In this document: positions 1 through 64,000 of the stretch, in pieces
Numbering within the stretch: the stretch's first letter is position 1
How the letters are laid out: every line of letters begins with the position of its first letter
Notes under the pieces: model-generated
The model's database searches: none
What the model saw: only the letters and a program-made list of their open reading frames with translations
What the model was told of the DNA's origin: nothing
Made by a program: the position numbers and the translations under genes
Sequence record: JN849462.1
DNA: 64,000 nt
Direction: 5' to 3' (one strand)

Positions 1-30
1 AATAAATTTCAAGTAGACGGCAAGCCATTC

Positions 31-624
31 TTGATGATTGATGACTTTCTACCTAGCGAAGTCGTTGATGAAATCGAGAACACGTTAAAATCAATTAACG
101 ATTGGGATCATGCCGACAACATCTTTGACTTCAATACGATTGTCAAAGACAAAACCGCGATACTGCAAGGTGATCAATATCGTTTGCGAACTGGTGTGCT
201 GGATGAACTTGCTGAATCGACGCTTGACCGAATTCTTGAAATACTCGAAACTGAATTCGGATGCAAGTATGACAAGTCAGAACTTCGCAAAATAAACGAA
301 TGGGAATATGCGTTTCGTTTCAACACGTCATATTATGAAAAAGTAAACGATGAAATGCTGTTCCATTATGATAGCAAAGGCGTAACATTCATGTATATGC
401 CGTGTGAACAGCATGACGACGGTACGTATTTTTTCTCTGACGGTGATCGTGACAAGCACGTATACACACTGAAACATAAGCGCGGGTCGGTTGCGATATT
501 CAATGCAAGCGATATTATGCATTGTAGCGCAAAACCGTCACCGTTAGATGAGTATCGCTATACAATCGTTTGGCAGTTTGTGTTCCCACCTCATCTTAAA
601 CCAATCAGAGAAGTAATCGCATGA
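31..624 (+). CDS. 2OG-Fe(II) oxygenase-like protein
   Basis: FHYDS (HxD), distal IMH and C-terminal RYTIV motifs; size typical of phage 2OG oxygenases. Confidence 0.7.
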   Translation: MMIDDFLPSEVVDEIENTLKSINDWDHADNIFDFNTIVKDKTAILQGDQYRLRTGVLDELAESTLDRILEILETEFGCKYDKSELRKINEWEYAFRFNTSYYEKVNDEMLFHYDSKGVTFMYMPCEQHDDGTYFFSDGDRDKHVYTLKHKRGSVAIFNASDIMHCSAKPSPLDEYRYTIVWQFVFPPHLKPIREVIA

Positions 625-1151
625 ACAGTCACAGAGCAGAGATCATTCAATTAAAACGCCGCGTTTCTACGCTAGAAGAAATGGTGAAAACTCTCATGAA
701 CCGTGACGTTACACCCCGTAACGTTTTTGAAGATGAAGAAGACGAGCACATTTCATTGCATCCCGTCGATGACACGTTCGATATGTTCCGAATCAAGCGT
801 GAGCTATTGCAAGCAATGTCTCAACAGTCGGTGCGTTATCTCGATATTACGTTCGAGAATTACCCGAACGTAGCGCGACACAAAGTGTATCAGAATCATC
901 TAATGCAAGATGTCGGTATGTCAGATGCAGATCGCAAGAAACTTGCAAAGACTCGTTACATGATTGCCGATGAAATGTCAGTGGGTGATGAGTTTGAATG
1001 CCCTGGGTGTGGTGAGAAAGTCATCAAGAAATCTTATCAACATCGTTTCTGCGGCGTGAAGAAACAAGGTCAGAGCAATTGCAAAGACTTTATCAACAAT
1101 TGGTTTAACCCTAGTCGATTAGAACGCACACTTGAATGGCTTGAAAAATGA
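621..1151 (+). CDS. hypothetical protein with CxxC Zn-ribbon-like C-terminus
   Basis: ORF overlaps the upstream stop; ECPGCG...RFC...NCK. Confidence 0.6.
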   Translation: MNSHRAEIIQLKRRVSTLEEMVKTLMNRDVTPRNVFEDEEDEHISLHPVDDTFDMFRIKRELLQAMSQQSVRYLDITFENYPNVARHKVYQNHLMQDVGMSDADRKKLAKTRYMIADEMSVGDEFECPGCGEKVIKKSYQHRFCGVKKQGQSNCKDFINNWFNPSRLERTLEWLEK

Positions 1152-1396
1152 AGATAAGAATAGTAAGATTCGAAGACGGTACGGGAAAATCACTGTATCG
1201 CATACAGTTCAAGAATTGGTATTGGCCATTCTGGACATTTTACAAACGCATGAATGAAGCGGGAAGTGAAGGCATTGTTGAGTGTGAGACTATTGAAGGT
1301 GCAATTGAGTGTCTTCAATGCGACGCTCAACGAGAACTATACAAACAACGCGAGTTCAAAGAAGTTGTAGGAATTTATGATGATCAAATCCGTTAA
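1148..1396 (+). CDS. hypothetical protein
   Basis: ATGA-coupled ORF in the operon. Confidence 0.55.
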   Translation: MKIRIVRFEDGTGKSLYRIQFKNWYWPFWTFYKRMNEAGSEGIVECETIEGAIECLQCDAQRELYKQREFKEVVGIYDDQIR

Positions 1397-1730
1397 AGCT
1401 TTATTCAGTAAACGCAAATGGAATGTGGTAGGTCGTTCTGAAAATCTCGATTTATGGACAGTGACTACTCGCAGACCACAAGTGAAATGTCGATTACTAT
1501 TGAAAGAAGATCAGTACGGGAATCGTGATTATGAACTTGACATGCTCGACGACTCTCCTGTTAATTACAATAGTTCAATTCGCTATTGCATGATTGACCA
1601 AATCATACCGAGAGAATACATTCAAAAGTTCTTGAAAGGTTGGTCAGTAGACAAAATCAACCGCATTTACGGGAAGACTGTCTTTACCATTGAGAAAACG
1701 CCATACGAGTCTTTCAAAGACTGGCGTTAA
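1377..1730 (+). CDS. hypothetical protein
   Basis: Coupled ORF ending just before a terminator. Confidence 0.55.
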   Translation: MMIKSVKALFSKRKWNVVGRSENLDLWTVTTRRPQVKCRLLLKEDQYGNRDYELDMLDDSPVNYNSSIRYCMIDQIIPREYIQKFLKGWSVDKINRIYGKTVFTIEKTPYESFKDWR

Positions 1731-1732
1731 TA

Positions 1733-1757
1733 AAAGCCCCTTAATTGGGGCTTTTTT
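1733..1757 (+). terminator. intrinsic terminator
   Basis: AAAAGCCCC-TTAATT-GGGGCTTTTTT; identical hairpin at about 19484-19509. Confidence 0.8.
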
Positions 1758-1786
1758 AGGTTTGATGAAAATAATTGAAAAAAGTT

Positions 1787-1820
1787 ATTGACGAGTGTTT
1801 AGAATTTGCCTAATATGTGT
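1787..1820 (+). promoter_or_regulatory. early sigma70-like promoter
   Basis: TTGACG-17-TAATAT followed by a TATCGAAACG leader. Confidence 0.6.
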
Positions 1821-1851
1821 CTATCGAAACGAAACAACGAAAGAGAAAATT

Positions 1852-2181
1852 ATGACTACAATCACATTTACGAGCGACACGCACTTCAGTCACGCTTCTG
1901 TTTCTTCAAATGATCTAGTGACTAAGCTGTTCAAAGAGATTCTTCGTCAGAACAACATTAGCTATCGCAAATTGTACCGCGAGAAACGCACGTCAACGCA
2001 TCGTAGCAACATTAGCGGCAAGAGCGTACGATTTGTCGGGATTAGTCATACAATCGCTGAGAAGCGCATACAAGACGTTTTAAACGAGTTCAACGCTATC
2101 ATGCCAGATACTTACGTTGTTGAGTACAACAAGCCATGGTGTCGTTATGCATGTGCATCATTTCAAATTTTTAAGAAGTAG
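1852..2181 (+). CDS. hypothetical early protein
   Basis: AAGAGAAAATTATG leader; start reassigned from 1795. Confidence 0.6.
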   Translation: MTTITFTSDTHFSHASVSSNDLVTKLFKEILRQNNISYRKLYREKRTSTHRSNISGKSVRFVGISHTIAEKRIQDVLNEFNAIMPDTYVVEYNKPWCRYACASFQIFKK

Positions 2182-2184
2182 ATT

Positions 2185-2532
2185 ATGATTAAAAAAGACG
2201 TTAGTCGCCTCACGGTAGGCGACATCAATTACGACACTGATTGGACGAGTACTATCATCTTAGATGAAGGCGTCTACAAACTTTCAGGTGTTCAAAAAGA
2301 CGGTGAGAAACTGCCTGACTTTGAGCACGAAGAACTTGAACACGTGATCGCGGTTGTTAATCAATCAATCGCTGATAGAACAAGCGGATCATTCATGCGA
2401 CAGTTCAATCGTCACATTGTCATTGAATCGACAAACAGCTTGCTGCATGTTCGCTTAGGTTACGGTTCGTATGATAGTAAATCACCAATGCATTACTTGC
2501 ACGAGATTAAAATCGAGGTTAAAAATGACTAA
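2185..2532 (+). CDS. hypothetical protein
   Basis: ORF in a tightly packed operon. Confidence 0.55.
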   Translation: MIKKDVSRLTVGDINYDTDWTSTIILDEGVYKLSGVQKDGEKLPDFEHEELEHVIAVVNQSIADRTSGSFMRQFNRHIVIESTNSLLHVRLGYGSYDSKSPMHYLHEIKIEVKND

Positions 2533-2959
2533 AGGTTGGTCAGATTACGAGCTTGAAGGTCGCTCAAAACAAGAACCTGTTCGACACAAGATGCAAGATT
2601 CAGTCGATGAAATGTGTCGTATTATGCGAGACGAGCATGATCGTTTCAGCGTCTCGACTCACACGGTTGATTTCGACAATGGTATTGAGTTATGGCGCAG
2701 CGACATGACTTGCATTTGGACTGGTAGAACTACTCAAAAGGTATTCACGTGGGACCAAGCAAAACAGCTTCGTGATGCATATGACGACGGTATGCAGACT
2801 AAGAAGACTAAAGCACAAGAAGAAATCGAACGCAAATTCTTGCGCAAAAAACAACGTCCTCAAGAGCCAGTAGCTGAGAAAAACAGTGATCGTGGCATTG
2901 GCGTCGAAATGGTTGGGATTAAGAAGTCAGATAAACGCTGGTGGGAGTTTTGGAAATGA
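2525..2959 (+). CDS. hypothetical protein (ends KRWWEFWK)
   Basis: GAGG RBS; start reassigned from 2471. Confidence 0.55.
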   Translation: MTKGWSDYELEGRSKQEPVRHKMQDSVDEMCRIMRDEHDRFSVSTHTVDFDNGIELWRSDMTCIWTGRTTQKVFTWDQAKQLRDAYDDGMQTKKTKAQEEIERKFLRKKQRPQEPVAEKNSDRGIGVEMVGIKKSDKRWWEFWK

Positions 2960-3420
2960 AATCACAAGAAGAATTTGCACGTCAAGCAATGCGCGTAAGA
3001 GCAGCCGTTGGCTTGTTTGATACAGACATTAGCTTCAAAGAAGCATTAAACGATGATTTGTCTCATCGTGGTCAGCGTGTCATGTCAGCGTTACCAGACA
3101 ACATTCAGTTCATGTGGCAGAAACGCGACGAAATGAACGAAAAGATTTTAGCTGAAATCAGTTGTATCGAAAAGCGCATTGACAAAACGCTATGCGAAAT
3201 CAACGATCCGTTATATGCAATCGGCAAATACGTAGCGAAGAAATCAGGCAAGCCGTTTAAAGGCGGCGAAGATATTGTCAAAGTGACGGGTATTACAAGA
3301 CACCCTCACGTCGATGGGTATGCGTTTACTTACAACTACTCAGAAGAAGACGGTACACTGGCACAATCATACATTCACACAGCTATGGTAATTATCAACT
3401 ATTCTAGTTTGAAATTATGA
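2956..3420 (+). CDS. hypothetical protein
   Basis: ATGA-coupled ORF. Confidence 0.55.
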   Translation: MKSQEEFARQAMRVRAAVGLFDTDISFKEALNDDLSHRGQRVMSALPDNIQFMWQKRDEMNEKILAEISCIEKRIDKTLCEINDPLYAIGKYVAKKSGKPFKGGEDIVKVTGITRHPHVDGYAFTYNYSEEDGTLAQSYIHTAMVIINYSSLKL

Positions 3421-3887
3421 TCATTTATGAAAACGGGATCCCCGTCAAGACTCACGAACATCAACCAGAGAGTAAAACAATGTTAGAAAAAGTAAACGAA
3501 TTTGTAAAAGCAAAGCCACTTGTATCACTTGCACTTGCCGTTGCAATCGGTGTAATTGGTACTAAAGTGATTCAATCTGATCCACTTGCTGAAAAACCGC
3601 TATTGAAATACCGCGTCGTGTACGAATACAACAAAGATTACGGTCGTGATTGTGGTGATTTAGGCGACGGTTACTACTGGTACACGCAAGAACTCAACGA
3701 AGGCATCATCTTCGATAACTGGAAGCCAAGTGGCTGGTGTTCAGAAACTGAATCAGGTGCGCGTGAGTTGGCAGAAAGCGCGATTAAAAAGCGCATCGAA
3801 ACTGAAAACTCGAAAGCGCGTGTATATCAAGCATGGGCAACTAAGGAAGACTCGGTTCGTTTCGAGCCTCTAAAGGTGACTGAATGA
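3417..3887 (+). CDS. membrane-anchored hypothetical protein
   Basis: One hydrophobic segment, LVSLALAVAIGVIG. Confidence 0.55.
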   Translation: MIIYENGIPVKTHEHQPESKTMLEKVNEFVKAKPLVSLALAVAIGVIGTKVIQSDPLAEKPLLKYRVVYEYNKDYGRDCGDLGDGYYWYTQELNEGIIFDNWKPSGWCSETESGARELAESAIKKRIETENSKARVYQAWATKEDSVRFEPLKVTE

Positions 3888-4213
3888 TCTCACTAGGTAC
3901 ATTGATTGCACTGTTCGCAGTGCATTTCATTGCAGATTTCTTCGTACAAACTGAACATCAAGCAATGAACAAGAGCAAAGACATATGGCCATTAGCTAGA
4001 CACTGCCTAACATACGCACTGTGCTTCTTGCCATTTGGTATTATGTTCGCAATCGTAACTGGTATACTGCACATGGTTGTCGATTACATGACTTCAAGAA
4101 TGACAAGCTCACTTTGGGCGAAAGGTGAAACTCGTAAATTCTTCCAAGTCATCGGGTTCGATCAGTTCTTACATGCAGTTAGTTTAGTAACGATGTACGT
4201 AATTTTGAATTAA
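3884..4213 (+). CDS. DUF3307-like membrane protein
   Basis: HFIADFFVQT...NKSK...H..DY...IGFDQFLH pattern. Confidence 0.7.
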   Translation: MISLGTLIALFAVHFIADFFVQTEHQAMNKSKDIWPLARHCLTYALCFLPFGIMFAIVTGILHMVVDYMTSRMTSSLWAKGETRKFFQVIGFDQFLHAVSLVTMYVILN

Positions 4214-4222
4214 TTAAAGAAA

Positions 4223-4298
4223 AGTGGTTGCTCTATGCAGCCACTTTCTGTATTATAGCTACATCAAGTGATGAGTTAAACAAAAAGAGAACATTATG
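4223..4298 (+). promoter_or_regulatory. early promoter embedded in a stem-loop, with conserved leader
   Basis: Hairpin AAAGTGGTTGC...GCAGCCACTTT contains the -35; then TATTAT-AGCTACATC and AAGAGAACATTATG. Confidence 0.6.
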
Positions 4299-4544
4299 AA
4301 AATCAATCTTCGCAAACTTCTAATGTGGTGGGACGAAAACGAACAAGCTGCTGACGAGTTCACGAACTTCGTGCTTGAGTATGCAATGAAAGCTGGTAGT
4401 GACAACTTCATTTCAGATTATGCAACGTATCTTCGTGATTCTGGCAAGTACACTGTACCGAATCTAGCTGACTTAGAATCTCTTCTTCGCCATGCGGGAT
4501 TGAAATCTGAGTTTGATGGTCGTCACACTCGAATCGTTCTATAA
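4296..4544 (+). CDS. hypothetical early protein
   Basis: Follows the early leader. Confidence 0.55.
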   Translation: MKINLRKLLMWWDENEQAADEFTNFVLEYAMKAGSDNFISDYATYLRDSGKYTVPNLADLESLLRHAGLKSEFDGRHTRIVL

Positions 4545-4553
4545 GAGGTCAAT

Positions 4554-4973
4554 ATGTTAAAGAAAATATGGCAAACATTATTTCCAGACCCTGAATGGAA
4601 AGTAGCAGCATACACAGCTCAGAAGTCGTTCGATGTATCTAGCTCTTGGTGTCACAAGGGTGTTATTAAGTGTCGTGCAGTTATTCTAGTAGACAAGCAT
4701 GATCGCCGACAAGTTAGAGTCGTATTCGATGAGTACGATTATGGTCGAGAAATATCAGCGTACAATGAGAACTTAATTCGAAAAATCTTATCGAGTAATA
4801 GTCTGGCATTGATTCGAGGCTCGATGAGTACCAGAAAGTTGAATAGCTATGATGGATTTGATCTGTGCGAACACCACGAAGCATTCTACGATTGGGAAAC
4901 ATTCAAGAATAACTTCATTTATGGTGAAGTTGATTTATGCGGGAACTTAATTGAGAAAAGCGAAGCGGAATAG
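4554..4973 (+). CDS. hypothetical protein
   Basis: GAGG RBS. Confidence 0.55.
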   Translation: MLKKIWQTLFPDPEWKVAAYTAQKSFDVSSSWCHKGVIKCRAVILVDKHDRRQVRVVFDEYDYGREISAYNENLIRKILSSNSLALIRGSMSTRKLNSYDGFDLCEHHEAFYDWETFKNNFIYGEVDLCGNLIEKSEAE

Positions 4974-4980
4974 CCAACTG

Positions 4981-5053
4981 AGGCGGAAAAATTCCGCATC
5001 ATCTTAGTAGAATTAGTAGTTTTAGTGAAGTTAGTAATATTAGGAGTATTAGA
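4981..5053 (+). repeat. dispersed hairpin plus TTAGTAG-rich element, copy 1
   Basis: GAGGCGGAAAAATTCCGCATCATCTTAGTAGAATTAGTAGTTTTAGTGAAGTTAG; inverted copy at 61657-61742. Confidence 0.75.
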
Positions 5054-5749
5054 ATGAAGAAGCTCGTACTTGTAGCTGCCGCTGCTGTAGCTCTTGTTGG
5101 ATGTGGTGATTTGCCACGTCTGGAAACTAAGACAGACAAGAAATTCACCACGGTTAATGCAGTTGTGAACAAAAAAGAGCGTGAAATGATTAACTACTGG
5201 ATGGCAGATGCTGACGGTAGTAACTATCTTTACAACAAGCTTTGGACTGCTCTTGCTACTCGTAACAAATACGGTTCTAATGCTGTGCGTCGTTCAGATG
5301 ATGAAGTCCCGTTCTGTGATGTCATTGTAGCCCTTGCTAAATCTGAAGAAGGTATTCGAAGCACGTACGAGCGCACATTTAACAATCAGTGGCGAACTCA
5401 ATACGGCATTAGTCTTAATCAGCAATGTGGCTATACTCCACCAGAAACACTCGAAGAGCAAGCAGAGCGCATTGAGCAACTTGAAATGCAAGCTGATTTG
5501 AAAAAGCGTGAGCAACAAGCACAGAGTATTGAAACGCTTGATGACGTTGCCGACGCGACGACTGAGCTACTTGATCCGCATGAGTACGACTATCTGATCG
5601 AATCGGCACGCGAGTGTAATCGAGCCAAAACCAAATTGCTTGAACTAACGCAAGCAGGCAAACCTCTGACACAAGCTGACGGCTCAGATGCACGTAAGCT
5701 AATTATCGAATGCAAAATGCATAAACTTGAAGTTGAATTGAATAAGTGA
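5054..5749 (+). CDS. lipoprotein, paralog of 18747..19466
   Basis: Lipobox LVGC; shares VPFCDVI, NQW..YGI.L..QC, CNRAK and KLEVELNK with the paralog. Confidence 0.7.
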   Translation: MKKLVLVAAAAVALVGCGDLPRLETKTDKKFTTVNAVVNKKEREMINYWMADADGSNYLYNKLWTALATRNKYGSNAVRRSDDEVPFCDVIVALAKSEEGIRSTYERTFNNQWRTQYGISLNQQCGYTPPETLEEQAERIEQLEMQADLKKREQQAQSIETLDDVADATTELLDPHEYDYLIESARECNRAKTKLLELTQAGKPLTQADGSDARKLIIECKMHKLEVELNK

Positions 5750-5756
5750 GAAAAGC

Positions 5757-6539
5757 ATGTTGAGAACAAATATTGCGATTGAAGAACTGAAAATCCGAAT
5801 GCATCCGTTCGATCAAGTTGCGAACGCAAACAACGACGATAGCTCAGTTCGCGACTGGCGGCAAATCCCTGACGTTGCTAATGACAATATCCTGAAGAAC
5901 TCAGTTCTACCGTCGTGGGTAATTCGAGAGTTTCACTGGCGTGATATTTCATTCAATCAACCATCAATGGGTGATCTGCCCGTTGAGTACAAAACAGAAG
6001 CAGGTGAAATTGGTAAGTGCCAATCGCATTATCTCGGTGAACTTGATGATTGCAAGTTCTGGCGCCCTGACATTGTATCTTTGAATGCTCAGTTCATTGA
6101 TTCAAAAGACGTTGATAAAGCCCTTGCAGAATTGCAAGCCGTTGATGTGTTTGACGCTTCACAAGGATTCGCTGACGGTCGACCTGACCCGGTTAGTCAC
6201 AATGAACACGGTATCACCGATGATGAGCTTGAAGCTGCAATCGTCGAAGCTGAAATGGCAGCGGCTGTGGATGCTTTAAAAGTTGAGTCGCAATCGTTGT
6301 TCGATCCAGATCATGTTTATTACATGAATGAAAAGTATTATATTATCGGTGACGACCCGTTTGACGAAAATTACTGCTATGCGTTGAATGCTGCAAAATA
6401 CCCACAGCGTATTGCAAAATCCCAAATCGTAACCGATGAGCAATACAAAGAAGCCGAAGTGTTGAAGAGTCAGTTCCCGCAGATGTGGACTGCTCAAGAT
6501 TACGCAAAGCTTGCTAAGTTCATTCGCAGCAAAAAGTAG
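5757..6539 (+). CDS. hypothetical protein
   Basis: 260-aa acidic ORF. Confidence 0.6.
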   Translation: MLRTNIAIEELKIRMHPFDQVANANNDDSSVRDWRQIPDVANDNILKNSVLPSWVIREFHWRDISFNQPSMGDLPVEYKTEAGEIGKCQSHYLGELDDCKFWRPDIVSLNAQFIDSKDVDKALAELQAVDVFDASQGFADGRPDPVSHNEHGITDDELEAAIVEAEMAAAVDALKVESQSLFDPDHVYYMNEKYYIIGDDPFDENYCYALNAAKYPQRIAKSQIVTDEQYKEAEVLKSQFPQMWTAQDYAKLAKFIRSKK

Positions 6540-6567
6540 TTCCGATGCGGGTTGTTACGACATCCCG

Positions 6568-6575
6568 CATAAATA
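6568..6575 (+). promoter_or_regulatory. T4-type late promoter (CATAAATA)
   Basis: One mismatch to TATAAATA, 33 nt upstream of the ATG at 6608. Confidence 0.6.
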
Positions 6576-6607
6576 GTTCTATATGGACTAACAAGGAAAT
6601 TACGACA

Positions 6608-7138
6608 ATGCCAACTCCTACAACAGGTGCGATTTCAATCGGTACCGTTCGTGATTATTTCAGTAAGACAGGCGCAGCTTCATTGTCTCAGTACTACAGA
6701 GGCGGCGGTATTGTTCCTGATATTACTGAAAACGCTCACGTACCAACTTCAGGCGCGATTAGCTTGAATGATTTGCGCGGTGTATATCGCTTGTCAACGT
6801 ATACGACATCGTTTACGACAACATACAACACTACCGTATCAACATCGAATACGACTTCACGTAGCACGTCAAGAAGTACCGCTCGAAGTACTGCATACAG
6901 TACAACTCGCTCGACTGCGTATACTACTACTTGGACAACTAGCCGAACTACGTCGGTGACTAAAGGTTCGTATTCGACATCATACACGACTTCTCGTGCT
7001 ACAACTCGTTCAACTGCGTATAACACGACACGTTCAACAGCTTATACGTCTACGTGGACAACATCATGGACAACTACGTACAACACAACAATATCAACAT
7101 CAAACACAACTTCACGAAGCACGCAAGTTGCAGTTTAA
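6608..7138 (+). CDS. Thr/Ser-repeat late protein, putative virion appendage or adhesin
   Basis: N-terminal GAIS...SQYYRGGG...PTSGAISL domain, then about 115 aa of 4-residue T/S repeats; AAGGA RBS. Confidence 0.7.
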   Translation: MPTPTTGAISIGTVRDYFSKTGAASLSQYYRGGGIVPDITENAHVPTSGAISLNDLRGVYRLSTYTTSFTTTYNTTVSTSNTTSRSTSRSTARSTAYSTTRSTAYTTTWTTSRTTSVTKGSYSTSYTTSRATTRSTAYNTTRSTAYTSTWTTSWTTTYNTTISTSNTTSRSTQVAV

Positions 7139-7150
7139 CAAGGTTAAATT

Positions 7151-7369
7151 ATGAGCTACAATGAAGAACACGAGAATCGAATCAACGAGCTTGAGAACAA
7201 GGTTTCAAAGCTTGAGTTGATAATTGAAAATCTGGTTGAGTCTATGACATCAAACAGCGAAGCTATTATCGAACACATTGCATCACTTGAGACTGAGAGA
7301 GATTCGATTCTTGCATCATATGATGACAAACTTAATGAGATCGTGACCAAATATGAACCCACACAATAA
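7151..7369 (+). CDS. coiled-coil protein
   Basis: Heptad-like RINELENKVSKLE. Confidence 0.55.
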   Translation: MSYNEEHENRINELENKVSKLELIIENLVESMTSNSEAIIEHIASLETERDSILASYDDKLNEIVTKYEPTQ

Positions 7370-8207
7370 AGAAATGACAGGGTTCAATAACATTTCTCGC
7401 ACTGGTAAGTTGAAATTACAAGCCGATGCAGACGACGTCCGTACCATGTGTATGGACGTTGTTCGTTTATTGAACGCTAAAAATATACCATCTAACTTCG
7501 ACATCAATCACAATGACGGTGGCAACATCGGCGTGCATGAGTGGGTGTCACAAATCCGCTTCATCCACTTGAAATACATGAACGTCAATTTTCAAACGAA
7601 GATTTTCAAGCATGCCTATCACAACACTGAAAATGTCGTTGATTACTTTGACACGTTTAAGCATTCTGACAAATATCATCTTTCAGCGAAGCCTCGATTT
7701 TTAGAATATGAAAACGTCGTATTTCTATGCGGGTCGAACGTACTTGAATTAGCAATTGACTTTGACAAGATTGATGCGTTGGTCGAACAATATCCTGATT
7801 TGGTGATTAAACCTCACCCGATTACGACGTTGTATTACATCAATATGCTTAAATCTAGATATGGTTCAAAGCGCGTTCTTTCTCAGAAAATTAGTGGTGT
7901 TGATGTTCTAAAGTCTGCGAAGCGTGTTTGGTTGCCTTCAACGTCTGAATTCTGGTTCAGTGCTTTGAACTACGACAAAGAAATCGGGTTTATATCTAAA
8001 GATGGTTTCTGTGGAACATACACGTCAATCATCAACGCAGTGTGGGAATTGCATGAAGAAACTGGTGATTCGCTGAAAGATATTGTGAATAAAATTATCT
8101 CGTCACCTTACTCAGGTCTGTATGGTAGTATGGCAGACTTTGAAGCGCATCACGAGAAATACTGTAATGTGATTCTAGAACTAGGGGGTAATTTCGATAA
8201 TGTATGA
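7353..8207 (+). CDS. KpsS/KpsC-like capsule-type glycosyltransferase (GT-B)
   Basis: LVIKPHP motif and a C-terminal ST..F.AL...K segment. Confidence 0.5.
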   Translation: MNPHNKEMTGFNNISRTGKLKLQADADDVRTMCMDVVRLLNAKNIPSNFDINHNDGGNIGVHEWVSQIRFIHLKYMNVNFQTKIFKHAYHNTENVVDYFDTFKHSDKYHLSAKPRFLEYENVVFLCGSNVLELAIDFDKIDALVEQYPDLVIKPHPITTLYYINMLKSRYGSKRVLSQKISGVDVLKSAKRVWLPSTSEFWFSALNYDKEIGFISKDGFCGTYTSIINAVWELHEETGDSLKDIVNKIISSPYSGLYGSMADFEAHHEKYCNVILELGGNFDNV

Positions 8208-8832
8208 TTATGTAATTCACACTTCGATTAGTGACAAAAGTCAGATAAACCAACTAGCAATGTTTGTCGGGTCTTTCATCGAGACGCACAAAAAAGGTCG
8301 CGTTGTCTGCGTGACTGATCTTGAACTTGATTTCACGATGCCTCGACTGTCATTTGAGAAAAAACTACCCGAAGAGTACGTTTTCATTTCAGTTGACAAT
8401 CTATTTTTGCAAAAAACGTACGGCGTGGTTAGCTACATTGATAGCGGCACTTGGCGATGTACTTGGCAAAAGAATGACCATGATGAGTTCGTTATTAAAA
8501 AGCATGGCGAAAGAAGCGGGTTGATTAACCCTGATATTGCAATTGCAAATTACAATGTTTCGAGACATGGTGATCTCGACATGTATTACAACGCGCTTCG
8601 TTACATTGAGAACGCAATCACGATCAACTGCAAAGACTTTGCTCCTGCTGCTGAGAATAAAATCAACAGCTTTTACACGCTTGTATTTCCATGGGAGATT
8701 TATTTTCACGTTATGATCACTTACCAAGAGTATATTGATTCTGAATACGTTGAGCGAGTTCGCGCTAACTGTCATAAGTTCGCACACTCGGTTTATTACA
8801 GAAAATCAGGGTTGTTGCGTGATGGGTTATGA
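8200..8832 (+). CDS. hypothetical, possibly GT-A glycosyltransferase-like
   Basis: N-terminal ...RVVCVTD and a VFISVD segment; weak. Confidence 0.4.
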   Translation: MYDYVIHTSISDKSQINQLAMFVGSFIETHKKGRVVCVTDLELDFTMPRLSFEKKLPEEYVFISVDNLFLQKTYGVVSYIDSGTWRCTWQKNDHDEFVIKKHGERSGLINPDIAIANYNVSRHGDLDMYYNALRYIENAITINCKDFAPAAENKINSFYTLVFPWEIYFHVMITYQEYIDSEYVERVRANCHKFAHSVYYRKSGLLRDGL

Positions 8833-9505
8833 TGAGATAATTTTAGTATCTGGGCTTGATAGTTTAGTTCTATACGAATTTCTTGAACGAAAGCCACACC
8901 CTGTTTACTTTAAATGGGGTTTTGCTATCGACGAACTTGAAATGGCTGCTTTGCCTGAAGAAACAACTATCATAGAAATGCCAGAGATTTTGCATTTGAA
9001 ACATGATCCGTATGAGTTCAAGACGCCACGAAATCCCGATTTGATTGGTCGGAATACGTTGATGTTTAACTCAGTTTTCCATGCATTCAGACCAAACGTA
9101 ATTTATCGCGGGATGTTGAAAGGTGATGATTTCTATTACGACGCATCGCCTACGCATTCAGATGAAATCGCAGCTATGTGGTCGAAAATGCTGGATAAAG
9201 AGTGTCGAATTGAACAACCGTTTAAAGACAAAACGAAACGTGACATAATGCAAATGGCGGTTGAATACGGGATTGACGCGAATTCATTGCAGCATTGTTA
9301 CAATCGAGAACATAACTGTGGTCGATGTAGCAAGTGTGTAGATGCACATGTTAATTCTATGTATACCGACAATCCAGACATCATGTGGCTGAAACGAATA
9401 GTTAATGACTCGGGTATGGCAGCATTGGCTAATCACATGTTTGGTGTTGATACCGTTGACAGAATCAAGGAATTTCTAGATGAATTTGATCGAACAGACC
9501 GCTGA
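8822..9505 (+). CDS. QueC-like PP-loop ATPase with Zn motif
   Basis: ILVSGLDS, GRNTLM, TKRDI, CY...NCGRCSKC; start reassigned from 8735. Confidence 0.65.
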   Translation: MGYDEIILVSGLDSLVLYEFLERKPHPVYFKWGFAIDELEMAALPEETTIIEMPEILHLKHDPYEFKTPRNPDLIGRNTLMFNSVFHAFRPNVIYRGMLKGDDFYYDASPTHSDEIAAMWSKMLDKECRIEQPFKDKTKRDIMQMAVEYGIDANSLQHCYNREHNCGRCSKCVDAHVNSMYTDNPDIMWLKRIVNDSGMAALANHMFGVDTVDRIKEFLDEFDRTDR

Positions 9506-10374
9506 TAAATTCGAGCATAGTTACCGAGAAGACGTTCAAGGCGTACAGTGGTATTTCGGTAGTCGAACGCATGATTTTTATCTGTATGGAATAGACTCTC
9601 TTATTGATAAAGTCAAAGACTACGATTTTATTGAAATCAAGCATGTTCAAGAGGGTACGCTGGTTAAACGAGGCGAAGCTGCGGTCACGGTTACGATTAC
9701 AGATCATAGTCGTATCGCATATGGGAACATGATTGAAACATTGTTGTACAATGAGTTGTGGTATTCAAGCACGGTCGGTACGATTTTACACCGTTGCCTT
9801 GATGTGTTGCATGAAAACGGCTATGACGCCCGTTCAGCATACCCTCAAATAGGACGAGCTAGTTCAACGCCGCAACAATCAGCTAAAGCAAGGGATATGT
9901 TCGCTCGTATATTTTATCAATCATCGAATGAGAAAATACCCGTTGCGATGCACAGTGATATTCTAATCAACGGTGAGGAATATTGCATGGAGCATTATAA
10001 CGGCATCATGATTGATACTTTCGATAAGCAAGCTTGCATTGACTTGATCAACAAGAAAGACTTTCGTGGGACTGTGATGGTTGACTCTAAGCCAATAATT
10101 AGAAACAATTGAGAAAGTTCTAGCTGAAACAAAATGCTTTGTTGCACAAGCTGAAAGTGTTACACTCGATGAGTGGATAGAGATAGTGCGACATTTTAAA
10201 GGTAATAATCGAATTTTCTACGGGATTGGTAGCTTTGCATTTAGCAATATATCACGAGACACATTTGGGTTGATTTACAAAGTGTGTGCAGTTAAGAGAA
10301 ACGACAATTGGATCGGTGTTTCAAAGATGACGACAGGTAAACAAACATCGGCTGGTTATAAGGTTATAGGTTAG
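9480..10374 (+). pseudogene. divergent NAMPT/NAPRTase-like gene split by a +1 frame change near 10095-10110
   Basis: ORF 9480..10112 carries the N-terminal motifs (IETLLYNELWYSSTV, MHS, IDTFD, VDS). The +1 frame 10099..10374 encodes RIFYGIGSF...SRDTFGLIYKV...SK, matching the NAMPT C-terminus. Confidence 0.6.
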
Positions 10375-10376
10375 TT

Positions 10377-11366
10377 ATGAATTATTGTATATCGCCATTT
10401 ACATCGCCGTCTATTACACCAGACGGTTTTAAAATTTGCACCATGCCAGGTCAGAAAGTATACCCTGATATTTCATTCTGGAATAGTGATGAAGTGATCA
10501 AGATTCGCGAACAGATTATCGCTGGTGAAATACCTGAATCGTGTAAGACATGTCGTAGTATGCGTGACGGGTTGATTGTGTCAAAAGAAAAACCAACTGA
10601 TACTCATGTTGACTTGAATTTCAAAGCTCTTTACATTGCGCGGTCGAACAAGTGTGAATATGCTTGTGAAATGTGCAGTTCATCAATCTCACATAGCTAT
10701 GACAAGAAATACAATGACGGTAAGTTGGGGATTATCGAGAATGACTTTGATGTTATTCCGTACCTGCACGAAACACAAGCCGTTGCTATTTCGGGCGGGA
10801 ACCCTGTCATTGACAAAAAGGTTGCAGAGATTCTTGAGAATCTAGACCCTGACGTGGTAAAACATTTCATCATTACCTCAAATGGGACAGTCTTTCCAGA
10901 CAGATTCTTGAATGCAATTAAGCGATTGAAATGCAACGCGACTATGATATTCTCTATGGACGGACCGAAAGAGTTTAATGAAGTGGTTCGATCTGGTGCG
11001 AAGCAAGAGAGAATCTATCGCACCATTAATCGAGTTCTTGACGAGATTGAAGATTACCCAAACTTGCATGTGGCAATTGAATACACTTTCACGAATAAGT
11101 CAATTCATCACTACGTTGATTTGTATGATGAAATGCTCTTCGAGATCAACCCGAAGCATTTGAAAAACAACAAAGTCAATGTGATTGCGAATATGTGTAC
11201 ATACCCGCATCACCTTAGCGTTACAACTGTTCCCAAATCTGTCATTGATGACATATTGTTCAATCAGTTGCCATATTTGAGAAAGCAACCCAGCCCATTG
11301 TCAAATCAATTCAAACTTGGTTATGATAAGTTTTTGACTCAGTATCACAACAGCGTGATTATGTGA
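10377..11366 (+). CDS. radical SAM protein with N-terminal Cys-rich (twitch-like) segment
   Basis: CEYACEMC, ISGGNP, TSNGT, FSMDG. Confidence 0.85.
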   Translation: MNYCISPFTSPSITPDGFKICTMPGQKVYPDISFWNSDEVIKIREQIIAGEIPESCKTCRSMRDGLIVSKEKPTDTHVDLNFKALYIARSNKCEYACEMCSSSISHSYDKKYNDGKLGIIENDFDVIPYLHETQAVAISGGNPVIDKKVAEILENLDPDVVKHFIITSNGTVFPDRFLNAIKRLKCNATMIFSMDGPKEFNEVVRSGAKQERIYRTINRVLDEIEDYPNLHVAIEYTFTNKSIHHYVDLYDEMLFEINPKHLKNNKVNVIANMCTYPHHLSVTTVPKSVIDDILFNQLPYLRKQPSPLSNQFKLGYDKFLTQYHNSVIM

Positions 11367-12483
11367 TCAGATCATACGCTTTGATGTGTGAGTAAAACTC
11401 TGGACACGCAGACGATAAATTAGTTTTCGTCTTCGTGTCTATTCTCTTGTTAAGCACAAAGAATTCAGGGTTGAATTTACAAACACTGTGTTCCAGAGTA
11501 AGACATTCAGCAACGTGCTTGAATGGTCTAGACAAATCCTCACGCCCATCTTTTAAATACGCTTCTTCTTTCACTTTGAATCTTGATAATAGCTGGTCTC
11601 GAAATGCAACTGGAATGTTGTAAATTGAGTATGGATTATCAGGCTCACCAACGACATGTACAGACAGACGTACACGTTCACCATCATAAAGAGAATCAAA
11701 ATCTGAAACCAATGTTTCAAGATGTTCAAGAGTCACGTTTGACACGGTCGCAGTGATGACTACATCAAAGTGTTCCTTGATGATTTCAATGTTTGATTTG
11801 ACTTTCTTGATGTCTGCAAACAATCGAATATAATCTTGGTATTCTCGTAGACCGTCGATTGATACGAACACCGTTGATGCATTAGCTTCTTTAAGCGATT
11901 TGATGAGATCTGAGCCATCGGCTAACACTAGTGATGAACCATTCGTGAAAATATTCACCGTGCCTTTAATGTCGCCTACGCTGCGAAGAACTTCAGGAGC
12001 ATTTGACGAGCGGGTAATTTCACCACCTAGAATTGTCAATGATGAAAGCCCTTTGCTGATTGTGTTGATTGTCGTACTCAAATCATTGAATCGAGTACTT
12101 GAATCTTCTTCATTAAACAATCTAGCTTTCAAGTCTGATAATTTGCTATAGCAGTAACGACAAGCGTGGTTACATTCATTACTAGGGAATACTTGTAGCC
12201 AGCGAACTGAATCGGCAGGCATGATTGGTGAAACTTCAGAATCGTGTTCGGTTAGGCGCTGTGGATCATTATCAGTGATGCACATTTGACATGCCTTTGA
12301 TAGCTTGCTCATGTCGTGGTTTATCATCGCTTCGCGATAAGCGACTAGCTTTTCATCATTCCAAGCGTCTGCTAGGGTCTTTTCGTCTGTAAACCATTCA
12401 TAATCAGCCGAACAGCAAAACGTAATTTGGTTGTTTGCTCGTGTGATGAACTGCTTGAACGGCATATAACATAGTGGTTTCAT
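11359..12483 (-). CDS. radical SAM protein with N-terminal Cys-rich (twitch-like) segment
   Basis: CNHACRYC, ILGGE, FTNGS, VSIDG. Confidence 0.85.
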   Translation of the reverse strand: MKPLCYMPFKQFITRANNQITFCCSADYEWFTDEKTLADAWNDEKLVAYREAMINHDMSKLSKACQMCITDNDPQRLTEHDSEVSPIMPADSVRWLQVFPSNECNHACRYCYSKLSDLKARLFNEEDSSTRFNDLSTTINTISKGLSSLTILGGEITRSSNAPEVLRSVGDIKGTVNIFTNGSSLVLADGSDLIKSLKEANASTVFVSIDGLREYQDYIRLFADIKKVKSNIEIIKEHFDVVITATVSNVTLEHLETLVSDFDSLYDGERVRLSVHVVGEPDNPYSIYNIPVAFRDQLLSRFKVKEEAYLKDGREDLSRPFKHVAECLTLEHSVCKFNPEFFVLNKRIDTKTKTNLSSACPEFYSHIKAYDLIT

Positions 12484-12493
12484 GTATCTGTCC

Positions 12494-13066
12494 TTAGTTA
12501 AAAATGCTACTTGTATATATAGCGGTCTTCAGGGCATTGAAATGGTCGTCAACTCTATTCACGTGTATGCATTCAATGTCAAATCTTTCTTGGATTTCTC
12601 GGATGTTGTCTATTGAATCGTCAATGAAGTACTTCACATCATGAAGTTCGCACAGCTTATCAACATACTTTGCCTTTGAGTCGAAGTACTCAATCGAAAT
12701 CACTTCGCTAATCATTCCTGGGAATAACGCATTTAGGTTATGCACGCGATTTGACCATGCGGCTCTACTCATACTGAACTTGGTAAGTGCAATGACGTTG
12801 TACCGGTCTGAGAGTTCGCGTAGCGCATCGTGCGCGTCTTCGTATGCTGGTATGTACTTTGCACACTCATGTTCATTGTACGCCCCTATAAGCTTTCCTA
12901 TTTGCATGTCGCTCACGTTAATAAATAAAGAGCGTGCATCGGTATCAGTATTTGAACCGTTGATATTCAAATTATCAAGCATGCCTAATTGCATCATGAA
13001 GAATGGCAAGTTGGCTTTCCAGTTAAGCAAAACCCCGTCCACATCTATGATGATAGTCTTTTTCAT
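12494..13066 (-). CDS. HAD-family 5'(3')-nucleotidase-like phosphatase
   Basis: IIIDVDGVL motif I and YFIDDS motif IV; start reassigned. Confidence 0.75.
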   Translation of the reverse strand: MKKTIIIDVDGVLLNWKANLPFFMMQLGMLDNLNINGSNTDTDARSLFINVSDMQIGKLIGAYNEHECAKYIPAYEDAHDALRELSDRYNVIALTKFSMSRAAWSNRVHNLNALFPGMISEVISIEYFDSKAKYVDKLCELHDVKYFIDDSIDNIREIQERFDIECIHVNRVDDHFNALKTAIYTSSIFN

Positions 13067-13203
13067 TACTACCTCGAAAAAAATTTTTAAATTTTTCGAA
13101 AAAAGTATTGACACTTTGTTTCGTTCATGTAATACTTATCTCAACTTGACGAAACAAGTTAAACAAAACAAGACAACATTTAAATCAAAAAAAGGAAATA
13201 CAC

Positions 13204-13440
13204 ATGAAAAACTTCAAATCAATCGCAACTGCACTTCTTCTAACTATGACTTTCTCTACCGGTGCTTTCGCACACGGTTCAGGTGGTACTCTAGGTGGCA
13301 ACCTTGGCTTAGAAATGTGCAAAATCGGAGCAATCAACTGCGGCTTCCCTAAACAAGAAGTTAAAGTTGAGAAAGAAGCACCAAAAGCTGAAAAGGCTGA
13401 GGTGAAAGAAGTTAAGCTGCCAAACGACATGACTGCTTAA
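13204..13440 (+). CDS. small secreted protein
   Basis: Signal peptide ending in AFA; strong RBS. Confidence 0.6.
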   Translation: MKNFKSIATALLLTMTFSTGAFAHGSGGTLGGNLGLEMCKIGAINCGFPKQEVKVEKEAPKAEKAEVKEVKLPNDMTA

Positions 13441-13443
13441 TAC

Positions 13444-14619
13444 ATGCGTATATTATGCGACATACCGTTTAGAAATGTGGGTGATGCTATTATTGTGCTA
13501 GACCCACTTCTAAAACTAGCACGCAATCTTAGACGCAATCGCAAGAAATTTCACATATGTGTACCCCTTGCTGCATTTATGGTTCGTGGGCAGTTGAAAG
13601 GATTAATTGAGTATGTAATCCAACAGCATGACGTGCAAGACAATGTAACGGTTGTTGATTATGATGAGTTATCGGGTATTGACAATGACTTTGATCTGTA
13701 TGTTCACTACAGCACAAGTCTGGGTGGATATCTATACAATAATCGTCAATTTATGGGTGCCAAGCGTAAAGTAACAAGCAAAGTAAAAGAAGATAACTCA
13801 ATCGACTACACATTATTTGATGATGTGATTGACACTACCGCATTTGCACAATTAAATTTCCCATTATGGGCTCATTATAATGAGGTTAATAGGCAGATAT
13901 TAGAACGATATTTTGATATTTCGTGTGATGCAATTCGATACTCATTGGAACTTGACTGGAACTCGCATACGCCAGTTCCCAACCCTCAACGCAGCGACAA
14001 GACGTTTATGTTTCATGTTTGTGATGATATGTCATCGTCTGCGCGGTGGGATAATTCCGACTATATCAAATTCATAAAATGCTTGAATTCACAAATGAAA
14101 AACTTGCCTAAGATTTCATTTGTAGTTCATAATAATGAAGATTCAGTTCGAGAAATCGTCAACTCTATTGATAACGACGTTGAGTATATACAAGGTGAAT
14201 TAAAGGATATTGCAGAACATATCAATAATAATGTTCATGCTGTTTTCACTCATTCAACGGGGATTTTACACCTTGCTGCTGCACTATCATGCACGACCGT
14301 TGAACTGTCAAGGTCTCAACAGAAATATCATGGTATAGAATGGTGCCCTCCGTGTCGCAGAGGTAAGCATTTCATAATATCACCTAGATTTTTTGGATGG
14401 GACGATTTGGTCGATATAGACATAGAACTAGCCAGTAAGAAGGTATATTCATGGATGTTCGACCGACTATATTGCCCGATAGACGATACTCTTTCGGCAT
14501 ATCGAACGCTTTACTCGACTATCCTTGAAATGGAAACTCGAATTAGTAAAGATGATTTGTCAACTTTAGCATTTGCAATAGATAACAAAATTAATCAAGT
14601 TAATAATTTCAAATTTTAA
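13444..14619 (+). CDS. GT9 (heptosyltransferase-like) glycosyltransferase
   Basis: NVGDAIIV.P.L and THSTGILHLAAAL motifs. Confidence 0.65.
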   Translation: MRILCDIPFRNVGDAIIVLDPLLKLARNLRRNRKKFHICVPLAAFMVRGQLKGLIEYVIQQHDVQDNVTVVDYDELSGIDNDFDLYVHYSTSLGGYLYNNRQFMGAKRKVTSKVKEDNSIDYTLFDDVIDTTAFAQLNFPLWAHYNEVNRQILERYFDISCDAIRYSLELDWNSHTPVPNPQRSDKTFMFHVCDDMSSSARWDNSDYIKFIKCLNSQMKNLPKISFVVHNNEDSVREIVNSIDNDVEYIQGELKDIAEHINNNVHAVFTHSTGILHLAAALSCTTVELSRSQQKYHGIEWCPPCRRGKHFIISPRFFGWDDLVDIDIELASKKVYSWMFDRLYCPIDDTLSAYRTLYSTILEMETRISKDDLSTLAFAIDNKINQVNNFKF

Positions 14620-14689
14620 GTTTAACAACAACGAAAACTGACTCATAATTGAGTCTCAACAACACATAGCATAAAATGGGAGACATACA

Positions 14690-16183
14690 ATGCTAAATCT
14701 TACTCAAAATATCGCAATCGCAACTGACAGCTACAAAGTTTCACACTGGTCTCAATTCCCTCGTGGTCTAGAGTACAGCCAATATTACGTCGAAAGCCGG
14801 GGCGGCAAGTTCGACAAAATTATGGTCGATGGTATGGCATACATGTGTCGTATTCTCGAAAAAGGTGTTTCGATGAACGATGTCAAGCGTGCGAAACGTC
14901 TGTTCAAAAAGCACTTCGGTTCTGAAGTCTTCAATGACAAGGGTTGGGACATCATCGTTAACGAACTGAAAGGCAAACTGCCTATTAAGATTCGTGCGGT
15001 CAAAGAAGGTACTGTAGTACCAGTTAAACACCCTATCTTGACGATTGAGAACACAGATCCGCGTTTTGGTTGGCTACCTGGCTATCTTGAAACGTTCATC
15101 TTGCGTGCTCTTTGGTACCCGACAACTGTAGCAACGATCTCGTTCGAAGTGAAGAAAATCATTCGCCAATTCATGAAGAAAACGGTTGATGATGAGCGCA
15201 TTGCCGAACAAGAGCCGTTCAAACTTCACGACTTTGGTTCTCGTGGTGTATCAAGTGGCGAATCAGCGGCTATCGGCGGCTCTGCTCACTTGAAAAACTT
15301 CTTGGGTACTGACACCGTAGAAGCACTTGTTGCAGTTGAAGAACTTTACGCTGAAGATGTTGAAGATTTCATTGCGGGATTCTCTATTCCTGCGCGTGAA
15401 CACTCAACAACTACAATCTACAAAGAAGTTGGCGAAGATCAGGCATTCTTGAACTCTATCGAGCAATGGGGTGCGGCATTATACGCTTGTGTAATGGACA
15501 GCTACGACTACGAAGCAGCAATGAATCGTGTCTCAACTGGTCGCTTCAAAGAGCTAATCATCAGCAAAGGCGGTACGTTTGTTGCTCGTCCTGACTCTGG
15601 TGTACCTGTAGATGTAGTAATGAAAGGTCTTGAGATTCTTGGTAAAAACGTTGGTTACACAATCAACAGCAAGGGTTACAAAGTATTGCACCCTAGCTAC
15701 CGCATCATTCAAGGCGACGGCGTGAACATCGAAGAAATTCGTCGAATTTTGTCTTACATGGAAAGTAAAGGCTGGTCGGCAGAAAACATTGCATTTGGCA
15801 TGGGTGGTGGTTTGCTTCAGCAACTCGACCGTGATACTCAACGCTTTGCAATGAAAATGTCAGCGGCAATCATCAACGGCGAATACGTTAGCGTGTTCAA
15901 AATGCCAAAGACTGACCCGACAAAAGCATCAAAGGCAGGTTTCTTGGATTTGATTGCGGTCGATGCAGACAATCCGAACCCAGCGGCTCGTGGTTACGTG
16001 ACGTTCTCTTCTGAAGATTACGACAATCGCGTTCACCCGAAAAGCGTGATGCAGACCATCTTCGAAGACGGTGTAACAGTTGCTGACTTCTCACTAGAAG
16101 AAGCTCGTAAACTGTCTGACGTACAAGCTGATTTTCTGAACGAAGGTGAATGGAAAATCGCGAAAAAGATTCAAACTGCGTAA
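14690..16183 (+). CDS. nadV: nicotinamide phosphoribosyltransferase
   Basis: TDSYKVSHW, LHDFGSRG, NFLGTDT, PAREHS, RPDSG, IIQGDG, FGMGGGLLQ, RDT. Confidence 0.95.
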   Translation: MLNLTQNIAIATDSYKVSHWSQFPRGLEYSQYYVESRGGKFDKIMVDGMAYMCRILEKGVSMNDVKRAKRLFKKHFGSEVFNDKGWDIIVNELKGKLPIKIRAVKEGTVVPVKHPILTIENTDPRFGWLPGYLETFILRALWYPTTVATISFEVKKIIRQFMKKTVDDERIAEQEPFKLHDFGSRGVSSGESAAIGGSAHLKNFLGTDTVEALVAVEELYAEDVEDFIAGFSIPAREHSTTTIYKEVGEDQAFLNSIEQWGAALYACVMDSYDYEAAMNRVSTGRFKELIISKGGTFVARPDSGVPVDVVMKGLEILGKNVGYTINSKGYKVLHPSYRIIQGDGVNIEEIRRILSYMESKGWSAENIAFGMGGGLLQQLDRDTQRFAMKMSAAIINGEYVSVFKMPKTDPTKASKAGFLDLIAVDADNPNPAARGYVTFSSEDYDNRVHPKSVMQTIFEDGVTVADFSLEEARKLSDVQADFLNEGEWKIAKKIQTA

Positions 16184-16216
16184 ACGTGATATTGATCACT
16201 AAAAATCGTAAATTTA

Positions 16217-16292
16217 GGGTTGCTTCGGCAGCCCTTTTTTCGTATTATAGCTACATCGAAACGAGATACGAAAACAAAGAGAGAACATTATG
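16217..16292 (+). promoter_or_regulatory. terminator hairpin overlapping an early promoter, with conserved leader
   Basis: AGGGTTGC-TTCG-GCAGCCCT-T6, then TATTAT-AGCTACATCGAAACG...AAGAGAGAACATTATG. Confidence 0.65.
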
Positions 16293-16616
16293 CAACTAAC
16301 TTCTAACATGACTAAAGCTCAAAAAACTAAAGTTGTTGAAGGTTTCAACTTCGAGCGCGAAACAAGTCAGGGTCAATATAAGTTCCGTAACGGTTCTTAT
16401 GCTATGGAAGGATCCGATGTTGCACGTCGATTCAATCTAATCTCTACTATCGTGACTGGTAAGCCAGCGATTATTCCTGAAGCGACGGTTGCTGATTTCG
16501 ACCGCATTGTTCTTATGCAAGCAATGACTGATCAGTTCTTGACAATGAGTGCTGGTAAAGCTTCTCTTGAAGAATCTAACGAATTTGGTAAAAAAGTGCT
16601 TGCACACTTCGCTTAA
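16290..16616 (+). CDS. hypothetical early protein
   Basis: Follows the early leader. Confidence 0.6.
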   Translation: MQLTSNMTKAQKTKVVEGFNFERETSQGQYKFRNGSYAMEGSDVARRFNLISTIVTGKPAIIPEATVADFDRIVLMQAMTDQFLTMSAGKASLEESNEFGKKVLAHFA

Positions 16617-16657
16617 TTCAATTAGAATACTTACATCAACTGAGAAGAGAGAACATT

Positions 16658-16900
16658 ATGAAAGCAACTATCCCACAACTTAAAAAGAAAATCAATTCAC
16701 TTGCTGACAAATACGGTTACGCTTTTGACAAAAACGCACCGTACTACGTAAATGACGGTCGCATCAAAGCAATCGAAGCTGCAATCATTACTGTCAAAGA
16801 AGACGGTGAAGCGAATCCAACTCGTCGTTATGAGATCAGCGAAAAGCAGCTTGTGTCACTGAACAACTGGGTTCGTGATTTGAAACACAAATATCTGTGA
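16658..16900 (+). CDS. hypothetical early protein
   Basis: GAGAGAACATTATG leader. Confidence 0.6.
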   Translation: MKATIPQLKKKINSLADKYGYAFDKNAPYYVNDGRIKAIEAAIITVKEDGEANPTRRYEISEKQLVSLNNWVRDLKHKYL

Positions 16901-16906
16901 GGTAGT

Positions 16907-17146
16907 ATGTACGCAATACAAGCAACTAGTCATTTCGTTCAATTCGTTCTAAAGAGCGTGAGCGTAAATGGCTTCCCGAAATACGTGCCAATGTATACGT
17001 TTAATTTGGGAATCATAACAACATTCGCAACTCTTGAAGAATGTCAAAAGTTCATCGACGAGTACGATCCCAACCCCGACGCATGTCTGCCATGGCGTGC
17101 ATATAAACTACACGATCTTGAAATCGCTCAACTGGAGACAAAATAA
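16907..17146 (+). CDS. hypothetical protein
   Basis: GAGG RBS. Confidence 0.5.
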   Translation: MYAIQATSHFVQFVLKSVSVNGFPKYVPMYTFNLGIITTFATLEECQKFIDEYDPNPDACLPWRAYKLHDLEIAQLETK

Positions 17147-18414
17147 TGGGTTCATTTAACACTACTTGCGCAATCACTCGTACGCCAATTCAAGAAGGCG
17201 GACTTGCGCGTGTCTTTTTCTTAGAAATGGACGCATTTGCAACAAACTATTACGGTCGTCAAGGTCTGTTTAAGAACATCATGATGGGATGTGGTTGCTA
17301 CCCATGGGATAATTTCAAGATCATCGGTTACCCTCTGCTCGGCAAATATGCCGATTACAACAATTACGAGTTTGAAGATGCAGATATGGCTAATATGACG
17401 CTGACTGCAATCAACAAACGATACGTACCAAATCGAGTAGCTGAAGGCAAGACGCTTGAAGATTACAATGAATATCATGATTACATGGAAATCGACGAGA
17501 TTTCAGACATGAGTCAGCTTCAAGATATGGAACACAGTGGTTCGCTTCGAGTTAAAGGTGCGCATGGTAATGTAACTGCGGTTGTTAAAATGGCAATGCA
17601 TGAAGAAGTGTACCAAATGATGCTTGAAGGTAACGTGACTGAGGGTTGGGGTGATGATGCGAAGACGTATTCATTTGCCGACGACTTGAAACGTCTCACA
17701 GACAAGTACAGTGGTTCAGTATCTGGTTTTGATGCATTAACCGAGAAACAACAGAAGCGAATGATTGACATGCGTGATGAGCTTTACGCTAAGGCTGACG
17801 CAGGCGAAATCAATGAACGCACTAATGAACCATATACTCGTGAAGAGGCTGATCATAGCTTCGAACAAATGGTTGGATGGCTTGCTGAAGATCGTTTTGA
17901 GCTTGGTGACGAACGCGCTGAATGGTTTGCACATTCATCCCATTACCGAGATATGGCAGATCTTAAAGACAATCAAGAACTAGTTCGCAAACTAGCTGAA
18001 GCAGTCGTGGGTGCAAAATGGTGTGCTCGTTGGATGATGTGTAATAACTATGAATTCGCGCCAGTGATGACATGCGGTCAAGATTACGATACTGCTTCTC
18101 ATGCGTCGCGACTTCGTAAGCTTGCTGACATCATCGAGTCGAAGAAAAACAAATATCACTACGAAGAGCACGTTGAACTTGATGTAGTTCGTTCTGAGCG
18201 CATTGAACTATCTCTAAGTAATCTGAAAGAGCGTTTTGCTGATTGGTACGATGAAGATGAACAAGAATATCAAGATCTACTGTCAGCGATTGAAAGTGTA
18301 AAAGAACAATCAAGCTTTGTTTACGGTGATGGTTCTATTTTCGATAAATTCATTGAAGAATACGACGTTCTACGTGATGTTGAAGAAAATACACAAATTC
18401 ATTTCAAAAAGTAG
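17146..18414 (+). CDS. hypothetical acidic protein
   Basis: 422-aa ORF coupled to the upstream stop. Confidence 0.65.
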   Translation: MGSFNTTCAITRTPIQEGGLARVFFLEMDAFATNYYGRQGLFKNIMMGCGCYPWDNFKIIGYPLLGKYADYNNYEFEDADMANMTLTAINKRYVPNRVAEGKTLEDYNEYHDYMEIDEISDMSQLQDMEHSGSLRVKGAHGNVTAVVKMAMHEEVYQMMLEGNVTEGWGDDAKTYSFADDLKRLTDKYSGSVSGFDALTEKQQKRMIDMRDELYAKADAGEINERTNEPYTREEADHSFEQMVGWLAEDRFELGDERAEWFAHSSHYRDMADLKDNQELVRKLAEAVVGAKWCARWMMCNNYEFAPVMTCGQDYDTASHASRLRKLADIIESKKNKYHYEEHVELDVVRSERIELSLSNLKERFADWYDEDEQEYQDLLSAIESVKEQSSFVYGDGSIFDKFIEEYDVLRDVEENTQIHFKK

Positions 18415-18474
18415 TTGACAAGGTGCGTGAGTGGCTGTAATATGTCACTCAACGCCTAACGAGAGAACAATATT

Positions 18475-18735
18475 ATGAAAGATGAAATTACGCTGCACAT
18501 TAAGAATCATTGGTTGCACCGTCGCGCATATTTCGTACTTTACAATAAACCGATGAAATTCAGAAAGAAAGCATTGGCTGAGTGGGAAGAAAAACGCAGT
18601 GAATTTTGGTACGTAGTTCAACGACTTAATCCTGAGTTTTTCGCGCAGTGTCCTGAAGGTATGCAACCGTATTTGTCTTGCGTACCAACCCCGCGCAATG
18701 GCGCACAATACTTCTACATCAAATTTGACAAATAA
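18475..18735 (+). CDS. hypothetical early protein
   Basis: TTGACA-17-TAATAT promoter and GAGAG RBS. Confidence 0.55.
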   Translation: MKDEITLHIKNHWLHRRAYFVLYNKPMKFRKKALAEWEEKRSEFWYVVQRLNPEFFAQCPEGMQPYLSCVPTPRNGAQYFYIKFDK

Positions 18736-18746
18736 GAGAGAACATC

Positions 18747-19466
18747 ATGAAAAAATTAATCGCAATCGTAGCACTAGCAGCATCAGTAGCAATGACTGGT
18801 TGTACTGACACCATCGACAATTCAGCAACTGATCAGCTAAAAGCAGCCATGCCAGTTCTTTCTCAAACTGAAAAAGATATGCTGAATGTATTCGCTGCTC
18901 CGAACTTCTTGAGCCGTTACGACAACATGTATGCAGAAGTGGTCAAAAATCGCGTACACTTCGGTCAGAAGCCGATTCCACGAGCAGATACAGAAGTGCC
19001 GTTCTGTGATGTAATCGACGCTGTAATCGCAGCAGAGCGCGAAAACAATCTAACAGAACGTGATTACTCACTGAGCAATCAATGGAAGATGAAATACGGC
19101 ATCACACTTCTTGAGCAATGTAATCAATCAGACCGTGCTCGTATTGAAATGCAGATCGCTAAAGCAAAAGCCGATGCTGAAGCAGCTAAAGATCGAGTAA
19201 TCATCGAAGAACAAGAATTCAGCAAGAAAGAAATCAAAGCTGAGAAAATCATCGAAGACACCGTTGTAATCAAAGATGATGTGCTACTATCACCTGAACT
19301 TGTTCGTGAACTACGTGGCTCAGTTAAAGACTGTAATCGCGCTAAAGTCAAGCTAATGAGTGTAGTTGATGCCGGTGAGCAGCTAACTACAAAGCACTAC
19401 GACGAAGTTAAAGGTCTAGTTCTACAGTGTGAAATGTTGAAACTAGAAGTCGAACTCAACAAATAA
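18747..19466 (+). CDS. lipoprotein, paralog of 5054..5749
   Basis: MTGC lipobox and shared Cys-containing motifs. Confidence 0.7.
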   Translation: MKKLIAIVALAASVAMTGCTDTIDNSATDQLKAAMPVLSQTEKDMLNVFAAPNFLSRYDNMYAEVVKNRVHFGQKPIPRADTEVPFCDVIDAVIAAERENNLTERDYSLSNQWKMKYGITLLEQCNQSDRARIEMQIAKAKADAEAAKDRVIIEEQEFSKKEIKAEKIIEDTVVIKDDVLLSPELVRELRGSVKDCNRAKVKLMSVVDAGEQLTTKHYDEVKGLVLQCEMLKLEVELNK

Positions 19467-19584
19467 CATGACTTGAATCACATAAAAGCCCCTTAATTGG
19501 GGCTTTTTTCGTTTTAGCGGTTGTATGATGAATGGCAATTGCCTAATATAGCTACATCGAAACGACGAACACAAAGAGAACATT

Positions 19585-19893
19585 ATGATTATCACAGACT
19601 TCCACGCATTTGCACGCAGCGACATCGACTATAACGATAACGAGTACTTTTACATCGTAGCTGAACTACCATGCGGTTTTCGATTCGCACTTCAGGGAAC
19701 TAATTTCGGTGATGATGGTGACCGAGCAGAACGTTTCGCAGATAAGATTAATAAAGCGGGGCGTATTGACACAAATAATTGGTCAGAGATTGACCCTTGC
19801 TATGGGTCTGAAGCTCATCAACGAATCGGTGATTTTCATCTAATGAGCGAAGATGAACTCGAACACGGTAGAAAAATGGGTTATTGGTTATAA
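19585..19893 (+). CDS. hypothetical early protein
   Basis: AGCTACATCGAAACG / AAGAGAACATTATG leader. Confidence 0.6.
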   Translation: MIITDFHAFARSDIDYNDNEYFYIVAELPCGFRFALQGTNFGDDGDRAERFADKINKAGRIDTNNWSEIDPCYGSEAHQRIGDFHLMSEDELEHGRKMGYWL

Positions 19894-19918
19894 AAAAGGG
19901 AGCACTAAGCTCCCTTTC

Positions 19919-20971
19919 TCATTTCACCATTTTGATTTGAATCTGATTGTCCATGTAAGCCATTTTCTTTTCAAATTCAACATCATATTCTGGTCGATGT
20001 TCGTATTCGACTGAAAGCATTTGCTTCAGACAACGGTACAATTCCGACTTGTAATACCCTTCTTTCATTCCCTTCATCTGTTCATATTGCTTTTTCATAG
20101 CAGCTTTGATTATCTTCGGGTCCATGAATTTGATTGACATTTCTCGCGGTGCTTTTACTGTGCCAAAGTCAACAAACACCTGAGCCTTTTCAGCTACTTG
20201 AATGAAGTCATAAATCGTGTCATAACTCATTCGACTTAGCGTGTGGTGCATACAAACATGTTTGCTATGTTCTTTTAGCAACGGTACATTTGCAAGCATC
20301 AAGTCGTGGTCGATGTTCTGACGAATGTATTCGTTGCGCTCTTTTCCGCCGTCACATGAAATTGTAAACACTAGACGATGTTTGTACTTTTTACATATGG
20401 CTAGAATCTTCTTCGCAAGTGGCGTATGCAACACAGTACCATTTGTCAGAATGTAAACTTCCGCATTTGTTTCTTCCATGACTTCAGTCAGAACTTCGAC
20501 TGTTCTCTTGTCCATGAACGGTTCGCCGCCGTATAGCACAACAGTTTCAACACCCTTCGGGATACTGAAATCGAGTTGTGTGTAATCGTAATGGTCGTCA
20601 ATGTCATACAAGTCCATGTATGTTTTGCTATTCTTGCCATAGCACATTCGACACGCTAGGTTACATTTGTTTGACATCAATATTTGAATTGTTCTAGGAT
20701 GCTCTTCGAGTGCTTCATATTCGAAGTACTTCTGATCAGACAATTCGCCATAACTCATACATTCTTTGCAGTATTCTGGTAAAGTGTCATACTCAAACAT
20801 TTTGGCACGATGTTCATTGATGATGTCACTGTGCCACCAGTCTTCAACGTTCGGGAATGGTTCACTTAGCTGAGAACAGCAAATGTGATACCCATCAGGT
20901 TTTGCGTCACGTGTATTAAAGGGAGAGCCACAAAGTGGTCTCTTCCCGTCTTTAAATCCGAATTTATCCAT
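19919..20971 (-). CDS. radical SAM protein with N-terminal Cys-rich (twitch-like) segment
   Basis: CNLACRMC, LYGGEP, LTNGT, ISCDG. Confidence 0.85.
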   Translation of the reverse strand: MDKFGFKDGKRPLCGSPFNTRDAKPDGYHICCSQLSEPFPNVEDWWHSDIINEHRAKMFEYDTLPEYCKECMSYGELSDQKYFEYEALEEHPRTIQILMSNKCNLACRMCYGKNSKTYMDLYDIDDHYDYTQLDFSIPKGVETVVLYGGEPFMDKRTVEVLTEVMEETNAEVYILTNGTVLHTPLAKKILAICKKYKHRLVFTISCDGGKERNEYIRQNIDHDLMLANVPLLKEHSKHVCMHHTLSRMSYDTIYDFIQVAEKAQVFVDFGTVKAPREMSIKFMDPKIIKAAMKKQYEQMKGMKEGYYKSELYRCLKQMLSVEYEHRPEYDVEFEKKMAYMDNQIQIKMVK

Positions 20972-21243
20972 TAATCTAGCTCATCAAGAAGTGATTGAAA
21001 TTCCTCGTCGCGTTCAGCGTCGATTGTACCAGTCATCAACTCTGTTAGAGTCTTCAACGACTTGATCTCTGGTGGTTGAGGGCGTAGATCTTCGAGAATG
21101 TGAATGATTGACTCGGCTGGGAGATCGTGATTTACGATCTCATCTGGCAGGTGGTGTTTGTAAACGCAGTCGTCGCCCCAATCAATAACTACTGCATGTT
21201 CCCATTTGTCGATTTCTAGTATTTTAAAATTTGGTTTCATCAT
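20971..21243 (-). CDS. hypothetical protein
   Basis: Coupled between the GT and radical SAM genes. Confidence 0.5.
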   Translation of the reverse strand: MMKPNFKILEIDKWEHAVVIDWGDDCVYKHHLPDEIVNHDLPAESIIHILEDLRPQPPEIKSLKTLTELMTGTIDAERDEEFQSLLDELD

Positions 21244-22241
21244 AAGCCCCAGAGTTCTTTCCAATGTGTTTTAGCATCTTGTCGATACTTCTCAATGTCA
21301 AATTTTTGATATTTCTGTTCGATTGCATCATCAATGACGCGAATCAACGTATCATTGTTTATATCAGCACGAATCACTGGGAAAATAAAATCCCTTGTGT
21401 AAGGTGCGTCATGCTGAACAATACAAGGTATGTACTGACATGCTTCTAATAACGCATATGGCATAATCTCGATTCGAGACATGTGAAGCAACACTTTACT
21501 TTTCATCATATGTGCTATGACTCGCTCACGCCGTTGACAAGTTTCGACTATACAATCAACCCCACTCGGGATTCTTATTGGTTCGGTTGTGAATAGACGA
21601 ATTTTAAGACCGCTGTATGCAAGCGCGTTTAGCATTTCGGGTATCTGCTTACGTTTGTATGCACCTGACACGATAATCACGTCAGACGCTTCAGCAGCGT
21701 CAATATCAGCTTGTGATATAGACGGAAGCTCAAATGGTTCAAATGCAGTCACATGTTTGCCACCAATTACTTCTCGACCCCATTGTGCAATCCCGTTCGA
21801 TTGAGCAATGTTAGTGACTAATGACGTTGACATCATGTGTCGCCATTGAGGTAAGTTGTAAATTTGATGAATGTCCATGTATTCGCGATATGAATCTGGT
21901 ACTATCAAGTCACCGAAATGATGTTGGTTGTAACAACGGCGCTTCGCTTCGATACATGCGCGGAGTGCTTCATATGAATGCGTGTAGATAATCGCTTCGC
22001 TATCAATCGCGTTGATAACCATTGCGTTTGCCTTGTAGTCTTTATAAGACCGTTTCGTTAAAATGAAGTCACACCCGAAATCCCATTTGCTCACGTGTGG
22101 ACACGATTCGTCTCCGAGTACAATAACTTTGACATCACAGTTTAGTGATTGCATTAAACGAACGTGATCTTGAATGAATGTGTAAATACCGCCGCCAATT
22201 CCCAACATAAAGTCAGTTACTACGTAGCGAACTTTTTTCAT
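21240..22241 (-). CDS. GT4-like glycosyltransferase
   Basis: N-terminal GIGGG and C-terminal SRIEIMPYALLEA (E-x7-E). Confidence 0.65.
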   Translation of the reverse strand: MKKVRYVVTDFMLGIGGGIYTFIQDHVRLMQSLNCDVKVIVLGDESCPHVSKWDFGCDFILTKRSYKDYKANAMVINAIDSEAIIYTHSYEALRACIEAKRRCYNQHHFGDLIVPDSYREYMDIHQIYNLPQWRHMMSTSLVTNIAQSNGIAQWGREVIGGKHVTAFEPFELPSISQADIDAAEASDVIIVSGAYKRKQIPEMLNALAYSGLKIRLFTTEPIRIPSGVDCIVETCQRRERVIAHMMKSKVLLHMSRIEIMPYALLEACQYIPCIVQHDAPYTRDFIFPVIRADINNDTLIRVIDDAIEQKYQKFDIEKYRQDAKTHWKELWGL

Positions 22242-22310
22242 AAAAAGTGTTGACTCCTACTGTGTTTGTCTGTAGACTAATTGTATCTCAAGCAGACTGG
22301 GAATTAAACA

Positions 22311-22517
22311 ATGCGACTATTATCTCAAGACCTAGTTCGCTTACGTGTAGAAGAGCTACCGTTCGTGAATTTAAGTGTTGAAACGCAGATCAAAATATGC
22401 GATTATCTCAACACGCTCGACGATGAGACTATTTACTCGCTTGAGAAGCATACTGAGACACCGCAAGGTGCAAGAAAACTATTAAACTTTTTATTAAAGA
22501 AGATTGGAGACACATAA
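22311..22517 (+). CDS. hypothetical protein
   Basis: Follows a TTGACT promoter. Confidence 0.45.
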   Translation: MRLLSQDLVRLRVEELPFVNLSVETQIKICDYLNTLDDETIYSLEKHTETPQGARKLLNFLLKKIGDT

Positions 22518-22518
22518 T

Positions 22519-22995
22519 ATGGCATATGAATCAGTTTTTAACGGTACAAACCGTTACAAAGTTCTACGTGAAGGTCGTGAATACATCAACAAAGTTGCAC
22601 ATCGTCATGGCGCAGTTGACAAAGGTATTTACGTCACTATGGACTATCACGTGATTGATCGCATCATGGATCATTCGTTCCCTGCACGTGTATTTGAAAT
22701 CATCGTTGGTCGATTGATCAAAAATCACCAAGACGAGATTTTGAAAATCGCGAATATGCCAGCAGAAGAACGACCGAAGCACATCAATGTGTACGGCAAC
22801 AAGCCAGATTCACCGTACATGGTTGGCATTACAATCAACAAAGCGCAAACAGGTAAAGTTTATGTGAACTTGAGAACGTGCTATAAAGAACGCAACAGCA
22901 AATACCGTCAACGCATCATCGAAGCATACAAGATTCGTGTAAAATCTTCTTCAGAACTTGAAGGCGCAGAAAGTGAGGTTGATTCAGATCAATAA
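22519..22995 (+). CDS. hypothetical protein
   Basis: GGAG RBS. Confidence 0.55.
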   Translation: MAYESVFNGTNRYKVLREGREYINKVAHRHGAVDKGIYVTMDYHVIDRIMDHSFPARVFEIIVGRLIKNHQDEILKIANMPAEERPKHINVYGNKPDSPYMVGITINKAQTGKVYVNLRTCYKERNSKYRQRIIEAYKIRVKSSSELEGAESEVDSDQ

Positions 22996-23027
22996 ATAGA
23001 AAACAATTAACAAACGAGGGAATTTTG

Positions 23028-25253
23028 ATGCTTGTAGTGAAGTCTTCTGGCATTACAGAAGAATTTGAAGAAAGTAAATTGATGCGCGTACTTGGTGACG
23101 CATGTAAGAATACGACAATTGATCCACATCAATTACTTGCCCGCGTGAAAGCTCAACTTAGCGACGGGATGACGAGCAAAGACATTCAAAAGGCAGCGAT
23201 CAAAATCGCTGCCGATAGCATTTCAGTAGAAGAGCCAGATTATCAATACGTCGCGGCTCGACTGGCTATGTATGGTCTTCGCAAAGATGTATATGGTCAA
23301 TTCGACCCTATTCCATTCAAACAACTCATTGAAAGAAACACTGCAATCGAAGTTTACGATTCAGAGATTCTTGAAAAATGGTCAGACTCAGAACTAGAAT
23401 ACCTAGAATCTCAAGTCAAGCATGAACGCGACTTTGATTTTGCATATGCGGGTGTAATGCAATTCAAAGAAAAATACTTGTGCAAAAACCGTGGTACTGG
23501 TGCGATTTACGAAACACCGCAATATGCTTACATGCTCATTGCTATGTGTTTGCACCAAGAAGAGAAATTCGACCGATTAAAGCACGTTATTGACTTTTAC
23601 AACGCTGTTTCAACTCAAAAACTTTCACTACCTACACCGATTATGGCAGGCGTTCGTACCCCGACACGTCAATTTAGCTCGTGTGTGAAAATCGAATCTG
23701 GCGACTCGCTGCGTTCGATCAACAAGGTATCTGAAGCTATCGTTGATTACATCAGTAAGCGTGCGGGTATTGGCGTAAACGGTGGTGCAATTCGAGCAGA
23801 GGGTTCGGTTGTACGTGCGGGTGAGATTCGTCACACTGGTGTGATTCCGTTCTGGAAACACTTTCAGACGGCGGTTAAATCGTGTTCTCAAGGTGGTGTA
23901 CGTGGCGGTGCTGCGACTCTGACTTACCCGATCTGGCACTTAGAAGTAGAAAAGCTTCTTGTTCTGAAGAACAACAAAGGTGTTGAAGAGAACCGTATTC
24001 GTCATCTTGACTACAGCGTATCAATTAACCGATTGATGATGCAACGTCTGGTTAATAACGAATACATCACGTTATTCAGCCCCGATGAGCGTCACGGTGC
24101 TATTTACGGTGAGTATCACACAAACCCAGAAGAGTTTGAGCGTCTTTACCTAGAGCTTGAAGCTGATCCGAAAGTGCGCAAGAAACGCATCAAAGCAACT
24201 GAACTATTCAGTATCTTTGGTCAAGAGCGTTCAAGTACGGGTCGTATCTACCCGATCTTCGTAGATAACTTGAATGCACAGTCACCGTACATCGAAGCGA
24301 TCAAGCAATCGAACTTGTGTATGGAAATCGCGCTACCTACGTACCCGCTTGGTACTTCATATGAAGAAATCGCACTTTGTACGCTTGCTGCTTACAACTT
24401 AGGTGCAATTGAATCGCCAAGTGAATTTGCTCGACTAGCGCCAATCGTTATTCGTGCGCTTGATAATCTACTAGATTACCAAGATTATCCAGTAGAAGCC
24501 GCTGAAAAAGCAAAATATCGTCGCGCATTGGGTATCGGTATCACTAACTTTGCATATTTCTTGGCAAAGAACTTCGTCGGATACGACGCATCAGCTAAGT
24601 ATCTCGTGCATGAATGGATGGAAGCAATGTCTTACTACAACATTCAAGCATCAATGATGTTAGCAAAAGAGCGTGGCGCGAACAAATGGCATCGTAAGAC
24701 GCGCTGGGCTAAAGGTCAGTTGCCAATTGACTGGTACAATAAAAATGTTGATAAGCTTGTCAAGCCGAATTATAATCTAGACTGGGAAGCACTTCGCGCT
24801 GACGTAATTCGTTACGGTATGCGAAATGACACCACTTCAGCTTTCATGCCATGTGAAAGTAGTTCTCAGATTAGCAACAGCACGAACGGTATTGAGCCAC
24901 CACGTGGTCTAGTATCGACTAAGCAATCAAAAGATGGCGTTTTCAACCAAGTTGTGCCTGAAGTTGACTTGCTGAAAGATGAATACGGACTTGCGTGGAA
25001 AGTTTGCGAAAAAGATAACTTTGGTTATCTGACGCTAGTTGCAATCATGCAGAAGTTTGTTGATCAAAGCATTTCAGCGAACCAATATTACGATCCTTCT
25101 AAATTCCCAAATGGGAAGATTCCGATGGAACGTATTTTTGAAGAACTAGCGTTCTGTAGCCATTACGGTATCAAGACTCTTTATTATTCTAACACTCGTG
25201 ACGGTGCTGACGGCACTGAAGACGGGGAAGATTGTGATGGGTGCAAAGTCTGA
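23028..25253 (+). CDS. nrdA: class Ia ribonucleotide reductase alpha subunit
   Basis: ATP cone, PTPIM, QFSSC, NLCME, CTLA, C-terminal CDGCKV. Confidence 0.97.
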   Translation: MLVVKSSGITEEFEESKLMRVLGDACKNTTIDPHQLLARVKAQLSDGMTSKDIQKAAIKIAADSISVEEPDYQYVAARLAMYGLRKDVYGQFDPIPFKQLIERNTAIEVYDSEILEKWSDSELEYLESQVKHERDFDFAYAGVMQFKEKYLCKNRGTGAIYETPQYAYMLIAMCLHQEEKFDRLKHVIDFYNAVSTQKLSLPTPIMAGVRTPTRQFSSCVKIESGDSLRSINKVSEAIVDYISKRAGIGVNGGAIRAEGSVVRAGEIRHTGVIPFWKHFQTAVKSCSQGGVRGGAATLTYPIWHLEVEKLLVLKNNKGVEENRIRHLDYSVSINRLMMQRLVNNEYITLFSPDERHGAIYGEYHTNPEEFERLYLELEADPKVRKKRIKATELFSIFGQERSSTGRIYPIFVDNLNAQSPYIEAIKQSNLCMEIALPTYPLGTSYEEIALCTLAAYNLGAIESPSEFARLAPIVIRALDNLLDYQDYPVEAAEKAKYRRALGIGITNFAYFLAKNFVGYDASAKYLVHEWMEAMSYYNIQASMMLAKERGANKWHRKTRWAKGQLPIDWYNKNVDKLVKPNYNLDWEALRADVIRYGMRNDTTSAFMPCESSSQISNSTNGIEPPRGLVSTKQSKDGVFNQVVPEVDLLKDEYGLAWKVCEKDNFGYLTLVAIMQKFVDQSISANQYYDPSKFPNGKIPMERIFEELAFCSHYGIKTLYYSNTRDGADGTEDGEDCDGCKV

Positions 25254-25264
25254 GGCATGTAAAA

Positions 25265-25272
25265 TATAAATA
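25265..25272 (+). promoter_or_regulatory. T4 late promoter TATAAATA for the HNH gene
   Basis: Exact consensus. Confidence 0.7.
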
Positions 25273-25292
25273 GTTCATATAAGGAGACTCGT

Positions 25293-25964
25293 ATGAACTA
25301 TTTGAAAATTTACGAACAGCTTGTTGATAAACGCAAAAATGAAATTCCATGTGGTTATAGTGAGGTTCATCATATAATCCCTCGCTGTATGGGTGGTAGT
25401 GATGACGAATCTAATTTGATTCGCCTGACTGCACGTGAGCATTTCATTGCTCATGTGTTGTTGAGTAAAGCTTACCCAGATAATATTCGGCTGAAACATG
25501 CTTCGATGATGATGCATGTTTCTCATAACGATAAACGTTATAAATCTTCGCTGTATTATGAAATTGCGAAGAATGCTGTTTCTGAGAGCATGACAATCAA
25601 CAACCCCATGCACAACAAGAGAAATATATCTAAGATGGTTCACACAAAACGACAGCGCGGTCAATATTCAAAGTTCGGGAATTCTGAAGAACAACGAGCA
25701 AGAACAAGCGCCCGTATGAAAGAATCGAACCCAATGAGTGGAAAATCCCCGTGGGAACATAGCAGAGCGACCGAAAAAACTATAGAGCAATGGTCACGCG
25801 CCCCTCAATATTACGAGTGGTGGGTTGAAAATCAACGTTCGTACGCTGCTATGGCGTCTGCATTCGGTGAGAAGTTCAATAGCGTACATATCAACATGTA
25901 TAAAAGATTCGTCAACGGGTGGAATCCCACTCAAGACATTAAATGGGTAGAATATTTTGTCTAA
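25293..25964 (+). mobile_element. free-standing HNH homing endonuclease (MobE-like position)
   Basis: EVHHIIPRCMGG...NLIRLTAREHFIAH; lies between nrdA and nrdB like T4 mobE. Confidence 0.85.
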
Positions 25965-27081
25965 AACGATTTTCAATAAAAATAAGGTTGACCATCTTGG
26001 TCAACCTCTTTTCTTGGGCGAAGACCCAAACATTTCACGATTCGAAACGGTAAAACACGGCGTATTCGAACAGCTTACAGAAAAACAACTTTCATTCTTC
26101 TGGCGACCAGAAGAAGTCGATTTGACTCTTGACTCTCAAGAATTTGATCGAATGCCCGAACACTGGAAACACGTGTTCACGCAAAATCTGAAGTATCAAT
26201 CACTGCTAGACTCAGTGCAGGGTCGTGCGCCTAATATCGCGTTCTTGCCTATCTGTAGTGACAACTCGCTTGAAAACTGGATCACGACGTGGGACTTCAG
26301 TGAAACTATTCACAGTCGCTCTTACACGCACATCATGCGCAACTTGTATTCAAACCCGAGTGCGGTGTTTGACGAAATTGTTCTTGACAAGTCAATCATG
26401 GCACGTGCTGAAGCAGTTACCGAGCATTATGACAAGCTAATTGCCGAAACGCAAAAGCTAAATCAGCTCAAAACTATGAATCTAGATGAAGCTCACATTC
26501 TTATGCAAGAGAGTGCAGTGAAAGAAGCTCTTTATCTGTGTATGCACGCAGTAAATGCTCTTGAAGCTATTCGATTCTACGTTTCATTCGCGTGTACGTT
26601 CAACTTTGCCGAGCAAGGCATTATGGAAGGTAACGCTAAAGTAATGAAGCTGATTGCCCGTGATGAACAGCTTCACTTGAAAGGTACACAAGCGTTAATC
26701 AGCATCTGGCAGAACTACAAAGACGATCCAGAAATGGCAGAAATTTCGCTTCGTCTTCAACCAGAAGCCGAAAAGATTTTCATGCAAGTCGTTGATCAAG
26801 AGAAAGAATGGGCACATTCTCTGTTCTCACAAGGTACAGTTCCAGGTCTAAACGCTCAAATTCTTTGTGAATATGTTGAATATCTTGCAGATAGTCGTAT
26901 GCGTTCAGTTGGTTTGAATAGTCCGTACCCTCGACGTAAACATCCACTTCCATGGATTCGTAAGTGGCTAAATAGTGATTCAGTACAAGTGGCAGCGCAA
27001 GAAGCTGAACTTAGTTCGTACCTTGTTGGTCAGATTGACTCGACAGTACGCCCTGAATTCCTAAAAACGTTAGAGGTGTAA
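25957..27081 (+). CDS. nrdB: ribonucleotide reductase beta subunit
   Basis: FFWRPEEV, ETIHSRSY, EAIRFYVSF, RDEQLH; TTG start. Confidence 0.97.
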   Translation: MSKTIFNKNKVDHLGQPLFLGEDPNISRFETVKHGVFEQLTEKQLSFFWRPEEVDLTLDSQEFDRMPEHWKHVFTQNLKYQSLLDSVQGRAPNIAFLPICSDNSLENWITTWDFSETIHSRSYTHIMRNLYSNPSAVFDEIVLDKSIMARAEAVTEHYDKLIAETQKLNQLKTMNLDEAHILMQESAVKEALYLCMHAVNALEAIRFYVSFACTFNFAEQGIMEGNAKVMKLIARDEQLHLKGTQALISIWQNYKDDPEMAEISLRLQPEAEKIFMQVVDQEKEWAHSLFSQGTVPGLNAQILCEYVEYLADSRMRSVGLNSPYPRRKHPLPWIRKWLNSDSVQVAAQEAELSSYLVGQIDSTVRPEFLKTLEV

Positions 27082-27082
27082 T

Positions 27083-27382
27083 TTGGTAGAAATATTTGGT
27101 TGGGACGAAAGCGATTTTCGCTGCGTTCCTTGCTTGAAAGCAAAACGACTAGCTGAAACACGCGGCATGATCTTTGACTTCATCCCGCTTGCAAAAGAAA
27201 AGGTAACAGACGCACACAAACACAATCGAGAAGAACTAGAAAGGCGAATGCATGAAATGGGTAAAGAGCTAAAGACTCTTCCTCAAGTGTTCTTCGACGG
27301 TGTTCATGTGGGTGGTTTTGACGACTTCAAGGCTAAGATACATTCCATTGAAGAAGCTCGTTGGGATGCACGCATCAAATAA
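27083..27382 (+). CDS. nrdC: glutaredoxin/thioredoxin (NrdC-like)
   Basis: CVPC, TLPQVF, VGGFDD; directly after nrdB. Confidence 0.8.
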   Translation: MVEIFGWDESDFRCVPCLKAKRLAETRGMIFDFIPLAKEKVTDAHKHNREELERRMHEMGKELKTLPQVFFDGVHVGGFDDFKAKIHSIEEARWDARIK

Positions 27383-27456
27383 TTAAAGAAAAGGGTTGAC
27401 ACATGTCAGCCCTTTTTTGTATGCTTCGTTTGCTAAATCGACAAAGAGTGAGAAAT

Positions 27457-28029
27457 ATGAAAAAGCTAATGACACTGCTTCTAGCAGTTTGCGCGTTCAA
27501 TGCATCTGCAAGCAATGTATGTCACGTCAAGTTCAACGGTCAAGAACTATCCGAGAAGCAATGGCACAATGTTCGTGCTGTGTTCATCAACGGTTGGTAC
27601 AATGACTTGAGTTGGTCACTTGCTGCTATCGCTATTGTCGAATCTAGTGCTGGTGAGCAAATGATTAACAATCGAACGAAAGATTATGGTTTGATGCAAA
27701 ACAACATCAAAACTGCGACTGCTCGATTGAAACGTTGGGAGAAAGCAGGTCGAGACTTCGGTCCCTATGATCTCAACAATCCAGAAGATGTAAAAACAAT
27801 ATTGCTTACTGACCGTACGGTTTCCGTTCAGCTTGCCATTGAAGAGCTTGAATACTGGAAGAAGATACGCGGTAAAAACAACTGGCGTGAAATCTATGCG
27901 AGTTACAATGGGGGTTTTTACAAAGATAAAACATGGGAAGCGCGTGCTGAAAAGTACTCTGACAAAATTGTAATGACTATGCGCAAACTAAAACCTTGCA
28001 AAGAGCAACTATTGAGAGGGTTATACTAA
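27457..28029 (+). CDS. secreted SLT/lysozyme-like transglycosylase
   Basis: Signal peptide; AIAIVESSAG, YGLMQ, SYNGG. Confidence 0.75.
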   Translation: MKKLMTLLLAVCAFNASASNVCHVKFNGQELSEKQWHNVRAVFINGWYNDLSWSLAAIAIVESSAGEQMINNRTKDYGLMQNNIKTATARLKRWEKAGRDFGPYDLNNPEDVKTILLTDRTVSVQLAIEELEYWKKIRGKNNWREIYASYNGGFYKDKTWEARAEKYSDKIVMTMRKLKPCKEQLLRGLY

Positions 28030-28214
28030 TGGGACAGATATTAATTTGGGCAACTGCATGGGCTATTGTGATGAACAATCAGTGGATGTTGAAAATCTTT
28101 TGCACGTTTGGCTGGCACACGTGGGAATACACAAAGGGTAGTAAGCGTGTATGTAAGCATTGCCAGAAGCGTCAAAGCCTAATTCGTGTCGGTAATGACA
28201 CTGAATGGAAATAA
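28029..28214 (+). CDS. small Cys/His protein
   Basis: FCTFGWHTW...CKHC. Confidence 0.45.
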   Translation: MGQILIWATAWAIVMNNQWMLKIFCTFGWHTWEYTKGSKRVCKHCQKRQSLIRVGNDTEWK

Positions 28215-28312
28215 ATTAAAAAAATGAAAAAAGTGGTTGCGTTGGTCTCAAAAATCATTAATATAGACGGTGTTGAAGAGAACAACGCAACTAACTAAAG
28301 AGAGAACATTAT

Positions 28313-29317
28313 ATGCAAGCTATCATCACTAACGCACTTTACCGCAACACTGAAATCAACGGCACTTACACTCTAATCGAGAAAGTTTGGAATAGCTCAG
28401 ACGCAGCACCAAAAAATGGTCGTATGAAAATCATGCTTGACGGCGCAGTACGTACTATTCGCGTTAACAAAGAAGACGTGCAATACGTTGATGAAGCTGA
28501 CGCATCACAAACAGCAATCCCTGCACTTGCACCAGTGATTGAAGCTGAAACTGAAGAGCAAATCGCACAACGCATCACTGAAGCGTTTGAAGCAATGGAC
28601 ATTTTCACAATCGGTGCTATCGCTGGTCACGTTAAATCACTAATTATCTCTGGTGCAGCAGGTGTTGGTAAGACGTTCACACTTGAGCGCGAACTAAACA
28701 AAGCTCAAGAACGCGGTGACATCAACTTCAAGAAAGTTGCTGGTACATGTTCTGGTATCGGTCTGTTCACTAAGCTTTGGGAATGTCGCAACCCAGGTGA
28801 TGTTCTTCTTCTAGATGACGTAGACGTTTTCAAAGACGAAGATCAGCTAAACCTTCTTAAAGCAGCACTAGACACTGGTGAAGAGCGTTGGGTTTCTTGG
28901 ATGAAAGCAAGTTCTTACCTAGAAGAGCAAGGTATCGACCAAGAATTCTTGTTTGAAGGTACAGTAATCTTTATCTCAAACAAAGACTTCGACCGCGAAC
29001 TTGATGCAAACACAAAGTTATCACCGCACTTCAGCGCACTGATTTCACGTAGCATCTACCTTGACCTTGGTGTTCACACTAAAGAAGAAATCATGGTTCG
29101 CATCAAGCAAGTTGTTACAGCAACTACAATGCTCGAAGACCTTGGTCTAAACGGTGAGCAGATTGCTGAAATGCTAGTGTGGATTGAAAAGCACATGCTT
29201 GAACTGCGTACACTATCACTACGCACATGTTTACACATTGCAGACATGATGCTAACATCGCCTACTAAATGGGAAATGCTTGCGAAGATGACTATGCTAT
29301 CTAAGAAGCGTAAATAA
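28313..29317 (+). CDS. AAA+ ATPase, early
   Basis: Walker A GAAGVGKT, Walker B LLLDD, sensor ISN, SRS. Confidence 0.8.
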   Translation: MQAIITNALYRNTEINGTYTLIEKVWNSSDAAPKNGRMKIMLDGAVRTIRVNKEDVQYVDEADASQTAIPALAPVIEAETEEQIAQRITEAFEAMDIFTIGAIAGHVKSLIISGAAGVGKTFTLERELNKAQERGDINFKKVAGTCSGIGLFTKLWECRNPGDVLLLDDVDVFKDEDQLNLLKAALDTGEERWVSWMKASSYLEEQGIDQEFLFEGTVIFISNKDFDRELDANTKLSPHFSALISRSIYLDLGVHTKEEIMVRIKQVVTATTMLEDLGLNGEQIAEMLVWIEKHMLELRTLSLRTCLHIADMMLTSPTKWEMLAKMTMLSKKRK

Positions 29318-29362
29318 ACTCTTTGAGGGGCTGAAAAGCCCCGTTTTTCATATGAGGGATAT

Positions 29363-30649
29363 ATGCAACGTACACTATCAAGTATCGTTAATGACGAAGC
29401 GTTAGAATACGCTATGTATACCATCGAGAACCGCGCACTGGCAAACGGGATTGATGGACTTAAACCTGTTCAGCGATTTGTTCTGTACAACGTGATTAAA
29501 GACGCTAGTACATCGTTTGACAAGGTCGCAGCGTTAGGTAGCTCAGTATCAAAGATTGGTTACAATCACGGTGAGACTTCGGCACAAGACGCTCTAGCAC
29601 TAATGGCAGCAGAATGGCAGAACAATGTCCCGATTGTACAAGGTCGCGGCAACTTCGGTTCTCGAATGGTTAAAGAGTCGGCTTCTGCTCGTTACGTTTA
29701 TGCAAAACTGCATGACAATTTTGATCTGTACTTCAAAGACATTCACTTGTCGCCTGAACATAAAGATCTCGAACACGTACCGCCACAGTTTTATGTGCCT
29801 GTACTTCCGATGATTCTCATGAACGGTGTTCAAGGGATTGCGACGGGTTTCGCGTGTAACATTCTACCCCATGACCCTGAGTGGGTTAAGAAAGCTGTTC
29901 TTGAATATCTAGCGGGTAAAGAAATCAGCGAACCAGTTGTTAAGTTCCCTGAGTTTTACGGCAAGATTGAAAAGCTCGAACATAACAAATATGCTCAGAT
30001 TGGTACAGTTGAAATTAGCGGTCTGACTGCGGTTGTTACTGAAATCCCGACAGGATTCGATCACGCGAAATACATCATTGAACTTGACAAACTCGTTGAG
30101 AAAGGTAAAATCAGTAGCTACGTAGACGAGACTAGCGAAACGTTTCAGTTTCGTGTGCGATTCAAACGTGGCGCGAAGATGACTGAAGAATCTGTAATCA
30201 AGACTCTGAAGCTGCAAAGCACATTCACGCAGAACATCAACGTCATCGACGAGAACTATCAAATTCGTCATTTTGACGACGTGAGAGAACTTGTGAAGTG
30301 GTTTGTTGATTTTCGCATGTCGTTCTTACCTAAACGCATTCAAGACTCGACAGAGCGCACAGAGAAGCGTGCTTCTCTAGCAATTGCAAAAGTTGAGTTT
30401 ATCAAACGTGTTGTTTCGGGTACAATTATATTATTCGGTAAGAAGCGTGCTGAAGTAGCAGCAGAACTTAAAGCCGATGAAGCATTTTCTGAGCATGTTA
30501 CAGAGCTTCTAAATATGTCGGTCGACAAAATGACTGACGATGAGATTGCTCGTCTTGAGAAAGATGCCGCAGTAGCTCAGAAAGAACTTTCCTACTGGCA
30601 GAAAACAACTGCACAGAAAGAGTTTATCAAAGACATCAAGGCAATATAA
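29363..30649 (+). CDS. 52: DNA topoisomerase II medium subunit (gp52)
   Basis: DGLKPVQR, YNHGE, GRGNFGS, ASARY catalytic Tyr. Confidence 0.95.
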   Translation: MQRTLSSIVNDEALEYAMYTIENRALANGIDGLKPVQRFVLYNVIKDASTSFDKVAALGSSVSKIGYNHGETSAQDALALMAAEWQNNVPIVQGRGNFGSRMVKESASARYVYAKLHDNFDLYFKDIHLSPEHKDLEHVPPQFYVPVLPMILMNGVQGIATGFACNILPHDPEWVKKAVLEYLAGKEISEPVVKFPEFYGKIEKLEHNKYAQIGTVEISGLTAVVTEIPTGFDHAKYIIELDKLVEKGKISSYVDETSETFQFRVRFKRGAKMTEESVIKTLKLQSTFTQNINVIDENYQIRHFDDVRELVKWFVDFRMSFLPKRIQDSTERTEKRASLAIAKVEFIKRVVSGTIILFGKKRAEVAAELKADEAFSEHVTELLNMSVDKMTDDEIARLEKDAAVAQKELSYWQKTTAQKEFIKDIKAI

Positions 30650-30891
30650 TGAACATAATCGTCGAAAACGGCAACATTTTGCCGACTGATCAAGCGACGT
30701 TATTTGCTGACGAAGAAGTATTGAGAGTGCCTGGCACTTTCAATCTTACTGACTTGGTTTGTCATCTTGGTCTTTACAAATCAAAATCACAAGCCAGACA
30801 AGCGAATCGTGTCGGTGAAATCCCGACTGGTTACACTGAATTCAAAGGCAATAAGAAAACGCCTTTGTACGTCTGGAATCCAACAGAGTAA
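30649..30891 (+). CDS. small protein with S4-like RNA-binding motif
   Basis: LVCHLGLYKSKSQARQ...GEI. Confidence 0.45.
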   Translation: MNIIVENGNILPTDQATLFADEEVLRVPGTFNLTDLVCHLGLYKSKSQARQANRVGEIPTGYTEFKGNKKTPLYVWNPTE

Positions 30892-30899
30892 GGTAAATT

Positions 30900-31781
30900 A
30901 TGCAGGTAAGATGGACAGAAATGTTTTACAGCATTCAAGGCGAAGGGAAATACACTGGTCAAGCTAGTTTATTCTTTCGCTTCTGGGGTTGTAACTTAGA
31001 ATGTCACGGCTTCGGGCAAGAAGATCCGACGAATAAAGATACATGGGTATTAGACTTCAAAGACTACGACCCGAAAGCTAACAACGTGACTTCAGTCGAA
31101 GAACTGCCTGTATGGACTCGTGGATGTGACTCTTCTTACACGTGGGCTAAAAAGTATGCTCATCTTGCTTCAAAGTCTGAAGTTGCAGACGTATGCGAAG
31201 CAATGCTTGAGAAACTGCCTAATCGAGTTTGGGGAGATATTCATTGGGTAATTACAGGTGGTGAGCCGATGATGAATCAAGCTCAAATCATCGAAATGAT
31301 GAATTACTTCATCAAAATTGACAATTATCCAAAACATGTCACGATTGAAACTAATGGTACGCGAGAACTCAAGCCAGAATTTGCAGAGCGTTGGGCGCTA
31401 ATTCAGTGGAATACGCATCGTAATGTTCACTTGAGTTTCAGCGTGTCGGCTAAGTTGTACAACGTAACGGGCGAAGTGCATGAAAAAGCAATCAAGCCAA
31501 AAGTTGTCAACAAGTATGCACGCATCGGAGAAGTCTGGCTCAAGCCAGTCGTCGTAGACAAGGAAGCGTGTTGGGACGAGCTTGATGCTGTGATCGCACA
31601 GTTCAAAGCAGAACGCAACTTACACAACGTTCCAGTGTATATCATGCCATGTGGTGCTACTCAAGAAGAGCAAGAGCAAGATGGTTATATGGCGTCAATC
31701 GCAGGGAAAGCATTGGCGCGTGGTTACAACGTTTCTGTACGAACACACGTATGGATTTGGGGTAACGCGGTGGGCACGTAA
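30900..31781 (+). CDS. queE: 7-carboxy-7-deazaguanine synthase (radical SAM)
   Basis: EMFYSIQGEG, FFRFWGCNLEC, CDS, ITGGEP, IETNGT. Confidence 0.9.
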   Translation: MQVRWTEMFYSIQGEGKYTGQASLFFRFWGCNLECHGFGQEDPTNKDTWVLDFKDYDPKANNVTSVEELPVWTRGCDSSYTWAKKYAHLASKSEVADVCEAMLEKLPNRVWGDIHWVITGGEPMMNQAQIIEMMNYFIKIDNYPKHVTIETNGTRELKPEFAERWALIQWNTHRNVHLSFSVSAKLYNVTGEVHEKAIKPKVVNKYARIGEVWLKPVVVDKEACWDELDAVIAQFKAERNLHNVPVYIMPCGATQEEQEQDGYMASIAGKALARGYNVSVRTHVWIWGNAVGT

Positions 31782-31816
31782 GTGCCCTTTTATTCCCTTT
31801 GAAGTGAGAAATTATT

Positions 31817-32071
31817 ATGATTCTATTTGGTCACGTGGTTGGTACAATCGGTATGATTCTAATCTGTCTAGCATTCTGGATGGTGACGAGTGAAAAATAT
31901 AAGCCTACCGATGATAAGTACTTGTGGACTAATATGTCGGGTGCTATACTGCTTACGATTAGCTTGCTAATCAACTTCAATCTCGGTAGCTTCATGATTG
32001 AGCTATTCTGGATTTACATTAGCGGCACCGCGCTATACAAGAACTACAAATTGCGAAAAAACGCTAAATAG
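31817..32071 (+). CDS. small 3-TM membrane protein (CBU_0592-like)
   Basis: GTIG...N..GA.LL..SL...FN..SF.IE.FW pattern. Confidence 0.55.
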   Translation: MILFGHVVGTIGMILICLAFWMVTSEKYKPTDDKYLWTNMSGAILLTISLLINFNLGSFMIELFWIYISGTALYKNYKLRKNAK

Positions 32072-32136
32072 TAGTTGATAAGCTTGTCGATTCGTGTATA
32101 ATCAACTGCGAATCGACAAACAAACTGGAGAATCTA

Positions 32137-32295
32137 ATGTCTAAAAATAAAAAGCCAAGCAATAAGCCACAAAACTTCGTTGCAAAGCACATGAATACTT
32201 TCAATCATGCTTCAGTTGAAGAAGATAGAAAGAAGAAATCAAAGCGTTTAACTAAGCGCAAAATGAAACACAAAGGGAAAGCCTATGATGAATGA
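32137..32295 (+). CDS. small basic protein (52 aa, absent from the ORF track)
   Basis: GGAG RBS; MSKNKKPSNKPQNFVAKHMNTFN...KRKMKHKGKAYDE. Confidence 0.6.
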   Translation: MSKNKKPSNKPQNFVAKHMNTFNHASVEEDRKKKSKRLTKRKMKHKGKAYDE

Positions 32296-32584
32296 TGTTT
32301 TAGCTGGTATACCCATGCCGCCTCAGAAACCCAAGTTCATCCCAGAATCTGACGACCATCAATTCTTTCACGATTGTGCTGGGTTTGATTGGTTCTATCA
32401 ATTCAGTGATGATCACAGCGTATATCTTCGCGGTGAACGTGAATTGTCTAAGCTAAAGTCGCGAATGACAAACGAACGCAGAAATAAAATCTATGAAGCG
32501 TGGTGTCAGTATATGTTCAGCGGTCCCAATTTCGGGCTAGAGCAACACCCTGAACCAAAGTGGGAAGATTTTAAAGATGCATAA
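32285..32584 (+). CDS. hypothetical protein
   Basis: Coupled ORF; DWFYQFSDDH motif. Confidence 0.55.
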   Translation: MMNDVLAGIPMPPQKPKFIPESDDHQFFHDCAGFDWFYQFSDDHSVYLRGERELSKLKSRMTNERRNKIYEAWCQYMFSGPNFGLEQHPEPKWEDFKDA

Positions 32585-32846
32585 AGATGTACTCGGCAAT
32601 GTAATCGAAATGAAAGATATTGTGTTTCGTCTTTCGAAAGAGAGATTATGCGTCGAACCGTGCATCGTAACCGGGTTTACACAGTACAAAGTGCTGTTAA
32701 ATGATGGTCTTCAATGCGACCCAAATCGTGTCGTCGTTGTGACCGAACAAATTCAAAATAACGGTATCGACTTGTGGTCAAACACACTCGAATTCAAATA
32801 TCGTGAGTATATCATCAAAGGCTATAAACGCCTGCAAAATAAGTGA
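32577..32846 (+). CDS. hypothetical protein
   Basis: Coupled ORF. Confidence 0.5.
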   Translation: MHKDVLGNVIEMKDIVFRLSKERLCVEPCIVTGFTQYKVLLNDGLQCDPNRVVVVTEQIQNNGIDLWSNTLEFKYREYIIKGYKRLQNK

Positions 32847-32853
32847 GAAAAAC

Positions 32854-33126
32854 ATGACATTCTTTCAAAAACTAGTAGCAATCTTCACCAACACTCCTCG
32901 TCCAACAGAAGACATTCTTGAAGACATGAATCAGAAAGCGAACGAACTTCGCGCACGTGCTCAATTTGACCAAGAACAAATTGAAGCAAACGAAGCTGAA
33001 GAGCGTCGCGCACGTGAAGAAGTCGAGCGTCGTGCGCAAGAACTGGCAGCGCGAAATGCAGTCCATGCGCAGTCTAAAGAGCGTGCAGAACGTGTTGCGA
33101 AGCGAGTTGAAGAATTCACTGCGTAA
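32854..33126 (+). CDS. coiled-coil protein
   Basis: E/R/A-rich; followed by a terminator. Confidence 0.55.
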   Translation: MTFFQKLVAIFTNTPRPTEDILEDMNQKANELRARAQFDQEQIEANEAEERRAREEVERRAQELAARNAVHAQSKERAERVAKRVEEFTA

Positions 33127-33240
33127 TGTTCTAGAAACGTAACACAATCCCTAAAAAGCCCCGTTAATGTGCTCATTCAGTAACATTATCACGGGGCTTT
33201 TTTGTGTCTGTCATAAATACAAATAAAATGTGAGGATGCA

Positions 33241-34359
33241 ATGAAAAATCTAAAATCTTTTATGGAAGAACTTCAATCATTGAACGAAGTCTTCATTCGT
33301 GGCGGTCGACCACGAAACGGGTCTAAGGTTCTTGCGAACGGCAAGAACATTTGGGTATGGAATAGCGATAGAGAGTTCGAACGCCTAGCGCCATTTATCA
33401 ATCGCGAACTAGGAACCGACTTTGAAGAAGAGTACGATCTAGACTCGTGGTACGAAGAGGGCGCACAAGCGGTATACGCGACGATTGAAAACGGCAAGCT
33501 AGATATGCAAGGGCAATCATCTTATCGCCCGTCTGTAGCGTCTGACACGCTTCGCAAGACTATTAAAGCCCTGAACCTGAACGGCGTGACTCGTCGAACG
33601 CAATCATTTAACCCTGATTACGATGAAGTTGAGCACGATTTCGAGACCGACCGTCGAGAATTCAACAAGAAACTGTCTCAGAAGACGTTCTATCACGGTA
33701 CATCGACTACGTTCATCGAATCAATGTTGAAATTTGGTCTGAAACCGAATCCGAATGAAACTCAATTCGATAATATTGAACATGCTGATAAAGTCTTTAT
33801 TACAACAGAACTTGACAAAGCAATGTTCCACGCGACACACTCAGCGAACCGAAACAACTCGTTCCCTGTGATTATCGAGCTACGCATTCCAGACGAAAGC
33901 AAGCTTGTATCTGACTATGACGTTGTAATTGATGTTCTAGGCGCTAATTCAGAAGAAGCATCCGAGCTTGGGTATGCTGACATCTTCTATCAAATGCCAC
34001 ATTCGCGTGGTGACGGTACGAAGTATCACAGAGACGACATCGAAAGTCGATTTGGTAAACGTCTAGGTGGATTGAGTACTCGCATCGGTATCTTCGGGTA
34101 CAAAGGTCGAATCCCTGCAAGTCATTTCAATTTCATCTACGCTGACGGTGACGTAATCGAAGAGTCAATGCCAGAAATGTATTGGGAAATGGACGGCGAA
34201 TTCGATATGGCAGAAATGCGTACTGAATCAGTCAATCACCGTTCGTTCGACTACTGGGATCAATTCAAACCCACTAAATTCATTGCTCACTTCGAAGAAC
34301 TTTGGGATGATCTCAAAGATGAATACGAAGACGAGGAAGAAGACGAAGATTGGGACTAA
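33241..34359 (+). CDS. late protein with Tpt1/KptA-like ADP-ribosyltransferase fold
   Basis: CATAAATA at 33212-33219; FYHGTS..FIESMLKFGLKP, VFITT, PVIIEL. Confidence 0.55.
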   Translation: MKNLKSFMEELQSLNEVFIRGGRPRNGSKVLANGKNIWVWNSDREFERLAPFINRELGTDFEEEYDLDSWYEEGAQAVYATIENGKLDMQGQSSYRPSVASDTLRKTIKALNLNGVTRRTQSFNPDYDEVEHDFETDRREFNKKLSQKTFYHGTSTTFIESMLKFGLKPNPNETQFDNIEHADKVFITTELDKAMFHATHSANRNNSFPVIIELRIPDESKLVSDYDVVIDVLGANSEEASELGYADIFYQMPHSRGDGTKYHRDDIESRFGKRLGGLSTRIGIFGYKGRIPASHFNFIYADGDVIEESMPEMYWEMDGEFDMAEMRTESVNHRSFDYWDQFKPTKFIAHFEELWDDLKDEYEDEEEDEDWD

Positions 34360-34401
34360 ATACTAGGGAGCAATAACGCTCCCTTTTTTTAGGACTGAAT
34401 C

Positions 34402-34887
34402 ATGTATAAATGTAAACATTTCAAAATCCAAGAGCTTGTAACTCCACAAATGCACGCTGCATGGGGTGAAAGATGTTGGTCACTTTTCGATGACCGTCTA
34501 TTACGCACGCTAGACGCGCTCAGAGAACGTTTCGGTCCCTGCACCATAAACGATTGGAGTTGGGGCGGATCGTTCAAATACAGCGGTTTCAGAGACGAAA
34601 ACTTCTACGGATCGACACAAAAGTACCTTGATAGCCGTTCTCAGCACAAATACGGTCGTGCAGCCGACTGCAAATTCAGAAATAACACCGCAGATCAAGT
34701 GCGTAAATACATCTTAGAGAACCCAGAAGAATTCCCTTATGTGAAATTCATTGAATGTAGCCCGCTTGCAAACGGAACATCTATGTCATGGGTTCACATC
34801 GACGTACGTAACAGCGAAGATGTTCAATGCTGGTCTCCGAAAGAAGGCTTTATTGATGCTGACGAAGTAATCCGCAGAAAACTTTAG
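34402..34887 (+). CDS. peptidase M15-family endolysin
   Basis: SGFR, SQHKYGRAAD, WVHID. Confidence 0.85.
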   Translation: MYKCKHFKIQELVTPQMHAAWGERCWSLFDDRLLRTLDALRERFGPCTINDWSWGGSFKYSGFRDENFYGSTQKYLDSRSQHKYGRAADCKFRNNTADQVRKYILENPEEFPYVKFIECSPLANGTSMSWVHIDVRNSEDVQCWSPKEGFIDADEVIRRKL

Positions 34888-34951
34888 TTTATCTGCCGAT
34901 ACATTGCCGTTACTATAAATCTGTCAAACAACACAACAAAAGGTCTACTAC

Positions 34952-35659
34952 ATGGGCAAAAAGAAGAACTCTGAAGAACGCACACTACAACGCATCGAGT
35001 TACTGACCTTCAACCAAGAGCAATACGCGGCTGCATTGCAGGAAGAAGTCGGTGAAGACGGCTCAGGTGCATTTGTATTTGCGATTGGTTCTGCGGGTAC
35101 AGGTAAGACATGGCTTGCAACGACTCTAGGTGCAGACATGTACTCAGCTTTTGACTACACCGAATTCATCATCTTGAAGCCGACGCTTTCATGCGGTGAA
35201 GAACTCGGTTACTTACCCGGTACTCTTGAAGAAAAGATGGAACCTTGGATTCAAACAGTAACGCAGCCATTGAAAGACCGACTAGGCGCAGATAAATTCA
35301 AATGCGACTGGAACAAACGCATTCACGCTGAACCTATTCAATTCGTTCGAGGCAAGACATTCGACAACTGTTTTATCGTCGTCGATGAAGCTCAGAACTT
35401 AACTAAAACTGAAATTCAGACCATCATGACTCGTATCGGCGAGAATACGAAAATGGTTTTCTGTGGCGACTTGAAACAAGACGACCACAAGATGATCTAT
35501 CGTACTGGTCAGAAAGAAATCAGTGGTCTAGCGTGGATGGTCAATGAAATTCGTAATCAGCAACGCTCAGGCATCGAGATTATTGAGTTCACAAACAAGG
35601 ACGTAGTTCGTTCTGGTGCTTGTAAGCTTGCTCTTGACATCATCGACAAGGCTCAATAA
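34952..35659 (+). CDS. phoH: PhoH-family ATPase
   Basis: GSAGTGKT, GYLPG, RGKTF, DEAQN, CGDLKQ. Confidence 0.93.
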   Translation: MGKKKNSEERTLQRIELLTFNQEQYAAALQEEVGEDGSGAFVFAIGSAGTGKTWLATTLGADMYSAFDYTEFIILKPTLSCGEELGYLPGTLEEKMEPWIQTVTQPLKDRLGADKFKCDWNKRIHAEPIQFVRGKTFDNCFIVVDEAQNLTKTEIQTIMTRIGENTKMVFCGDLKQDDHKMIYRTGQKEISGLAWMVNEIRNQQRSGIEIIEFTNKDVVRSGACKLALDIIDKAQ

Positions 35660-35967
35660 TGGGAAAAATGATTGTAAATCAGACTGTGAAAATCACTGAT
35701 ACAGGCAACTTCAATACACTAGTCAAGCACTGGTATGCAGTCGGCGGGACTGACGATTCGGTTGAACTTCAGTTAGAAGTCGGCGAAATCGTTAATATCA
35801 AGACGTTCCAAGACCCAACAGTGCCTGGTGGCGTGTATTCTCACATTACAAAAACTTCGAAACATTACACGAACGTACTCGGCGTTTTAATTCAAGACCG
35901 TAATTCACCGGATTACGACATGAAGAAAGACCGACATAGAATTCAGGTAACTTCGAAACTCAATTAA
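35659..35967 (+). CDS. hypothetical protein
   Basis: Coupled ORF. Confidence 0.5.
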   Translation: MGKMIVNQTVKITDTGNFNTLVKHWYAVGGTDDSVELQLEVGEIVNIKTFQDPTVPGGVYSHITKTSKHYTNVLGVLIQDRNSPDYDMKKDRHRIQVTSKLN

Positions 35968-36034
35968 CAAAGCGCCTTCGGGCGCTTTTTTGTTTAGAAC
36001 TCCCTAAACTTACATTAAAATATCTAGACGGGAG

Positions 36035-36256
36035 GTGTCGATGAAAGACAAGCAACAATTGAAAGTTCGATGTTCTATTCATATCGCAGAACAACTAATG
36101 CAGTTACCCGAATTTCGTGACATGTCGGTTACGAAAATCTTCCAAACACTATCTACAGATTATCTCAACAAGAGTGCGTTTCAGCACGTCGGGGCGATTA
36201 ATGGAAAGAGCAGAAATCATCATTCCTACGAAAAGTGTAAGGAATGCGGGGTATGA
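36035..36256 (+). CDS. small putative DNA-binding protein
   Basis: GGAGG RBS; beta-alpha-alpha (RHH-like) pattern; weak. Confidence 0.35.
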   Translation: MSMKDKQQLKVRCSIHIAEQLMQLPEFRDMSVTKIFQTLSTDYLNKSAFQHVGAINGKSRNHHSYEKCKECGV

Positions 36257-36932
36257 GTTCGAAGTGATCGATACTAGCAAACTCGATCACTATCACGTGC
36301 GCTGTGTTACAAACACACTGTACGACAATAGAATCAAAGGGTCAAAACTAGATGGTTTCAGAGCAGAAATTACGCTAATGGACGCGGAATCCCTAGTTTT
36401 TTTAAACTCGATGAATCTATATGCTAACTTCACTGAATCTAACAGAGCAAACAACGGCATGAAGCGTATCAAATCGGCAAGATACGACTATCATCATTAT
36501 TATCAGCAACAAGAAGATTGGTTCAAATCAATATTACGTCAACACAAAATCAAAGTGAAATATCCAAACGGAGAGACTCGCGAGAAATTACCGATGTTCT
36601 ACACGTGCGGGTTGCGACTTTCGAACGTTCGACGTTCAGCGGATAAAGCATGTGCAATGCTCGTTCTAGATGAGAATCAAAAGCCGAAGCTGTATGCATT
36701 TGCAATAGGTAAACTTAGGTATGTTGTAGACGCTTATGACAAGACTGCTAACCTAAACTGTCCGGCGCAGATCGGGAAGAAGACGGTTGACGTTATTGAG
36801 TGTTTAGACTATAATGATGAAGACGATTGGAATGATGAAAATGAACTCGAAGAAGTTCACAAAAAGATTGTTATTCCAGATGTATCCGATTTAGATAAAG
36901 TATTAATGTCGTTAGACGAAGAAGAGTTTTAA
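36201..36932 (+). CDS. hypothetical protein
   Basis: Long ORF; start uncertain. Confidence 0.55.
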   Translation: MERAEIIIPTKSVRNAGYEFEVIDTSKLDHYHVRCVTNTLYDNRIKGSKLDGFRAEITLMDAESLVFLNSMNLYANFTESNRANNGMKRIKSARYDYHHYYQQQEDWFKSILRQHKIKVKYPNGETREKLPMFYTCGLRLSNVRRSADKACAMLVLDENQKPKLYAFAIGKLRYVVDAYDKTANLNCPAQIGKKTVDVIECLDYNDEDDWNDENELEEVHKKIVIPDVSDLDKVLMSLDEEEF

Positions 36933-36935
36933 TTT

Positions 36936-37235
36936 ATGAAAGAAGTATCAACAACAACTTACAAAAGCACTCCAGAACTGGCTCTTGATATTGCAGCATA
37001 TGCATCACTGTTAGTCAAGTTGGGATATGATGAGTGTGTCACAAATCAGAAACTCTTTGTTGAAATGTGCAATGAAGCAGGATTTAGAACTACAACGGGC
37101 AAAGAATTCACGCAGATGTCGTTTCGACAGATGTTTGCTCGTCTTCCGCAAGGAACTAAGCGCGAAGTTCGTGAATCGTTCTCGTGGGGTAATGTCCCGC
37201 AAGGTGAATCAATTTTAGAAAGCATTTATGTTTAA
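36936..37235 (+). CDS. hypothetical (recombinase-like helical) protein
   Basis: CNEAGFRTTTGKEFT resembles a recombinase helix. Confidence 0.45.
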   Translation: MKEVSTTTYKSTPELALDIAAYASLLVKLGYDECVTNQKLFVEMCNEAGFRTTTGKEFTQMSFRQMFARLPQGTKREVRESFSWGNVPQGESILESIYV

Positions 37236-37243
37236 GGTAAATT

Positions 37244-37540
37244 ATGAATTTTGGAAATGCACTTGAATCTTTAAAAGCCGGTCGAAAAATATCACGCGAA
37301 GGTTGGAATGGTAAGGGTATGTTTATCGTTCTTATGCCAGCACTTTACTTGCCGCCTTTTAGCACGCAAGACACAATGCGAAAAGTCAATGATCGAACTG
37401 CAAAACACATCGGCGAAGATACGCCACTAGACAGTCAACCGTATATTGCAATGTTCACGGCTGAACAGAAATGGCAACCGGGATGGGTAGCGTCTCAGGC
37501 TGATATTTTAGCTGAAGATTGGGTCGTTCACGACGAATAA
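37244..37540 (+). CDS. DUF2829 protein, Tad2-like signal sponge
   Basis: MNFGNALESLKAG...REGWNGKGMFI...WVASQADILAEDW. Confidence 0.75.
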   Translation: MNFGNALESLKAGRKISREGWNGKGMFIVLMPALYLPPFSTQDTMRKVNDRTAKHIGEDTPLDSQPYIAMFTAEQKWQPGWVASQADILAEDWVVHDE

Positions 37541-37579
37541 AGAAAAGGGAGAGTACAACTGTTACTCTCCCTTTTTTGG

Positions 37580-38155
37580 TCACTGTACTTTCTTAGTTCG
37601 CTTGTCAATCTCGTGAACTTTACTTTCAAGATTGTCAATACGAGTATTAAGCATTTCTCCATCTTTCCCCGTAAAGCGGTCAGTTGAATCAATGTTAATC
37701 AATGTCTCGACTCTGGCTAAATCAGTCTCAATCTTAGAGTAACGTGAATGGGTACTGTCTATCTTAGTAATAATGGCGTTCTGAGTGTTTTTAATACTCT
37801 CCACTGAGTTTACTAGATTTTTGTCGCCCAACTCTGACGCACTCCTCAATGCTCTTACTTCGCTCTCAAGACTACCATAGTTTACAAGCACTTGATCTTG
37901 CTTTTTAACGATAAGAGCTTGCGCTCCTTCTAAGCCAATCAGTTGTTGTGCCTGCGTTGCGTTTGTTAGTTTGATGTCAGTTATTTCTTGCATGATTTTA
38001 GCGTTTTGAGCAACTGCGGTTTTACCTTGTTCTTGGACAACTTGTAATGCTTCTTGCATACTACCGTAGTTTGTCGCAACGCTCATTGAGGTGATAGCCA
38101 GAGGGATAAGAATAGTACCTATAACAGCTAACAAAAATTGCGCCATTTTACTCAT
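37580..38155 (-). CDS. single-TM coiled-coil late protein, holin t-like position
   Basis: N-terminal TM; TATAAATA at 38203-38210; directly downstream of the fibres. Confidence 0.45.
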   Translation of the reverse strand: MSKMAQFLLAVIGTILIPLAITSMSVATNYGSMQEALQVVQEQGKTAVAQNAKIMQEITDIKLTNATQAQQLIGLEGAQALIVKKQDQVLVNYGSLESEVRALRSASELGDKNLVNSVESIKNTQNAIITKIDSTHSRYSKIETDLARVETLINIDSTDRFTGKDGEMLNTRIDNLESKVHEIDKRTKKVQ

Positions 38156-38205
38156 AGTATTGGTTCCTATGTTGGTTTATCTTATTCTCTGACTGTCAGG
38201 TGTAT

Positions 38206-41200
38206 TTATAAACGAAGCAATTTCTTCCACCATGGGCGTTTAAGCTCTTGTACTTCGTTCTGAAGCGTGTCTACTTTTGCATTAAGCTCTTTAATAGCTT
38301 CAATCAAAAGACCGTTCATATTGCCGTACGCGACTGATAGAATACGATCTTCGTCGTCACTTTCCATCACTGCTTCTGGCAGTACTTTTTCCACTTCTTG
38401 CGCAATCACACCCGTTTCACGAATATATTCGTCGGAATCGAATGAACTACGCTTGTCATATGTATACCCGTTTAATTCACCTACTTTATTGAGTGCATTG
38501 TCAATAAGCTTGATGTTTTTCTTCAAACGTCGGTCTGAGTACGCTGTCACGTTACCCGGAGCAGTGAAGTTACCAGTTGAATACTGAAATGACCACTGCT
38601 TAGTCGTTGAGCTATTCAGAGACGATACGATCTGAGCCGTATGCGCTCCCGAAGAACTCAAAATTGCACCGAATGAGTGCTGATAACGACCACCCGAGTG
38701 GTTAATATCACCTTTCATAAAAGCATGATATTCACTAGTACCCGAACTTGATGTGTAGTGATAAAATGGAGCTTGTGACGTGTAGTGCGAAGCATATGCA
38801 TAAGATGCCGCAGATCCGTAAGCCGTCATCCTACCCGTAGACAACAATGCACTTTGAACTGTTACATCAGTAAAGTCATTCCCATAGTTGACAATCAAGT
38901 TTGACGTTGTACCTACTAATGCTCGCTTATCACGAATCTTGAAATCTTGACCGCCATTTGAGCTAATCAAAGAAGACCCGAGATAGGTTGCTGTGGTAGC
39001 AGTCGTAGCCGATGTCGCCGTCGTAGCCGATGTCGCGTTGCCACTCAGAGAACCCACGAATGTCGGCGCTGTTACACTATGTGCAAACACCGCAGTTCCG
39101 TTTTCGTTCAATCTGAAATCATCAGATGCACTACCGTTGTATCTAAACGCCATGACGCCGTTTTGATGGTCAAGCTGCCAGTAGTTATCGCTGTACGTGC
39201 TGTCCATCAAGTTCAACTGAACGTTCGTGTGTCGAATCGTCAACTGTCCATTGATCGTATCCCCTGCTTTGCTAACCGCACCAATTTCAGCCAATGACCA
39301 TGCAACGTTAGCAGATCCGTTTACTGATTTGCCAGTGTTACCGATTGTCAATGTACGAGCAGTTGTCCATGTGTCGGCATTCGGGTGATAAATGTCGGTG
39401 AATACCTGAGCCCATGATTTCCATATACCATTCTCTTGCGTTCGAACAAACCATTTATTCAAACGCCAGTCACTTGCCAGTTGAGTTTGCCACAAATCAC
39501 TATATGATTGTGTCAAAACTGCATGGTCTTGACCCGACGGCTTATTAGTAGCAGTTGACGTAGCATACATGAATGAATATCCGCTACCATCACCCGCTGT
39601 ATCGAGGTTGCTCGTGCTAATGTCAGACAAATATGGCGTTAAGATTCTTCCAGTGAATGTATCCCCTGCAACATTTGCGAATCGAGCATTGGATTCAGCT
39701 TCAGTGTAGTAACGACCATCGTGAGTATGAGAGTCATTTGCCACGGTAACTGTCATTGTCGCATTTGAGCTACCGTCAAACGAAACTGCGCCACTCACAT
39801 CGCCGTTTAGCGTCAGCGTACGAGCAGTTGTCCATTTGTCAGCATTTGGGTGATAACCGTCATGAAATACATTGTTGCTTCCGTATTTCAAAATCCCATC
39901 AACTGAAGACAATACCCCATCAATACCCCAGAAATTCGAGTGATAGTTGCCGCTTGTATTGACAAACTCATGGTAAACTTCAACAGTATAGTTCGATGTG
40001 TGCCATGTCGAAACAGCAGGATCCCCATCTACATCAATGAAGAAATTTATTCTATTACTGCTTGCGCCTGATTGAGTAGTATTAACAACCGTCCATGCAC
40101 CGTTGATATTAGTGAATGTCGCGCTAGATGCCGTGTCAGTAGTTCCAGTGCCCGTAATTACAGCTCGTACACGAATAGAGCCTTGCGTAATCGCAGCCCC
40201 ATTTTGGTCTAACAACTTAGCAGGAGCATTGATGTTTACTGCATAGTCTCGGCGATACTTGTACATCCCTCCGTAGAAATCACCCGTGATCTCTTTAGCT
40301 GTCCATGTTACATTACTCGTACCATCTACTGACTTACCAGTGTTACCGATTGTCAACGTCCTTGCAGTTGTCCATTTATCAGCATTCGGGTGATAAGCAT
40401 CGTGAAACACACGTTGGTTTACTTTCGCGAAAATCTCACCTTCAACTTCAAGACCAGCAGGTGATGCAATTGAGCCATTATCACGAATGATCAATGCTTG
40501 ACCGTTGCCACCAGCCGTGTTAATATCACCGTCAGTGATCTCGTGAATCAACTCAAGGTTTTGACCAGCACTTGTAATCCAGTTGATGCCTGAATTGTTG
40601 TTTGCGTAATCAGTTTCATTGAAACTCAAACGCCCGCCAGCTTTGCTAATTGCAACGTTACCAGTGAACGTATCGCCAGCCACGTTAGCAAAACGAGCAT
40701 CAGATTCTGTTTCAGTGTAGTAACGACCATCATGCGTGTGTGAATCGTTCGCTACAGTCGCTGTAACGGTCACAGTTGCGTTAGCCGACCCATCAATCGT
40801 CATAGACGCAGAACCGCTTACATCGCCCGTTAGAGTCGTTGTGAGCGTGCGTGCAGTTGTCCACTTATCAGCATTTGGATGATAACCGTCGTGAAACACA
40901 TTGTTATCTTTGTACTTGATCGCAGTTGTATTAACAACAAACCCACTTGCAGTCGCTGAACCGACTTGCAACGTACCATCAGTACGAACTAGAGACGAGC
41001 CGAAGTATACCCCAGTTGTAAATGCGGCTTGGTCATTGATTCTCAACCATGAATCAAATCCGCGAAATGCAGTTTTCGCGTTGATGTCAATGTTCTCAAT
41101 GCCGAAGTTTGCTGCCGTTGCATCAATACGAAATCGAGTTGTCGCTGTATCATTTTCACGTAAACTAAAATTACCACCATCGTTGATCAGATACCAACGC

Positions 41201-41535
41201 TTTGTACCGTCATTATCTTGAAGCAACAGACGCGGAGAACCACCTCGAATCTCAATTTCATTCGCCGTATTTGTCAGTTTACCCGTCATCGTATCGCCGA
41301 TCTTTTGAACGTAGCCACCGCCCGCAATCGGGGCAAATCGAGCATCAGATTCAGCTTTTGTAAATGCAGAAGTCGTCCCACCGTTACCTAGTTCGCCTGG
41401 CAGTGGTGTGTCGTGTTCTGTGTAAATTTTGTAGCCTTGGTAGCGGATAGTCTCGCCTTGCGGGTCAAAGCGAAGATTTCCTCCGTGCCAGACTATATTA
41501 CCACCAATCGCGGTAGTTGATCTTAGTTCTGCCAT
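38206..41535 (-). CDS. tail fibre protein with C-terminal S74 autochaperone
   Basis: YSDRRLKKNI...ETGVIAQEV; four HPNAD(K/T)WTTARTL modules; DSHTHDGRYY knots; late promoter 41566-41573. Confidence 0.9.
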   Translation of the reverse strand: MAELRSTTAIGGNIVWHGGNLRFDPQGETIRYQGYKIYTEHDTPLPGELGNGGTTSAFTKAESDARFAPIAGGGYVQKIGDTMTGKLTNTANEIEIRGGSPRLLLQDNDGTKRWYLINDGGNFSLRENDTATTRFRIDATAANFGIENIDINAKTAFRGFDSWLRINDQAAFTTGVYFGSSLVRTDGTLQVGSATASGFVVNTTAIKYKDNNVFHDGYHPNADKWTTARTLTTTLTGDVSGSASMTIDGSANATVTVTATVANDSHTHDGRYYTETESDARFANVAGDTFTGNVAISKAGGRLSFNETDYANNNSGINWITSAGQNLELIHEITDGDINTAGGNGQALIIRDNGSIASPAGLEVEGEIFAKVNQRVFHDAYHPNADKWTTARTLTIGNTGKSVDGTSNVTWTAKEITGDFYGGMYKYRRDYAVNINAPAKLLDQNGAAITQGSIRVRAVITGTGTTDTASSATFTNINGAWTVVNTTQSGASSNRINFFIDVDGDPAVSTWHTSNYTVEVYHEFVNTSGNYHSNFWGIDGVLSSVDGILKYGSNNVFHDGYHPNADKWTTARTLTLNGDVSGAVSFDGSSNATMTVTVANDSHTHDGRYYTEAESNARFANVAGDTFTGRILTPYLSDISTSNLDTAGDGSGYSFMYATSTATNKPSGQDHAVLTQSYSDLWQTQLASDWRLNKWFVRTQENGIWKSWAQVFTDIYHPNADTWTTARTLTIGNTGKSVNGSANVAWSLAEIGAVSKAGDTINGQLTIRHTNVQLNLMDSTYSDNYWQLDHQNGVMAFRYNGSASDDFRLNENGTAVFAHSVTAPTFVGSLSGNATSATTATSATTATTATYLGSSLISSNGGQDFKIRDKRALVGTTSNLIVNYGNDFTDVTVQSALLSTGRMTAYGSAASYAYASHYTSQAPFYHYTSSSGTSEYHAFMKGDINHSGGRYQHSFGAILSSSGAHTAQIVSSLNSSTTKQWSFQYSTGNFTAPGNVTAYSDRRLKKNIKLIDNALNKVGELNGYTYDKRSSFDSDEYIRETGVIAQEVEKVLPEAVMESDDEDRILSVAYGNMNGLLIEAIKELNAKVDTLQNEVQELKRPWWKKLLRL

Positions 41536-41606
41536 GTTATTCTCTCATTGAGTACGTTTATCATGTATTTATGAAGATACAAAAAAAGCTCCCGAAGGAG
41601 CTTTTA

Positions 41607-44600
41607 TTAACTTAGTAGTGCTTCTAGTCTAGCGATTCGTTCTTCAAGAGCTTCGCGTTTGCGCTTCTCTTCTTTGATACCCTCGATCAATAGACCAACC
41701 ATATTTCCGTATGCAACTGCATAGTGACCATCAGCATCGCCACCGGATTCAACAACAGCTTCTGGTAGAACTTCAAGAACTTCTTGAGCAATTACACCAG
41801 TTTGTCGCGGACATTCAACGTCTGTACGGTCATATGTGTAACCATTCAGACGGTCAATCTTCTCAAGCGGATTTGTGATTCGCTCAACGTTAGTCTTGAC
41901 TCGCGCATCCGAGTATGCTGTAATATTACCAGCAGATTGAATGCTTTGATAGTAGTAGAAACCACTTGTCGCATCAGTTGAGTTATGAATCCATGATGTA
42001 TTACGAGCTCCGAAATGCCATGTCTTCCCGTTGTCAGAACGAAAAAGCCAGCTACCTTCGTTTGCCGAGTTTTGCATATATCGTGTAGTATCGCCACCCA
42101 ATGCAATGACGTTCTTAACCATCAGGTTACCGCCAGTCGTCAACGACATTGCCCCATCAGTCGCTGAGTCACCCTCATCACGCCACAAGAATCCACGATC
42201 CGTATCGTTGTTCATTGTGAACGTCATTGCGTAGTCATTCAACCAACCAAAGGATTGTGCGCTTGCCATGCCAATTGTATATGAACCACTAGACCACACT
42301 CGAATCTTATCATAAGAAGAAACACCAGTTGAGATCAATGTCCCATTGACTGTGAAGCTTCCATCAGAATGAGTATGATTGTGTGAATCATCCGCAACTG
42401 CAACAGATAATGTAACGTTTGCGCTACCGTCGATTGAAGCAGAACCACTCACATCGCCGTTCAGAGTCAGAGTACGAGCCGTAGTCCACTTATCTGCCAA
42501 CGGGTGATAAGATGAGTTGTAGTTCGCACGCCATCCCGGTGAATATCCAGACCCATTATCAATGTATATGAATTCTTGTCTAGTTGTCGCACCAGAAGCA
42601 GTTGTCGGTGTAATAACTTTGATTGTGCAGTTTGTTGTTGAAGTACCATGAACTTCAATCACAGAACCCGCAGTACCAAACACACCAAATCCAGTGTCTA
42701 CCGTCACCTGAGCAGCATATGACCAACTACCACGACATGTCCAATACCAAGTTGAGAACGCGCCTTGTGCAGACAGCAATGAAATAAATTCAGCAGTCGT
42801 TACTCGATTATTTGTCCCAAATGAAATTTGACCTGCACCGTTAGTGCCTGTAACCTCTTGAGGAGACCATGATACGTTCGCTGTACCGTTTACAGACTTG
42901 CCAGTTTTCCCGATTGTCAACGTACGAGCAGTCGTCCACTTCGTCGCTTGTGTAGCTGAAGTCGCAGATGTCGCAGTCGTAGCGTTACCACTCAATTCCC
43001 CGATGAATGTCGGTGCTGTGATATTGACAGTCGATGTAATTGAAGTACTATTAACCGAAAATTGTTTATTGTCAGCTAGTATACCACCGACGCCAAGAAC
43101 AACCTCACCTGCCGTGTTTGAGTTGTGCAAATACACAGCAGTTCGGTTACCAATCAATCCAAATTTATCAACTTTAACCGTTTCAGATGCAGGAGCCGTA
43201 TTGCCAGCAGAGTCAGTGATGATCAATGATGAACTCATCGTATCACCAGTTTTCTGTACGTAGCCGCCGCCCGCAATAGGTGCGAATCTCGCGTCTGCTT
43301 CAGTCTCGGTGTAGTATCGACCATCGTGCGTATGTGAGTCATTAGCAACCACAACAGACAAGGTAACGTTTGAGCTACCGTCGATTGAAGCAGAACCACT
43401 TACATCGCCGTTCAGAGTCAATGTTCTTGCAGTTGTCCACTTATCAGCCAATGGGTGATATTCATCATCAAAAATCTTCATCCACGCTGAACTAACACCA
43501 GACTCTCGACGCTTCCACCATAGACGATTACTATTCTGACCCATAGCAAGAGTCATTGCATAACCGTTACCATTGTTGTGCTCAGTATGAACACCCCACA
43601 TCCAACCAGTTTCTTCAGCAGGTTTACCCGTGATTGAGCTATTTACATCAATGAAACCGCTTCGTTGGTAATCATCAATGTCACCAGAAGATAGCTGCAT
43701 CGAGCCGATTTTACCGCCAGATGTTCCACCAAAACCGTAAACCACGTTACTTGACTGAGCTTGTGTAGTAGGTACATTCAAGTAACCAGTCATCGTATCG
43801 CCAGTCGCGTTTACGAAACGAGCATCAGATTCTGCTTCGGTGTAGTAACGACCATCGTGAGTATGAGAGTCGTCAGCAACTGTAACTGCGAGTGAAATAT
43901 TCGAGCTACCATCAAACGAAACTGATCCACTAACATCACCAGATAACGTCAACGTTCTTGCAGTTGTCCACTTATCAGCTTCTGGGTGGTAGTCGGTGTG
44001 GTACATATAAACCCAGTCTTCCCACACGTCTGAGTATCTCGTACGAAGTGCAATTGTACCTGAGTTGCCGCTTATACCATATGGGTAAGCAACTTGAGTC
44101 GCGTTAGTAGTCGAACCATATGTCATTGTCTGAGCATACCAGTAACCAGTAAACCCAGCAGGTCGATTTAGACCTTGTGATAACTTGTTGTAAAAGCCAC
44201 CTCGATAAAGAGTATCCCAGTCAACTGTGGTATCAACACCCGATAGAGTACGCCCCGTCGCGATATATTCAGGGTTACTTGCGCTCAGACCAACTTCAGC
44301 GTATGTTGTATGATTTGGAACAACTGTATTGATAGTGACGTTTGAACTACCATCAATTGAAACTGAACCAGTTACTTCGCCTGATAGAGTAAGCGTTCTT
44401 GCAGTCGTCCATTTATCGGCATTTGGGTGATAGTTGTCTGCAAAAATTCGCTGCGTTGTGTTTAGATAACCAATACCGTTGATAACAACGTTGTTGTTTG
44501 ATCTAGAACCGTACATTACAACCGATTCAGAATTCGATTCACGTCTGATAATCTGCCATTGATTTACATCGCCATCATAGTGATAACGAACCCCGTGATT

Positions 44601-44882
44601 TCCGTTGTCCTCAGTCAAGTATAGACTTGCATCGGTGCTTGCAGTACTGCTCAAGTGCAATTGCGCAGTCGATTTGGCGATTTGCAAATCGCCACTCATG
44701 ACATCACCAGCACGTTTAACAACAGACTCGGTTAAATCTGTATGCGGGTCTGGCTTGTCATTTTCTGTATAAAGTTTGTAGCCATTGTAAAGTACTGTTT
44801 CTCCTTGCGGATCGAAACGCAAATTACCGCCATGCCAAACTATGTTACCGCCAATCGCGGTTGTTGAACGTAATTCTGCCAT
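41607..44882 (-). CDS. tail fibre protein with C-terminal S74 autochaperone (paralog)
   Basis: Same N-terminus MAELRSTTAIGGNIVWHGGNLRFDPQGET; five KWTTARTL modules; YSDARVKTNV. Confidence 0.9.
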   Translation of the reverse strand: MAELRSTTAIGGNIVWHGGNLRFDPQGETVLYNGYKLYTENDKPDPHTDLTESVVKRAGDVMSGDLQIAKSTAQLHLSSTASTDASLYLTEDNGNHGVRYHYDGDVNQWQIIRRESNSESVVMYGSRSNNNVVINGIGYLNTTQRIFADNYHPNADKWTTARTLTLSGEVTGSVSIDGSSNVTINTVVPNHTTYAEVGLSASNPEYIATGRTLSGVDTTVDWDTLYRGGFYNKLSQGLNRPAGFTGYWYAQTMTYGSTTNATQVAYPYGISGNSGTIALRTRYSDVWEDWVYMYHTDYHPEADKWTTARTLTLSGDVSGSVSFDGSSNISLAVTVADDSHTHDGRYYTEAESDARFVNATGDTMTGYLNVPTTQAQSSNVVYGFGGTSGGKIGSMQLSSGDIDDYQRSGFIDVNSSITGKPAEETGWMWGVHTEHNNGNGYAMTLAMGQNSNRLWWKRRESGVSSAWMKIFDDEYHPLADKWTTARTLTLNGDVSGSASIDGSSNVTLSVVVANDSHTHDGRYYTETEADARFAPIAGGGYVQKTGDTMSSSLIITDSAGNTAPASETVKVDKFGLIGNRTAVYLHNSNTAGEVVLGVGGILADNKQFSVNSTSITSTVNITAPTFIGELSGNATTATSATSATQATKWTTARTLTIGKTGKSVNGTANVSWSPQEVTGTNGAGQISFGTNNRVTTAEFISLLSAQGAFSTWYWTCRGSWSYAAQVTVDTGFGVFGTAGSVIEVHGTSTTNCTIKVITPTTASGATTRQEFIYIDNGSGYSPGWRANYNSSYHPLADKWTTARTLTLNGDVSGSASIDGSANVTLSVAVADDSHNHTHSDGSFTVNGTLISTGVSSYDKIRVWSSGSYTIGMASAQSFGWLNDYAMTFTMNNDTDRGFLWRDEGDSATDGAMSLTTGGNLMVKNVIALGGDTTRYMQNSANEGSWLFRSDNGKTWHFGARNTSWIHNSTDATSGFYYYQSIQSAGNITAYSDARVKTNVERITNPLEKIDRLNGYTYDRTDVECPRQTGVIAQEVLEVLPEAVVESGGDADGHYAVAYGNMVGLLIEGIKEEKRKREALEERIARLEALLS

Positions 44883-44946
44883 TAGTTTCATTCCATTTAT
44901 TGAAATTTTTCATATGACAGTATTTATTATGCCGTAAAAAAGGGCG

Positions 44947-45471
44947 CTATTTGCGCCCTTTACGATTTGCCTTATTTGCTTTTCTTTTTGCTCTACGCAA
45001 TTCTTTGCGTTTTGCGATTTTGTCTGCACGTCTAACTGCATCATAATCCGCAGCACACGACGCAGCAAACGCATCAGGCTTGAAAACGGGTTCTTGACCC
45101 ACGTATCCCAAGATAGTGCCCTTAGCTTCGTTATACGCAACGTGTGAACGATGGGATGGGTCTGGGTTGATGTCAACGTGAACTTCAAACCCACGAGTAC
45201 CACACATTGGCTTAACACGCAGGGCGGTTTCACCTGCTTTATAGACTTCATTCATCAAACGACTACGAATACCATCTTTACAAGACATGTACGCTGGTTC
45301 AGTTTCGATAGATTTGAATACTTGAGCGCCTTTACTACCCTCAAGGTGAATGATGATTACAGTAGCGTAACTAATCATATCACTCTTACGCTTGCTATCA
45401 CACCCAACATAAATCGTACTGTTCGGATGACTGTTATTGATAGCTGTTTCAATTGCTTCCCAATCGAACAT
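44947..45471 (-). CDS. RNase H-like YkuK-family protein
   Basis: IYVGCDS, EVYK, EVHVDINPD, AADY. Confidence 0.75.
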   Translation of the reverse strand: MFDWEAIETAINNSHPNSTIYVGCDSKRKSDMISYATVIIIHLEGSKGAQVFKSIETEPAYMSCKDGIRSRLMNEVYKAGETALRVKPMCGTRGFEVHVDINPDPSHRSHVAYNEAKGTILGYVGQEPVFKPDAFAASCAADYDAVRRADKIAKRKELRRAKRKANKANRKGRK

Positions 45472-45521
45472 TTTCACCTCTGTACAAAAAAGGGCAGCAC
45501 AATGCCGCCCTTATCACTTAT

Positions 45522-46958
45522 TTAAAAGCTGTAGCGATCAACGCCTACAGTTTTCAGCATGATCTTGACTGGCTCAAGCTCACCACCCAACAGTGAAGTC
45601 AGGATAGATGGGCTACAACCCGATACCAGTGCAGTACCCGCTTCGCCAGCTTTAACCGGAACGTTGCCAAGACGACCACGAATGTTCCAGAAGACCAGTT
45701 GTGGCATTTCATAGCCAGCACGTGCGTACATAGCTTTGATTGCGTCGAAGTTTGCACGTTCTCCGCGACCGTACCAGCCACCACCAGTATTTGCTTGGTC
45801 GAATTCCATGTCGCTCATGATAAGCAACTTAGTCGGCATTTCTTCTTGTGAAAGATTTGCACGTTTCGCACGTTCTAACAGAACGTTGAAGCACTTACCG
45901 ATGTTTGTGCTCATGTCTTCGCCTGATCGATTCATGTTGTCAAGACGCTCTTTTAATGAGCTACCGCGTAACTGGTGGAAGTGCGGATCGCTTGAGAACG
46001 AAATGAACTGATCTTTGAAGATGCCTTCATTGCGTTCAGCAACATAGATGCCAAGAGACATTGCAACTTGCTTACAAGTAACGCCTGAGCGGTCTGTACC
46101 TGCGTTGATTGGCGTGCTCATAGAGCCAGACACGTCAACAACTGGGATGATGCGCTCATCAGAGCCTTCCATGTAGTTCGGCAGAGCTTTCCATTGCTCG
46201 TTCGCTACAGACGCATTACCATGACTAACGCTCTTAACGACATCATATGGGAACAAAGCACCAGCGTTGATCTTCGCTTCACCTTTTTGAAGCGACTCGA
46301 TGTAGCTTGTGTAACGAGCAGAAGCGTTACGACCGAATGCTTGTTGATAACGAGCAGACGCTACAGATGGCAACTTACCGAAGTCGATTGCATCCCATTC
46401 TTGCGCACACATCTTCTGTTCAACAGTGTCAGACAAAAGTGCTAGAATCTTACGCCACTGCTTCGCAGTTACACCAAGAGACTTGATTGTGCGCTTGAAC
46501 ACATGACCGTTTTTGCTGTTCTCGCGTGGGAACCACTTCGCAGCGAGACCGTTCTTGTCATTTACAATCGCATTTGACCACAGCGTGATCGCGTCTTTTT
46601 CAAGACTTGTGCCGAAAGCAGAAATCAAGTCGTCGAAACGACCTAGTTCTGGAATTTTCGACATTACAGCACGAGCTACGTCAGGCTGCTCATTACAAAG
46701 CTTAGTGAATAGAGTACGGAAAGTACCACGTTCACCCGCACCACCGCGAACATCACGAGACCACAAAAGAATGCGTGTCGCTAGTTCTGGGTTTTCTGCA
46801 AACGCACGACCGAACAGTGTTTTAGACTGATCGTTACCACGCATAGCAGCAATACCGAAGAACAAGTTTAGACACTCGTTACCTGAAGTGCTGTGAGTAA
46901 CTGCACCGTTTGCTGTACGTGAATCGTTAGTGGTCATTGCGTTCATAAATGCTGACAT
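45522..46958 (-). CDS. TROVE/Ro60-like protein with C-terminal vWA domain (DUF2828 type)
   Basis: T.NGA, SRDVRGGAGER, GRFDDL, AAKWFPRE, KINAGALFPYD, MIDAS DVSGSM, SDMEFD, LVFWN, LVSG.SPS. Confidence 0.8.
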   Translation of the reverse strand: MSAFMNAMTTNDSRTANGAVTHSTSGNECLNLFFGIAAMRGNDQSKTLFGRAFAENPELATRILLWSRDVRGGAGERGTFRTLFTKLCNEQPDVARAVMSKIPELGRFDDLISAFGTSLEKDAITLWSNAIVNDKNGLAAKWFPRENSKNGHVFKRTIKSLGVTAKQWRKILALLSDTVEQKMCAQEWDAIDFGKLPSVASARYQQAFGRNASARYTSYIESLQKGEAKINAGALFPYDVVKSVSHGNASVANEQWKALPNYMEGSDERIIPVVDVSGSMSTPINAGTDRSGVTCKQVAMSLGIYVAERNEGIFKDQFISFSSDPHFHQLRGSSLKERLDNMNRSGEDMSTNIGKCFNVLLERAKRANLSQEEMPTKLLIMSDMEFDQANTGGGWYGRGERANFDAIKAMYARAGYEMPQLVFWNIRGRLGNVPVKAGEAGTALVSGCSPSILTSLLGGELEPVKIMLKTVGVDRYSF

Positions 46959-46992
46959 TGTTTATTCCTCATATTAAATTGCTGTAAAATGT
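46953..46992 (-). promoter_or_regulatory. putative translational operator hairpin of the TROVE-like gene
   Basis: mRNA GACAUU-UUA-CAGCAA-UUUAAU-AUGAGG-AAUAAAC-AAUGUC; GACAUU pairs with AAUGUC, which contains the AUG. Confidence 0.65.
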
Positions 46993-47007
46993 CGTTTTGA
47001 TGTGATG

Positions 47008-47037
47008 ATTATACACGGATTTGAACCTGTGTAAACA
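47008..47037 (-). promoter_or_regulatory. early promoter of the TROVE-like gene
   Basis: GTTTAC-17-TATAAT. Confidence 0.7.
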
Positions 47038-47050
47038 CTTTTTTCAATTT

Positions 47051-47365
47051 TTATCGAAAATTCATTCGAGTTAGATTCGTACCGTTTTCGTGAATCTCAA
47101 CTAGCACGCGACCGCCCGTTTCATAAGACGTTCGGAGAGAACGATAACCATGCTCTTCGAAGAATGTACGAATAATAGTCGCACCACGCTTGTCTTTATC
47201 AGCAGCGTGAATGGGCACTTTTACGATGATAGGGAAACTAGACCCTGACTCAACTGCGTGCATGAATTCTTTCTCACATTCGCTCGTGTAATGCTCGATA
47301 AGAATTCGTTTTTCTTCTGCTTCACGAGCGTGAATTTGTTGTTTGAGTTCATTATGATTAATCAT
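47051..47365 (-). CDS. hypothetical protein
   Basis: Coupled ORF. Confidence 0.55.
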   Translation of the reverse strand: MINHNELKQQIHAREAEEKRILIEHYTSECEKEFMHAVESGSSFPIIVKVPIHAADKDKRGATIIRTFFEEHGYRSLRTSYETGGRVLVEIHENGTNLTRMNFR

Positions 47366-47697
47366 TGAAACCCCGCTTGTTTGTTTTCTCGAATTGTCAA
47401 TTTGACAAAAGAATATGAGTAATCTCTCATATCACGCGGATCGCCAGAGTAATGTCCGAACTGTGCGTCGAAGTTATGAAAACCCTCGCGTCGCATGACG
47501 CCTTTGATGAGAGACATCATTTCATCACAACATTCATTGCGGTCAACATTCACCTGAATCGTGATTGGAAACTGAAACCCAGCAACGCCACCGATTTTAC
47601 GTTCGATTGCTTTGCGCATTTCAACTACGAAGAGTTCTTCACGAGTTGAGCGATTCTGTTTGACTTTTTGAATTAATGTATCGTATAAATTACCCAT
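47362..47697 (-). CDS. hypothetical protein
   Basis: Start reassigned; AAGGA RBS. Confidence 0.55.
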   Translation of the reverse strand: MGNLYDTLIQKVKQNRSTREELFVVEMRKAIERKIGGVAGFQFPITIQVNVDRNECCDEMMSLIKGVMRREGFHNFDAQFGHYSGDPRDMRDYSYSFVKLTIRENKQAGFQ

Positions 47698-48064
47698 CAA
47701 TATATTCCTTAATCGGCTTAGAAAAGTGACGAATACAAGAACTGTCAAGTCGTTTACGACCATCACCATCTATATCAGGTAGTGTGTATTCGTCATTAAA
47801 CGGCTGACCGCTTTCTTTCGCAATCTCATAGGCATCGGCTCGATTGAAGTATTCACCACAATAGTTGATAAACCCTTGACCGCGATCCCCGAGTTCGTTT
47901 CGATGTTCATATGTACAACCTAGTTCTTTCAATAACTTAAAGACTGATTGCATGTTTCGACCGAAATGGCAGCTATCAGCAACAACAATGTCGCGCACTT
48001 CACCGTTCGGTAGTGTTACTCGAATTGCATTAGCAGCAGACGATATTACATTGACGTGCGACAT
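47690..48064 (-). CDS. hypothetical protein
   Basis: CHF...QGFI...GEYFNRADAYEIA. Confidence 0.55.
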   Translation of the reverse strand: MSHVNVISSAANAIRVTLPNGEVRDIVVADSCHFGRNMQSVFKLLKELGCTYEHRNELGDRGQGFINYCGEYFNRADAYEIAKESGQPFNDEYTLPDIDGDGRKRLDSSCIRHFSKPIKEYIDG

Positions 48065-48405
48065 GTATCGTACCTCATAAAAATTGAACCAACGCGCTTA
48101 TACTGACCAGAGTGAGAAAGCAACAGAGCCATTTTACTATGGCCAACGGGATTGCTTGTCACTAGAACAACAGTGCGCGGAAAATTACGATGATCAATCG
48201 CATGAGAGAGAATATCATACCCCTCTCTACCAACATCATCACCTAGGTCATTGTCCATGAATAGCGTGATGTCAGTTAGATTTGTGTGCTTGACAAAATT
48301 CATACCGTCTTCGAATGTACGAAGAACTAGCTTTTCATCGTCGCGTACATAATCTGACGTGTATTTGTCAATACTGCGAAGATCATCAATCATAACGTAG
48401 TACAT
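48046..48405 (-). CDS. cyclic-phosphate-processing receiver-like domain protein
   Basis: IDDLR, RTFED, MDNDLG, GYDIL, TSNPVG. Confidence 0.6.
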   Translation of the reverse strand: MYYVMIDDLRSIDKYTSDYVRDDEKLVLRTFEDGMNFVKHTNLTDITLFMDNDLGDDVGREGYDILSHAIDHRNFPRTVVLVTSNPVGHSKMALLLSHSGQYKRVGSIFMRYDTCRTSM

Positions 48406-48467
48406 AATATTTCTCTTTCGATAGTGTTGATAAATACATCATACAGGTTCAACAAACGGAAGTCAAC

Positions 48468-48839
48468 ATGAACGACGAAAAAATTATTTCTTTTGATGAA
48501 TATCTAAATGAAGGGTGGTTTGAAAGGCAATGGGCTAGATATAAGGCAGGTGAAGATGCACGCAGCATAAAGAAACTAGCTAAGATGCATACCAAGCTTC
48601 TGCACATCGAACAGAAAGCAAAGCAAAACAAATACCGATACGAAGCCGTACGGTTCAACTACGAACACATCAAAATGAATGTGCTCGATGCCAAGAAGCT
48701 AATTAACAAGCTGCGATACAAGAAAGGGATTAGTCAAGAGCTAGTTCAGGCAATGGATAAACTAGACATTGAACTTGATAGACTCAACGACTTTGCCGTT
48801 GAGGGATTGCATGAGCTAATGATTCAACATAAGCTATAA
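48468..48839 (+). CDS. late protein, internal-head-like
   Basis: SFDEYLNE N-terminal motif; GATAAATA upstream. Confidence 0.5.
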   Translation: MNDEKIISFDEYLNEGWFERQWARYKAGEDARSIKKLAKMHTKLLHIEQKAKQNKYRYEAVRFNYEHIKMNVLDAKKLINKLRYKKGISQELVQAMDKLDIELDRLNDFAVEGLHELMIQHKL

Positions 48840-48869
48840 AAGAAAAGCCCCGTTTTGGGGCTTTTTTGT

Positions 48870-49082
48870 TTAATGTGAGTGGCGTAACTTCTTTTCGATC
48901 ATTCGATCTACAATCGTGGAGTACATAAGATGCTCTTTGTAGTATTTCTCATCAACTCGGTTGCACTGGAATTGTCGAAAATCTTTGCGTAAGCGGGCAA
49001 TGAATTTATTAAGTGCTTTGCGCACTTTGCAAACTTCAGACAGTTCCATGCTTTTTAGTGTATCTTCAGAAAGTATTTCCAT
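48870..49082 (-). CDS. hypothetical protein
   Basis: GAGG RBS. Confidence 0.5.
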   Translation of the reverse strand: MEILSEDTLKSMELSEVCKVRKALNKFIARLRKDFRQFQCNRVDEKYYKEHLMYSTIVDRMIEKKLRHSH

Positions 49083-49110
49083 GATTGTTCACCTCTTAGT
49101 TAATAGAATA

Positions 49111-49156
49111 CGGGAGACACGGGAATCGAACCCATTGCCTTGACCACATATCTCCC
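49111..49156 (-). ncRNA. 46-nt mini-tRNA (acceptor stem, D-loop remnant and T-arm; no anticodon arm)
   Basis: GGGAGAU-AUGUGGUCAAGGCA-AUGGG-UUCGAUU-CCCGU-GUCUCCC-G. Confidence 0.55.
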
Positions 49157-49180
49157 ACTGAGAGTTACGCCAATCTGATT

Positions 49181-49405
49181 TTAATGTGCTAGACTCATCA
49201 AACGGCGCATACGTTCGCGTTCTGAAAGCTCATCTAAATTATCTACTTTCACCTCTTTGACTTCTTCTTTCGGCTCTTCTGTCTCATCTGTTTTACGAGC
49301 ATCGGGACCGATATTTTTCCAAAGTGGACTATTGCGCCAGTTGTCGTTGAAACCATTGCCTAGACCACGCCCTTCGCGTGCGTGCGATTTGTTATGAATG
49401 CTCAT
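49181..49405 (-). CDS. small charged protein
   Basis: Coupled ORF. Confidence 0.5.
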   Translation of the reverse strand: MSIHNKSHAREGRGLGNGFNDNWRNSPLWKNIGPDARKTDETEEPKEEVKEVKVDNLDELSERERMRRLMSLAH

Positions 49406-49608
49406 TATTCGTTTGATTTCTTTGTTACTTGTCTTGCAATACCTACAGCAGCAGCACCAGCAGCTACTTTAGCACCTGTCTTTGCCGCTTTACCGGCTTT
49501 CTTTGCACCAGACTTGACACGATCTTTGATAGAACGTTTCTTTTTCTTATCTTCTGGTCGAGATTCTTCAATTTCTGACATGAATTTGTCAAAGGTCTTT
49601 TCACTCAT
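49405..49608 (-). CDS. small basic internal-head-like protein
   Basis: KTFDKFMSE motif; K/A-rich. Confidence 0.5.
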   Translation of the reverse strand: MSEKTFDKFMSEIEESRPEDKKKKRSIKDRVKSGAKKAGKAAKTGAKVAAGAAAVGIARQVTKKSNE

Positions 49609-49645
49609 GACTTATCTCCAGTTAGTTGAGTTCATTTGTATTTAG

Positions 49646-50023
49646 TCATGAAAAATCGAACTTTCGGGTTAATTGCACATCAAATTTGCGCTCGAAACGA
49701 CAACGCTCAGTACCGTAAAGCACATCATCGAGCGTAAAGCGTTTACGTTTTTGCGTGTGTAGGTTCATATAACGCTCTAGAGCAGCTTCTGAGTCGAATT
49801 CAATACGTTCACAACGTCTTTGTTCGGATGTCTGAGAATAATCGCTTACAACGCGATACAGAAACAATCCGCGTATCACAACTGCATTAAGAGAATTTGA
49901 AGTTTTTACAGTAACGCCGTCAATATCACCGAATTCACTCATGGTAAAGATGATCTCTGAGTCTGGCATTTCAGCGACGCGCTTCATTTTAGCTATTGAT
50001 GTTCGTTTATTAGATTTGTACAT
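49646..50023 (-). CDS. hypothetical protein
   Basis: GAGG RBS. Confidence 0.5.
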   Translation of the reverse strand: MYKSNKRTSIAKMKRVAEMPDSEIIFTMSEFGDIDGVTVKTSNSLNAVVIRGLFLYRVVSDYSQTSEQRRCERIEFDSEAALERYMNLHTQKRKRFTLDDVLYGTERCRFERKFDVQLTRKFDFS

Positions 50024-50070
50024 TTTATCACCTCATAACGACTGTACACGATTTATCAGACACCATAAAC

Positions 50071-50095
50071 AAAAAAACCTGCTCAAGGCAGGTTT
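50071..50095 (-). terminator. terminator closing the RNA cluster
   Basis: AAACCTGC-CTTGA-GCAGGTTTTTTT. Confidence 0.75.
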
Positions 50096-50110
50096 AGATG
50101 TGCAATACAC

Positions 50111-57654: not shown

Positions 57655-57894
57655 TGGCGCCGCTCGTGTGAATCGAACACACGTCAAACACAACACCTCG
57701 TCCACCCGATTAGAGTTTCGAAGTAAGAGCTAATCAGCATTTCGGAGCAGTCGAGCGTTATTTCTACGAGTGAGCTTTCGACAACTCACACGCACTTTCT
57801 ACTCAGTCCCAGTGATTCGGTACCAACACAGGTTGCGAACCTATGTCTGCACTAATGTTGGGAAAACACTGCGTATTGTACACCAGTTAGCGGC
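57655..57894 (-). ncRNA. 240-nt tmRNA-shaped RNA with CCA end
   Basis: GCCGCU/AGCGGC acceptor, no D-stem, 8-bp helix in the anticodon position, GAC-GUGUG-UUCGAUU-CACAC, G73, CCA. Confidence 0.65.
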
Positions 57895-57901
57895 ATTTTA
57901 T

Positions 57902-58132
57902 TTAAAGATAGCTGTCAAAGACATCATCATCAACTTCTTCAATATTGATGTCAGCGTAACATTCATTCGCAATTGCTTGAATTTCATCTATTGAAACTGT
58001 ACCTGAGTACAAAACAACAGCGTCATTCGGAATCACAACATCACACATGTATTTGTTAAACATTGCAGTTCTGAAATCAGAATCAACAGAGTAATCATGC
58101 ATCGAAGTGATAACTAGCAATTTATGTGACAT
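57902..58132 (-). CDS. acidic hypothetical protein
   Basis: GAGG RBS; early promoter upstream. Confidence 0.5.
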   Translation of the reverse strand: MSHKLLVITSMHDYSVDSDFRTAMFNKYMCDVVIPNDAVVLYSGTVSIDEIQAIANECYADINIEEVDDDVFDSYL

Positions 58133-58210
58133 AATGTTTTCCTCGTGTAGTTGATAATGTGTATACTACACGTTGACGAAACGCCTGTCAACAACTTTTT
58201 CAATTTAATT

Positions 58211-58288
58211 TGGTGACCCCAACAGGGCTCGAACCTGTAACCCACCGATTATGAGTCGGTTGCTCTAACCTAGTTGAGCTATAGGGCC
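58211..58288 (-). tRNA. tRNA-Ile2(CAT), lysidine type
   Basis: GGCCCTATAGCTCA...CTCATAA, ileX-like body, CCA. Confidence 0.82.
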
Positions 58289-58289
58289 A

Positions 58290-58658
58290 TCATTTCTCTA
58301 GAAATCTACCAACTTTAGCAGCGAAGATGTTTGCTTCTTCTGCAATCAAAGCAGTCGATTTCATTTGATGAAAAGCGTCTTGTTGATGTAGAACATCTAG
58401 CTTACCCGCGCATTTCATCAGTTCTTTTACTGATTGCATAATCTCAATGTTATCAAGCTGACTAGTATCAGGGTGATGATTTAGATTATCTAAGATAGGG
58501 AGTACTTGTTGATAGCAACCCATACCGATGAAGTTTATCATAAGTCTGTACTGCATTTCAACAGCAAATGTACAATATTTTCGAAGATTGCGTTTTACAA
58601 TCTCACAGCGATGCAAGATACAATCAAGTTCGTCATTTATGTCATCAAACTTATTCAT
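58290..58658 (-). CDS. hypothetical protein
   Basis: GAGG RBS. Confidence 0.5.
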   Translation of the reverse strand: MNKFDDINDELDCILHRCEIVKRNLRKYCTFAVEMQYRLMINFIGMGCYQQVLPILDNLNHHPDTSQLDNIEIMQSVKELMKCAGKLDVLHQQDAFHQMKSTALIAEEANIFAAKVGRFLEK

Positions 58659-58672
58659 AAAACCTCGAAAAT

Positions 58673-58796
58673 TGGTGGAGAGTGATGGATTTGAACCACC
58701 GACCAAAAGATTTACCTAGTTATTAAGGTTTGCAGCATGAATGCTTGTCAGTATTCTTTAACATTCTTTTGCTCTACCAGACTGAGCTAACTCTCC
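58673..58796 (-). ncRNA. tRNA-shaped RNA with motif insert, anticodon undefined
   Basis: GGAGAGU/ACUCUCC-A-CCA; insert hairpin loop UGACAA followed by AUG-CUGCAA. Confidence 0.72.
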
Positions 58797-58805
58797 ATAA
58801 TTTGA

Positions 58806-58920
58806 GGGTGAAGTACAGGACTCGAACCTGCGACCTCCGGCGTGCATGTAAATGCAGAATGAAATCTTATCAGACTTCGTTTTTTGAGCCGGCATTCTAA
58901 CCAACTGAACTAACTTCACC
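58806..58920 (-). ncRNA. tRNA-shaped RNA with motif insert, no CCA
   Basis: CCGGC/GCCGG anticodon stem; GAAGUC-UGAUAA-GAUUUC followed by AUU-CUGCAU. Confidence 0.7.
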
Positions 58921-59037
58921 ATAGTGATCAACAGCCCTCAGAATACCCGCAGTCTACACCCTATAATAAGGGACTATACTGAGTCGTTTAATGAGTCGGA
59001 TAACTCAACTGTTAATCAAATTGTTAAAAACATATAG

Positions 59038-59160
59038 TTGCGGGTGCAGGATTCGAACCTACATCACGATCTTATGAATGATATGCGAAATTGATTGCCG
59101 TACAGATTCTTATCAGAATCAGTTTTGTGCTACGTGTGCTACCACTTACACCAACCCGCA
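59038..59160 (-). ncRNA. tRNA(CAT)-shaped RNA with a 50-nt insert, no CCA
   Basis: Insert after position 28; GAUUC-UGAUAA-GAAUC followed by GUA-CGGCAA; 8-nt loop AUUCAUAA. Confidence 0.7.
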
Positions 59161-59424
59161 ACTATATGCTTTCGGGATGCTTACGCAGGTTCTTCTCTAC
59201 GTAAGCACAGATCCTCAATGTATATTTTGCCTTAGCTAATCACAACACAACCCAATATCGTGCGCTTTAATTACGGGATTGATGACCCGTTCGCATGTGA
59301 TTAGCGTAAAAGTATGATTACGCACCTTTTCTTCTTCAATGTCCAAGGCAAAGAGGACTATGAATACCAGTGCGAGAAGATATACAATCAAATTGCTCAC
59401 CTCGCTTAATAAGTGAGAGTACAT

Positions 59425-59547
59425 TGGTCGAGTGTAACGGAATCGAACCGTTCCCACGATCTCCCTATGATATGCGTAAATTGGTTGCTGAATATAATCA
59501 TGTCTGATTACAGTATGCTACGTGTGCTGCCACTACACCAACACTCG
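59425..59547 (-). ncRNA. tRNA-Pro(AGG)-shaped RNA with a 49-nt insert
   Basis: C1-G72, A73, CCA; loop AUAGGGA; GUAAUC/GAUUAU hairpin followed by AUU-CAGCAA. Confidence 0.72.
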
Positions 59548-59562
59548 ACCAATATACTCTCG

Positions 59563-59714
59563 ATATTTTAAATGTGCGCTACTTGCACGCCGACTGAGCG
59601 AATTTTAACTCAGCTAGTTTTTGTTTGAGACATCGTCCGCTAAGACTATTCTCTGCATGCCAGAACTTATACTGGCTCTATGTATTCATTTCGGCTAACG
59701 CACATTTAAAATAT
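59563..59714 (-). ncRNA. 152-nt structured RNA closed by a perfect 16-bp stem
   Basis: AUAUUUUAAAUGUGCG/CGCACAUUUAAAAUAU; internal GCCAG/CUGGC and CUGAG/CUCAG hairpins. Confidence 0.6.
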
Positions 59715-59715
59715 T

Positions 59716-59820
59716 ACTCATCTTCAGAGAAGAGACAGAAACGATGAGTCTAGTCTGTTTAATCAATGTTGTTCATCTTCAAGAAGAGGCGAGAACGATG
59801 AACTTAGCTCGCTTAATCAA
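59716..59820 (-). repeat. tandem covarying H-type pseudoknot units at the operon 5' end
   Basis: Units at 59771-59820 and 59716-59766, with compensatory changes in both stems. Confidence 0.75.
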
Positions 59821-59828
59821 CTGTGTTA

Positions 59829-59857
59829 ATCTTATCAGCTTCTCAGCGAAAGTCAAC
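59829..59857 (-). promoter_or_regulatory. early promoter of the RNA operon (second one near 59920-59950)
   Basis: TTGACT-17-TAAGAT; upstream TTGACT-17-TAGAAT. Confidence 0.7.
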
Positions 59858-59964
59858 ATCTTTTTCAAATATTTCATCGAGTTGAAAGTTTGTTTTCTGT
59901 CTCTCGACTCGATGAAATACATTCTACATCCTTTTCAGATGAAGTCAACAACTATTTTAACTTT

Positions 59965-60219
59965 TTAAACGGAAATGATAATGCCGCTTTCAGTCTCACC
60001 TCGTTCAAGCGCAGCGTGCTTGATCTGAAGTTGTGATACTGCTTGCTGAAGTTCAATAATAGCTTTGTCATAAAGCTTGTTGTTCTCTTTAAGCAAAGCA
60101 ATCTGATCGGTCTGCATACCAATGATGTACGTTAGTAGAACAACGTTCTCATCAGTCGTCAGCGTTTCAGGCGCTTCATTGTACTTCTTCAGCACCGCTT
60201 CGGTAGATAGATCAGTCAT
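59965..60219 (-). CDS. coiled-coil hypothetical protein
   Basis: Coupled to gp57B. Confidence 0.5.
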   Translation of the reverse strand: MTDLSTEAVLKKYNEAPETLTTDENVVLLTYIIGMQTDQIALLKENNKLYDKAIIELQQAVSQLQIKHAALERGETESGIIISV

Positions 60220-60667
60220 TATTAGCAACCCATTCTAGATCTAATGGTTCGATATATTCATCGACAAGGCGAACCTCTGTATTGATGAACATAGGGGTGA
60301 TTACGTCGTCATAAGACAATGTGACGTGCGGAGTATAGTCAGGGTAATCGTGAGTACCACCGATAGAGATAAGGTCTTCGTGACGTTCTACAAGAGCAGG
60401 ACATGACATCTTAGCAACGACCGCGTGTTTACCGTCTTGCGTTTTCCAACAGTCAACTTGTTCAACAGTGGCAACGAAAGTGGTATCTACAACGGGCACA
60501 TCAATTTGCTTACGACTATAAAGCACAGTCACGTGGAATTTATCGGGATCTAACGGATTTTTTAGACGAAGCGTTTTTTGCAAGCGAACTAGTTCTTGCT
60601 TACTTGCTTCGTCTAATTTGATACCAACGTAAGTTCCCTGACTCTCAAGGAACTTAGATAGTTTCAT
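60212..60667 (-). CDS. acb1: 2H phosphodiesterase, T4 gp57B/Acb1-like anti-CBASS nuclease
   Basis: FHVTVLYS and TPHVTLSY (two HxT motifs); 57B synteny with 57A, 1 and 3. Confidence 0.8.
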   Translation of the reverse strand: MKLSKFLESQGTYVGIKLDEASKQELVRLQKTLRLKNPLDPDKFHVTVLYSRKQIDVPVVDTTFVATVEQVDCWKTQDGKHAVVAKMSCPALVERHEDLISIGGTHDYPDYTPHVTLSYDDVITPMFINTEVRLVDEYIEPLDLEWVANND

Positions 60668-60933
60668 TATTCAGCTTCTTTCTCTTTTTCGCCGTCGCCT
60701 TCTACAGGGCGTTCAGCTTTACCGGTTAGATAAGCGACTTCATCAACATAGTTCTGTAGAGAACTTGCTTTTTCTTGATCGAAGTCTAGCAGTTGAGCTA
60801 GTACACCAACGAATTGACCAAATGAATTGCGTTCAGCTTGAAGTGCTTCTTGCAAGTCAAATGTACGAACTTTCAGATCTTTGATTTGCGCGTCTTTCTG
60901 TTCGATTACTTGTTCTGGAGTTTGTTGTGACAT
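60667..60933 (-). CDS. 57A: tail fibre chaperone gp57A-like
   Basis: LKVRTFDLQE coiled coil; synteny. Confidence 0.7.
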   Translation of the reverse strand: MSQQTPEQVIEQKDAQIKDLKVRTFDLQEALQAERNSFGQFVGVLAQLLDFDQEKASSLQNYVDEVAYLTGKAERPVEGDGEKEKEAE

Positions 60934-60942
60934 TTCTTCACC

Positions 60943-61581
60943 TTAAAATAATTTGTTGATTTGTTCATGTAGTTCTTCAAGAGAACCATTATTGTCTATT
61001 TGAATTGCATCTTTGATAAAACCCAATTCAGTATCGCTAACGTGATTAGATGCAAGCGAACCTTCTCGGTTAACTTGAAGCATCGTGCCACCAAGCTCTT
61101 GTACCAATTCTAATTCGTTTTGAAAACGAACATCAGTGATTATAAACACCAAATCCGGGTTTTTAAACACTAGCTCATTGTATTTATTACGTGCGTAATT
61201 GATCCAATGTTGATCATCAAGCGAACGTGCAACGTCAGTGCCAGTCATTTGCAGTAAATCACGAATGCTGAACAGTTTCGTGTGAGGGAGCAACGTGTAG
61301 TAGACATAATCATAATCAGCGTCTACATTCGCGTACTCACAACAAGTCAAAACAAGTTCAATTGCTTCGTCGAGGGTAAATGTCGGGACTTCTCTATCAA
61401 AATTGTTTTGCCCGTCGATGTCTGCATACTCATAGCCATATTCTTTCAATCCAATGTACAAACCCTCTTTAATCGGGTCTGCAAACTTGTAAATGTAAGC
61501 ATTATCACTATGAATATCTTGAATGGCTTGAGCTACAGTATCTTTGCCTGAGCGTTTTTGTCCATTTATTCCTATTATCAT
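60943..61581 (-). CDS. 1: deoxynucleoside monophosphate kinase (gp1)
   Basis: GINGQKRSGKDT, FADPIK, RDLLQMTGTD, ITDVRF. Confidence 0.9.
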   Translation of the reverse strand: MIIGINGQKRSGKDTVAQAIQDIHSDNAYIYKFADPIKEGLYIGLKEYGYEYADIDGQNNFDREVPTFTLDEAIELVLTCCEYANVDADYDYVYYTLLPHTKLFSIRDLLQMTGTDVARSLDDQHWINYARNKYNELVFKNPDLVFIITDVRFQNELELVQELGGTMLQVNREGSLASNHVSDTELGFIKDAIQIDNNGSLEELHEQINKLF

Positions 61582-61656
61582 AATGAGTTACCAGTCAATA
61601 GTGTGTTTCGTCTATTGATTATACGACGAAAGTGCTATCTTCTAAACATGCACCAG

Positions 61657-61742
61657 CCATACTAGTTTCTCTAATATTTCTAATATCCCTAACTTCACTA
61701 AAACTACTAATACTACTAAGATGATGCCCAATTTTTGGGCCT
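61657..61742 (-). repeat. dispersed hairpin plus TTAGTAG-rich element, copy 2
   Basis: Minus strand GAGGCCCAAAAATTGGGCATCATCTTAGTAGTATTAGTAGTTTTAGTGAAGTTAG. Confidence 0.75.
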
Positions 61743-61813
61743 CAAATCCAAACCTGCCGCTTCGCTCTAGATTTAGATACAAAAAAGCCCCGAAAGGGGC
61801 TTATTGCTTTTTA

Positions 61814-62347
61814 CTAACCCATATAGGGTGTGATGACTTCTTCTTTGCCATCGACTTTATGGATCATTTCAAAGTACGAGTATTCAAACTCAACATCACA
61901 CGTTACAGTTTCAACATCACCTGCTTCAGTGTAGTTCCATTCAATAGCACTTAGAGACTTTGGAAACGCATTGACAAAGCGATACGTTGCAACAATCTTG
62001 TCTTTGTTATTGTCTAAAACATGAAGCAACATAGTAACTGGAACAATCCCGTCACTTGTACTAGCACCAGTTGGGTTATTCATGGTGATTAACCACTTGT
62101 ATAACTCAGCATAAGTACGCATTTCTTCATCGACTAGAAACTGAATCGACAGGTCATCGTAAGATGTACCAGAACCTGCTACATGGTTGTTCGCTAGTTT
62201 GGCATATTTGGGACCTCGTGTAATACTTGCAATTTCCATATTAACACCCGGGATAGTGGCAGTTTGAATCTGCCACTGAAACGTTTGTGTTGCGTTGTTA
62301 TCTGGGATGTCGATTCGGAAATTATTCTTCATCGTCAAGTTTTTCAT
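61814..62347 (-). CDS. 3: tail tube terminator/completion protein (gp3-like)
   Basis: NNFR..I, IPGVN, YDDLSIQFLVDE, WL, F.NAFP..LS...F.YSYF. Confidence 0.8.
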   Translation of the reverse strand: MKNLTMKNNFRIDIPDNNATQTFQWQIQTATIPGVNMEIASITRGPKYAKLANNHVAGSGTSYDDLSIQFLVDEEMRTYAELYKWLITMNNPTGASTSDGIVPVTMLLHVLDNNKDKIVATYRFVNAFPKSLSAIEWNYTEAGDVETVTCDVEFEYSYFEMIHKVDGKEEVITPYMG

Positions 62348-64000
62348 TAGTTCACGTTACCTCTTGTAGACGGAATCTTAGCTTCACCGCTCGTAGTCAA
62401 TGGGCGAGTGAAGTTGGTTGTATTTTGCACTGAACTTACAGCGTTGTTGACGAAGTTCGTCCCAACTTCTTTTGTTTGTTGTGCTGCTCTGTATGCTGCT
62501 TCACGCGCTGCGACAGCTTCTAAGATCACTGAACGTTTAATCTCTTGGAATGGCTTAATCAACCCTTCTTCAATCATACGTTGTCTCTCAGCAGCAACGA
62601 TAGCGTCTTCTTGCATTTGTTTCTTCTCAACTTCAGCCGCTAGGAACTTGTCTAGCGATTCAGTTGAACTTGCTAATGACTCGACTGGTCGTTTGATTGC
62701 ATCGGCAGCGTTCTTAGCACCGTCTATAACCGCTTGTGCTGTATTCTTAGCACCGTCTACGATCATATCCCCTGCTTTCCCTAGATAGTCAGTTTGATAG
62801 CGTGCATTGAGTCTGTCCTTGACTTCAGCCTTGCTTGCGTCAATACGCGCTCGGTTGCCTTCGATGTCTGCGCCAGCAATGAACTTCTCCATGCCTTCTG
62901 ACTTCAGAAAATCAGGTAGTGCATTTAATGCATTCACGACGAACTCTTTAACGTTTAACATTAGGTCATCTATTGCTAACATAAGAAGTCTGAATGAGTC
63001 GGGGATTGATAGCCAACTTGCAATGATCTTATTAACCGCATTGACATACATTTGAAACGCACTTCTAACGAAAGAAGTTACCTTCTCGAAGCCAGATACG
63101 ATTCCCTCAACTGCGCCTTCTGGTACAGCGTCTTTGATGTTTTCGCCGACGATTCCGAACCATTCACCAATCCCTCGAACCATATCCGTGAACCAGTTCG
63201 AGATTATACTGAATAGCATTGCTCGTTTTTCGGGGTCGCTAAAAATGTTCTTCAGCGCGCCGAAGATTCTGTCTAGCTCTTCTTCGAAGATTTTGTAAAT
63301 ACCATAACCTGCAACCATTGCAACTAGAGCCGCTGGGTTTAGCATTATCGCAACCATTCTACCTAGACCTAAGAATAATTGACGAACAACAGTCCACATC
63401 CATCCTTTTATGGTGCCGCTCATATCAGTAGCAAGAGCTTGAACTATATTACCTGTTCCTTTACTAAACTTACCGAACCCTAGAAGAATGTTAGATGCGA
63501 TTTTACCGAGCGTTCCGAATTTTGTTGCAGTCGAAGCAGCCATTGCCATTGATGTACTGAATGTCACCAATTGACCGCCTAACATCACTAACCCAACGCC
63601 GACAAGTCTGAATAATTTAGCAATCCATCCTAGTTTTTCACCAGCAAGGTGATTCGCGATACGTCGCAGATCACTAGCTTGATTGCGCTGAACTTTCATA
63701 TTCTCTTTGTAGCGTAGTTGTTCAGTCTTACGATTGCGAGTTTCGGTAACGACTTGATACGCGAAAATTTTCTTGTACAATGCGCTTATAAAGCCCACAG
63801 TCAACGGGGCGTTGTTACCCGCACCGTTCTGTAGAAAACTGTTTAAATCGTCGGCAGCCGTCTTCTGAAGCCCTATAACGCGCTTCATGTCGTTGACTCT
63901 AAAGATCAGACGTTCAAACCAACGATTAAAGCCCTCCTGCATACGTGCGAACTGCATTTTTGCAGTTAAGCGCATTTCTTGAATGCCACGATCAATACGA
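62347..64000 (-). CDS. tape-measure-like helical protein (frame open to the window edge)
   Basis: Ala/Gly-rich amphipathic repeats and hydrophobic segments; no stop upstream of the ATG at 63975. Confidence 0.6.
   Translation of the reverse strand, partial: RIDRGIQEMRLTAKMQFARMQEGFNRWFERLIFRVNDMKRVIGLQKTAADDLNSFLQNGAGNNAPLTVGFISALYKKIFAYQVVTETRNRKTEQLRYKENMKVQRNQASDLRRIANHLAGEKLGWIAKLFRLVGVGLVMLGGQLVTFSTSMAMAASTATKFGTLGKIASNILLGFGKFSKGTGNIVQALATDMSGTIKGWMWTVVRQLFLGLGRMVAIMLNPAALVAMVAGYGIYKIFEEELDRIFGALKNIFSDPEKRAMLFSIISNWFTDMVRGIGEWFGIVGENIKDAVPEGAVEGIVSGFEKVTSFVRSAFQMYVNAVNKIIASWLSIPDSFRLLMLAIDDLMLNVKEFVVNALNALPDFLKSEGMEKFIAGADIEGNRARIDASKAEVKDRLNARYQTDYLGKAGDMIVDGAKNTAQAVIDGAKNAADAIKRPVESLASSTESLDKFLAAEVEKKQMQEDAIVAAERQRMIEEGLIKPFQEIKRSVILEAVAAREAAYRAAQQTKEVGTNFVNNAVSSVQNTTNFTRPLTTSGEAKIPSTRGNVN

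Follow-up and report, generated by a model that had tools for sequence, protein, structure and literature searches.

The window analysed here, a stretch of 64,000 nucleotides, is from Vibrio phage phi-pp2, a phage of the KVP40 type. The locus under study shows 100% identity to positions 130500–138700 of the phi-pp2 record JN849462.1 and comprises genes pp2_249 to pp2_259 (Table 1), at positions that agree with those of an earlier sequence-only reading, whose observations were confirmed in part. The genes had been described as tightly coupled, and the junctions from 7138 to 11366 are indeed all overlaps or gaps of at most 12 nt. The late promoter proposed ahead of them is a looser match: the phi-pp2 locus contains no exact T4-type TATAAATA, and its sole box, the 7/8 match CATAAATA, overlaps the 3′ arm of a 7-bp hairpin (6545–6572), but this box is conserved in KVP40, and we regard it as a late-promoter-like sequence and a candidate late promoter. 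In the related contig L010 an exact TATAAATA lies ahead of the Thr/Ser gene. Two further CATAAATA boxes are present in the window, each 25–35 nt 5′ of an ORF start.

Table 1. Features of the phi-pp2 locus and of the second unit, with the basis of each assignment (positions in the window)
Feature	Position	Strand	Basis or remark
Late-promoter-like box CATAAATA	6569–6576	+	7/8 match to T4-type TATAAATA
Thr/Ser tetrad-repeat protein pp2_249, 176 aa	6608–7138	+	S+T content, period 4, homologues
72-aa coiled-coil protein	7151–7369	+	Homologous small genes, fusions
284-aa predicted GT-B glycosyltransferase, beta-Kdo-transferase-like fold	7353–8207	+	AF2 model, Foldseek, VIA, profile search
210-aa GT-A/GT8-like protein	8200–8832	+	Moderate model, VIA, Foldseek, homologue position
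QueC-family PP-loop ATPase paralogue	8822–9505	+	Pfam, PADLOC, motifs
Short type II phosphoribosyltransferase, NAMPT/NAPRT-like	9480–10374	+	KVP40 alignment
Radical SAM 1, N-terminal twitch-like	10377–11366	+	PF04055
Radical SAM 2, paralogue, convergent	11359–12483	-	8-nt overlap with radical SAM 1
HAD-type phosphatase-like protein, T4 gp30.2 homologue	12494–13066	-	DVDGV motif I, phrog_420
GT9-like (GT-B-like) protein	13444–14619	+	Pfam GT9, NCBIfam
Second unit: radical SAM 3, 97-aa ORF, 333-aa protein	19919–22241	-	
Radical SAM 3	19919–20971	-	Passes PF04055; best family NF033640

The first gene, pp2_249, encodes a Thr/Ser-repeat protein, as had been proposed: the repeat part of its product is 63% Ser plus Thr with a period of 4 (z ~5 at lags 4, 8 and 12), carries an internal duplication and has aromatic residues at every fourth position, with Tyr, Trp and Arg recurring periodically. 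An N-terminal adaptor-like domain of ~60 aa is followed by two Thr/Ser tetrad arms, which flank a TKGS turn, and by a V-x-V end. The start at 6608 has an AAGGA ribosome site; the alternative ATG at 6545 falls within the hairpin. Full-length homologues are present in contigs L009, L010, L012 and L013, and homologues of the 60-aa N-domain, joined to different C-terminal domains, are encoded directly 3′ of tail-fibre genes in phages of Xanthomonas, Stenotrophomonas and Ralstonia, and after the giant fibre genes of RTH11 and DLP_6. Only one relative (6E351A) has a published virion proteome, and the island's annotated products were not among its virion proteins; the Thr/Ser protein could not have been seen there, because its ORF is missing from the annotation.

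The 284-aa protein, previously read as a KpsS-like glycosyltransferase, lies under threshold for every named Pfam family, and the Pfam matches of individual members of its family are only to CMP-sugar transferase families (Capsule_synth, GT52 and polysialyltransferase). The earlier call is borne out by fold. In a Foldseek search of the PDB with the AF2 model (pLDDT 92.6), the Kdo transferases WbbB and KpsC fill the best 17 rows (lowest E 8e-6); the VIA Z values were 10.2 (WbbB), 10.1 (KpsC) and 9.3 (KrkA), with no other type of GT-B enzyme above 7.9; and the top PDB match of the family profile is KpsC, in an alignment that covers the HP motif. The K153-x-H155-P156 motif is invariant in 93 aligned members, the family, of 200 representatives, has Y108, G127, K153, H155 and P156 as invariant residues, and S198, E199 and the D106-K107-Y108 motif are invariant or nearly so across ~90 diverse members. 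On its modelled fold we regard the protein as a GT-B enzyme nearest the retaining beta-Kdo transferases WbbB and KpsC. WbbB (GT99) and KpsC/KpsS (GT107), its best structural matches (Foldseek E ~1e-5, VIA Z 9.3–10.2 over 214–228 residues), have the K-x-H-P nucleotide-binding motif in common with it; however, the phage protein is only ~10–13% identical to them, is much smaller and is under the Pfam Capsule_synth threshold, its gene adjoins a Thr/Ser repeat gene instead of lying in an LPS or capsule locus, its proposed acceptor is a protein where theirs is a glycolipid, and no position could be assigned to the nucleophile Asp when a match to WbbB D232 was sought.

The small coiled-coil protein encoded just ahead of this enzyme is probably its subunit or adaptor: homologous small genes lie between the Thr/Ser and transferase genes in 6E35.1a, L009, L010 and L012, and in P0009 and P0029 the transferase carries a comparable coiled coil as an N-terminal fusion (pairwise E 2e-4). 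Another fusion, in P0107, joins the transferase to a SAM methyltransferase. The next protein had been called a possible GT-A enzyme, and its matches are GT-A folds throughout (Foldseek E 2e-3 or weaker; VIA Z 8.9 for GlyE, the top match, 8.5 for glycogenin and 7.8 for LgtC), but the model is moderate (pLDDT 71) and the family has no conserved DxD. Homologues are encoded 3′ of the transferase in 6E35.1a, L009, L010 and L012, and this weakly GT8/GT-A-like protein is possibly a second transferase or a non-catalytic partner.

The QueC-like assignment proved sound (PF06508 36.6 bits, cut-off 22; PADLOC QueC 2.8e-13), although the protein is under the QueC equivalog cut-off; it has a variant SGLDS loop, keeps the Cys-rich Zn motif, and the canonical QueC of phi-pp2 is encoded elsewhere in the genome. 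It has the PP-loop ATPase fold and Cys-rich motif of Cap9 (protein deazaguanylation), the WbpG N-sugar amidotransferases and LarE, and it is a candidate enzyme for carboxylate activation and coupling to an amine; unlike them, it has the variant loop, has an N-twitch radical SAM protein as its partner, in some cases as a fusion, and is encoded beside a short NAMPT-like enzyme. In L010 the fusion is to the orthologue of radical SAM 1, and the C-terminal half of this L010 protein has 61% identity to radical SAM 1 of phi-pp2. The three radical SAM calls, the convergent one included, also hold, as all pass PF04055; their best NCBIfam model is the N-terminal-twitch NF033640, with scores under its cut-off. 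The NAMPT-like family call stands, but the phi-pp2 gene is frameshifted (an additional A near 10101 and a stop at 10112 in alignment with KVP40). The KVP40 gene is intact (297 aa), the ESM Atlas model of its product has a TM of 0.90 to NAMPT over all 297 residues, and the 6E35.1a orthologue passes PF04095. The HAD phosphatase retains a DVDGV motif I but is sub-threshold for Pfam HAD (E 0.007); it is annotated gp30.2 (phrog_420 E 2e-38), and its part in any pathway is uncertain. T4 has this gene but is not known to carry the cassette.

Two further glycosyltransferase calls were upheld only in part. The GT9-like protein has a GT9 signal of 21.2 bits, just under the Pfam cut-off of 22 (NCBIfam heptosyltransferase I E 5e-5), and its gene is strain-dependent, being at the identical site in VS1/VS2/QD01 phages and some 6E35-type phages but missing from KVP40 and from a further 12 close genomes. 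The second unit, read as a GT4 plus a radical SAM, contains the latter, but its 333-aa protein has only a faint, sub-threshold GT4 signal (Glycos_transf_1 E 0.043) and no match among PDB sequences.

The main result comes from comparison of the locus across phages. Of 14 kinds of phage context, which span T4-, T7- and P1-like phages and marine lineages, 13 have a Thr/Ser tetrad gene just upstream of the Kdo-transferase-like gene: the pair is present in KVP40/phi-pp2 and 6E35.1a (whose transferases are 34% identical), in L010 and L011, in L009, in the P1-like L012, in L013, L016 and L017, in the T7-like Caulobacter phages Lullwater and DCM, in the T4-like Cr30, in L020, and in L021 and L022; L014/L015 is the sole exception seen. 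In a set of 80 IMG/VR loci the tetrad protein is just upstream in 76 of the 78 that are usable, against 0 of 1124 control frames, although these loci are mostly from one marine lineage and thus are not independent events. Independence of the enzymes from the Thr/Ser protein, which the sequence-only reading had named as contrary evidence, therefore fails for the core, as the transferase gene is almost never found without the upstream gene. The pair is usually found within a tail-fibre module: in Lullwater/DCM, L009, L012, L020, L021 and L106 it has as neighbours genes for fibres, for Peptidase_S74 fibres or for tail assembly chaperones, and one tetrad protein is fused to an S74 intramolecular-chaperone domain. 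The accessory genes vary among cassettes; those of a glycan type include a GalE-like epimerase (L009), an FkbM methyltransferase with a GT8 (L014), a kinase with a nucleotidyltransferase (6E35.1a) and a GT29 sialyl-motif protein (the marine lineage). This comparative evidence strongly supports the hydroxyl-rich protein as the putative partner of the glycosyltransferase-like genes and a likely member of the virion. An unusual glycan or other modification on such a protein was what had been proposed, and the proposal is supported as far as the pairing goes, but its accessory enzymes (QueC-like, NAMPT-like, N-twitch radical SAM and HAD) join the pair only in KVP40-type phages and could have a separate purpose.

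The folds and motifs, synteny, fusions and co-occurrence are observed; the acceptor, donor, virion location and all of the chemistry, glycosylation included, that we infer would be as follows. The 176-aa protein would dock on a tail-fibre or baseplate component through its N-terminal module and display its two arms. The 284-aa enzyme, whose fold and HP motif are those of Kdo and sialyl transferases that depend on CMP-sugars, would O-glycosylate the Thr/Ser hydroxyls in the cytoplasm ahead of assembly, with the coiled coil as its subunit or adaptor. The donor would be a CMP-activated ulosonic acid, most likely host CMP-Kdo, because every Gram-negative host supplies it. The GT8-like protein might add a second sugar or hold the acceptor. 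Subsequent tailoring or extension of the modification would fall to lineage-specific genes, which in KVP40-type phages encode the QueC-like ATPase, acting together with radical SAM 1, as well as the NAMPT-like phosphoribosyltransferase, radical SAM 2, the GT9-like enzyme and perhaps the HAD phosphatase. We give this scheme, with its cytoplasmic O-glycosylation of a tail-fibre-associated Thr/Ser fibre from a CMP-activated ulosonic acid and its tailoring enzymes, about an even chance of being right.

We found no published description of such a Thr/Ser fibre glycosylation system, and the nearest analogies differ from it in several ways. Maf/FlmG flagellin O-glycosylation with CMP-pseudaminic or CMP-legionaminic acid (Caulobacter FlmG, PMC7591256) would resemble it in the cytoplasmic modification of Ser/Thr in a filament protein before assembly, in the CMP-activated ulosonic acid and in the dedicated soluble transferase, but the phage enzyme is of another family and has no TPR recognition domain, and its putative substrate is a phage-encoded low-complexity tetrad repeat. 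Gram-positive serine-rich repeat glycoproteins (GtfA/GtfB, then GlyE and other GT8 enzymes) likewise place a hydroxyl-rich repeat adhesin beside its own transferases and have a GT8-like second component (GlyE being the top VIA match above), with which a possibly non-catalytic partner would fit; they use UDP-sugar GT4 initiating enzymes and accessory Sec export, whereas the phage cassette has a Kdo-transferase-like putative initiating enzyme and Thr-rich tetrads with periodic Arg/Tyr/Trp. Freeman et al. reportedly described in 2023 the glycosylation of mycobacteriophage virions by GT2/GT4-type enzymes that modify capsid and tail-tube proteins at their C-terminal tails. PMC11256854 echoes this. 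Phage-encoded glycosyltransferases acting on virion proteins would be common to both, but that system is from actinophages, whereas the phages compared here have Gram-negative hosts and carry, in a tail-fibre context, a dedicated repeat protein with a CMP-sugar-type enzyme.

It is possible, though we think it somewhat unlikely, that two systems share the locus. Fibre decoration would then be the work of the Thr/Ser protein, coiled coil, transferase and 210-aa protein, and the QueC-like, NAMPT-like, radical SAM and HAD proteins would form a separate nucleotide- or NAD-type pathway (for example nicotinate to NaMN and then amidation, or a Cap9-like attachment of a carboxylated base to protein) that would act in counter-defence like the neighbouring NadV. 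The KVP40-type cassette does not adjoin tail-fibre genes but sits in a plastic region next to nadV, termed an 'anti-defense island' in a Piel-type analysis (PMC12028318); the CBASS-type QueC model is the best match of the QueC-like protein, QueC-family enzymes amidate or conjugate carboxylates, proteins included (bioRxiv 10.1101/2025.04.06.647259; PMC13082051), and these four gene types are absent from cassettes outside the KVP40 type. However, the published 'anti-defense' label derives from HMM hits only, the accessory genes are translationally coupled with the transferase genes in one operon, their order is conserved despite a transferase identity of only 34% between the phages concerned, and radical SAM genes of other types recur in the unrelated cassettes of L009, L012 and L106.

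A target in the host envelope (LPS core or capsule) or a free glycan, with roles in superinfection exclusion or receptor masking and the Thr/Ser protein as a neighbouring fibre accessory, is improbable. The nearest solved relatives, WbbB, KpsC and KpsS, do function in the building of LPS and capsule glycans, the LPS core is the target of GT9-like enzymes, and in K566/K567 the island is swapped for one with glycosyltransferase and lipid A genes; nonetheless, the near-obligate adjacency of a tetrad gene in lytic T4-, T7- and P1-like phages would be hard to explain, the transferase sequence has no membrane segment or lipid-binding feature, and the operon lies after the late-promoter-like box. There is only a slight chance that no glycosylation occurs and that the 284-aa protein and coiled coil are a folding or assembly factor, with a retained transferase fold, for a beta-rich fibre. 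It is common for a tail fibre to depend on a dedicated chaperone whose gene lies just downstream, and tail-assembly-chaperone genes and the S74 fusion are found in these cassettes, but the predicted nucleotide-sugar-binding residues are invariant or nearly so (above) and cassette variants hold sugar-metabolism genes. Least probable, in our estimate, are radical SAM enzymes as the main modifiers of a giant RiPP-like substrate (cross-links at periodic Tyr/Trp/Arg, or Ser/Thr oxidation) with glycosylation secondary: radical SAM genes recur in four cassette lineages, those of L009 and L012 being weakly nearest to protein- or peptide-modifying SPASM enzymes (anaerobic sulfatase maturase, PapB, cyclophane formers) and that of L106 a full radical SAM plus SPASM protein, and the tetrads offer periodic aromatic residues, but every such family match is far under cut-off, the Caulobacter phages carry the pair with no radical SAM gene, and only 15 of the 80 IMG/VR loci have one within the fetched flanks.

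The reading we favour remains glycosylation of the Thr/Ser protein by its adjacent transferase. The pairing recurs beside tail-fibre genes in many unrelated phages, and therefore the two proteins probably represent an undescribed system for coating a phage tail appendage with sugar.

The stretch that carries the putative decoration locus is identical (100%) to positions 130500–138700 of Vibrio phage phi-pp2 (JN849462.1), a KVP40-type Schizotequatrovirus, and 13 close relatives match it at 95–98%, with the match ending at window position 13441. The sequence-only reading had listed a set of tightly coupled genes here, all driven by a late promoter, and the open reading frames that it listed are present. 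Neighbouring genes from 7138 to 11366 either overlap or lie no more than 12 nt apart, and the second radical SAM gene runs towards the first, the two sharing 8 nt. The promoter is at best inexact: upstream of the Thr/Ser gene no full match to a T4-type late promoter occurs, and positions 6569–6576 read CATAAATA; KVP40 keeps this box, which shares bases with the 3′ arm of a hairpin. An alternative ATG for the Thr/Ser gene at 6545 lies inside the hairpin and the start at 6608 is preceded by an AAGGA ribosome site, so the latter start is favoured.

Positions of the genes and features discussed (window coordinates, or coordinates in compared loci: L002, KVP40 match; L005, 6E35.1a; L006–L008, RTH11/DLP_6/YL1 group; L010, a further phage locus)
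Feature	Position	Strand	Remark
Locus genes	pp2_249 to pp2_259
Thr/Ser tetrad protein	6608-7138	+	176 aa
Thr/Ser repeat blocks	6794-7138
Coiled coil	7151-7369	+	72 aa
Kdo-transferase-like enzyme	7353-8207	+	284 aa
GT8/GT-A-like protein	8200-8832	+	210 aa
QueC-like protein	8822-9505	+
NAMPT-like gene	9480-10374	+	frame break at 10095-10112
Radical SAM 1	10377-11366	+
Radical SAM 2	11359-12483	-
HAD-like protein	12494-13066	-
Small protein with signal peptide	13204-13440; L005:19795-19980
GT9-like gene	13444-14619	+
Second unit	19919-22241	-	radical SAM 3, 97-aa ORF, 333-aa "GT4" protein
Island-flanking paralogues	5054-5749; 18747-19466		phrog_8733 type
KVP40 NAMPT-like gene	L002:11982-12875		intact, 297 aa
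6E35.1a Thr/Ser gene	L005:10237-10770		177 aa
6E35-type extra island genes	L005:13151-13822, 16869-17792, 17789-19123
QueC-radical SAM fusion	L010:4477-6153
N-domain proteins	L006:5001-5471 and 6044-6502; L007:5001-5471; L008:5001-5699

Serine and threonine make up 63% of the repeat part of the Thr/Ser protein, its other residues recur with a period of four (z ~5 at lags 4, 8 and 12), and it contains an internal duplication centred on TKGS. The repeat blocks run A-B and then B′-A′ about the TKGS turn, not A-B-A′-B′, and the block T-T-T-Y-N-T-T-(V/I)-S-T-S-N-T-T-S-R-S-T stands at the start of the first arm and at the end of the second; such an arrangement would suit a long hairpin-like pairing. 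The first ~60 amino acids of this protein are also the N-terminus of small proteins with unlike C-terminal domains (Ig-like or Gly-rich); the genes for these follow immediately on giant tail-fibre genes in Xanthomonas phage RTH11, Stenotrophomonas phage DLP_6 and Ralstonia phage YL1. We read the N-domain as a putative docking module, with the tetrad arms on display, and the ~60-aa module may be a general fibre-docking adaptor; no second copy of it was found in the nearest genome.

Co-occurrence across phages, which the sequence-only reading had named as a check on its proposal, was borne out, with a tetrad protein upstream of the transferase in nearly every context. Relatives of the 284-aa gene were found by tblastn in Caulobacter phages: T7-like Lullwater has a tail-fibre gene, a 215-aa Thr/Ser/Tyr/Trp tetrad protein and then the transferase, and T4-like Cr30 has a fibre-like gene, a 116-aa tetrad protein and then the transferase, with a small coiled-coil gene nearby. 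An exhaustive profile-free search gave 200 representatives of the 284-aa family, and the encoding sites of diverse members were looked up. Locus L009 has, in order, S74 tail fibres, a 184-aa Thr/Ser homologue whose N-domain and V-x-V end are as in phi-pp2, a coiled coil, the transferase, a 210-aa homologue, a radical SAM gene, a GalE-like epimerase and a fibre, and P1-like locus L012 has a tail fibre, a 379-aa Thr/Ser protein, a coiled coil, the transferase, a 210-aa homologue and a radical SAM gene. Loci L010 and L011 encode a 367-aa Thr/Ser protein, a coiled coil, the transferase and a 210-aa homologue and, after these, a QueC-radical SAM fusion and a NAPRT-like gene. A tetrad protein also lies just upstream of the transferase in L013, L016, L017, L018/L019, L020 and L021/L022, often together with a tail assembly chaperone or an S74 domain; L014/L015 is the sole context without one among those looked up.

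Metagenomic sequences gave a similar picture. When IMG/VR was scanned with a pattern built from a 10-sequence alignment, 196 transferase relatives were recovered; the same scan with a single protein as query found none, and a word-index search found two clusters only. Counting frames with at least 50% S+T on the same strand and no more than 3 kb upstream, 76 of the 78 loci with enough upstream sequence have one; among control frames from these loci 0 of 1124 qualify, and the two loci that fall short reach 0.46 and 0.48 S+T. These loci are not independent events, since most belong to one marine lineage (66 of 80 have a further gene in common). Many of the frames are giant tetrad proteins of 370–1550 aa with terminal domains of their own; in this marine lineage (L106) a tail fibre is followed by a 1063-aa tetrad protein, the transferase, a protein of unknown function, a GT29 sialyl-motif protein and a radical SAM-SPASM protein. 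The Thr-rich tetrad proteins of six marine loci (L080, L090, L087, L095, L104 and L106) are 900–1550 aa long with ~50% S+T throughout, have a common N-terminal domain and a C-terminal domain that ends in a W-D-G-S-x-W motif, and are followed by a K-x-H-P transferase and then usually by a GT29 sialyl-motif gene.

The enzyme that accompanies the tetrad protein had been called a KpsS-like glycosyltransferase, a description that holds for its fold and nucleotide-binding motif and fails as sequence membership of a named family. An AlphaFold2 model of the 284-aa protein from a 93-sequence alignment was confident (pLDDT 92.6), and the best 17 Foldseek rows against the PDB are all WbbB or KpsC, which are retaining β-Kdo transferases. 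In VIA comparisons the model gave Z values of 10.2 for WbbB (228 residues), 10.1 for KpsC and 9.3 for KrkA, compared with 8.8 for a polysialyltransferase and at most 7.9 for generic GT-B enzymes; it is thus a two-lobed GT-B-type fold nearest to the solved Kdo transferases (GT99/GT107). Y108, G127, K153, H155 and P156 are invariant in the alignment; conservation is 90% or more at D50, K107, N129, G171, E199 and G255, and 86–89% at D106 and S198. The best PDB sequence match to the family profile is KpsC, and K153, H155 and P156 align with its K-x-H-P, the HP motif that in Kdo transferases binds the CMP phosphate. The catalytic Asp nucleophile of these enzymes is D232 in WbbB and D160 in KpsC, and from the alignment the candidates in the phage family are D50 (96% conserved) and D106 (89%). 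The window protein has no match to Pfam Capsule_synth and is by sequence a member of no named family; 4 of the 93 aligned members match Capsule_synth, all at E 1e-3 or weaker. The simplest account is that the donor would be a CMP-activated ulosonic acid.

The remaining enzymes of the locus are of mixed standing. The model of the 210-aa protein is moderate (pLDDT 71); its best VIA matches are GT8/GT-A enzymes (GlyE, Z 8.9; glycogenin, 8.5; LgtC, 7.8), Foldseek gave weak E-values only, and a conserved DxD is absent from its family. The radical SAM assignments are sound, as PF04055 is passed and the CxxxCxxC motif is visible; for all three proteins the nearest family is NF033640 (N-terminal-twitch), at 114–135 bits against a cut-off of 170. 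The QueC-like assignment was likewise upheld, by PF06508 (36.6 bits against a gathering score of 22, over profile positions 95–200 only) and by a full-length match to the CBASS-type QueC model; TIGR00364 gave 28 bits against an equivalog cut-off of 150, and the Cys motif is retained with a loop that reads SGLDS in all three orthologues, not the canonical SGGxDS. The NAMPT-like call is right as to fold, in that the Atlas model of the KVP40 protein has a TM of 0.90 to NAMPT over all 297 residues and the 6E35.1a orthologue matches PF04095 (27.6 against 20.8); the reading frame in the window is broken. In phi-pp2 an extra A near 10101 leads to a stop at 10112 and truncates the product to 210 aa. 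Since the KVP40 C-terminus can still be read in the +1 frame over the 260 nt that follow, either the sequence is in error here or the gene became a pseudogene very recently. Full-length NAMPT/NAPRT is about 470–500 aa, so that the protein is short even when intact, and equivalog cut-offs are not reached.

The GT9, HAD and "GT4" calls are all below threshold, and PDB sequence searches with these proteins and with the 284-aa and 210-aa proteins gave nothing useful. The GT9-like protein scores 21.2 bits against a PF01075 gathering score of 22 and has no PDB sequence match. Its gene shows presence/absence polymorphism at one site, flanked by nadV and the gene for the small secreted peptide: phi-pp2, VS1/VS2/QD01 (46% identity) and some phages of the 6E35 type (30%) have it, and KVP40 and a further 12 near-identical genomes lack it. 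A GT9-like assignment for the N-terminal half of a fusion (P0126) was dropped (E 0.035, no BLAST similarity to the window protein). The small protein encoded beside the GT9-like gene, conserved in both phi-pp2 and 6E35.1a, combines a signal peptide and a Gly-rich stretch with a C-x-I-G-A-I-x-C-G motif and a tail rich in Lys and Glu.

Components of the cassette are tied together by three fusions: coiled coil with transferase (P0009 and P0029), transferase with SAM methyltransferase (P0107), and, in L010, a QueC-like ATPase with an orthologue of radical SAM 1 (61% identity; both domains pass Pfam). Recurring accessory genes (epimerase, methyltransferases, sulfotransferase-like, kinase/nucleotidyltransferase, and GT8-, GT9- and GT29-like) fit glycan tailoring. 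The 6E35-type island has three extra genes, for a 223-aa protein whose H-x-D...H pattern is like that of 2OG-Fe(II) oxygenases, a 307-aa protein of unknown function and a 444-aa protein with MobA-like nucleotidyltransferase and kinase-like domains.

The simplest account of these sequence patterns is that the locus would be devoted to O-glycosylating a Thr/Ser fibre associated with the tail fibre; the initiating enzyme would use a CMP-activated ulosonic acid as donor and the fibre as acceptor. The radical SAM enzymes may modify either the sugar or the protein. CMP-Kdo is the sole CMP-activated ulosonic acid donor that every Gram-negative host supplies, and Caulobacter phages with the pair alone would follow from this supply. 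The QueC-like step peculiar to the KVP40 type might amidate or conjugate the carboxylate of the ulosonic acid, or act likewise on a nicotinate-type nucleotide; this is speculation, conceivable because QueC-family enzymes activate carboxylates.

The main rival takes the QueC-like and NAMPT-like part of the locus as a separate nucleotide/NAD or counter-defence pathway, as is implied by the name ancestral anti-defense island given to the homologous 6E351A region (PMC12028318). None of the annotated products of that island was detected in the 6E351A virion proteome (PMC12028318), which we rejected as evidence against a virion location: GenBank MW824377 lists a Thr/Ser gene of 177 aa, the re-annotation behind the proteomics has only 36-, 29- and 127-aa ORFs in its place, and the proteome is therefore uninformative on this protein. 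DNA is an unlikely target, since the canonical deazaguanine/DpdA cluster lies elsewhere, only dPreQ1 was reported by LC-MS of 6E351A DNA (PMC12028318), and the transferase tracks the protein gene and not DNA-metabolism genes. The paralogous proteins encoded on either side of the island, the first with a lipoprotein-like signal, have 6E351A homologues (VP6E351A_0309 and _0334) that are both in virions (PMC12028318, Table S4).

Extended to its full breadth, the glycosylation account would describe a new and widespread phage system in T4-, T7- and P1-like phages and abundant marine lineages, a reading that we put forward as unlikely in its entirety: a mucin-like Thr/Ser tetrad fibre (100 to >1500 aa) would receive, while in the cytoplasm, dense O-linked decoration with a ulosonic acid of host type (Kdo, for example) and be altered by radical SAM enzymes, with QueC-like and phosphoribosyltransferase chemistry added in KVP40-type phages, and the resulting tail glycoconjugate, LPS-core-like or entirely new, would govern adsorption or shield the fibre. 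We found no published description of the cassette in the literature on phage Kdo-type transferases, Thr-rich tail-fibre proteins, or twitch radical SAM enzymes with glycosyltransferases. To our knowledge, virion glycosylation has been demonstrated in actinophages only. E. coli makes CMP-Kdo natively, so the cassette, in which a transferase of Kdo/sialyl type would act on a Thr/Ser substrate built for the purpose, is directly testable there by co-expression. If the account is true, phages of Gram-negative bacteria would routinely make glycoprotein appendages of their own, the Kdo/sialyl-type transferase fold would have its first protein acceptor, and there would be an explanation for the very large, Thr-rich ORF family of marine viromes; for therapeutic Vibrio phages, the cassette would matter to adsorption, to the range of hosts and to recognition by the immune system.

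What the first reader, a model, noticed from the sequence alone, without database searches (positions are those of the whole stretch)
45522..59547. Candidate phage Ro60/TROVE-like RNP system: one protein, about 11 RNAs sharing a helix-NNN-C(A/U/G)GCAA motif
Seen in sequence: on the transcribed strand, the same module recurs in the TROVE-like gene leader (46953-46992), RNAs A, B, D, E and F, and five tRNA-shaped RNAs. The module is a 5-7-bp helix, then 3 nt (2 in D), then CAGCAA, CUGCAA or CGGCAA. Helix sequences differ between copies, but the pairing and the spacing are kept. Established: Ro60 (TROVE+vWA) binds a bulged helix in Y RNAs, and bacterial YrlA RNAs mimic tRNA. Inference: the DUF2828-type protein binds this motif, which differs from the GNCGAA(N)G motif reported for bacterial Y RNAs. 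The RNAs may be scaffolds, decoys or sensors linked to tRNA damage. I know no description of this RNA family, but novelty needs a literature check.
Basis: partly seen in the sequence, partly recalled or inferred. Interest (0 to 1): 0.95.

Follow-up and report, generated by a model that had tools for sequence, protein, structure and literature searches.

The report
Ro60-like phage protein with partner RNAs
A Vibrio phage gene for a Ro60-shaped protein sits beside about eleven small RNAs that share one short signature, and the same gene-plus-RNA pairing recurs in hundreds of phages and in giant viruses, so it looks like an undescribed branch of the Ro60/Y-RNA particles.

Summary
The window is Vibrio phage phi-pp2, a KVP40-type phage.

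- **Protein.** Gene 45522-46958(-) carries Pfam DUF2828 and DUF7788. Its AlphaFold model matches only Ro60/TROVE structures over its full length, and it has a vWA MIDAS motif.
- **RNAs.** Eleven elements on the same strand share a helix, a 2-4 nt spacer and then U-N-C-N-G-C-A(A). They are the gene's 5' leader, five Y-RNA-like RNAs closed by a 5'/3' stem, and five 113-126 nt tRNA-shaped RNAs in which the helix is a local hairpin. The bare hexamer is not enriched, but the structured module is. The helices covary and the signature is invariant.
- **Association with the gene.** A covariance model built from phage copies gave 76 of 76 hits on the gene's strand in 80 unrelated phage contigs. It gave 91 of 95 on the gene's strand in giant-virus contigs. 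Most hits lie just 3' of the gene, and some sit in its leader beside the ribosome-binding site. The module is also present in E. coli phages SUSP2 and Bas63 and in mycobacteriophage Faith1. It is absent from the syntenic T4 region.
- **Novelty.** No Rfam family covers these RNAs. The closest match, below threshold, is the Dictyostelium Class I RNA.

Direct binding and biological function are inferred, not shown.

The parts
45522..46958 (-). Ro60-fold protein gene (478 aa): DUF2828 helical-repeat part plus DUF7788 vWA domain with MIDAS D275-x-S277-x-S279
   Evidence: Pfam; PHROG 850 'RNA-binding protein'; AlphaFold pLDDT 77, pTM 0.75; Foldseek top 10 all Ro60/TROVE; 46% identical to Bas63 gp130.
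47008..47035 (-). Sigma-70-type promoter of the gene (TTTACA-16-TATAAT, 11 of 12)
   Evidence: Best promoter-like site in the region; conserved in relatives.
46954..46993 (-). Leader copy of the module: GACAUU-UUA-CAGCAA-(loop with GAGGAA)-AAUGUC. The start codon lies in the 3' strand of the stem. Proposed translational operator.
   Evidence: Sequence; R1 14.9 bits, E=0.38; compact equivalents 4 nt before the Shine-Dalgarno sequence in L031, L059, L052 and L038.
45490..45512 (-). Intrinsic terminator after the gene
   Evidence: 10-bp GC-rich stem followed by a T run.
50109..50357 (-). Long stem-closed RNA: AGACAUU-GUA-CAGCAA ... 230 nt ... AAUGUCU-GU, followed by terminator 50095-50075
   Evidence: Closing stem kept at distances of 132-254 nt in 6 phages; terminator.
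52384..52599 (-). Long stem-closed RNA: AGACAAU-AUA-CAGCAA ... 197 nt ... AUUGUCU-GU
   Evidence: Kept in 5 phages; compensatory AGAUAAU/AUUAUCU in phage 1.081.O; interior shares a 78-nt block with the RNA at 50357-50109.
53212..53327 (-). YrlA-like RNA: GAGUGUU-UU-CAGCAA, hairpin, T-arm (GGGGUUCGAUUCCCU), hairpin with a D-like loop, then AACACUC-AGU
   Evidence: RNAalifold consensus with covarying T-arm and hairpin; R1 23 bits, E=0.0026.
53894..53954 (-). Minimal 61-nt RNA: AGCAAUC-UUU-CAGCAA-(interior)-GAUUGCU-GUU
   Evidence: Stem covaries: GCAAUC, GUAAUC, GGAUAC; R1 20.2 bits; Rfam Dicty_Class_I_RNA 27.4 bits, below threshold.
55038..55129 (-). 92-nt RNA: UAGCUUGC-AUA-CUGCAA ... GCAAGCUG-UAU
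   Evidence: 8-bp closing stem, identical in KVP40, ValKK3 and nt-1, so no covariation is available.
56999..57116 (-). tRNA-shaped RNA L5, with GAUAC-UGACAA-GUAUC hairpin, GCUC spacer and CAGCAC in place of an anticodon loop
   Evidence: Rfam tRNA 49.8 bits with a long insert; alignment and covariation.
58673..58798 (-). tRNA-shaped RNA L4 (hairpin, AUG spacer, CUGCAA)
58806..58921 (-). tRNA-shaped RNA L3 (hairpin, AUU spacer, CUGCAU)
59036..59162 (-). tRNA-shaped RNA L2 (hairpin, UGUA spacer, CGGCAA)
   Evidence: GenBank tRNA-OTHER.
59425..59550 (-). tRNA-shaped RNA L1 (hairpin, UAUU spacer, CAGCAA)
   Evidence: GenBank tRNA-OTHER; ARAGORN.

Best explanation
The gene encodes a Ro60-type ring protein (a helical-repeat TROVE-like ring plus a vWA/MIDAS domain). 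I propose that its RNA ligand is a helix end whose strand runs on into single-stranded N-U-N-C-N-G-C-A-A.

**Ligand forms in this phage**
- Y-RNA-like RNAs have 5' and 3' ends that form the helix. They range from a 61-nt minimal form to a YrlA-like form with a T-arm, and two are long RNAs of 216 and 249 nt.
- tRNA-shaped RNAs carry the module where the anticodon loop would be.
- All are transcribed with the tRNA cluster from early promoters and would be cut out with the tRNAs.

**Proposed autoregulation**
- A copy in the gene's own 5' leader places the ribosome-binding site and the AUG inside or beside the module.
- Free protein should therefore repress its own translation, and the RNAs should titrate it. 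This would keep protein and RNA in balance.

**Proposed activity**
- By analogy with Ro60/Y RNA, the RNAs would gate the ring and tether it through their tRNA-like parts to tRNA-handling enzymes or host exoribonucleases. The particle would then act on damaged or misfolded RNA during infection, or as a counter-defence factor.

**What is shown and what is inferred**
- Shown: the fold, the conserved module with covarying helices, and the gene-RNA linkage across phages and giant viruses.
- Inferred: direct binding, autoregulation, and the cellular target.
For: **Fold**
- The model's best ten PDB matches are all Ro60/TROVE structures over its full length.
- The MIDAS motif is invariant.

**Module**
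- The signature is invariant in 39 stem-closed RNAs and in 25 tRNA-shaped RNAs.
- The helices covary.

**Linkage of RNA and gene**
- Hit density is about 18 times higher in the 150 nt after the stop codon than far from the gene.
- R1 gave 76 of 76 hits on the gene's strand over 1.3 Mb.
- R1 gave 91 of 95 on the gene's strand in giant-virus loci, none of which were used to build the model.
- The reverse test gave 22 of 52 against 1 of 26.
- The same RNAs occur in SUSP2, Bas63 and Faith1.
- No other neighbouring protein is conserved.

**Leader**
- Copies beside the Shine-Dalgarno sequence occur in five lineages.
- A promoter lies just upstream.

**Function lead**
- Bas63 gp130, 46% identical, was reported to counter the 'ppl' defence. 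Its authors guessed that some neighbouring tRNA genes are Y RNAs (PMC11482910).

**Precedent**
- Thermus phage phiLo Ro60 binds two phage Y-like RNAs and host PNPase (PMC12135203).
Against: - There is no binding or expression data for any of these RNAs.
- The protein does not match Pfam TROVE or any PDB Ro60 sequence. The fold match is moderate (TM 0.5-0.6) and rests on a model with pLDDT 77.
- R1's seed sequences were chosen for having a stem, so the pairing statistics are partly circular.
- Thirty of the 52 good RNA-pattern matches had no gene within the fetched stretch. This may only reflect short flanks.
- The leader stem in the KVP40 group shows no covariation, because its 3' strand is coding.
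- The negative control in a phage that lacks the gene is one 8-kb T4 region.
Confidence: 0.72

Rival explanations
1. The module is bound by another factor, either a host protein or another phage protein. On this view the DUF2828 protein only works in the same pathway and does not read the motif itself.
For: No binding data exist. The RNAs sit in tRNA clusters, where many enzymes act. In Dictyostelium the look-alike Class I RNA is reported to bind an RRM protein, Rnp1A/CIBP.
Against: The only protein that travels with the RNAs across Vibrio, E. coli and Mycobacterium phages and giant viruses is DUF2828. Copies in the gene's own leader are hard to explain otherwise. These hosts share no obvious common factor.
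Confidence: 0.13
2. The element is a cis-acting signal of the operon, such as an RNase processing site, a 3'-UTR stabiliser or an attenuator. It would then not be the core of separate trans-acting RNAs.
For: Many copies lie immediately after the stop codon or in the 5' UTR of the gene. In tRNA clusters the copies start just after tRNA 3' ends.
Against: Copies lie up to 13 kb from the gene in this phage, and tandem arrays occur in giant viruses. Some carry complete permuted or unpermuted tRNA-like domains with covariation. The stems are 7-8 bp with large loops and usually have no U tail.
Confidence: 0.08
3. The five long tRNA-shaped genes are decayed or intron-bearing tRNAs, as GenBank labels them. 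Their resemblance to the other RNAs would then be chance.
For: They are annotated tRNA-Pseudo or tRNA-OTHER. L3-L5 pass the Rfam tRNA threshold. L4 has an AUGUUAA stretch that could be read as an Asn anticodon loop.
Against: ARAGORN assigns a different anticodon in each relative, and U33 is absent. The insert is the best conserved part, with an invariant signature and a covarying hairpin in 8 phages and in phiWae14, L054 and L057. Pseudogenes would not keep this.
Confidence: 0.07

Closest known systems
Ro60 (TROVE + vWA) with Y RNAs, including bacterial Rsr/YrlA/YrlB and Thermus phage phiLo Ro60/Yrl1-2
   Same: - The predicted protein has a ring-plus-vWA fold with a MIDAS motif.
- The RNAs are encoded next to the gene on the same strand.
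- They are closed by a 5'/3' stem, with a conserved motif just inside the 5' strand.
- Some have a permuted tRNA-like domain with a T-arm, a closed acceptor hairpin and a D-arm.
- There are several RNAs per protein.
   Different: - There is no sequence match to Pfam TROVE or to PDB Ro60.
- The motif is N-U-N-C-N-G-C-A-A, not GNCGAA(N)G.
- Rfam YrlA scores only 20-30 bits against a threshold of 69.
- An extra class of unpermuted tRNA-shaped RNAs carries the motif in the anticodon arm.
- The gene's leader carries a copy.
- Chen et al. 2014 searched only genomes annotated with a TROVE domain.
Dictyostelium Class I RNAs (Rfam RF01414)
   Same: - Both have a short stem (6 bp in Class I, 6-8 bp here) joining the 5' and 3' ends.
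- The conserved motif directly follows the 5' strand and contains UUACAGCAA.
- Both are about 50-65 nt long with an A/U-rich variable interior and a 3' C-UG(U) tail.
- The genes occur in clusters.
- The consensus of R1 and that of RF01414 read almost alike.
   Different: - The phage copies score 27 bits against a threshold of 41.5. Other phage and giant-virus copies do not match at E<=1.
- Class I RNAs were reported as unique to Dictyostelia and as binding an RRM protein.
- They have their own DUSE promoter.
- Whether Dictyostelium has a DUF2828 gene could not be checked.
Phage T4 stable RNAs rnaC and rnaD
   Same: They occupy the same genomic position, at the end of the tRNA cluster near genes 1, 57A and 57B. 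They are 119-139 nt, tRNA-associated and of unknown function.
   Different: They have no U.C.GCAA module, and T4 has no DUF2828 gene.

Membership tests
Ro60 / TROVE protein family | Sequence match to the Pfam TROVE domain (PF05731) | tested here: not met
   hmmscan at E<=10 lists DUF7788, DUF2828 and weak VWA_CoxE, with no TROVE hit. phmmer and a profile search against PDB find no Ro60.
Ro60 / TROVE protein family | Helical-repeat ring followed by a vWA domain (fold) | tested here: met
   Foldseek top 10 are 9kop, 9l5y, 1yvr, 1yvp, 2i91, 9nfa and 9nep, at E 1e-7 to 7e-6, TM 0.50-0.59 and 510-577 aligned columns. The model has pLDDT 77.
Ro60 / TROVE protein family | MIDAS motif DxSxS in the vWA domain | tested here: met
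   D275, S277 and S279 are invariant in 38 homologues. CDFSGSM is present in the giant-virus homologue.
Ro60 / TROVE protein family | Binds Y RNA on the outer ring surface | not testable with these tools
   Only genomic association is available.
Bacterial Y RNA / YrlA (RF02553) | Reaches the Rfam gathering score (69 bits) | tested here: not met
   The best window match is 29.8 bits and spans two adjacent tRNA-like genes. Faith1 scores 21.7 bits.
Bacterial Y RNA / YrlA (RF02553) | GNCGAA(N0-1)G motif near the 5' end | tested here: not met
   The motif here is N-U-N-C-N-G-C-A-A. In the Faith1 alignment it occupies the same place as GNCGAA.
Bacterial Y RNA / YrlA (RF02553) | 5'/3' closing stem, encoded near the protein gene on the same strand | tested here: met
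Bacterial Y RNA / YrlA (RF02553) | tRNA-like domain (T-arm, closed acceptor stem, D-arm) | tested here: met
   Window RNA 53327-53212 has a covarying T-arm. Full permuted domains are present in L037, L038, L070, L075, SUSP2 and Faith1. The minimal and long forms lack this domain.
Dictyostelium Class I RNA (RF01414) | Reaches the Rfam gathering score (41.5 bits) | tested here: not met
   27.4 bits in the window and 26.9 bits in SUSP2. There are no matches at E<=1 in 10 phage loci or 8 giant-virus loci.
Dictyostelium Class I RNA (RF01414) | 6-bp terminal stem with the conserved 11-nt motif next to the 5' strand, 42-65 nt long | tested here: met
   Window RNA 53954-53894 and many phage and giant-virus copies fit this build. 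The criteria come from PMC7919456.
Dictyostelium Class I RNA (RF01414) | DUSE promoter about 60 nt upstream; restricted to Dictyostelia | not tested
   This is a eukaryotic promoter element and is not expected in phages.
tRNA (RF00005), for the five long RNAs | Cloverleaf with a 7-nt anticodon loop, U33 and a stable anticodon identity | tested here: not met
   Acceptor, D and T arms match at 50-55 bits for L3-L5. A 40-50 nt conserved insert replaces the anticodon loop. ARAGORN's anticodon calls differ between orthologues.

The most novel reading that the evidence does not exclude
The stem-NUN-CNGCAA RNAs may be the general RNA partners of the whole DUF2828 branch of Ro60-like proteins, from phages to giant viruses of eukaryotes. 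On this reading the Dictyostelium Class I RNAs are the cellular members of the same RNA family. Class I RNAs are abundant, developmentally regulated, have no known mechanism, and were thought unique to social amoebae. They would then work as Y-RNA equivalents bound by a DUF2828/TROVE-like protein. They may have been acquired from, or shared with, giant viruses.
Probability: 0.4. Interest if true: 0.92.

Novelty: new variant of a known kind. Interest (0 to 1): 0.85.

Why it matters
**Scale.** DUF2828 proteins are very common. There are more than 7,700 clusters at 90% identity. The gene is in 711 of 50,697 phage records, including Felixounavirus, Listeria, Staphylococcus, Campylobacter and mycobacteriophage cluster L. 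It is also in giant viruses and plants. It is usually labelled 'hypothetical' or loosely 'RNA-binding'.

**What the finding gives.** It supplies a concrete RNA ligand, a recognition signature and a covariance model. Structure and binding work on a second type of Ro60/Y-RNA particle becomes directly possible.

**What it explains.**
- It accounts for a class of 'pseudo-tRNA' annotations in large phages.
- It offers a mechanism to test for the reported anti-defence role of Bas63 gp130.
- It offers a testable answer to what Dictyostelium Class I RNAs bind.

Tried and rejected
- **Bare hexamer counts.** They show no enrichment, so the hexamer alone is not evidence.
- **A 6-bp stem scan.** About 45% of hexamers pass it, which is too permissive. 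I moved to stems of 7 bp or more and to a covariance model.
- **MAFFT on full-length short RNAs.** It misaligned the 3' stems. I replaced this with a gap-free alignment in which the interiors were trimmed. The cost is that R1 scores RNAs with long interiors poorly: the two long RNAs and L1 reach only 10-11 bits.
- **R1 hit at 44960-45005(-).** It scores 18.1 bits, has GAGCAA rather than C.GCAA, and lies inside the DUF458 gene. I treat it as a false positive.
- **CUGCAA at 50741.** It follows a GC hairpin with no spacer and no U at position -2, so I do not count it.
- **A MotA-box or promoter reading of TTGCTG on the opposite strand.** I dropped it because the element is strand-specific with the gene and sits in covarying RNA helices.
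- **Conserved protein partners.** DUF458, cREC_REC and the arn.3-like gene are limited to the KVP40 group.
- **A Dictyostelium DUF2828 protein.** I tried to find one through homologue names and cluster look-ups and through the literature. No organism names were returned, so the question stays open.
- **Papers I could not read.** Burroughs & Aravind 2016, Avesson 2011 and the supplement of Chen 2014 were not available.

Full report
**Identity of the window.** The region is 100% identical to Vibrio phage phi-pp2 (JN849462.1; window coordinate = record coordinate minus 124000). This is a KVP40-type member of the Straboviridae. Between the tail-fibre genes and genes 57B/57A/1 lies a minus-strand block with 28 ARAGORN tRNAs. 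GenBank labels several long tRNA-like genes there as tRNA-OTHER or pseudo-tRNA.

**The protein.**
- Gene 45522-46958(-) encodes 478 aa with Pfam DUF2828 and DUF7788 and belongs to PHROG 850, 'RNA-binding protein'.
- Sequence searches find no TROVE domain and no solved Ro60.
- An AlphaFold model built on 38 homologues has pLDDT 77 and pTM 0.75. Its ten best PDB matches are all Ro60/TROVE structures over their full length: Xenopus Ro60, Thermus phage phiLo Ro60 and human Ro60 complexes (E 1e-7 to 7e-6, TM 0.50-0.59). vWA/MIDAS domains follow.
- The MIDAS signature DVSGS is invariant. The protein is therefore Ro60-like by fold and domain order, but not by sequence family.
- The family is very large. 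It has more than 7,788 clusters and occurs in 711 phage records across many host genera. In mycobacteriophage cluster L it is already annotated 'Ro-like RNA binding protein'.

**The RNAs in the window.**
- The hexamer alone is not enriched, but the structured module is real.
- *tRNA-shaped RNAs.* Five RNAs of 113-126 nt (L1-L5) have acceptor, D and T arms. Where the anticodon loop should be, each has a conserved insert: a 6-bp hairpin capped by a G-N-N-A tetraloop, a 4-nt spacer, then C-N-G-C-A.
  - I anchored 25 such RNAs from 10 phages on the motif only. In that set the hairpin is 98% paired and all six pairs show double changes. G9, U21, C23, G25, C26 and A27 are invariant.
  - ARAGORN gives them different anticodons in different relatives, so they are not intron-bearing tRNAs.
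- *Stem-closed RNAs.* In five further RNAs the helix before the motif is the stem that joins the 5' and 3' ends.
  - Three are short: 53954-53894 (61 nt), 53327-53212 (116 nt, with a T-arm) and 55129-55038 (92 nt).
  - Two are long: 52599-52384 and 50357-50109. The last is followed by a terminator.
  - RNAalifold predicts the closing stems on orthologues found by BLAST, with compensatory changes, and leaves the motif unpaired just after the 5' strand. In phage 1.081.O the stem of one long RNA changes from AGACAAU/AUUGUCU to AGAUAAU/AUUAUCU.
- *Leader.* The gene's own leader, transcribed from the best promoter match in the region, folds as GACAUU-UUA-CAGCAA-(Shine-Dalgarno)-AAUGUC, with the AUG inside the stem.
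The refined signature is helix, 2-4 nt, then U-N-C-N-G-C-A(A).

**Does the RNA go with the protein?**
- I fetched 80 unrelated viral contigs that encode a homologue at 46-55% identity.
  - A strict scan required a stem of at least 7 bp, a 2-4 nt spacer and C.GCAA. It found 235 hits on the gene's strand and 105 on the other strand.
  - Hit density was about 18 times higher in the 150 nt after the stop codon than far away, and 50 of 80 loci had a hit within 700 nt.
- A covariance model (R1) was built from 39 copies with trimmed interiors. In that alignment U11, C13, G15, C16, A17 and A18 are invariant.
  - R1 gave 76 hits at E<=1 in 1.3 Mb, all on the gene's strand. Many were not in the seed.
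  - The syntenic T4 region has no DUF2828 gene, gave no hit, and its stable RNAs rnaC and rnaD lack the motif.
- The reverse test searched the viral collection for AGAAU..N.U.CAGCAA...AUUCUG.
  - Among 78 new loci, 52 had the two free stem positions complementary; about 11 would be expected by chance.
  - Of those 52, 22 had the gene within the short flank. Only 1 of the 26 non-complementary matches did. The gene was always on the same strand, 23 to 0.
- No other neighbouring protein is shared across these loci.

**Breadth.**
- *E. coli phages.* SUSP2 has four copies (AGACCNN-NUN-CAGCAA...NNGGUCU-GG) between its tRNAs, just after the gene. One of them has a full permuted tRNA-like domain. Bas63 gp130 is 46% identical to the window protein (E 9e-144), and Bas63 has the RNAs among its tRNAs.
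- *Mycobacteriophage.* Faith1 has three copies right after its 'Ro-like' gene. The middle copy aligns end to end with Rfam YrlA at a sub-threshold 21.7 bits, and its CUACAGCAA sits where YrlA has GNCGAA.
- *Giant viruses.* A match in a giant-virus metagenome bin led to 80 further loci with DUF2828-type genes.
  - R1 was trained only on phage copies. It gave 95 hits there, 91 on the gene's strand, mostly just after the gene, often in tandem arrays and next to tRNA clusters.
- *Other T4-like phages.* The L-type tRNA-shaped form also occurs in T4-like phages that carry the gene: phiWae14, L054 and L057.
- *Leader copies.* Compact leader copies lie 4 nt before the Shine-Dalgarno sequence in four more lineages.

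**How it most likely works.**
- *Shown.* The protein has a Ro60 fold. The conserved RNA module has covarying helices. Gene and RNA are tightly and reciprocally linked on the same strand across distant viruses.
- *Inferred.* The protein binds the helix-plus-single-strand module. The leader copy acts as a translational operator, so the RNAs titrate the repressor. The tRNA-like parts recruit tRNA enzymes or exoribonucleases, as Y RNA tethers PNPase to Rsr and as phiLo Ro60/Yrl binds host PNPase.
- *Functional data.* The only functional data come from a preprint in which deletion of Bas63 gene 130 made the phage sensitive to the 'ppl' defence. Its authors speculated that some nearby tRNA genes are Y RNAs. 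I therefore favour a role in counter-defence or RNA surveillance, with moderate confidence.

**Comparison with what is known.**
- This is the Ro60/Y-RNA principle with a different protein sequence family, a different recognition motif and an extra RNA form.
- Chen et al. 2014 looked only at genomes annotated with TROVE, and their phage example is ET08. Iyer et al. 2021 mention ROT/TROVE proteins in some jumbo phages without describing RNAs.
- Rfam 15 has no family for these RNAs.
- The nearest Rfam model is Dictyostelium Class I RNA, whose consensus GaUcuC-CUUACAGCAAU...GagAuC-UG matches the 61-nt window RNA at 27.4 bits.
  - The published definition fits the phage copies, and the giant-virus copies especially. 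That definition is a 6-bp terminal stem, an 11-nt motif next to the 5' strand, 42-65 nt, a 3' CUGU and clustered genes.
  - Formal membership fails on score.
  - I could not establish whether Dictyostelium has a DUF2828 gene. The domain is present in plants and in mimivirus-like sequences.

**Verdict.** The RNA family appears undescribed, and the system is a new variant of the Ro60/Y-RNA kind that is widespread in viruses.

Noticed in passing
window 59714-59697 pairing with 59580-59563 (-): An 18-bp long-range helix (AUAUUUUAAAUGUGCGUU / AGCGCACAUUUAAAAUAU) encloses about 115 nt just 5' of L1. It is conserved in ValKK3 and nt-1 and looks like another structured RNA of unknown role.
   Followed up: no
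window 50357-50109 and 52599-52384 (-): The interiors of the two long stem-closed RNAs share a 78-nt paralogous block at 73% identity, which is also kept in relatives. Its structure was not analysed.
   Followed up: no
window 49180-49083, 56127-55686, 57901-57642 (-): Further intergenic stretches contain T-arm-like GGUUCGAnnCC hairpins but no U.C.GCAA module. These may be other tRNA-derived RNAs.
   Followed up: no
window 48046-48405, 47690-48064, 44947-45477 (-): The genes flanking the Ro60-like gene carry Pfam cREC_REC (cyclic-phosphate processing receiver), a T4 arn.3-like protein and RNaseH_like/DUF458. This linkage holds only in the KVP40 group, not in 80 other phage contigs.
   Followed up: partly
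window 55832-55804 and 55749-55721 (-): Two copies of an 83-nt repeat each carry a TTTACA-17-TACAAT promoter-like site, inside the tRNA cluster.
   Followed up: no
L009 (E. coli phage SUSP2) 8868-9038: The annotated CDS gp132 lies over a stem-CAGCAA RNA and a tRNA, so it is probably not a protein gene. Small ORFs in the phi-pp2 tRNA block may be similar.
   Followed up: partly
L091 (phage T4) 2909-3172 (-): T4 rnaC and rnaD sit at the position syntenic to the phi-pp2 long RNAs. They lack the module. rnaD has a CCUGAGUAAGG hairpin that only loosely recalls the L-RNA hairpin top.
   Followed up: partly
L282 4880-5320, L251 5490-5775, L246 8100-8530 (giant-virus metagenome bins): Tandem arrays of 50-55 nt stem-NUA-CAGCAA-stem-UGU RNAs lie next to DUF2828 genes and tRNA clusters. 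In L282 two alternating unit types repeat.
   Followed up: partly
phage contigs L047, L061, L063, L065-L067, L076, L078, L083, L088 (about 20-100 nt after the gene): A long subtype (115-180 nt) uses CUGCAA or CCGCAA and ends with a conserved ACAGGGUUAGAAGUAAAUGCCCC element before the 3' stem strand.
   Followed up: no
short-form RNAs in L012-L027: Besides the main CAGCAA, the interior repeats AAGCAA and UAGCAA once or twice. This suggests more than one protein contact or multimer binding.
   Followed up: no

What the first reader, a model, noticed from the sequence alone, without database searches (positions are those of the whole stretch)
46953..46992. The TROVE-like gene hides its own AUG in a copy of the motif (autoregulatory operator)
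Seen: the leader reads GACAUU-UUA-CAGCAA-UUUAAU-AUGAGG-AAUAAAC-AAUGUC. GACAUU pairs with AAUGUC, which contains the start codon, and the Shine-Dalgarno lies in the enclosed loop. The helix is almost identical to the terminal helix of RNA A. Inference: free protein represses its own translation, and the downstream RNAs titrate it. This is the strongest internal link between the protein and the motif.
Basis: partly seen in the sequence, partly recalled or inferred. Interest (0 to 1): 0.8.

Follow-up and report, generated by a model that had tools for sequence, protein, structure and literature searches.

The report
Ro-like gene leader mimics partner RNAs
In a KVP40-type Vibrio phage, the start region of the mRNA for a Ro60-like RNA-binding protein holds a small, conserved copy of an RNA motif (a short end-to-end stem plus a CAGCAA box) that lies beside this protein's gene in many unrelated phages, so the protein probably shuts off its own translation when its partner RNAs are scarce; this is not proven.

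Summary
On the minus strand, GACAUU (46993-46988) pairs with AAUGUC (46959-46954, containing the AUG). The loop holds UUA-CAGCAA and the Shine-Dalgarno sequence.

The window is Vibrio phage phi-pp2. The gene (DUF2828/DUF7788) folds like Ro60 (TROVE ring plus vWA).

The helix alone is weak (about -1 to -3.5 kcal/mol) and unremarkable by chance. It belongs, however, to a real motif family: a covarying terminal stem, a 2-4 nt linker and a CAGCAA box. At least four, probably five, ncRNAs in the upstream tRNA cluster carry it.

A covariance model built without any leader:
- ranks this leader third in the whole window, and it is the only mRNA start region hit;
- hits the leaders of seven relatives, including D479, where the 3' arm has moved onto the Shine-Dalgarno;
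- finds 42 same-strand copies within 3 kb of homologous genes in 50 remote phage loci.

Repression by the protein and titration by the RNAs are inferred, not shown. The RNAs lie upstream of the gene, not downstream. The short RNAs closely resemble Dictyostelium Class I RNAs. Some longer ones enclose a YrlA-like module.

The parts
47008..47035 (-). Sigma-70-like promoter TTTACA-16-TATAAT of the Ro-like gene
   Evidence: 11 of 12 matches. Conserved in relatives. The upstream ORF ends at 47051.
46954..46993 (-). Leader copy of the motif (M1): GACAUU / UUA / CAGCAA / 19-nt loop remainder with the Shine-Dalgarno / AAUGUC
   Evidence: Model R1 scores 17.9 bits, E 0.07, third best in the window. Orthologous leaders score 15-28 bits.
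46988..46993 (-). 5' arm GACAUU
   Evidence: Invariant in eight leader variants. D479 has GAAAUU.
46979..46984 (-). CAGCAA box, preceded by the linker UUA (46985-46987)
   Evidence: ACAGCA is invariant in all nine aligned leaders. UUACAGCAA is also kept in the variants with the homing-endonuclease insertion.
46967..46970 (-). Shine-Dalgarno GAGG inside the loop, 8 nt before the AUG
46954..46959 (-). 3' arm AAUGUC, containing the start codon (46958-46956) and the first two bases of the Ser codon
45522..46958 (-). Gene for a 478-aa Ro60/TROVE-like protein with a vWA domain (Pfam DUF2828 + DUF7788; PHROG 850 'RNA-binding protein')
   Evidence: AlphaFold model with pLDDT 83. The top seven Foldseek PDB hits are all Ro60/TROVE, E 1e-8 to 3e-7.
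45490..45512 (-). Intrinsic terminator-like hairpin after the gene
50111..50357 (-). AAUGUCU-GU
   Evidence: Orthologues in D525, 1.081.O and nt-1 keep the stem and the box.
52386..52599 (-). M3, 214-nt ncRNA: AGACAAUA-UA-CAGCAA ... UAUUGUCU-GU
   Evidence: (z-score -2.4).
53211..53329 (-). M4, about 113-nt ncRNA: GAGUGUU-UU-CAGCAA ... AACACUC, with a T-arm-like GGGGUUCGAUUCCC
   Evidence: R1 scores 28.0 bits, E 2.7e-4.
53894..53955 (-). M5, 58-nt ncRNA: AAG-CAAUCU-UU-CAGCAA ... GGAUUG-CUGU
   Evidence: Rfam RF01414 (Dictyostelium Class I RNA) scores 27.4 bits over the full model length. Its orthologues show covarying stems.
55039..55129 (-). M6, probable member with the box variant CUGCAA: AGCUUGC-AUA-CUGCAA ... 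GCAAGCUGU
   Evidence: R1 scores 15.1 bits, E 0.33.

Best explanation
The 40-nt element is a miniature copy, embedded in the mRNA, of the RNA motif that partners the DUF2828 branch of Ro60-like proteins. The motif is a 6-9 bp stem closing the RNA ends, a 2-4 nt linker and a single-stranded CAGCAA box. In KVP40-type phages the 3' strand of this stem has been placed on the ribosome-binding region of the protein's own mRNA.

Proposed mechanism:
1. The Ro-like protein recognises the stem plus the box.
2. When it is not occupied by the abundant motif RNAs made from the tRNA cluster, it clamps the otherwise marginal leader helix and blocks 30S binding.
3. When the RNAs are plentiful they compete, and translation goes on.

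Shown: the motif, its conservation, its position in the start region, the Ro-like fold, and the genomic linkage of motif RNAs to this gene family. Inferred: binding, repression and titration.
For: 1. The motif family is real. GACAWUNUACAGCAA matches three times exactly on one strand. Terminal stems covary among paralogues and orthologues, for example M5: AGCAAUC/GAUUGCU, AGUAAUC/GAUUACU, AGAAUGU/GCAUUCU, UGGAUAC/GUAUCCA. In 20 short RNAs, 5 of 6 stem pairs show double changes, although those RNAs were picked by a descriptor that demands pairing.

2. Model R1 was built without any leader. It places the leader third of all positions in 64 kb on both strands (17.9 bits, E 0.07), and it is the only hit in an mRNA start region.

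3. Leaders of seven relatives score 15.2-27.6 bits. GA.AUU..ACAGCA is the only invariant block between the -10 box and the AUG.

4. In D479 the start is AUGAGC. The helix is re-formed as AGAAAUU/GAUUUCU over the Shine-Dalgarno/spacer, with AAG and CUG flanks (25.2 bits).

5. The strict descriptor gives 32 hits, 31 of them on the gene strand, in 63 remote homologue loci, against 0-5 for 25 permuted boxes. R1 gives 42 hits at E <= 0.05 in 50 loci, all on the gene strand. Many lie right after the stop codon or in arrays ending 14-35 nt before the start codon.

6. Cronobacter phage S13 has such RNAs within about 900 nt downstream of its homologue's stop codon.

7. The fold is Ro60-like. Ro60 proteins bind RNAs encoded next to their genes (PMC4201824; PMC12135203).

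8. Some CAGCAA RNAs enclose a YrlA-like module.
Against: - No binding or expression data exist.
- The helix is thermodynamically marginal in every phage (z-scores of 0.3 to 1.7).
- The leader arms are invariant in eight variants, so there is no classical covariation. (A)AUGUC is partly fixed by the Met-Ser coding, which is common in the family.
- The re-created D479 helix has p of about 0.06 on shuffling.
- The variants with the homing-endonuclease insertion lack the helix (6-9 bits), and so do the leaders of remote homologues and of S13. The element is therefore lineage-specific and dispensable.
- The phi-pp2 copy lacks the AAG and CUGU flanks of the free RNAs.
- Another factor could be the reader of the motif.
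Confidence: 0.5

Rival explanations
1. The motif is read by a different factor. Candidates are a processing or modifying enzyme of the tRNA-cluster transcripts, the RNase H-like DUF458 protein encoded just downstream, a phage RNA ligase/repair protein, or a host protein. The leader copy would then couple the mRNA's fate to that factor, not to the Ro-like protein itself.
For: All motif RNAs sit among tRNAs and would need end processing. An RNase H-like gene follows the Ro-like gene. RNA ligase genes flank the cluster in relatives. In Dictyostelium the one proven direct binder of Class I RNA is an RRM protein, Rnp1A (PMC7919456).
Against: Across remote phages the constant neighbour of the motif RNAs is the DUF2828 gene. 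This holds by construction of the loci, but the strict same-strand bias and the tight abutment to the gene remain. The only mRNA start region in 64 kb that carries the motif is that of the Ro-like gene.
Confidence: 0.2
2. The leader copy acts positively or structurally. It could be a site for co-translational assembly of the RNP, a 5' stabiliser of the mRNA, or a processing site that frees a small Class I-like RNA from the leader. In none of these cases is it a repressor site.
For: The motif starts about 8 nt from the predicted 5' end. In several remote loci motif RNAs lie just upstream of the gene as separate units. The D479 copy has complete AAG/CUG flanks like a free RNA.
Against: The 3' strand always overlaps the Shine-Dalgarno or the AUG, which is the classic geometry of repression. 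No terminator lies between the motif and the gene.
Confidence: 0.12
3. The leader copy is a relic without function. A duplicated 5' end of an ncRNA gene (promoter-proximal block) was captured as the leader, and the 6-bp complement to AAUGUC is chance plus coding constraint.
For: A 6-bp stem covering the AUG is common (4 of 36 genes; 4.9% of shuffles). There is no energy signal. The helix is absent from the variants with the homing-endonuclease insertion, which have an intact gene.
Against: The block is invariant while all neighbouring leader positions vary at 78-100% overall identity. The helix is re-formed at a new site in D479. UUACAGCAA is retained even after the leader was rebuilt.
Confidence: 0.1
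4. A plain constitutive hairpin dampens initiation without any protein.
For: Stem pair probabilities are about 0.5-0.85 in the model ensemble.
Against: The helix is worth only -1.2 to -3.5 kcal/mol. From established work on initiation-site structure, this is too weak to compete with 30S binding. It also does not explain the conserved CAGCAA box.
Confidence: 0.05

Closest known systems
Ro60 (TROVE) - Y RNA ribonucleoproteins, including bacterial and phage YrlA-type RNAs and Thermus phage phiLo Ro60 with Yrl1/Yrl2
   Same: The protein is a ring of HEAT-like repeats plus a vWA domain. [quoted passage not shown] A relative in phage Bas63 (gp130) was noted as Ro60-like and counters the Ppl defence system (PMC11482910).
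   Different: There is no Pfam TROVE hit; the family is DUF2828/DUF7788. A sequence search of the PDB finds no Ro60. The RNA signature is a CAGCAA box beside the stem, not the Ro-binding bulged helix. YrlA model scores are below threshold (38-39 against 69 bits) and absent for the window's RNAs. The papers I searched describe no Ro60 autoregulation through its own mRNA.
Dictyostelium Class I RNAs (Rfam RF01414)
   Same: Length of about 56-60 nt. A 6-bp stem joins the ends and covaries, with a conserved 5' G. The RNAs start with AAG and end with CUGU. The conserved box (CC)UUACAGCAA sits directly 3' of the 5' stem strand, and the loop is A/U-rich and variable (PMC7919456). RF01414 is the top Rfam family for M5, L013 and L004, with full-length alignments.
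   Different: Scores are 27-29 bits, below the gathering score of 41.5. The leader itself gives no RF01414 hit. The organisms are phages, not amoebae, and there is no DUSE promoter context. The known direct binder in Dictyostelium is an RRM protein. Convergence cannot be excluded.
Autogenous translational operators that mimic the protein's main RNA ligand: ribosomal proteins L1/S8/L20/S15, E. coli ThrRS, T4 gp43 and RegA, and the MS2 coat protein hairpin that contains the replicase AUG (from established knowledge)
   Same: A small RNA element in the initiation region resembles the protein's primary RNA target. The free ligand would compete with it. As in MS2, the start codon lies in the stem.
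   Different: Binding and repression are untested here. The stem closes a 28-nt loop holding the Shine-Dalgarno, so it is not a compact hairpin. The protein family is unrelated to any of these.

Membership tests
Phage CAGCAA-box terminal-stem RNA motif (defined here, model R1) | Stem of 6 or more bp closing the element, with an outer G-C pair | tested here: met
   GACAUU/AAUGUC has 6 Watson-Crick pairs with an outer G-C.
Phage CAGCAA-box terminal-stem RNA motif (defined here, model R1) | Linker of 2-4 nt, then CAGCAA directly 3' of the 5' strand | tested here: met
   UUA-CAGCAA at 46987-46979. The box is invariant in the orthologous leaders.
Phage CAGCAA-box terminal-stem RNA motif (defined here, model R1) | Significant score with a covariance model built without the candidate | tested here: met
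   17.9 bits, E 0.07 over the whole window, rank 3. Orthologous leaders score 15.2-27.6 bits, E 5e-5 to 0.05. E-values are rough because calibration was shortened.
Phage CAGCAA-box terminal-stem RNA motif (defined here, model R1) | AAG at the 5' flank and CUG(U) at the 3' flank | tested here: not met
   phi-pp2 has ACG ... CAGC. AAG is present in the R10Z and F86 leaders. AAG plus CUG is present in D479.
Dictyostelium Class I RNA (Rfam RF01414) | Score at or above the Rfam gathering score (41.5 bits) | tested here: not met
   Leader: no hit at E <= 10. M5 scores 27.4 bits, L013 28.9 and L004 28.2.
Dictyostelium Class I RNA (Rfam RF01414) | 6-bp terminal stem with a 5' G, an 11-nt CCUUACAGCAA-type box next to it, and a length of about 42-65 nt | tested here: met
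   The leader is 40 nt: a G-initiated 6-bp stem followed by UUACAGCAA. M5 is 58 nt with AAG ... CUGU.
Dictyostelium Class I RNA (Rfam RF01414) | DUSE promoter about 60 nt upstream; dictyostelid genome | tested here: not met
   This is a phage genome with a sigma-70-like promoter.
Y RNA / YrlA (Rfam RF02553) | Score at or above the gathering score (69 bits), with a tRNA-like domain plus a Ro-binding stem | tested here: not met
   Neither the leader nor M4 is hit. L066 and L047 RNAs reach 38-39 bits over the full model length. The window region 58771-58835 reaches 29.8 bits.
Ro60 / TROVE protein family | Ring-shaped HEAT-repeat TROVE module followed by a vWA domain | tested here: met
   The top seven Foldseek hits are Ro60/TROVE structures aligned over most of their length (509-569 alignment columns), with TM-scores of 0.5-0.6. 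The model has pLDDT 83.
Ro60 / TROVE protein family | Sequence-level match to the TROVE domain or to solved Ro60 structures | tested here: not met
   Pfam gives only DUF2828 and DUF7788. NCBIfam gives nothing. The PDB sequence search finds no Ro60.
Ro60 / TROVE protein family | vWA MIDAS motif DxSxS | tested here: met
   D275, S277 and S279 are invariant in 39 homologues.
Autogenous translational operator | The element overlaps the Shine-Dalgarno or the start codon | tested here: met
   The 3' arm lies at -1 to +5 in eight variants and at -11 to -5 in D479 (counting the A of the AUG as +1, with no position 0).
Autogenous translational operator | The element resembles the protein's main RNA ligand | tested here: inconclusive
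   It matches the motif RNAs. That these RNAs are the protein's ligands rests on gene linkage only.
Autogenous translational operator | The protein binds the element and represses translation; the free ligand relieves repression | not testable with these tools
   This needs EMSA, toeprinting and reporter assays.

The most novel reading that the evidence does not exclude
The CAGCAA-box terminal-stem RNAs are the cognate ligands of the DUF2828 branch of the Ro/TROVE superfamily. Together they form a widespread phage RNP that is distinct from Ro60-Y RNA. Dictyostelium Class I RNAs, so far thought unique to social amoebae and of unknown mechanism, are the eukaryotic members of the same RNA class. 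KVP40-type phages additionally evolved a mimic of the RNA in the protein's own mRNA as a feedback operator.
Probability: 0.25. Interest if true: 0.9.

Novelty: new variant of a known kind. Interest (0 to 1): 0.75.

Why it matters
Three things would follow if this holds.

1. It would be the first case I could find of a Ro-type protein controlling its own synthesis through an mRNA mimic of its partner RNA. This is the same logic as ribosomal-protein feedback.

2. It gives a concrete RNA ligand and a testable function to DUF2828/DUF7788. This family is present in at least 711 phage genome records, and one member has been reported to counter a bacterial defence system (PMC11482910).

3. It points to a possible molecular partner class for Dictyostelium Class I RNAs, whose mechanism has been open since their discovery.

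Even if autoregulation fails, the linkage between the motif RNAs and the gene stands as a comparative-genomic result.

Tried and rejected
1. I first took 'the motif' to be the CUGAYAAG hairpin of the expanded pseudo-tRNAs. The leader lacks it.

2. Energy-based significance of the hairpin gave nothing.

3. Exact hexamer-pair statistics were unremarkable: one match against 0.43 expected, and AUG-covering stems are common.

4. The box alone (WWACAGCAW) is not enriched in the window.

5. A loose descriptor (6 bp with G-U allowed) has a high background in AT-rich loci: a hit-to-box ratio of 0.36 against about 0.2-0.35 for controls. I replaced it with a strict descriptor.

6. Rfam on the leader gave no relevant hit. 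Rfam on M4 gave none.

7. Sequence searches for Ro60 failed with PDB phmmer and NCBIfam. Only the fold search worked.

8. Leaders of about 70 remote homologues and of Cronobacter phage S13 have no conserved hairpin that sequesters the AUG.

9. A longer alternative pairing of the 5' arm with AGUGUCU(AA) in codons 27-30 is 9 bp in D525 and 7 bp in F86. In phi-pp2 I read it by eye as 6 bp from the sequence. It is inconsistent across phages and I did not pursue it.

10. The literature held nothing functional on DUF2828, on phage Class I-like RNAs or on Ro autoregulation.

11. I could not test whether dictyostelids encode DUF2828 proteins, because no taxon-resolved protein search was on hand.
Full report
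**Identity of the window and the gene**

The window is Vibrio phage phi-pp2, a KVP40-type (Schizotequatrovirus) T4-like phage, at 100% identity. The gene in question runs on the minus strand from 46958 to 45522 and encodes 478 aa.

- It has its own sigma-70-like promoter, TTTACA-16-TATAAT, at 47035-47008, and a terminator-like hairpin at 45512-45490.
- Pfam sees only DUF2828 and DUF7788. PHROGs calls it 'RNA-binding protein'.
- Sequence searches find no Ro60.
- An AlphaFold model built on 39 homologues has pLDDT 83 and pTM 0.82. Its top seven PDB neighbours are all Ro60/TROVE structures: Xenopus Ro, Deinococcus Rsr and Thermus phage phiLo Ro60, with E 1e-8 to 3e-7 and TM-scores of 0.5-0.6.

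'TROVE-like' is therefore right at the level of fold. Homologues occur in 711 phage records, some already annotated 'Ro-like RNA binding protein'.

**The observation**

AAUGUC contains the AUG (46958-46956), and GAGG lies in the loop.

By itself this is weak evidence:
- The isolated hairpin is worth -1.2 to -2.0 kcal/mol.
- The leader MFE is -3.5 kcal/mol with a z-score of +1.0.
- A 6-bp or longer stem covering the AUG is found in 4 of 36 genes of the window and in 4.9% of shuffled leaders.

**What 'the motif' is**

GACAWUNUACAGCAA occurs three times exactly, all on the minus strand: in the leader, at 50356 and at 52598. Following these copies leads to a family of ncRNAs inside the tRNA cluster. 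Each has a terminal stem made by its two ends, a 2-4 nt linker and a CAGCAA box directly 3' of the 5' strand.

| Member | Coordinates (minus strand) | Stem and box |
|---|---|---|
| M3 | 52599-52386 | AGACAAUA/UAUUGUCU |
| M4 | 53327-53215 | GAGUGUU/AACACUC |
| M5 | 53954-53897 | AGCAAUCU/GGAUUGCU |
| M6 (probable) | 55129-55039 | box variant CUGCAA |

Orthologues in nt-1, D525, F86, 1.081.O and D479 keep the architecture while the stems covary. M5, for example, has AGCAAUC/GAUUGCU, AGUAAUC/GAUUACU, AGAAUGU/GCAUUCU and UGGAUAC/GUAUCCA.

**Is the leader a true copy?**

I built a covariance model (R1) from 20 short CAGCAA RNAs: 16 from remote metagenomic phages and four M5 orthologues, with no leader included.

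Scanning the whole window on both strands with filters off gives:
- M5, 64.8 bits (a training sequence);
- M4, 28.0 bits;
- the leader, 46995-46950, 17.9 bits, E 0.07, aligned over the full model with all six pairs.

The leader is the only hit in an mRNA start region.

Leaders of relatives also score: R10Z 27.6, D479 25.2, D525 23.0, F86 21.7, nt-1 16.6, VS2 16.0 and 1.081.O 15.2 bits.

In an alignment of nine leader variants, the only invariant block between the -10 box and the AUG is GA.AUU..ACAGCA.

**Natural variants**

- In eight variants both arms are invariant, so there is no classical covariation. The 3' arm is also partly fixed by the Met-Ser codons.
- D479 is informative. Its gene starts AUGAGC, and the helix is re-formed as AGAAAUU/GAUUUCU, with the 3' arm at -11 to -5 over the Shine-Dalgarno/spacer and with AAG and CUG flanks. 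On shuffling, such a re-created helix has p of about 0.06.
- In about 13 relatives (VH1_2019, CZ01, the D480 group) a homing-endonuclease gene sits upstream and the leader is rebuilt. The helix is gone (6-9 bits), but UUACAGCAA persists, now abutting the AUG. The helix is thus dispensable, and the box is the most persistent part.

**Link between the motif RNA and the protein**

In 63 distinct loci from IMG/VR that encode 41-54% identical homologues, each with 3 kb of flank, I ran a strict descriptor: A-G, a stem of 6 or more bp with an outer G-C, a linker, CAGCAA, the returning stem, then C-UG. It finds 32 elements, 31 of them on the gene strand. Twenty-five composition-matched permuted boxes give 0-5 each.

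R1 finds 42 hits at E <= 0.05 in 50 loci, all on the gene strand, and more than half are not training sequences. They sit immediately after the stop codon (L017, L013, L003, L010 and others) or in arrays just upstream. The last copy ends 14-35 nt before the start codon in L047, L074, L077 and L068.

Cronobacter phage S13 has two expanded tRNA-like RNAs and one CAGCAA RNA within about 900 nt downstream of its homologue's stop codon. Some longer CAGCAA RNAs enclose a module that matches the YrlA (bacterial Y RNA) model over its full length at 38-39 bits, below the gathering score of 69.

Ro60 proteins bind RNAs encoded beside them (PMC4201824; PMC12135203). The simplest reading is that the CAGCAA RNAs are this protein's ligands.

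**Mechanism proposed**

The protein recognises the stem plus the box. On its own mRNA this clamps a helix whose 3' strand lies in the 30S footprint and blocks initiation. The abundant free RNAs compete for the protein.

The steps shown are the motif, its conservation, its placement, the fold and the genomic linkage. The steps inferred are binding, repression and titration. I put this at about 0.5. The rivals are another reader of the motif (0.2), a positive or assembly role (0.12), a relic (0.1) and a plain hairpin (0.05).

**Comparison with what is known**

The logic matches autogenous operators that mimic the main ligand: ribosomal proteins, ThrRS, T4 gp43 and RegA. The MS2 coat-protein operator likewise has the AUG in the stem. 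This comparison rests on established knowledge. The RNP resembles Ro60-Y RNA in fold and gene organisation but fails sequence-level membership on both the protein and the RNA side.

Unexpectedly, the short RNAs match the published definition of Dictyostelium Class I RNAs (PMC7919456):
- length of 42-65 nt;
- a 6-bp covarying terminal stem with a conserved 5' G;
- an AAG start and a CUGU end;
- an 11-nt CCUUACAGCAA-type box next to the 5' stem strand.

RF01414 is their best Rfam family, with full-length alignments. The scores are 27-29 bits, below the gathering score of 41.5 though above the cut-off of 25 that those authors used for candidates. That paper reports the class as absent outside Dictyostelia. 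This is a resemblance, not membership, and convergence is possible.

**Caveats**

- R1 E-values are rough because calibration was shortened.
- The training RNAs were selected by a descriptor that requires pairing, so the 100% pairing is partly by construction. The permuted-box control and the non-training hits carry the weight.
- The remote loci were chosen for the gene, so only strand bias, abutment and the controls speak for linkage.
- The leaders of the KVP40 group are orthologous and count as one or two evolutionary events.

Noticed in passing
window minus strand 57114-57002, 58796-58676, 58920-58807, about 59160-59040, about 59549-59424: Five tRNA-like RNAs with intact acceptor, D and T arms. 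In each, the anticodon arm is replaced by a branched module of about 40 nt: a covarying 4-5 bp hairpin with an 8-nt loop YUGNNAAG (CUGAYAAG; AGACAU in the fifth), a 3-4 nt linker and a CNGCA(A) box. This is the same box as in the CAGCAA RNAs, but it lies 3' of a local hairpin. Three are annotated in KVP40 as tRNA-Pseudo-3, -4 and -5; two are unannotated.
   Followed up: partly
window minus strand about 57900-57640: A noncoding stretch of about 220 nt with tRNA/tmRNA-like ends (GCCGCU ... GUGUGUUCGAUUCACAC ... AGCGGCGCCA). ARAGORN and Rfam do not call it.
   Followed up: no
L087, L088, L089 (Vibrio phages VH1_2019, CZ01, D480), upstream of the homologous gene: A homing-endonuclease gene (annotated as GIY-YIG family in CZ01) is inserted on the opposite strand directly upstream of the Ro-like gene. 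It replaces the promoter and leader and changes the N-terminus to MTSLFMNAM, while UUACAGCAA is kept next to the AUG.
   Followed up: partly
L098 (Cronobacter phage S13) 3506-3626, 3636-3748, 3764-3898: Two expanded tRNA-like RNAs with GCAAA-CUGAYAAG-UUUGU-AUU-CAGCA, and one CAGCAA terminal-stem RNA, lie about 490-890 nt downstream of the stop codon of the homologous Ro-like gene, on the same strand.
   Followed up: partly
L066 2287-2399 and L047 2756-2882: Chimeric RNAs: a CAGCAA-box terminal stem enclosing a tRNA-like module that matches the Rfam YrlA model over its full length at 38-39 bits, below the gathering score of 69.
   Followed up: partly
window 44947-45477, minus strand: A 176-aa RNase H-like protein (PF04308, DUF458) is encoded directly after the Ro-like gene, behind its terminator-like hairpin. 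The pairing is conserved in KVP40.
   Followed up: no
window 46878-46867 (minus strand), codons 27-30 of the gene; D525 and F86 homologues: The leader's 5' arm can also pair with AGUGUCU(AA) inside the conserved NECLN coding block. This gives 9 bp in D525 and 7 bp in F86, and about 6 bp in phi-pp2 by my own reading of the sequence. It would enclose the whole initiation region.
   Followed up: no
L069 6755-7246: A metagenomic phage contig carries a full tmRNA gene (87 bits) within 2.5 kb of its Ro-like gene.
   Followed up: no
window 52660-52160 and 50340-50030, minus strand: The tRNA cluster holds long ORF-free stretches that carry M3 and M2. A MotA-box-like TTTGCTT, followed 14 nt later by TATGGT, precedes M3. 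M2 is followed by a terminator-like hairpin near 50095-50070.
   Followed up: no

What the first reader, a model, noticed from the sequence alone, without database searches (positions are those of the whole stretch)
57655..57894. 240-nt tmRNA-shaped RNA with a non-alanine acceptor end
Seen: 5' GCCGCU pairs with AGCGGC-G-CCA. A short ACUGGUG segment replaces the D arm. UACAAUAC/GUGUUGUG forms a long-range helix where the anticodon arm would be, followed by GAC and a T-arm, enclosing about 170 nt of hairpins. Established: this is the layout of the tmRNA tRNA-like domain, but tmRNA uses G3:U70 and A73, whereas here it is C3-G70 and G73. A possible tag frame is AAAUAAC-GCU...UAG (ARLLRNAD), which is speculative. 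No smpB is in the window.
Basis: partly seen in the sequence, partly recalled or inferred. Interest (0 to 1): 0.7.

Follow-up and report, generated by a model that had tools for sequence, protein, structure and literature searches.

The report
Phage tRNA-like Y-type RNA, not tmRNA
A real, strongly conserved 240-nucleotide structured RNA sits in the tRNA gene cluster of a KVP40-type Vibrio phage; it has a tmRNA-style tRNA-like end but shows no sign of a tagging message, and it most likely is a new kind of Y RNA that partners the phage's own Ro60-like protein.

Summary
The window is Vibrio phage phi-pp2, a KVP40-type phage. The feature lies on the minus strand at 57894 to 57655 and is real. It is a 240-nt RNA that fills a gap between two ORFs in the tRNA cluster. 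It is conserved in all KVP40/nt-1-type vibriophages. Covariation is strong: 93-94% of cells pair, against about 40% for slid controls, and 37-38 pairs change on both sides. It has an acceptor stem, a T arm and a stemless D-loop with an invariant GG. That helix encloses three covarying hairpin arms. The tmRNA reading fails: 3:70 is never G-U, the discriminator and CCA vary, and no tag frame is conserved. ARAGORN and the Rfam tmRNA models find nothing. No Vibrio phage record encodes SmpB. The new lead is a Ro60/TROVE ortholog on the same strand at 45522-46958, whose top ten PDB fold matches are all Ro60. The RNA also carries an invariant GUCGAA loop that matches the GNCGAA Ro-binding motif of bacterial YrlA Y RNAs, which are tRNA mimics. 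Best reading (about 0.5): a Y-RNA-like tRNA mimic with its ends in the acceptor stem. No expression or binding data were found.

The parts
57655..57894 (-). The whole 240-nt tRNA-like structured RNA (RNA position p = 57895 - window coordinate)
   Evidence: It fills the gap between two ORFs. It is conserved in 49 Vibrio phage records. Covariation model R1 scores 267 bits and finds a single copy in the window.
57889..57894 (-). Acceptor stem, 5' strand (RNA 1-6, GCCGCU). A(-2)U(-1) precede it in every homolog.
   Evidence: Six pairs, 100% paired, four of them with changes on both sides. The 5' flank ...AU is invariant and resembles the flank of the phage's tRNAs.
57655..57664 (-). Acceptor stem 3' strand (RNA 231-236, AGCGGC), discriminator G237 and encoded CCA (238-240). 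The Shine-Dalgarno sequence of the next gene follows at once.
   Evidence: CCA is replaced by ACA or CGG, and the discriminator is G or A, in other members.
57879..57887 (-). Stemless D-loop analogue (RNA 8-16, ACUGGUGUA) with invariant G11 G12
   Evidence: Invariant columns in alignment A1. No helix there is supported independently of P2.
57866..57878 (-). P2, 5' strand (RNA 17-29): long helix at the anticodon-stem position
   Evidence: It pairs with RNA 199-210. Twelve pairs are 100% paired and three changed on both sides: A-U to U-A, and A-U to G-C twice.
57685..57696 (-). P2, 3' strand (RNA 199-210)
57807..57863 (-). P3/P4 arm (RNA 32-88): a 5-bp helix, a conserved internal loop ACAUUAG / GAAUCAC, and a 12-bp hairpin capped by the 7-nt loop YUCGCWA (UUAAUUA in two lineages)
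   Evidence: P3 has 4 of 5 pairs changed on both sides and P4 has 9 of 12.
57752..57805 (-). P6/P5 arm (RNA 90-143): P6 (4 bp), A-rich internal loops (UAGAAAG / GAAAUAA) and the P5 hairpin
   Evidence: P6 has 4 of 4 pairs changed on both sides and P5 has 8 of 11.
57777..57782 (-). Invariant GUCGAA in the P5 apical loop (RNA 113-118; GUCGAAAG in phi-pp2). It matches the GNCGAA(N0-1)G motif of YrlA Y RNAs.
   Evidence: Invariant in 11 homologs while the stem below it covaries. The motif is defined in PMC4201824.
57706..57737 (-). P7 hairpin (RNA 158-189, CUGAUUAG/CUAAUCGG) with an invariant 16-nt loop CUCUUACUUCGAAACU (RNA 166-181)
   Evidence: Eight pairs are 100% paired and two changed on both sides. 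The loop's UUCGA is complementary to the P5 loop's UCGAA. That possible kissing contact involves only invariant bases, so covariation cannot test it.
57666..57682 (-). T arm (RNA 213-229) with the canonical loop UUCGAUU
   Evidence: Four of five pairs changed on both sides.
45522..46958 (-). Ro60/TROVE-type RNA-binding protein (478 aa; HEAT-like repeats plus a vWA domain with a DVSGSM MIDAS motif). Proposed protein partner.
   Evidence: Pfam DUF2828 plus DUF7788. phrog_850 'RNA-binding protein'. Full-length, 31-33% identical to mycobacteriophage 'Ro-like RNA binding protein'. The AF2 model's top ten PDB matches are all Ro60 (9KOP, E 2.4e-8, TM 0.61; 1YVR; 2NVO).
57120..57641 (-). Conserved 173-aa protein of unknown function (phrog_15953) that starts 13 nt after the RNA's CCA
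   Evidence: It lies within about 300 nt downstream of the RNA in every homolog fetched, directly or after one small ORF, and it also follows the candidate analogues in Cronobacter phage S13 and in L024. The AF2 model is confident but has no informative fold match.

Best explanation
The element is a stable non-coding tRNA mimic made from the phage's polycistronic tRNA-cluster transcript. I infer that RNase P cuts it free at G1 and that its 3' end is trimmed or repaired to CCA, as for the neighbouring tRNAs.

Its tRNA-like end consists of the acceptor/T-arm stack, the T loop and the GG of a stemless D loop. This end presents a tRNA elbow. The helix at the anticodon-stem position carries a conserved three-arm core whose invariant GUCGAA loop is the likely docking site for the phage-encoded Ro60-like ring protein (window 45522-46958).

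In other words, it is a Y-RNA-like RNA of the YrlA type, meaning a tRNA-like module plus a Ro-binding module. It is built in normal tRNA order, with its ends in the acceptor stem, and so is a circular permutation of YrlA. By analogy with bacterial and Thermus-phage Ro60-Y RNA particles, it would gate the Ro60 ring or tether it to a host tRNA- or RNA-handling enzyme such as PNPase during infection.

Shown here: the RNA's structure and conservation, the Ro60 fold of the protein, and the motif match. Inferred: processing, Ro60 binding and the downstream role.
For: - The RNA is real. Covariation supports 8 nested helices. It is more conserved than the adjacent gene in 6 of 7 comparisons. All six differences between phi-pp2 and KVP40 preserve the structure.
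- tRNA-like processing context: it lies inside the tRNA cluster, with the same ...AU 5' flank as the tRNAs. In nt-1, CZ01 and the ENA contig L022 it lies 13-15 nt after a tRNA's CCA. No terminator is predicted on its strand.
- The phage encodes a Ro60 ortholog on the same strand.
- Published Y RNAs of bacteria and phages combine a tRNA-like domain with a GNCGAA(N0-1)G motif. They lie near Ro60 on the same strand, and one (M. smegmatis YrlA) is cut by RNase P and receives CCA (PMC4201824). Thermus phage phiLo Ro60 binds two phage Y-like RNAs that carry a CGAA motif and recruits host PNPase (PMC12135203).
- The RNA's GUCGAA loop is invariant while its stem covaries.
- A homolog of the window's Ro60-like protein in mycobacteriophage Lumos has a YrlA-like RNA 130 nt downstream.
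- In the T4-like Cronobacter phage S13 the Ro60 gene is followed within about 1 kb by the insert-bearing tRNA-like genes. A candidate 269-nt RNA with the same kind of tRNA-like end comes next, then the homolog of the protein that follows this RNA.
Against: - There is no expression, end-mapping or binding data. No infected-cell RNA-seq run was found.
- The RNA lies 10.7 kb from the Ro60 gene, not within the 4 kb typical of Y RNAs.
- The Rfam YrlA model does not match it at E<=10.
- The GNCGAA core sits in a hairpin loop here, whereas in YrlA it is in the 5' strand of the terminal stem.
- A 5-letter motif is expected by chance about once in four such RNAs, so its weight comes only from its invariance.
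- The D stem present in YrlA is absent here.
- Ro60-like genes occur in 710 phage records, while this RNA was found only in 49 Vibrio phage records and two metagenome contigs. Co-occurrence is therefore necessary but not discriminating.
- The S13 candidate has no covariation support, because it is identical in the only relative checked.
Confidence: 0.5

Rival explanations
1. It is a tRNA-like stable RNA unrelated to Ro60, a larger counterpart of the T4 species 1 and 2 RNAs. It would be processed like a tRNA and act as a decoy, sponge or scaffold for some other tRNA-binding factor, such as a host anticodon nuclease, a modification enzyme or the ribosome. Its partner could also be the conserved 173-aa protein encoded right after it.
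For: It lies in the tRNA cluster of a T4-related phage, as do T4 rnaC and rnaD. T4 rnaC also folds with a T-arm-like hairpin near its 3' end. The 173-aa protein gene follows the RNA within about 300 nt in every member fetched (directly, or after one small ORF) and in the two distant candidates. The RNA is 10.7 kb from the Ro60 gene.
Against: This reading does not explain the invariant GNCGAA-type loop or the presence of a Ro60 ortholog in every RNA-bearing phage checked. No sequence or structure similarity to T4 rnaC or rnaD was detected by model R1. The 173-aa protein has no recognisable RNA-binding fold.
Confidence: 0.28
2. It is a cis-acting punctuation and processing element. The tRNA-like end is only an RNase P and 3'-processing signal that separates the upstream and downstream cistrons. 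The structured core protects or regulates the flanking mRNAs. The Shine-Dalgarno sequence of the next gene begins 1-2 nt after the CCA.
For: The RNA fills the intergenic gap exactly. The next gene's ribosome-binding site abuts the 3' end in all members. No promoter or terminator of its own was predicted.
Against: About 170 nt of covarying helices with several invariant loops is far more than a cleavage signal needs. The neighbouring tRNAs already provide RNase P sites. In nt-1-type phages the upstream neighbour is a tRNA, not an ORF.
Confidence: 0.12
3. It is a minimal tmRNA-like ribosome-rescue RNA. It would be charged with an amino acid other than alanine, bound by host SmpB, and would add a short tag.
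For: The tRNA-like end has the tmRNA layout. An A-rich unpaired stretch (GAAAUAA) precedes a GCN codon in 4 of 5 lineages. Every member has stop codons in the 5' strand of hairpin P7.
Against: - 3:70 is C-G in all members. The discriminator, CCA and acceptor sequence all vary. The nt-1 and VS2 members have a bulged U in the acceptor 3' strand.
- The candidate tags differ in length and sequence even between close relatives: ARLLRNAD, ARLL, ALA, ALYDLIC, or no stop at all. A 1-nt indel lies inside the 'message'.
- The variation in that region is explained by base-pairing in P6 and P7.
- No covariation-supported pseudoknot was found.
- There is no ARAGORN or Rfam tmRNA match, while the positive control scores 296 bits.
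- No SmpB gene is found in any Vibrio phage record.
Confidence: 0.04
4. It is not a functional RNA but a decayed tRNA gene with an insertion, or a stretch that encodes a small protein.
For: Some genome records annotate short ORFs inside it.
Against: Strong compensatory covariation, and higher conservation than the neighbouring gene in 6 of 7 comparisons. Several 1-nt indels among homologs break any reading frame. The annotated ORFs are not conserved.
Confidence: 0.02

Closest known systems
YrlA-type bacterial and phage Y RNAs (Rfam RF02553; Chen et al. 2014, PMC4201824)
   Same: Both are tRNA mimics with a canonical T arm and an acceptor-like stem, joined at the anticodon-stem position to a module that carries a GNCGAA motif. 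Both are encoded in genomes that have a Ro60 ortholog, on the same strand. M. smegmatis YrlA is an RNase P and CCA-adding substrate.
   Different: This RNA is about twice as long (240 against about 110 nt). It has tRNA-order topology, with its ends in the acceptor stem, where YrlA has its ends in the Ro-binding stem. It lacks a D stem. The motif sits in a hairpin loop. It lies 10.7 kb from the Ro60 gene inside a tRNA cluster. The YrlA covariance model does not match it.
tmRNA (SsrA; Rfam RF00023 and relatives)
   Same: The layout of the tRNA-like domain is the same: acceptor stem, T arm, a stemless D-loop with GG, a long helix replacing the anticodon stem, 1-2 nt in place of the variable loop, and a large structured insert.
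   Different: There is no G3:U70, no conserved A73 or CCA, no conserved tag reading frame, no supported pseudoknots, and no profile match in either direction.
Yrl1 and Yrl2 of Thermus phage phiLo with phage Ro60 (PMC12135203)
   Same: Both are phage-encoded Ro60 homologs accompanied by phage-encoded RNAs that carry a CGAA motif. The phiLo Ro60 structure (9KOP) is the best fold match to the window's protein.
   Different: The phiLo RNAs lie directly upstream of the Ro60 gene and are described as having a terminal stem with a large internal bulge that holds the CGAA motif. The passages read do not describe a tRNA-like acceptor end for them.
Bacteriophage T4 species 1 and 2 RNAs (rnaC, rnaD)
   Same: These are small stable RNAs of unknown function encoded in the tRNA cluster of a T4-type phage. 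rnaC has a T-arm-like hairpin near its 3' end.
   Different: They are shorter (139 and 119 nt). No detectable sequence or structure homology was found. I found no mention of a Ro60-like protein in T4; this rests on my own knowledge and was not tested here.

Membership tests
tmRNA | tRNA-like domain: acceptor stem plus T arm, reduced D-loop, helix P2 in place of the anticodon stem | tested here: met
   Covariation-supported acceptor stem, T arm and P2, with an invariant GG in a stemless D-loop.
tmRNA | G3:U70 wobble pair (alanine identity), with A73 and CCA | tested here: not met
   3:70 is C-G in all 10 aligned members. Position 73 is G or A. CCA is encoded only in the KVP40/ValKK3 group.
tmRNA | mRNA-like domain: a conserved resume codon and a tag ORF ending at an in-frame stop | tested here: not met
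No frame is conserved. A 1-nt indel lies inside the region.
tmRNA | Pseudoknots (PK1 upstream of the tag, PK2-4 downstream) | tested here: inconclusive
   A column-pair scan found no covariation-supported pseudoknot. The only candidate long-range loop contact involves invariant bases.
tmRNA | Recognition by tmRNA detectors and profiles | tested here: not met
   ARAGORN calls none. Rfam gives no tmRNA hit on the RNA at E<=10. The E. coli control scores 296 bits. Model R1 matches only the T arm of E. coli tmRNA.
tmRNA | SmpB binding, aminoacylation, trans-translation | not testable with these tools
   No SmpB gene was found in the window or in any Vibrio phage record. Host SmpB could still be used.
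Y RNA (YrlA type) | The genome encodes a Ro60/TROVE ortholog | tested here: met
   Window 45522-46958. The top ten PDB fold matches are Ro60, and it is homologous to mycobacteriophage Ro-like proteins.
Y RNA (YrlA type) | Encoded close to the Ro60 gene (usually within 4 kb) on the same strand | tested here: inconclusive
   It is on the same strand, but 10.7 kb away with the tRNA cluster between. In Cronobacter phage S13 a candidate analogue lies 0.9 kb after the Ro60 gene.
Y RNA (YrlA type) | tRNA-like module (T arm, D arm, acceptor-like stem) | tested here: met
   The T arm, acceptor stem and the GG of the D-loop are present and covary. The D stem is absent.
Y RNA (YrlA type) | GNCGAA(N0-1)G motif implicated in Ro60 binding | tested here: met
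   GUCGAA is invariant in 11 members. The full GNCGAA(N0-1)G form occurs in the KVP40 and ValKK3 groups. It lies in the P5 loop rather than in a terminal stem.
Y RNA (YrlA type) | Match to the Rfam YrlA model | tested here: not met
   There is no hit on the RNA at E<=10. The only YrlA hit nearby (58771-58835, 29.8 bits) spans two adjacent tRNA-like genes, a known type of false positive.
Y RNA (YrlA type) | Physical binding to Ro60 | not testable with these tools
   This needs immunoprecipitation or gel-shift assays.
tRNA | Cloverleaf with D arm and anticodon arm | tested here: not met
   Neither ARAGORN nor the Rfam tRNA model gives a hit on the RNA. There is no D stem, and the anticodon arm is replaced by a 170-nt core.
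T4 species 1/2 RNAs | Sequence or structure homology to rnaC or rnaD | tested here: not met
   Model R1 hits only tRNAs in the T4 region L017.

The most novel reading that the evidence does not exclude
The RNA is processed to a tRNA-like CCA end and is aminoacylated by a non-alanine route. It then acts on the ribosome as a phage-encoded rescue or reprogramming RNA, either alone or while carrying the phage Ro60 ring. That would make it a functional hybrid between a Y RNA and a tmRNA.
Probability: 0.05. Interest if true: 0.9.

Novelty: new variant of a known kind. Interest (0 to 1): 0.62.

Why it matters
If the best reading is right, this would be a new architectural class of Y RNA. It is built in tRNA order and released from a tRNA operon by the tRNA-processing machinery. 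It would also link the long-puzzling non-tRNA RNAs of T4-type tRNA clusters to Ro60-type ribonucleoproteins. Ro60-like genes occur in 710 phage records, including Felix O1-like, Listeria A511-like, Staphylococcus, Campylobacter and mycobacterial phages, and their RNA partners are mostly unknown. KVP40 grows in the laboratory, and the RNA has clear, testable modules: the GUCGAA loop, the tRNA-like end, and a possible loop-loop contact. That would make the role of viral Ro60 particles directly testable. Even if the Ro60 link fails, this is an unannotated, strongly constrained 240-nt RNA family that is absent from Rfam.

Tried and rejected
- tmRNA: rejected, as set out in the membership table.
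- My first model of the 3' core (UCCGA/UCGGG plus a 3-bp hairpin): superseded by the 8-bp P7 helix, which has more covariation. The two exclude each other, and position 187 is compensated in both, so a switch cannot be excluded.
- Wider distribution:
  - Two pattern scans of IMG/VR found only KVP40 and VH7D.
  - Two scans of JGI metagenomes gave nothing, or 88 chance pattern matches; model R1 matched none of the 80 loci fetched.
  - One extra member was found through its neighbouring protein (L022).
  - A distant candidate, L024:601-855, scores only as well as ordinary tRNAs.
- The downstream 173-aa protein as a tRNase: the sub-threshold Pfam Colicin_D hit (E 0.012) is seen in only 1 of 9 family members. 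A confident AF2 model has no informative fold match.
- Expression: no infected-cell RNA-seq run was found. The three runs that hold the sequence are genome-like contigs of KVP40-type relatives.
- Paralogs: model R1 finds no second copy in the window. An apparent 206-nt hit in phage VS2 is two adjacent tRNA-like genes.
- The Cronobacter phage S13 candidate: the only relative checked is identical there, so no covariation test was possible.
- Literature: no paper in the held library describes this RNA or links DUF2828 proteins of T4-type phages to Y RNAs. The KVP40 genome paper and the supplementary tables of Chen et al. were not available.

Full report
**Identity of the window and of the feature.** The stretch is 100% identical to Vibrio phage phi-pp2, a KVP40-type (Schizotequatrovirus) T4-related phage. 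The finding lies on the minus strand. The RNA runs from window 57894 (5') to 57655 (3'). It sits inside a cluster of about 30 minus-strand tRNA genes. It fills the whole gap between a 76-aa ORF (57902-58132) and a 173-aa ORF whose ATG is at 57641. The region is unannotated in KVP40 and most relatives.

**Is it real?** Yes.
- Homologs occur in 49 Vibrio phage records, at 98-66% identity.
- I extracted ten homologs from five or six lineages: the KVP40 group, the ValKK3/VH7D group, D482, F86, 1.081.O and the nt-1/VS2/CZ01 group. I later added an eleventh from a marine metagenome contig (L022, 204 bits).
- Lengths are tightly constrained, at 239-244 nt.
- RNAalifold and explicit pair counting support a nested structure of eight helices:
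  - 93-94% of cells are paired, against 37-46% when partners are slid by 1-3 columns.
  - 37-38 pairs change on both sides, against 11-15 for slid controls.
  - 0 of 500 shuffles reach any observed measure.
- All six differences between phi-pp2 and KVP40 preserve structure, and two of them form a compensatory A-U to G-C double change.
- The RNA is more conserved at the nucleotide level than the adjacent protein gene in six of seven comparisons.
- Several 1-nt indels among homologs rule out a protein-coding explanation.

**Anatomy** (RNA numbering; window coordinate = 57895 minus position).
- The acceptor stem is 1-6/231-236, followed by G237 and CCA.
- The T arm is 213-217/225-229, with the canonical loop UUCGAUU. 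Acceptor and T stems together stack to 12 bp.
- Positions 8-16 form a stemless D-loop analogue with invariant G11 G12.
- P2 is a 12-bp helix (17-19/208-210 and 21-29/199-207). It stands where the anticodon stem would be, and only 1-2 nt link it to the T arm.
- P2 encloses three arms:
  - P3/P4 (32-88) has the conserved internal loop ACAUUAG/GAAUCAC and a 7-nt apical loop YUCGCWA.
  - P6/P5 (90-143) has A-rich internal loops and an invariant apical GUCGAA.
  - P7 (158-189) has an invariant 16-nt loop CUCUUACUUCGAAACU.
- The UCGAA and UUCGA of the last two loops are complementary and could kiss. Both are invariant, so covariation cannot test this.
It has two mismatches in the nt-1 group, while the register above pairs in every sequence and shows three double changes.

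**The tmRNA reading.** The layout of the tRNA-like end is indeed that of tmRNA. Every other defining feature that I could test fails.
- Pair 3:70 is C-G in all members.
- The discriminator is G or A.
- The acceptor sequence itself varies (GCCGCU, GCCCGC, GGCGGG). The nt-1 and VS2 members have a bulged U in the 3' strand.
- CCA is encoded only in the KVP40 and ValKK3 groups, and is ACA or CGG elsewhere. By contrast, 30 of 31 tRNA-type genes in the window and 17 of 18 tRNAs checked in relatives encode CCA.
- The proposed tag ARLLRNAD becomes ARLL* in a 91%-identical relative and ALA* in another. It runs on without a stop in D482 and nt-1.
- A 1-nt indel separates the KVP40 and ValKK3 groups from all the others inside the putative message.
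- Variation in that stretch is accounted for by pairing in P6 and P7.
- ARAGORN reports no tmRNA.
- Rfam reports no tmRNA-clan hit on the RNA even at E<=10, while E. coli ssrA scores 296 bits as a control.
- The family's own covariance model recognises only the generic T arm in E. coli tmRNA.
- No SmpB gene exists in the window or in any Vibrio phage record.

**A better lead.** Surveying the neighbourhood, I found a 478-aa protein on the same strand at 45522-46958.
- It matches Pfam DUF2828 and DUF7788, and PHROG 850 'RNA-binding protein'.
- It has armadillo/HEAT-like repeats and a DVSGSM MIDAS motif.
- It aligns over its full length, at 31-33% identity, with mycobacteriophage proteins annotated as Ro-like RNA-binding proteins.
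- An AlphaFold model built from 28 homologs (pLDDT 76, pTM 0.73) has Ro60 structures as its ten best PDB matches. These include Thermus phage phiLo Ro60 (9KOP, E 2.4e-8, TM 0.61/0.62), Xenopus Ro (1YVR) and Deinococcus Rsr (2NVO).
- So the phage encodes a Ro60 ortholog.

**What is published about Ro60 partners.** Ro60 proteins work with Y RNAs.
- Chen et al. (PMC4201824) showed that bacterial and phage Y RNAs of the YrlA type consist of a tRNA-like domain plus a conserved GNCGAA(N0-1)G motif implicated in Ro60 binding.
- They found these RNAs near Ro60 genes on the same strand. M. smegmatis YrlA is cut by RNase P and receives CCA.
- Their search was limited to genomes annotated with a TROVE domain. 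The KVP40-type protein is not annotated that way in the records seen here.
- The Thermus phage study (PMC12135203) found two phage Y-like RNAs with a CGAA motif. They bind phage Ro60 and, together with it, host PNPase.

**How the RNA fits this.** The invariant GUCGAA of the P5 loop (GUCGAAAG in phi-pp2) matches the published motif, and the RNA carries a tRNA-like module.
- In YrlA the Ro-binding stem emerges at the anticodon-stem position and the acceptor-like stem is closed by a loop. Here the ends are in the acceptor stem and the motif-bearing core emerges from the anticodon-stem position. The two designs are therefore circular permutations of each other.
- As a check on the association, a YrlA-like RNA lies 130 nt after the Ro-like gene of mycobacteriophage Lumos (39 bits, E 1.7e-6).
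- In the T4-like Cronobacter phage S13 the Ro60 gene is followed within 1 kb by four things in order:
  - two insert-bearing tRNA-like genes;
  - a candidate 269-nt RNA with the same kind of end (GCUCGU...ACGAGC-G-CCA, a CUCGGUG D-loop analogue and a T arm);
  - about 20 nt later, the homolog of the 173-aa protein that follows the RNA in the window.
- The S13 candidate is identical in the one relative I fetched, so it has no covariation support.

**Limits.**
- Nothing here shows that the RNA is made, processed or bound by Ro60.
- The RNA is 10.7 kb from the Ro60 gene.
- The Rfam YrlA model does not match it.
- The motif is short, and it lies in a loop rather than a terminal stem.
- I therefore put the Y-RNA-like reading at about 0.5. 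The rivals are a Ro60-independent tRNA-like stable RNA of the T4 species 1/2 kind (0.28), a cis-acting processing element (0.12), a tmRNA-like function (0.04) and a non-functional or coding stretch (0.02).
- The family appears narrow. Pattern scans of IMG/VR and JGI metagenomes found no members beyond KVP40 and VH7D.
- I found no description of this RNA in the literature available to me.

**Verdict.** The tmRNA interpretation is right about the shape of the tRNA-like end and wrong about function. What is there is a new, well-supported structured RNA family. It is most plausibly a tRNA-order variant of the Y-RNA/tRNA-mimic theme that works with a phage Ro60 protein.

Noticed in passing
window 57002-57114, 58676-58796, 58807-58919 (minus strand); also L119:2404-2646 and L024:448-564: These are tRNA-shaped genes of 113-124 nt, with full D and T arms and mostly an encoded CCA. 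Each carries a 45-54-nt insert in the anticodon loop. The inserts share a hairpin with loop CUGAYAAG, followed by an AUUCAGCA-like stretch. The same module occurs in Cronobacter phage S13 directly after its Ro60-like gene. KVP40 annotates them as pseudo-tRNAs. They may be further Ro60-associated tRNA mimics, or intron-like tRNAs.
   Followed up: partly
window 45522-46958 (minus strand): This is a Ro60/TROVE ortholog, with a HEAT-like ring and a vWA domain carrying a MIDAS motif. It is annotated only as hypothetical in the phi-pp2 record. Homologs occur in 710 phage records across many genera, and thousands more in metagenomes. An RNaseH-like ORF (44947-45477) lies just downstream of it.
   Followed up: yes
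window 57120-57641 (minus strand): This 173-aa protein (phrog_15953) starts 13 nt after the RNA. It lies within about 300 nt downstream of the RNA in all relatives fetched, and also follows the two distant candidates. Its AF2 model is confident (pLDDT 87) but has no informative fold match. A sub-threshold Colicin_D Pfam hit looks like chance.
   Followed up: partly
window 52816-52887 (minus strand): This is the only tRNA-Ala (anticodon UGC, with G3:U70) in the cluster. It has three mismatches in its acceptor stem and is missed by ARAGORN. All 19 other amino acids have a tRNA that ARAGORN calls.
   Followed up: partly
window 49108-49156 (minus strand): This is a 49-nt element with a 7-bp acceptor-like stem and a T arm (GGGUUCGAUUCCC) but no D or anticodon arm. 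It lies 2.1 kb upstream of the Ro60-like gene.
   Followed up: no
L119:2819-3087 (Cronobacter phage S13; identical in LPCS28, L120): This is a candidate 269-nt RNA with the same kind of tRNA-like end. It lies 0.9 kb after the Ro60 gene and about 20 nt before the phrog_15953-like gene. It is not detected by model R1 beyond the T arm, and no covariation data are available.
   Followed up: partly
L024:601-855 (Logan contig): This is a 255-nt candidate distant relative. It lies just upstream of a 43%-identical homolog of the 173-aa protein and has the same AAGAGGAAAUUAAAAUG 3' flank. Its R1 score (11.4 bits) is no better than that of ordinary tRNAs.
   Followed up: partly
window 59715-59816 (minus strand): Rfam gives a local sub-threshold match to the tmRNA model (positions 191-290; 12.5 bits against a gathering score of 47; E 0.015 in a 1.4-kb search). 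It is 1.8 kb from the finding and is probably chance.
   Followed up: no
window 54531-54980 and 60212-60667 (minus strand): A PD-(D/E)XK endonuclease ORF sits inside the tRNA cluster, possibly a homing-type insertion. An Acb1 (anti-CBASS, 2H phosphoesterase) gene lies just beyond the tRNA-like genes.
   Followed up: no
window 50369-58919 (minus strand): 30 of 31 tRNA-type genes encode their CCA, and most are preceded by ...AU or ...U. The same holds in relatives.
   Followed up: yes
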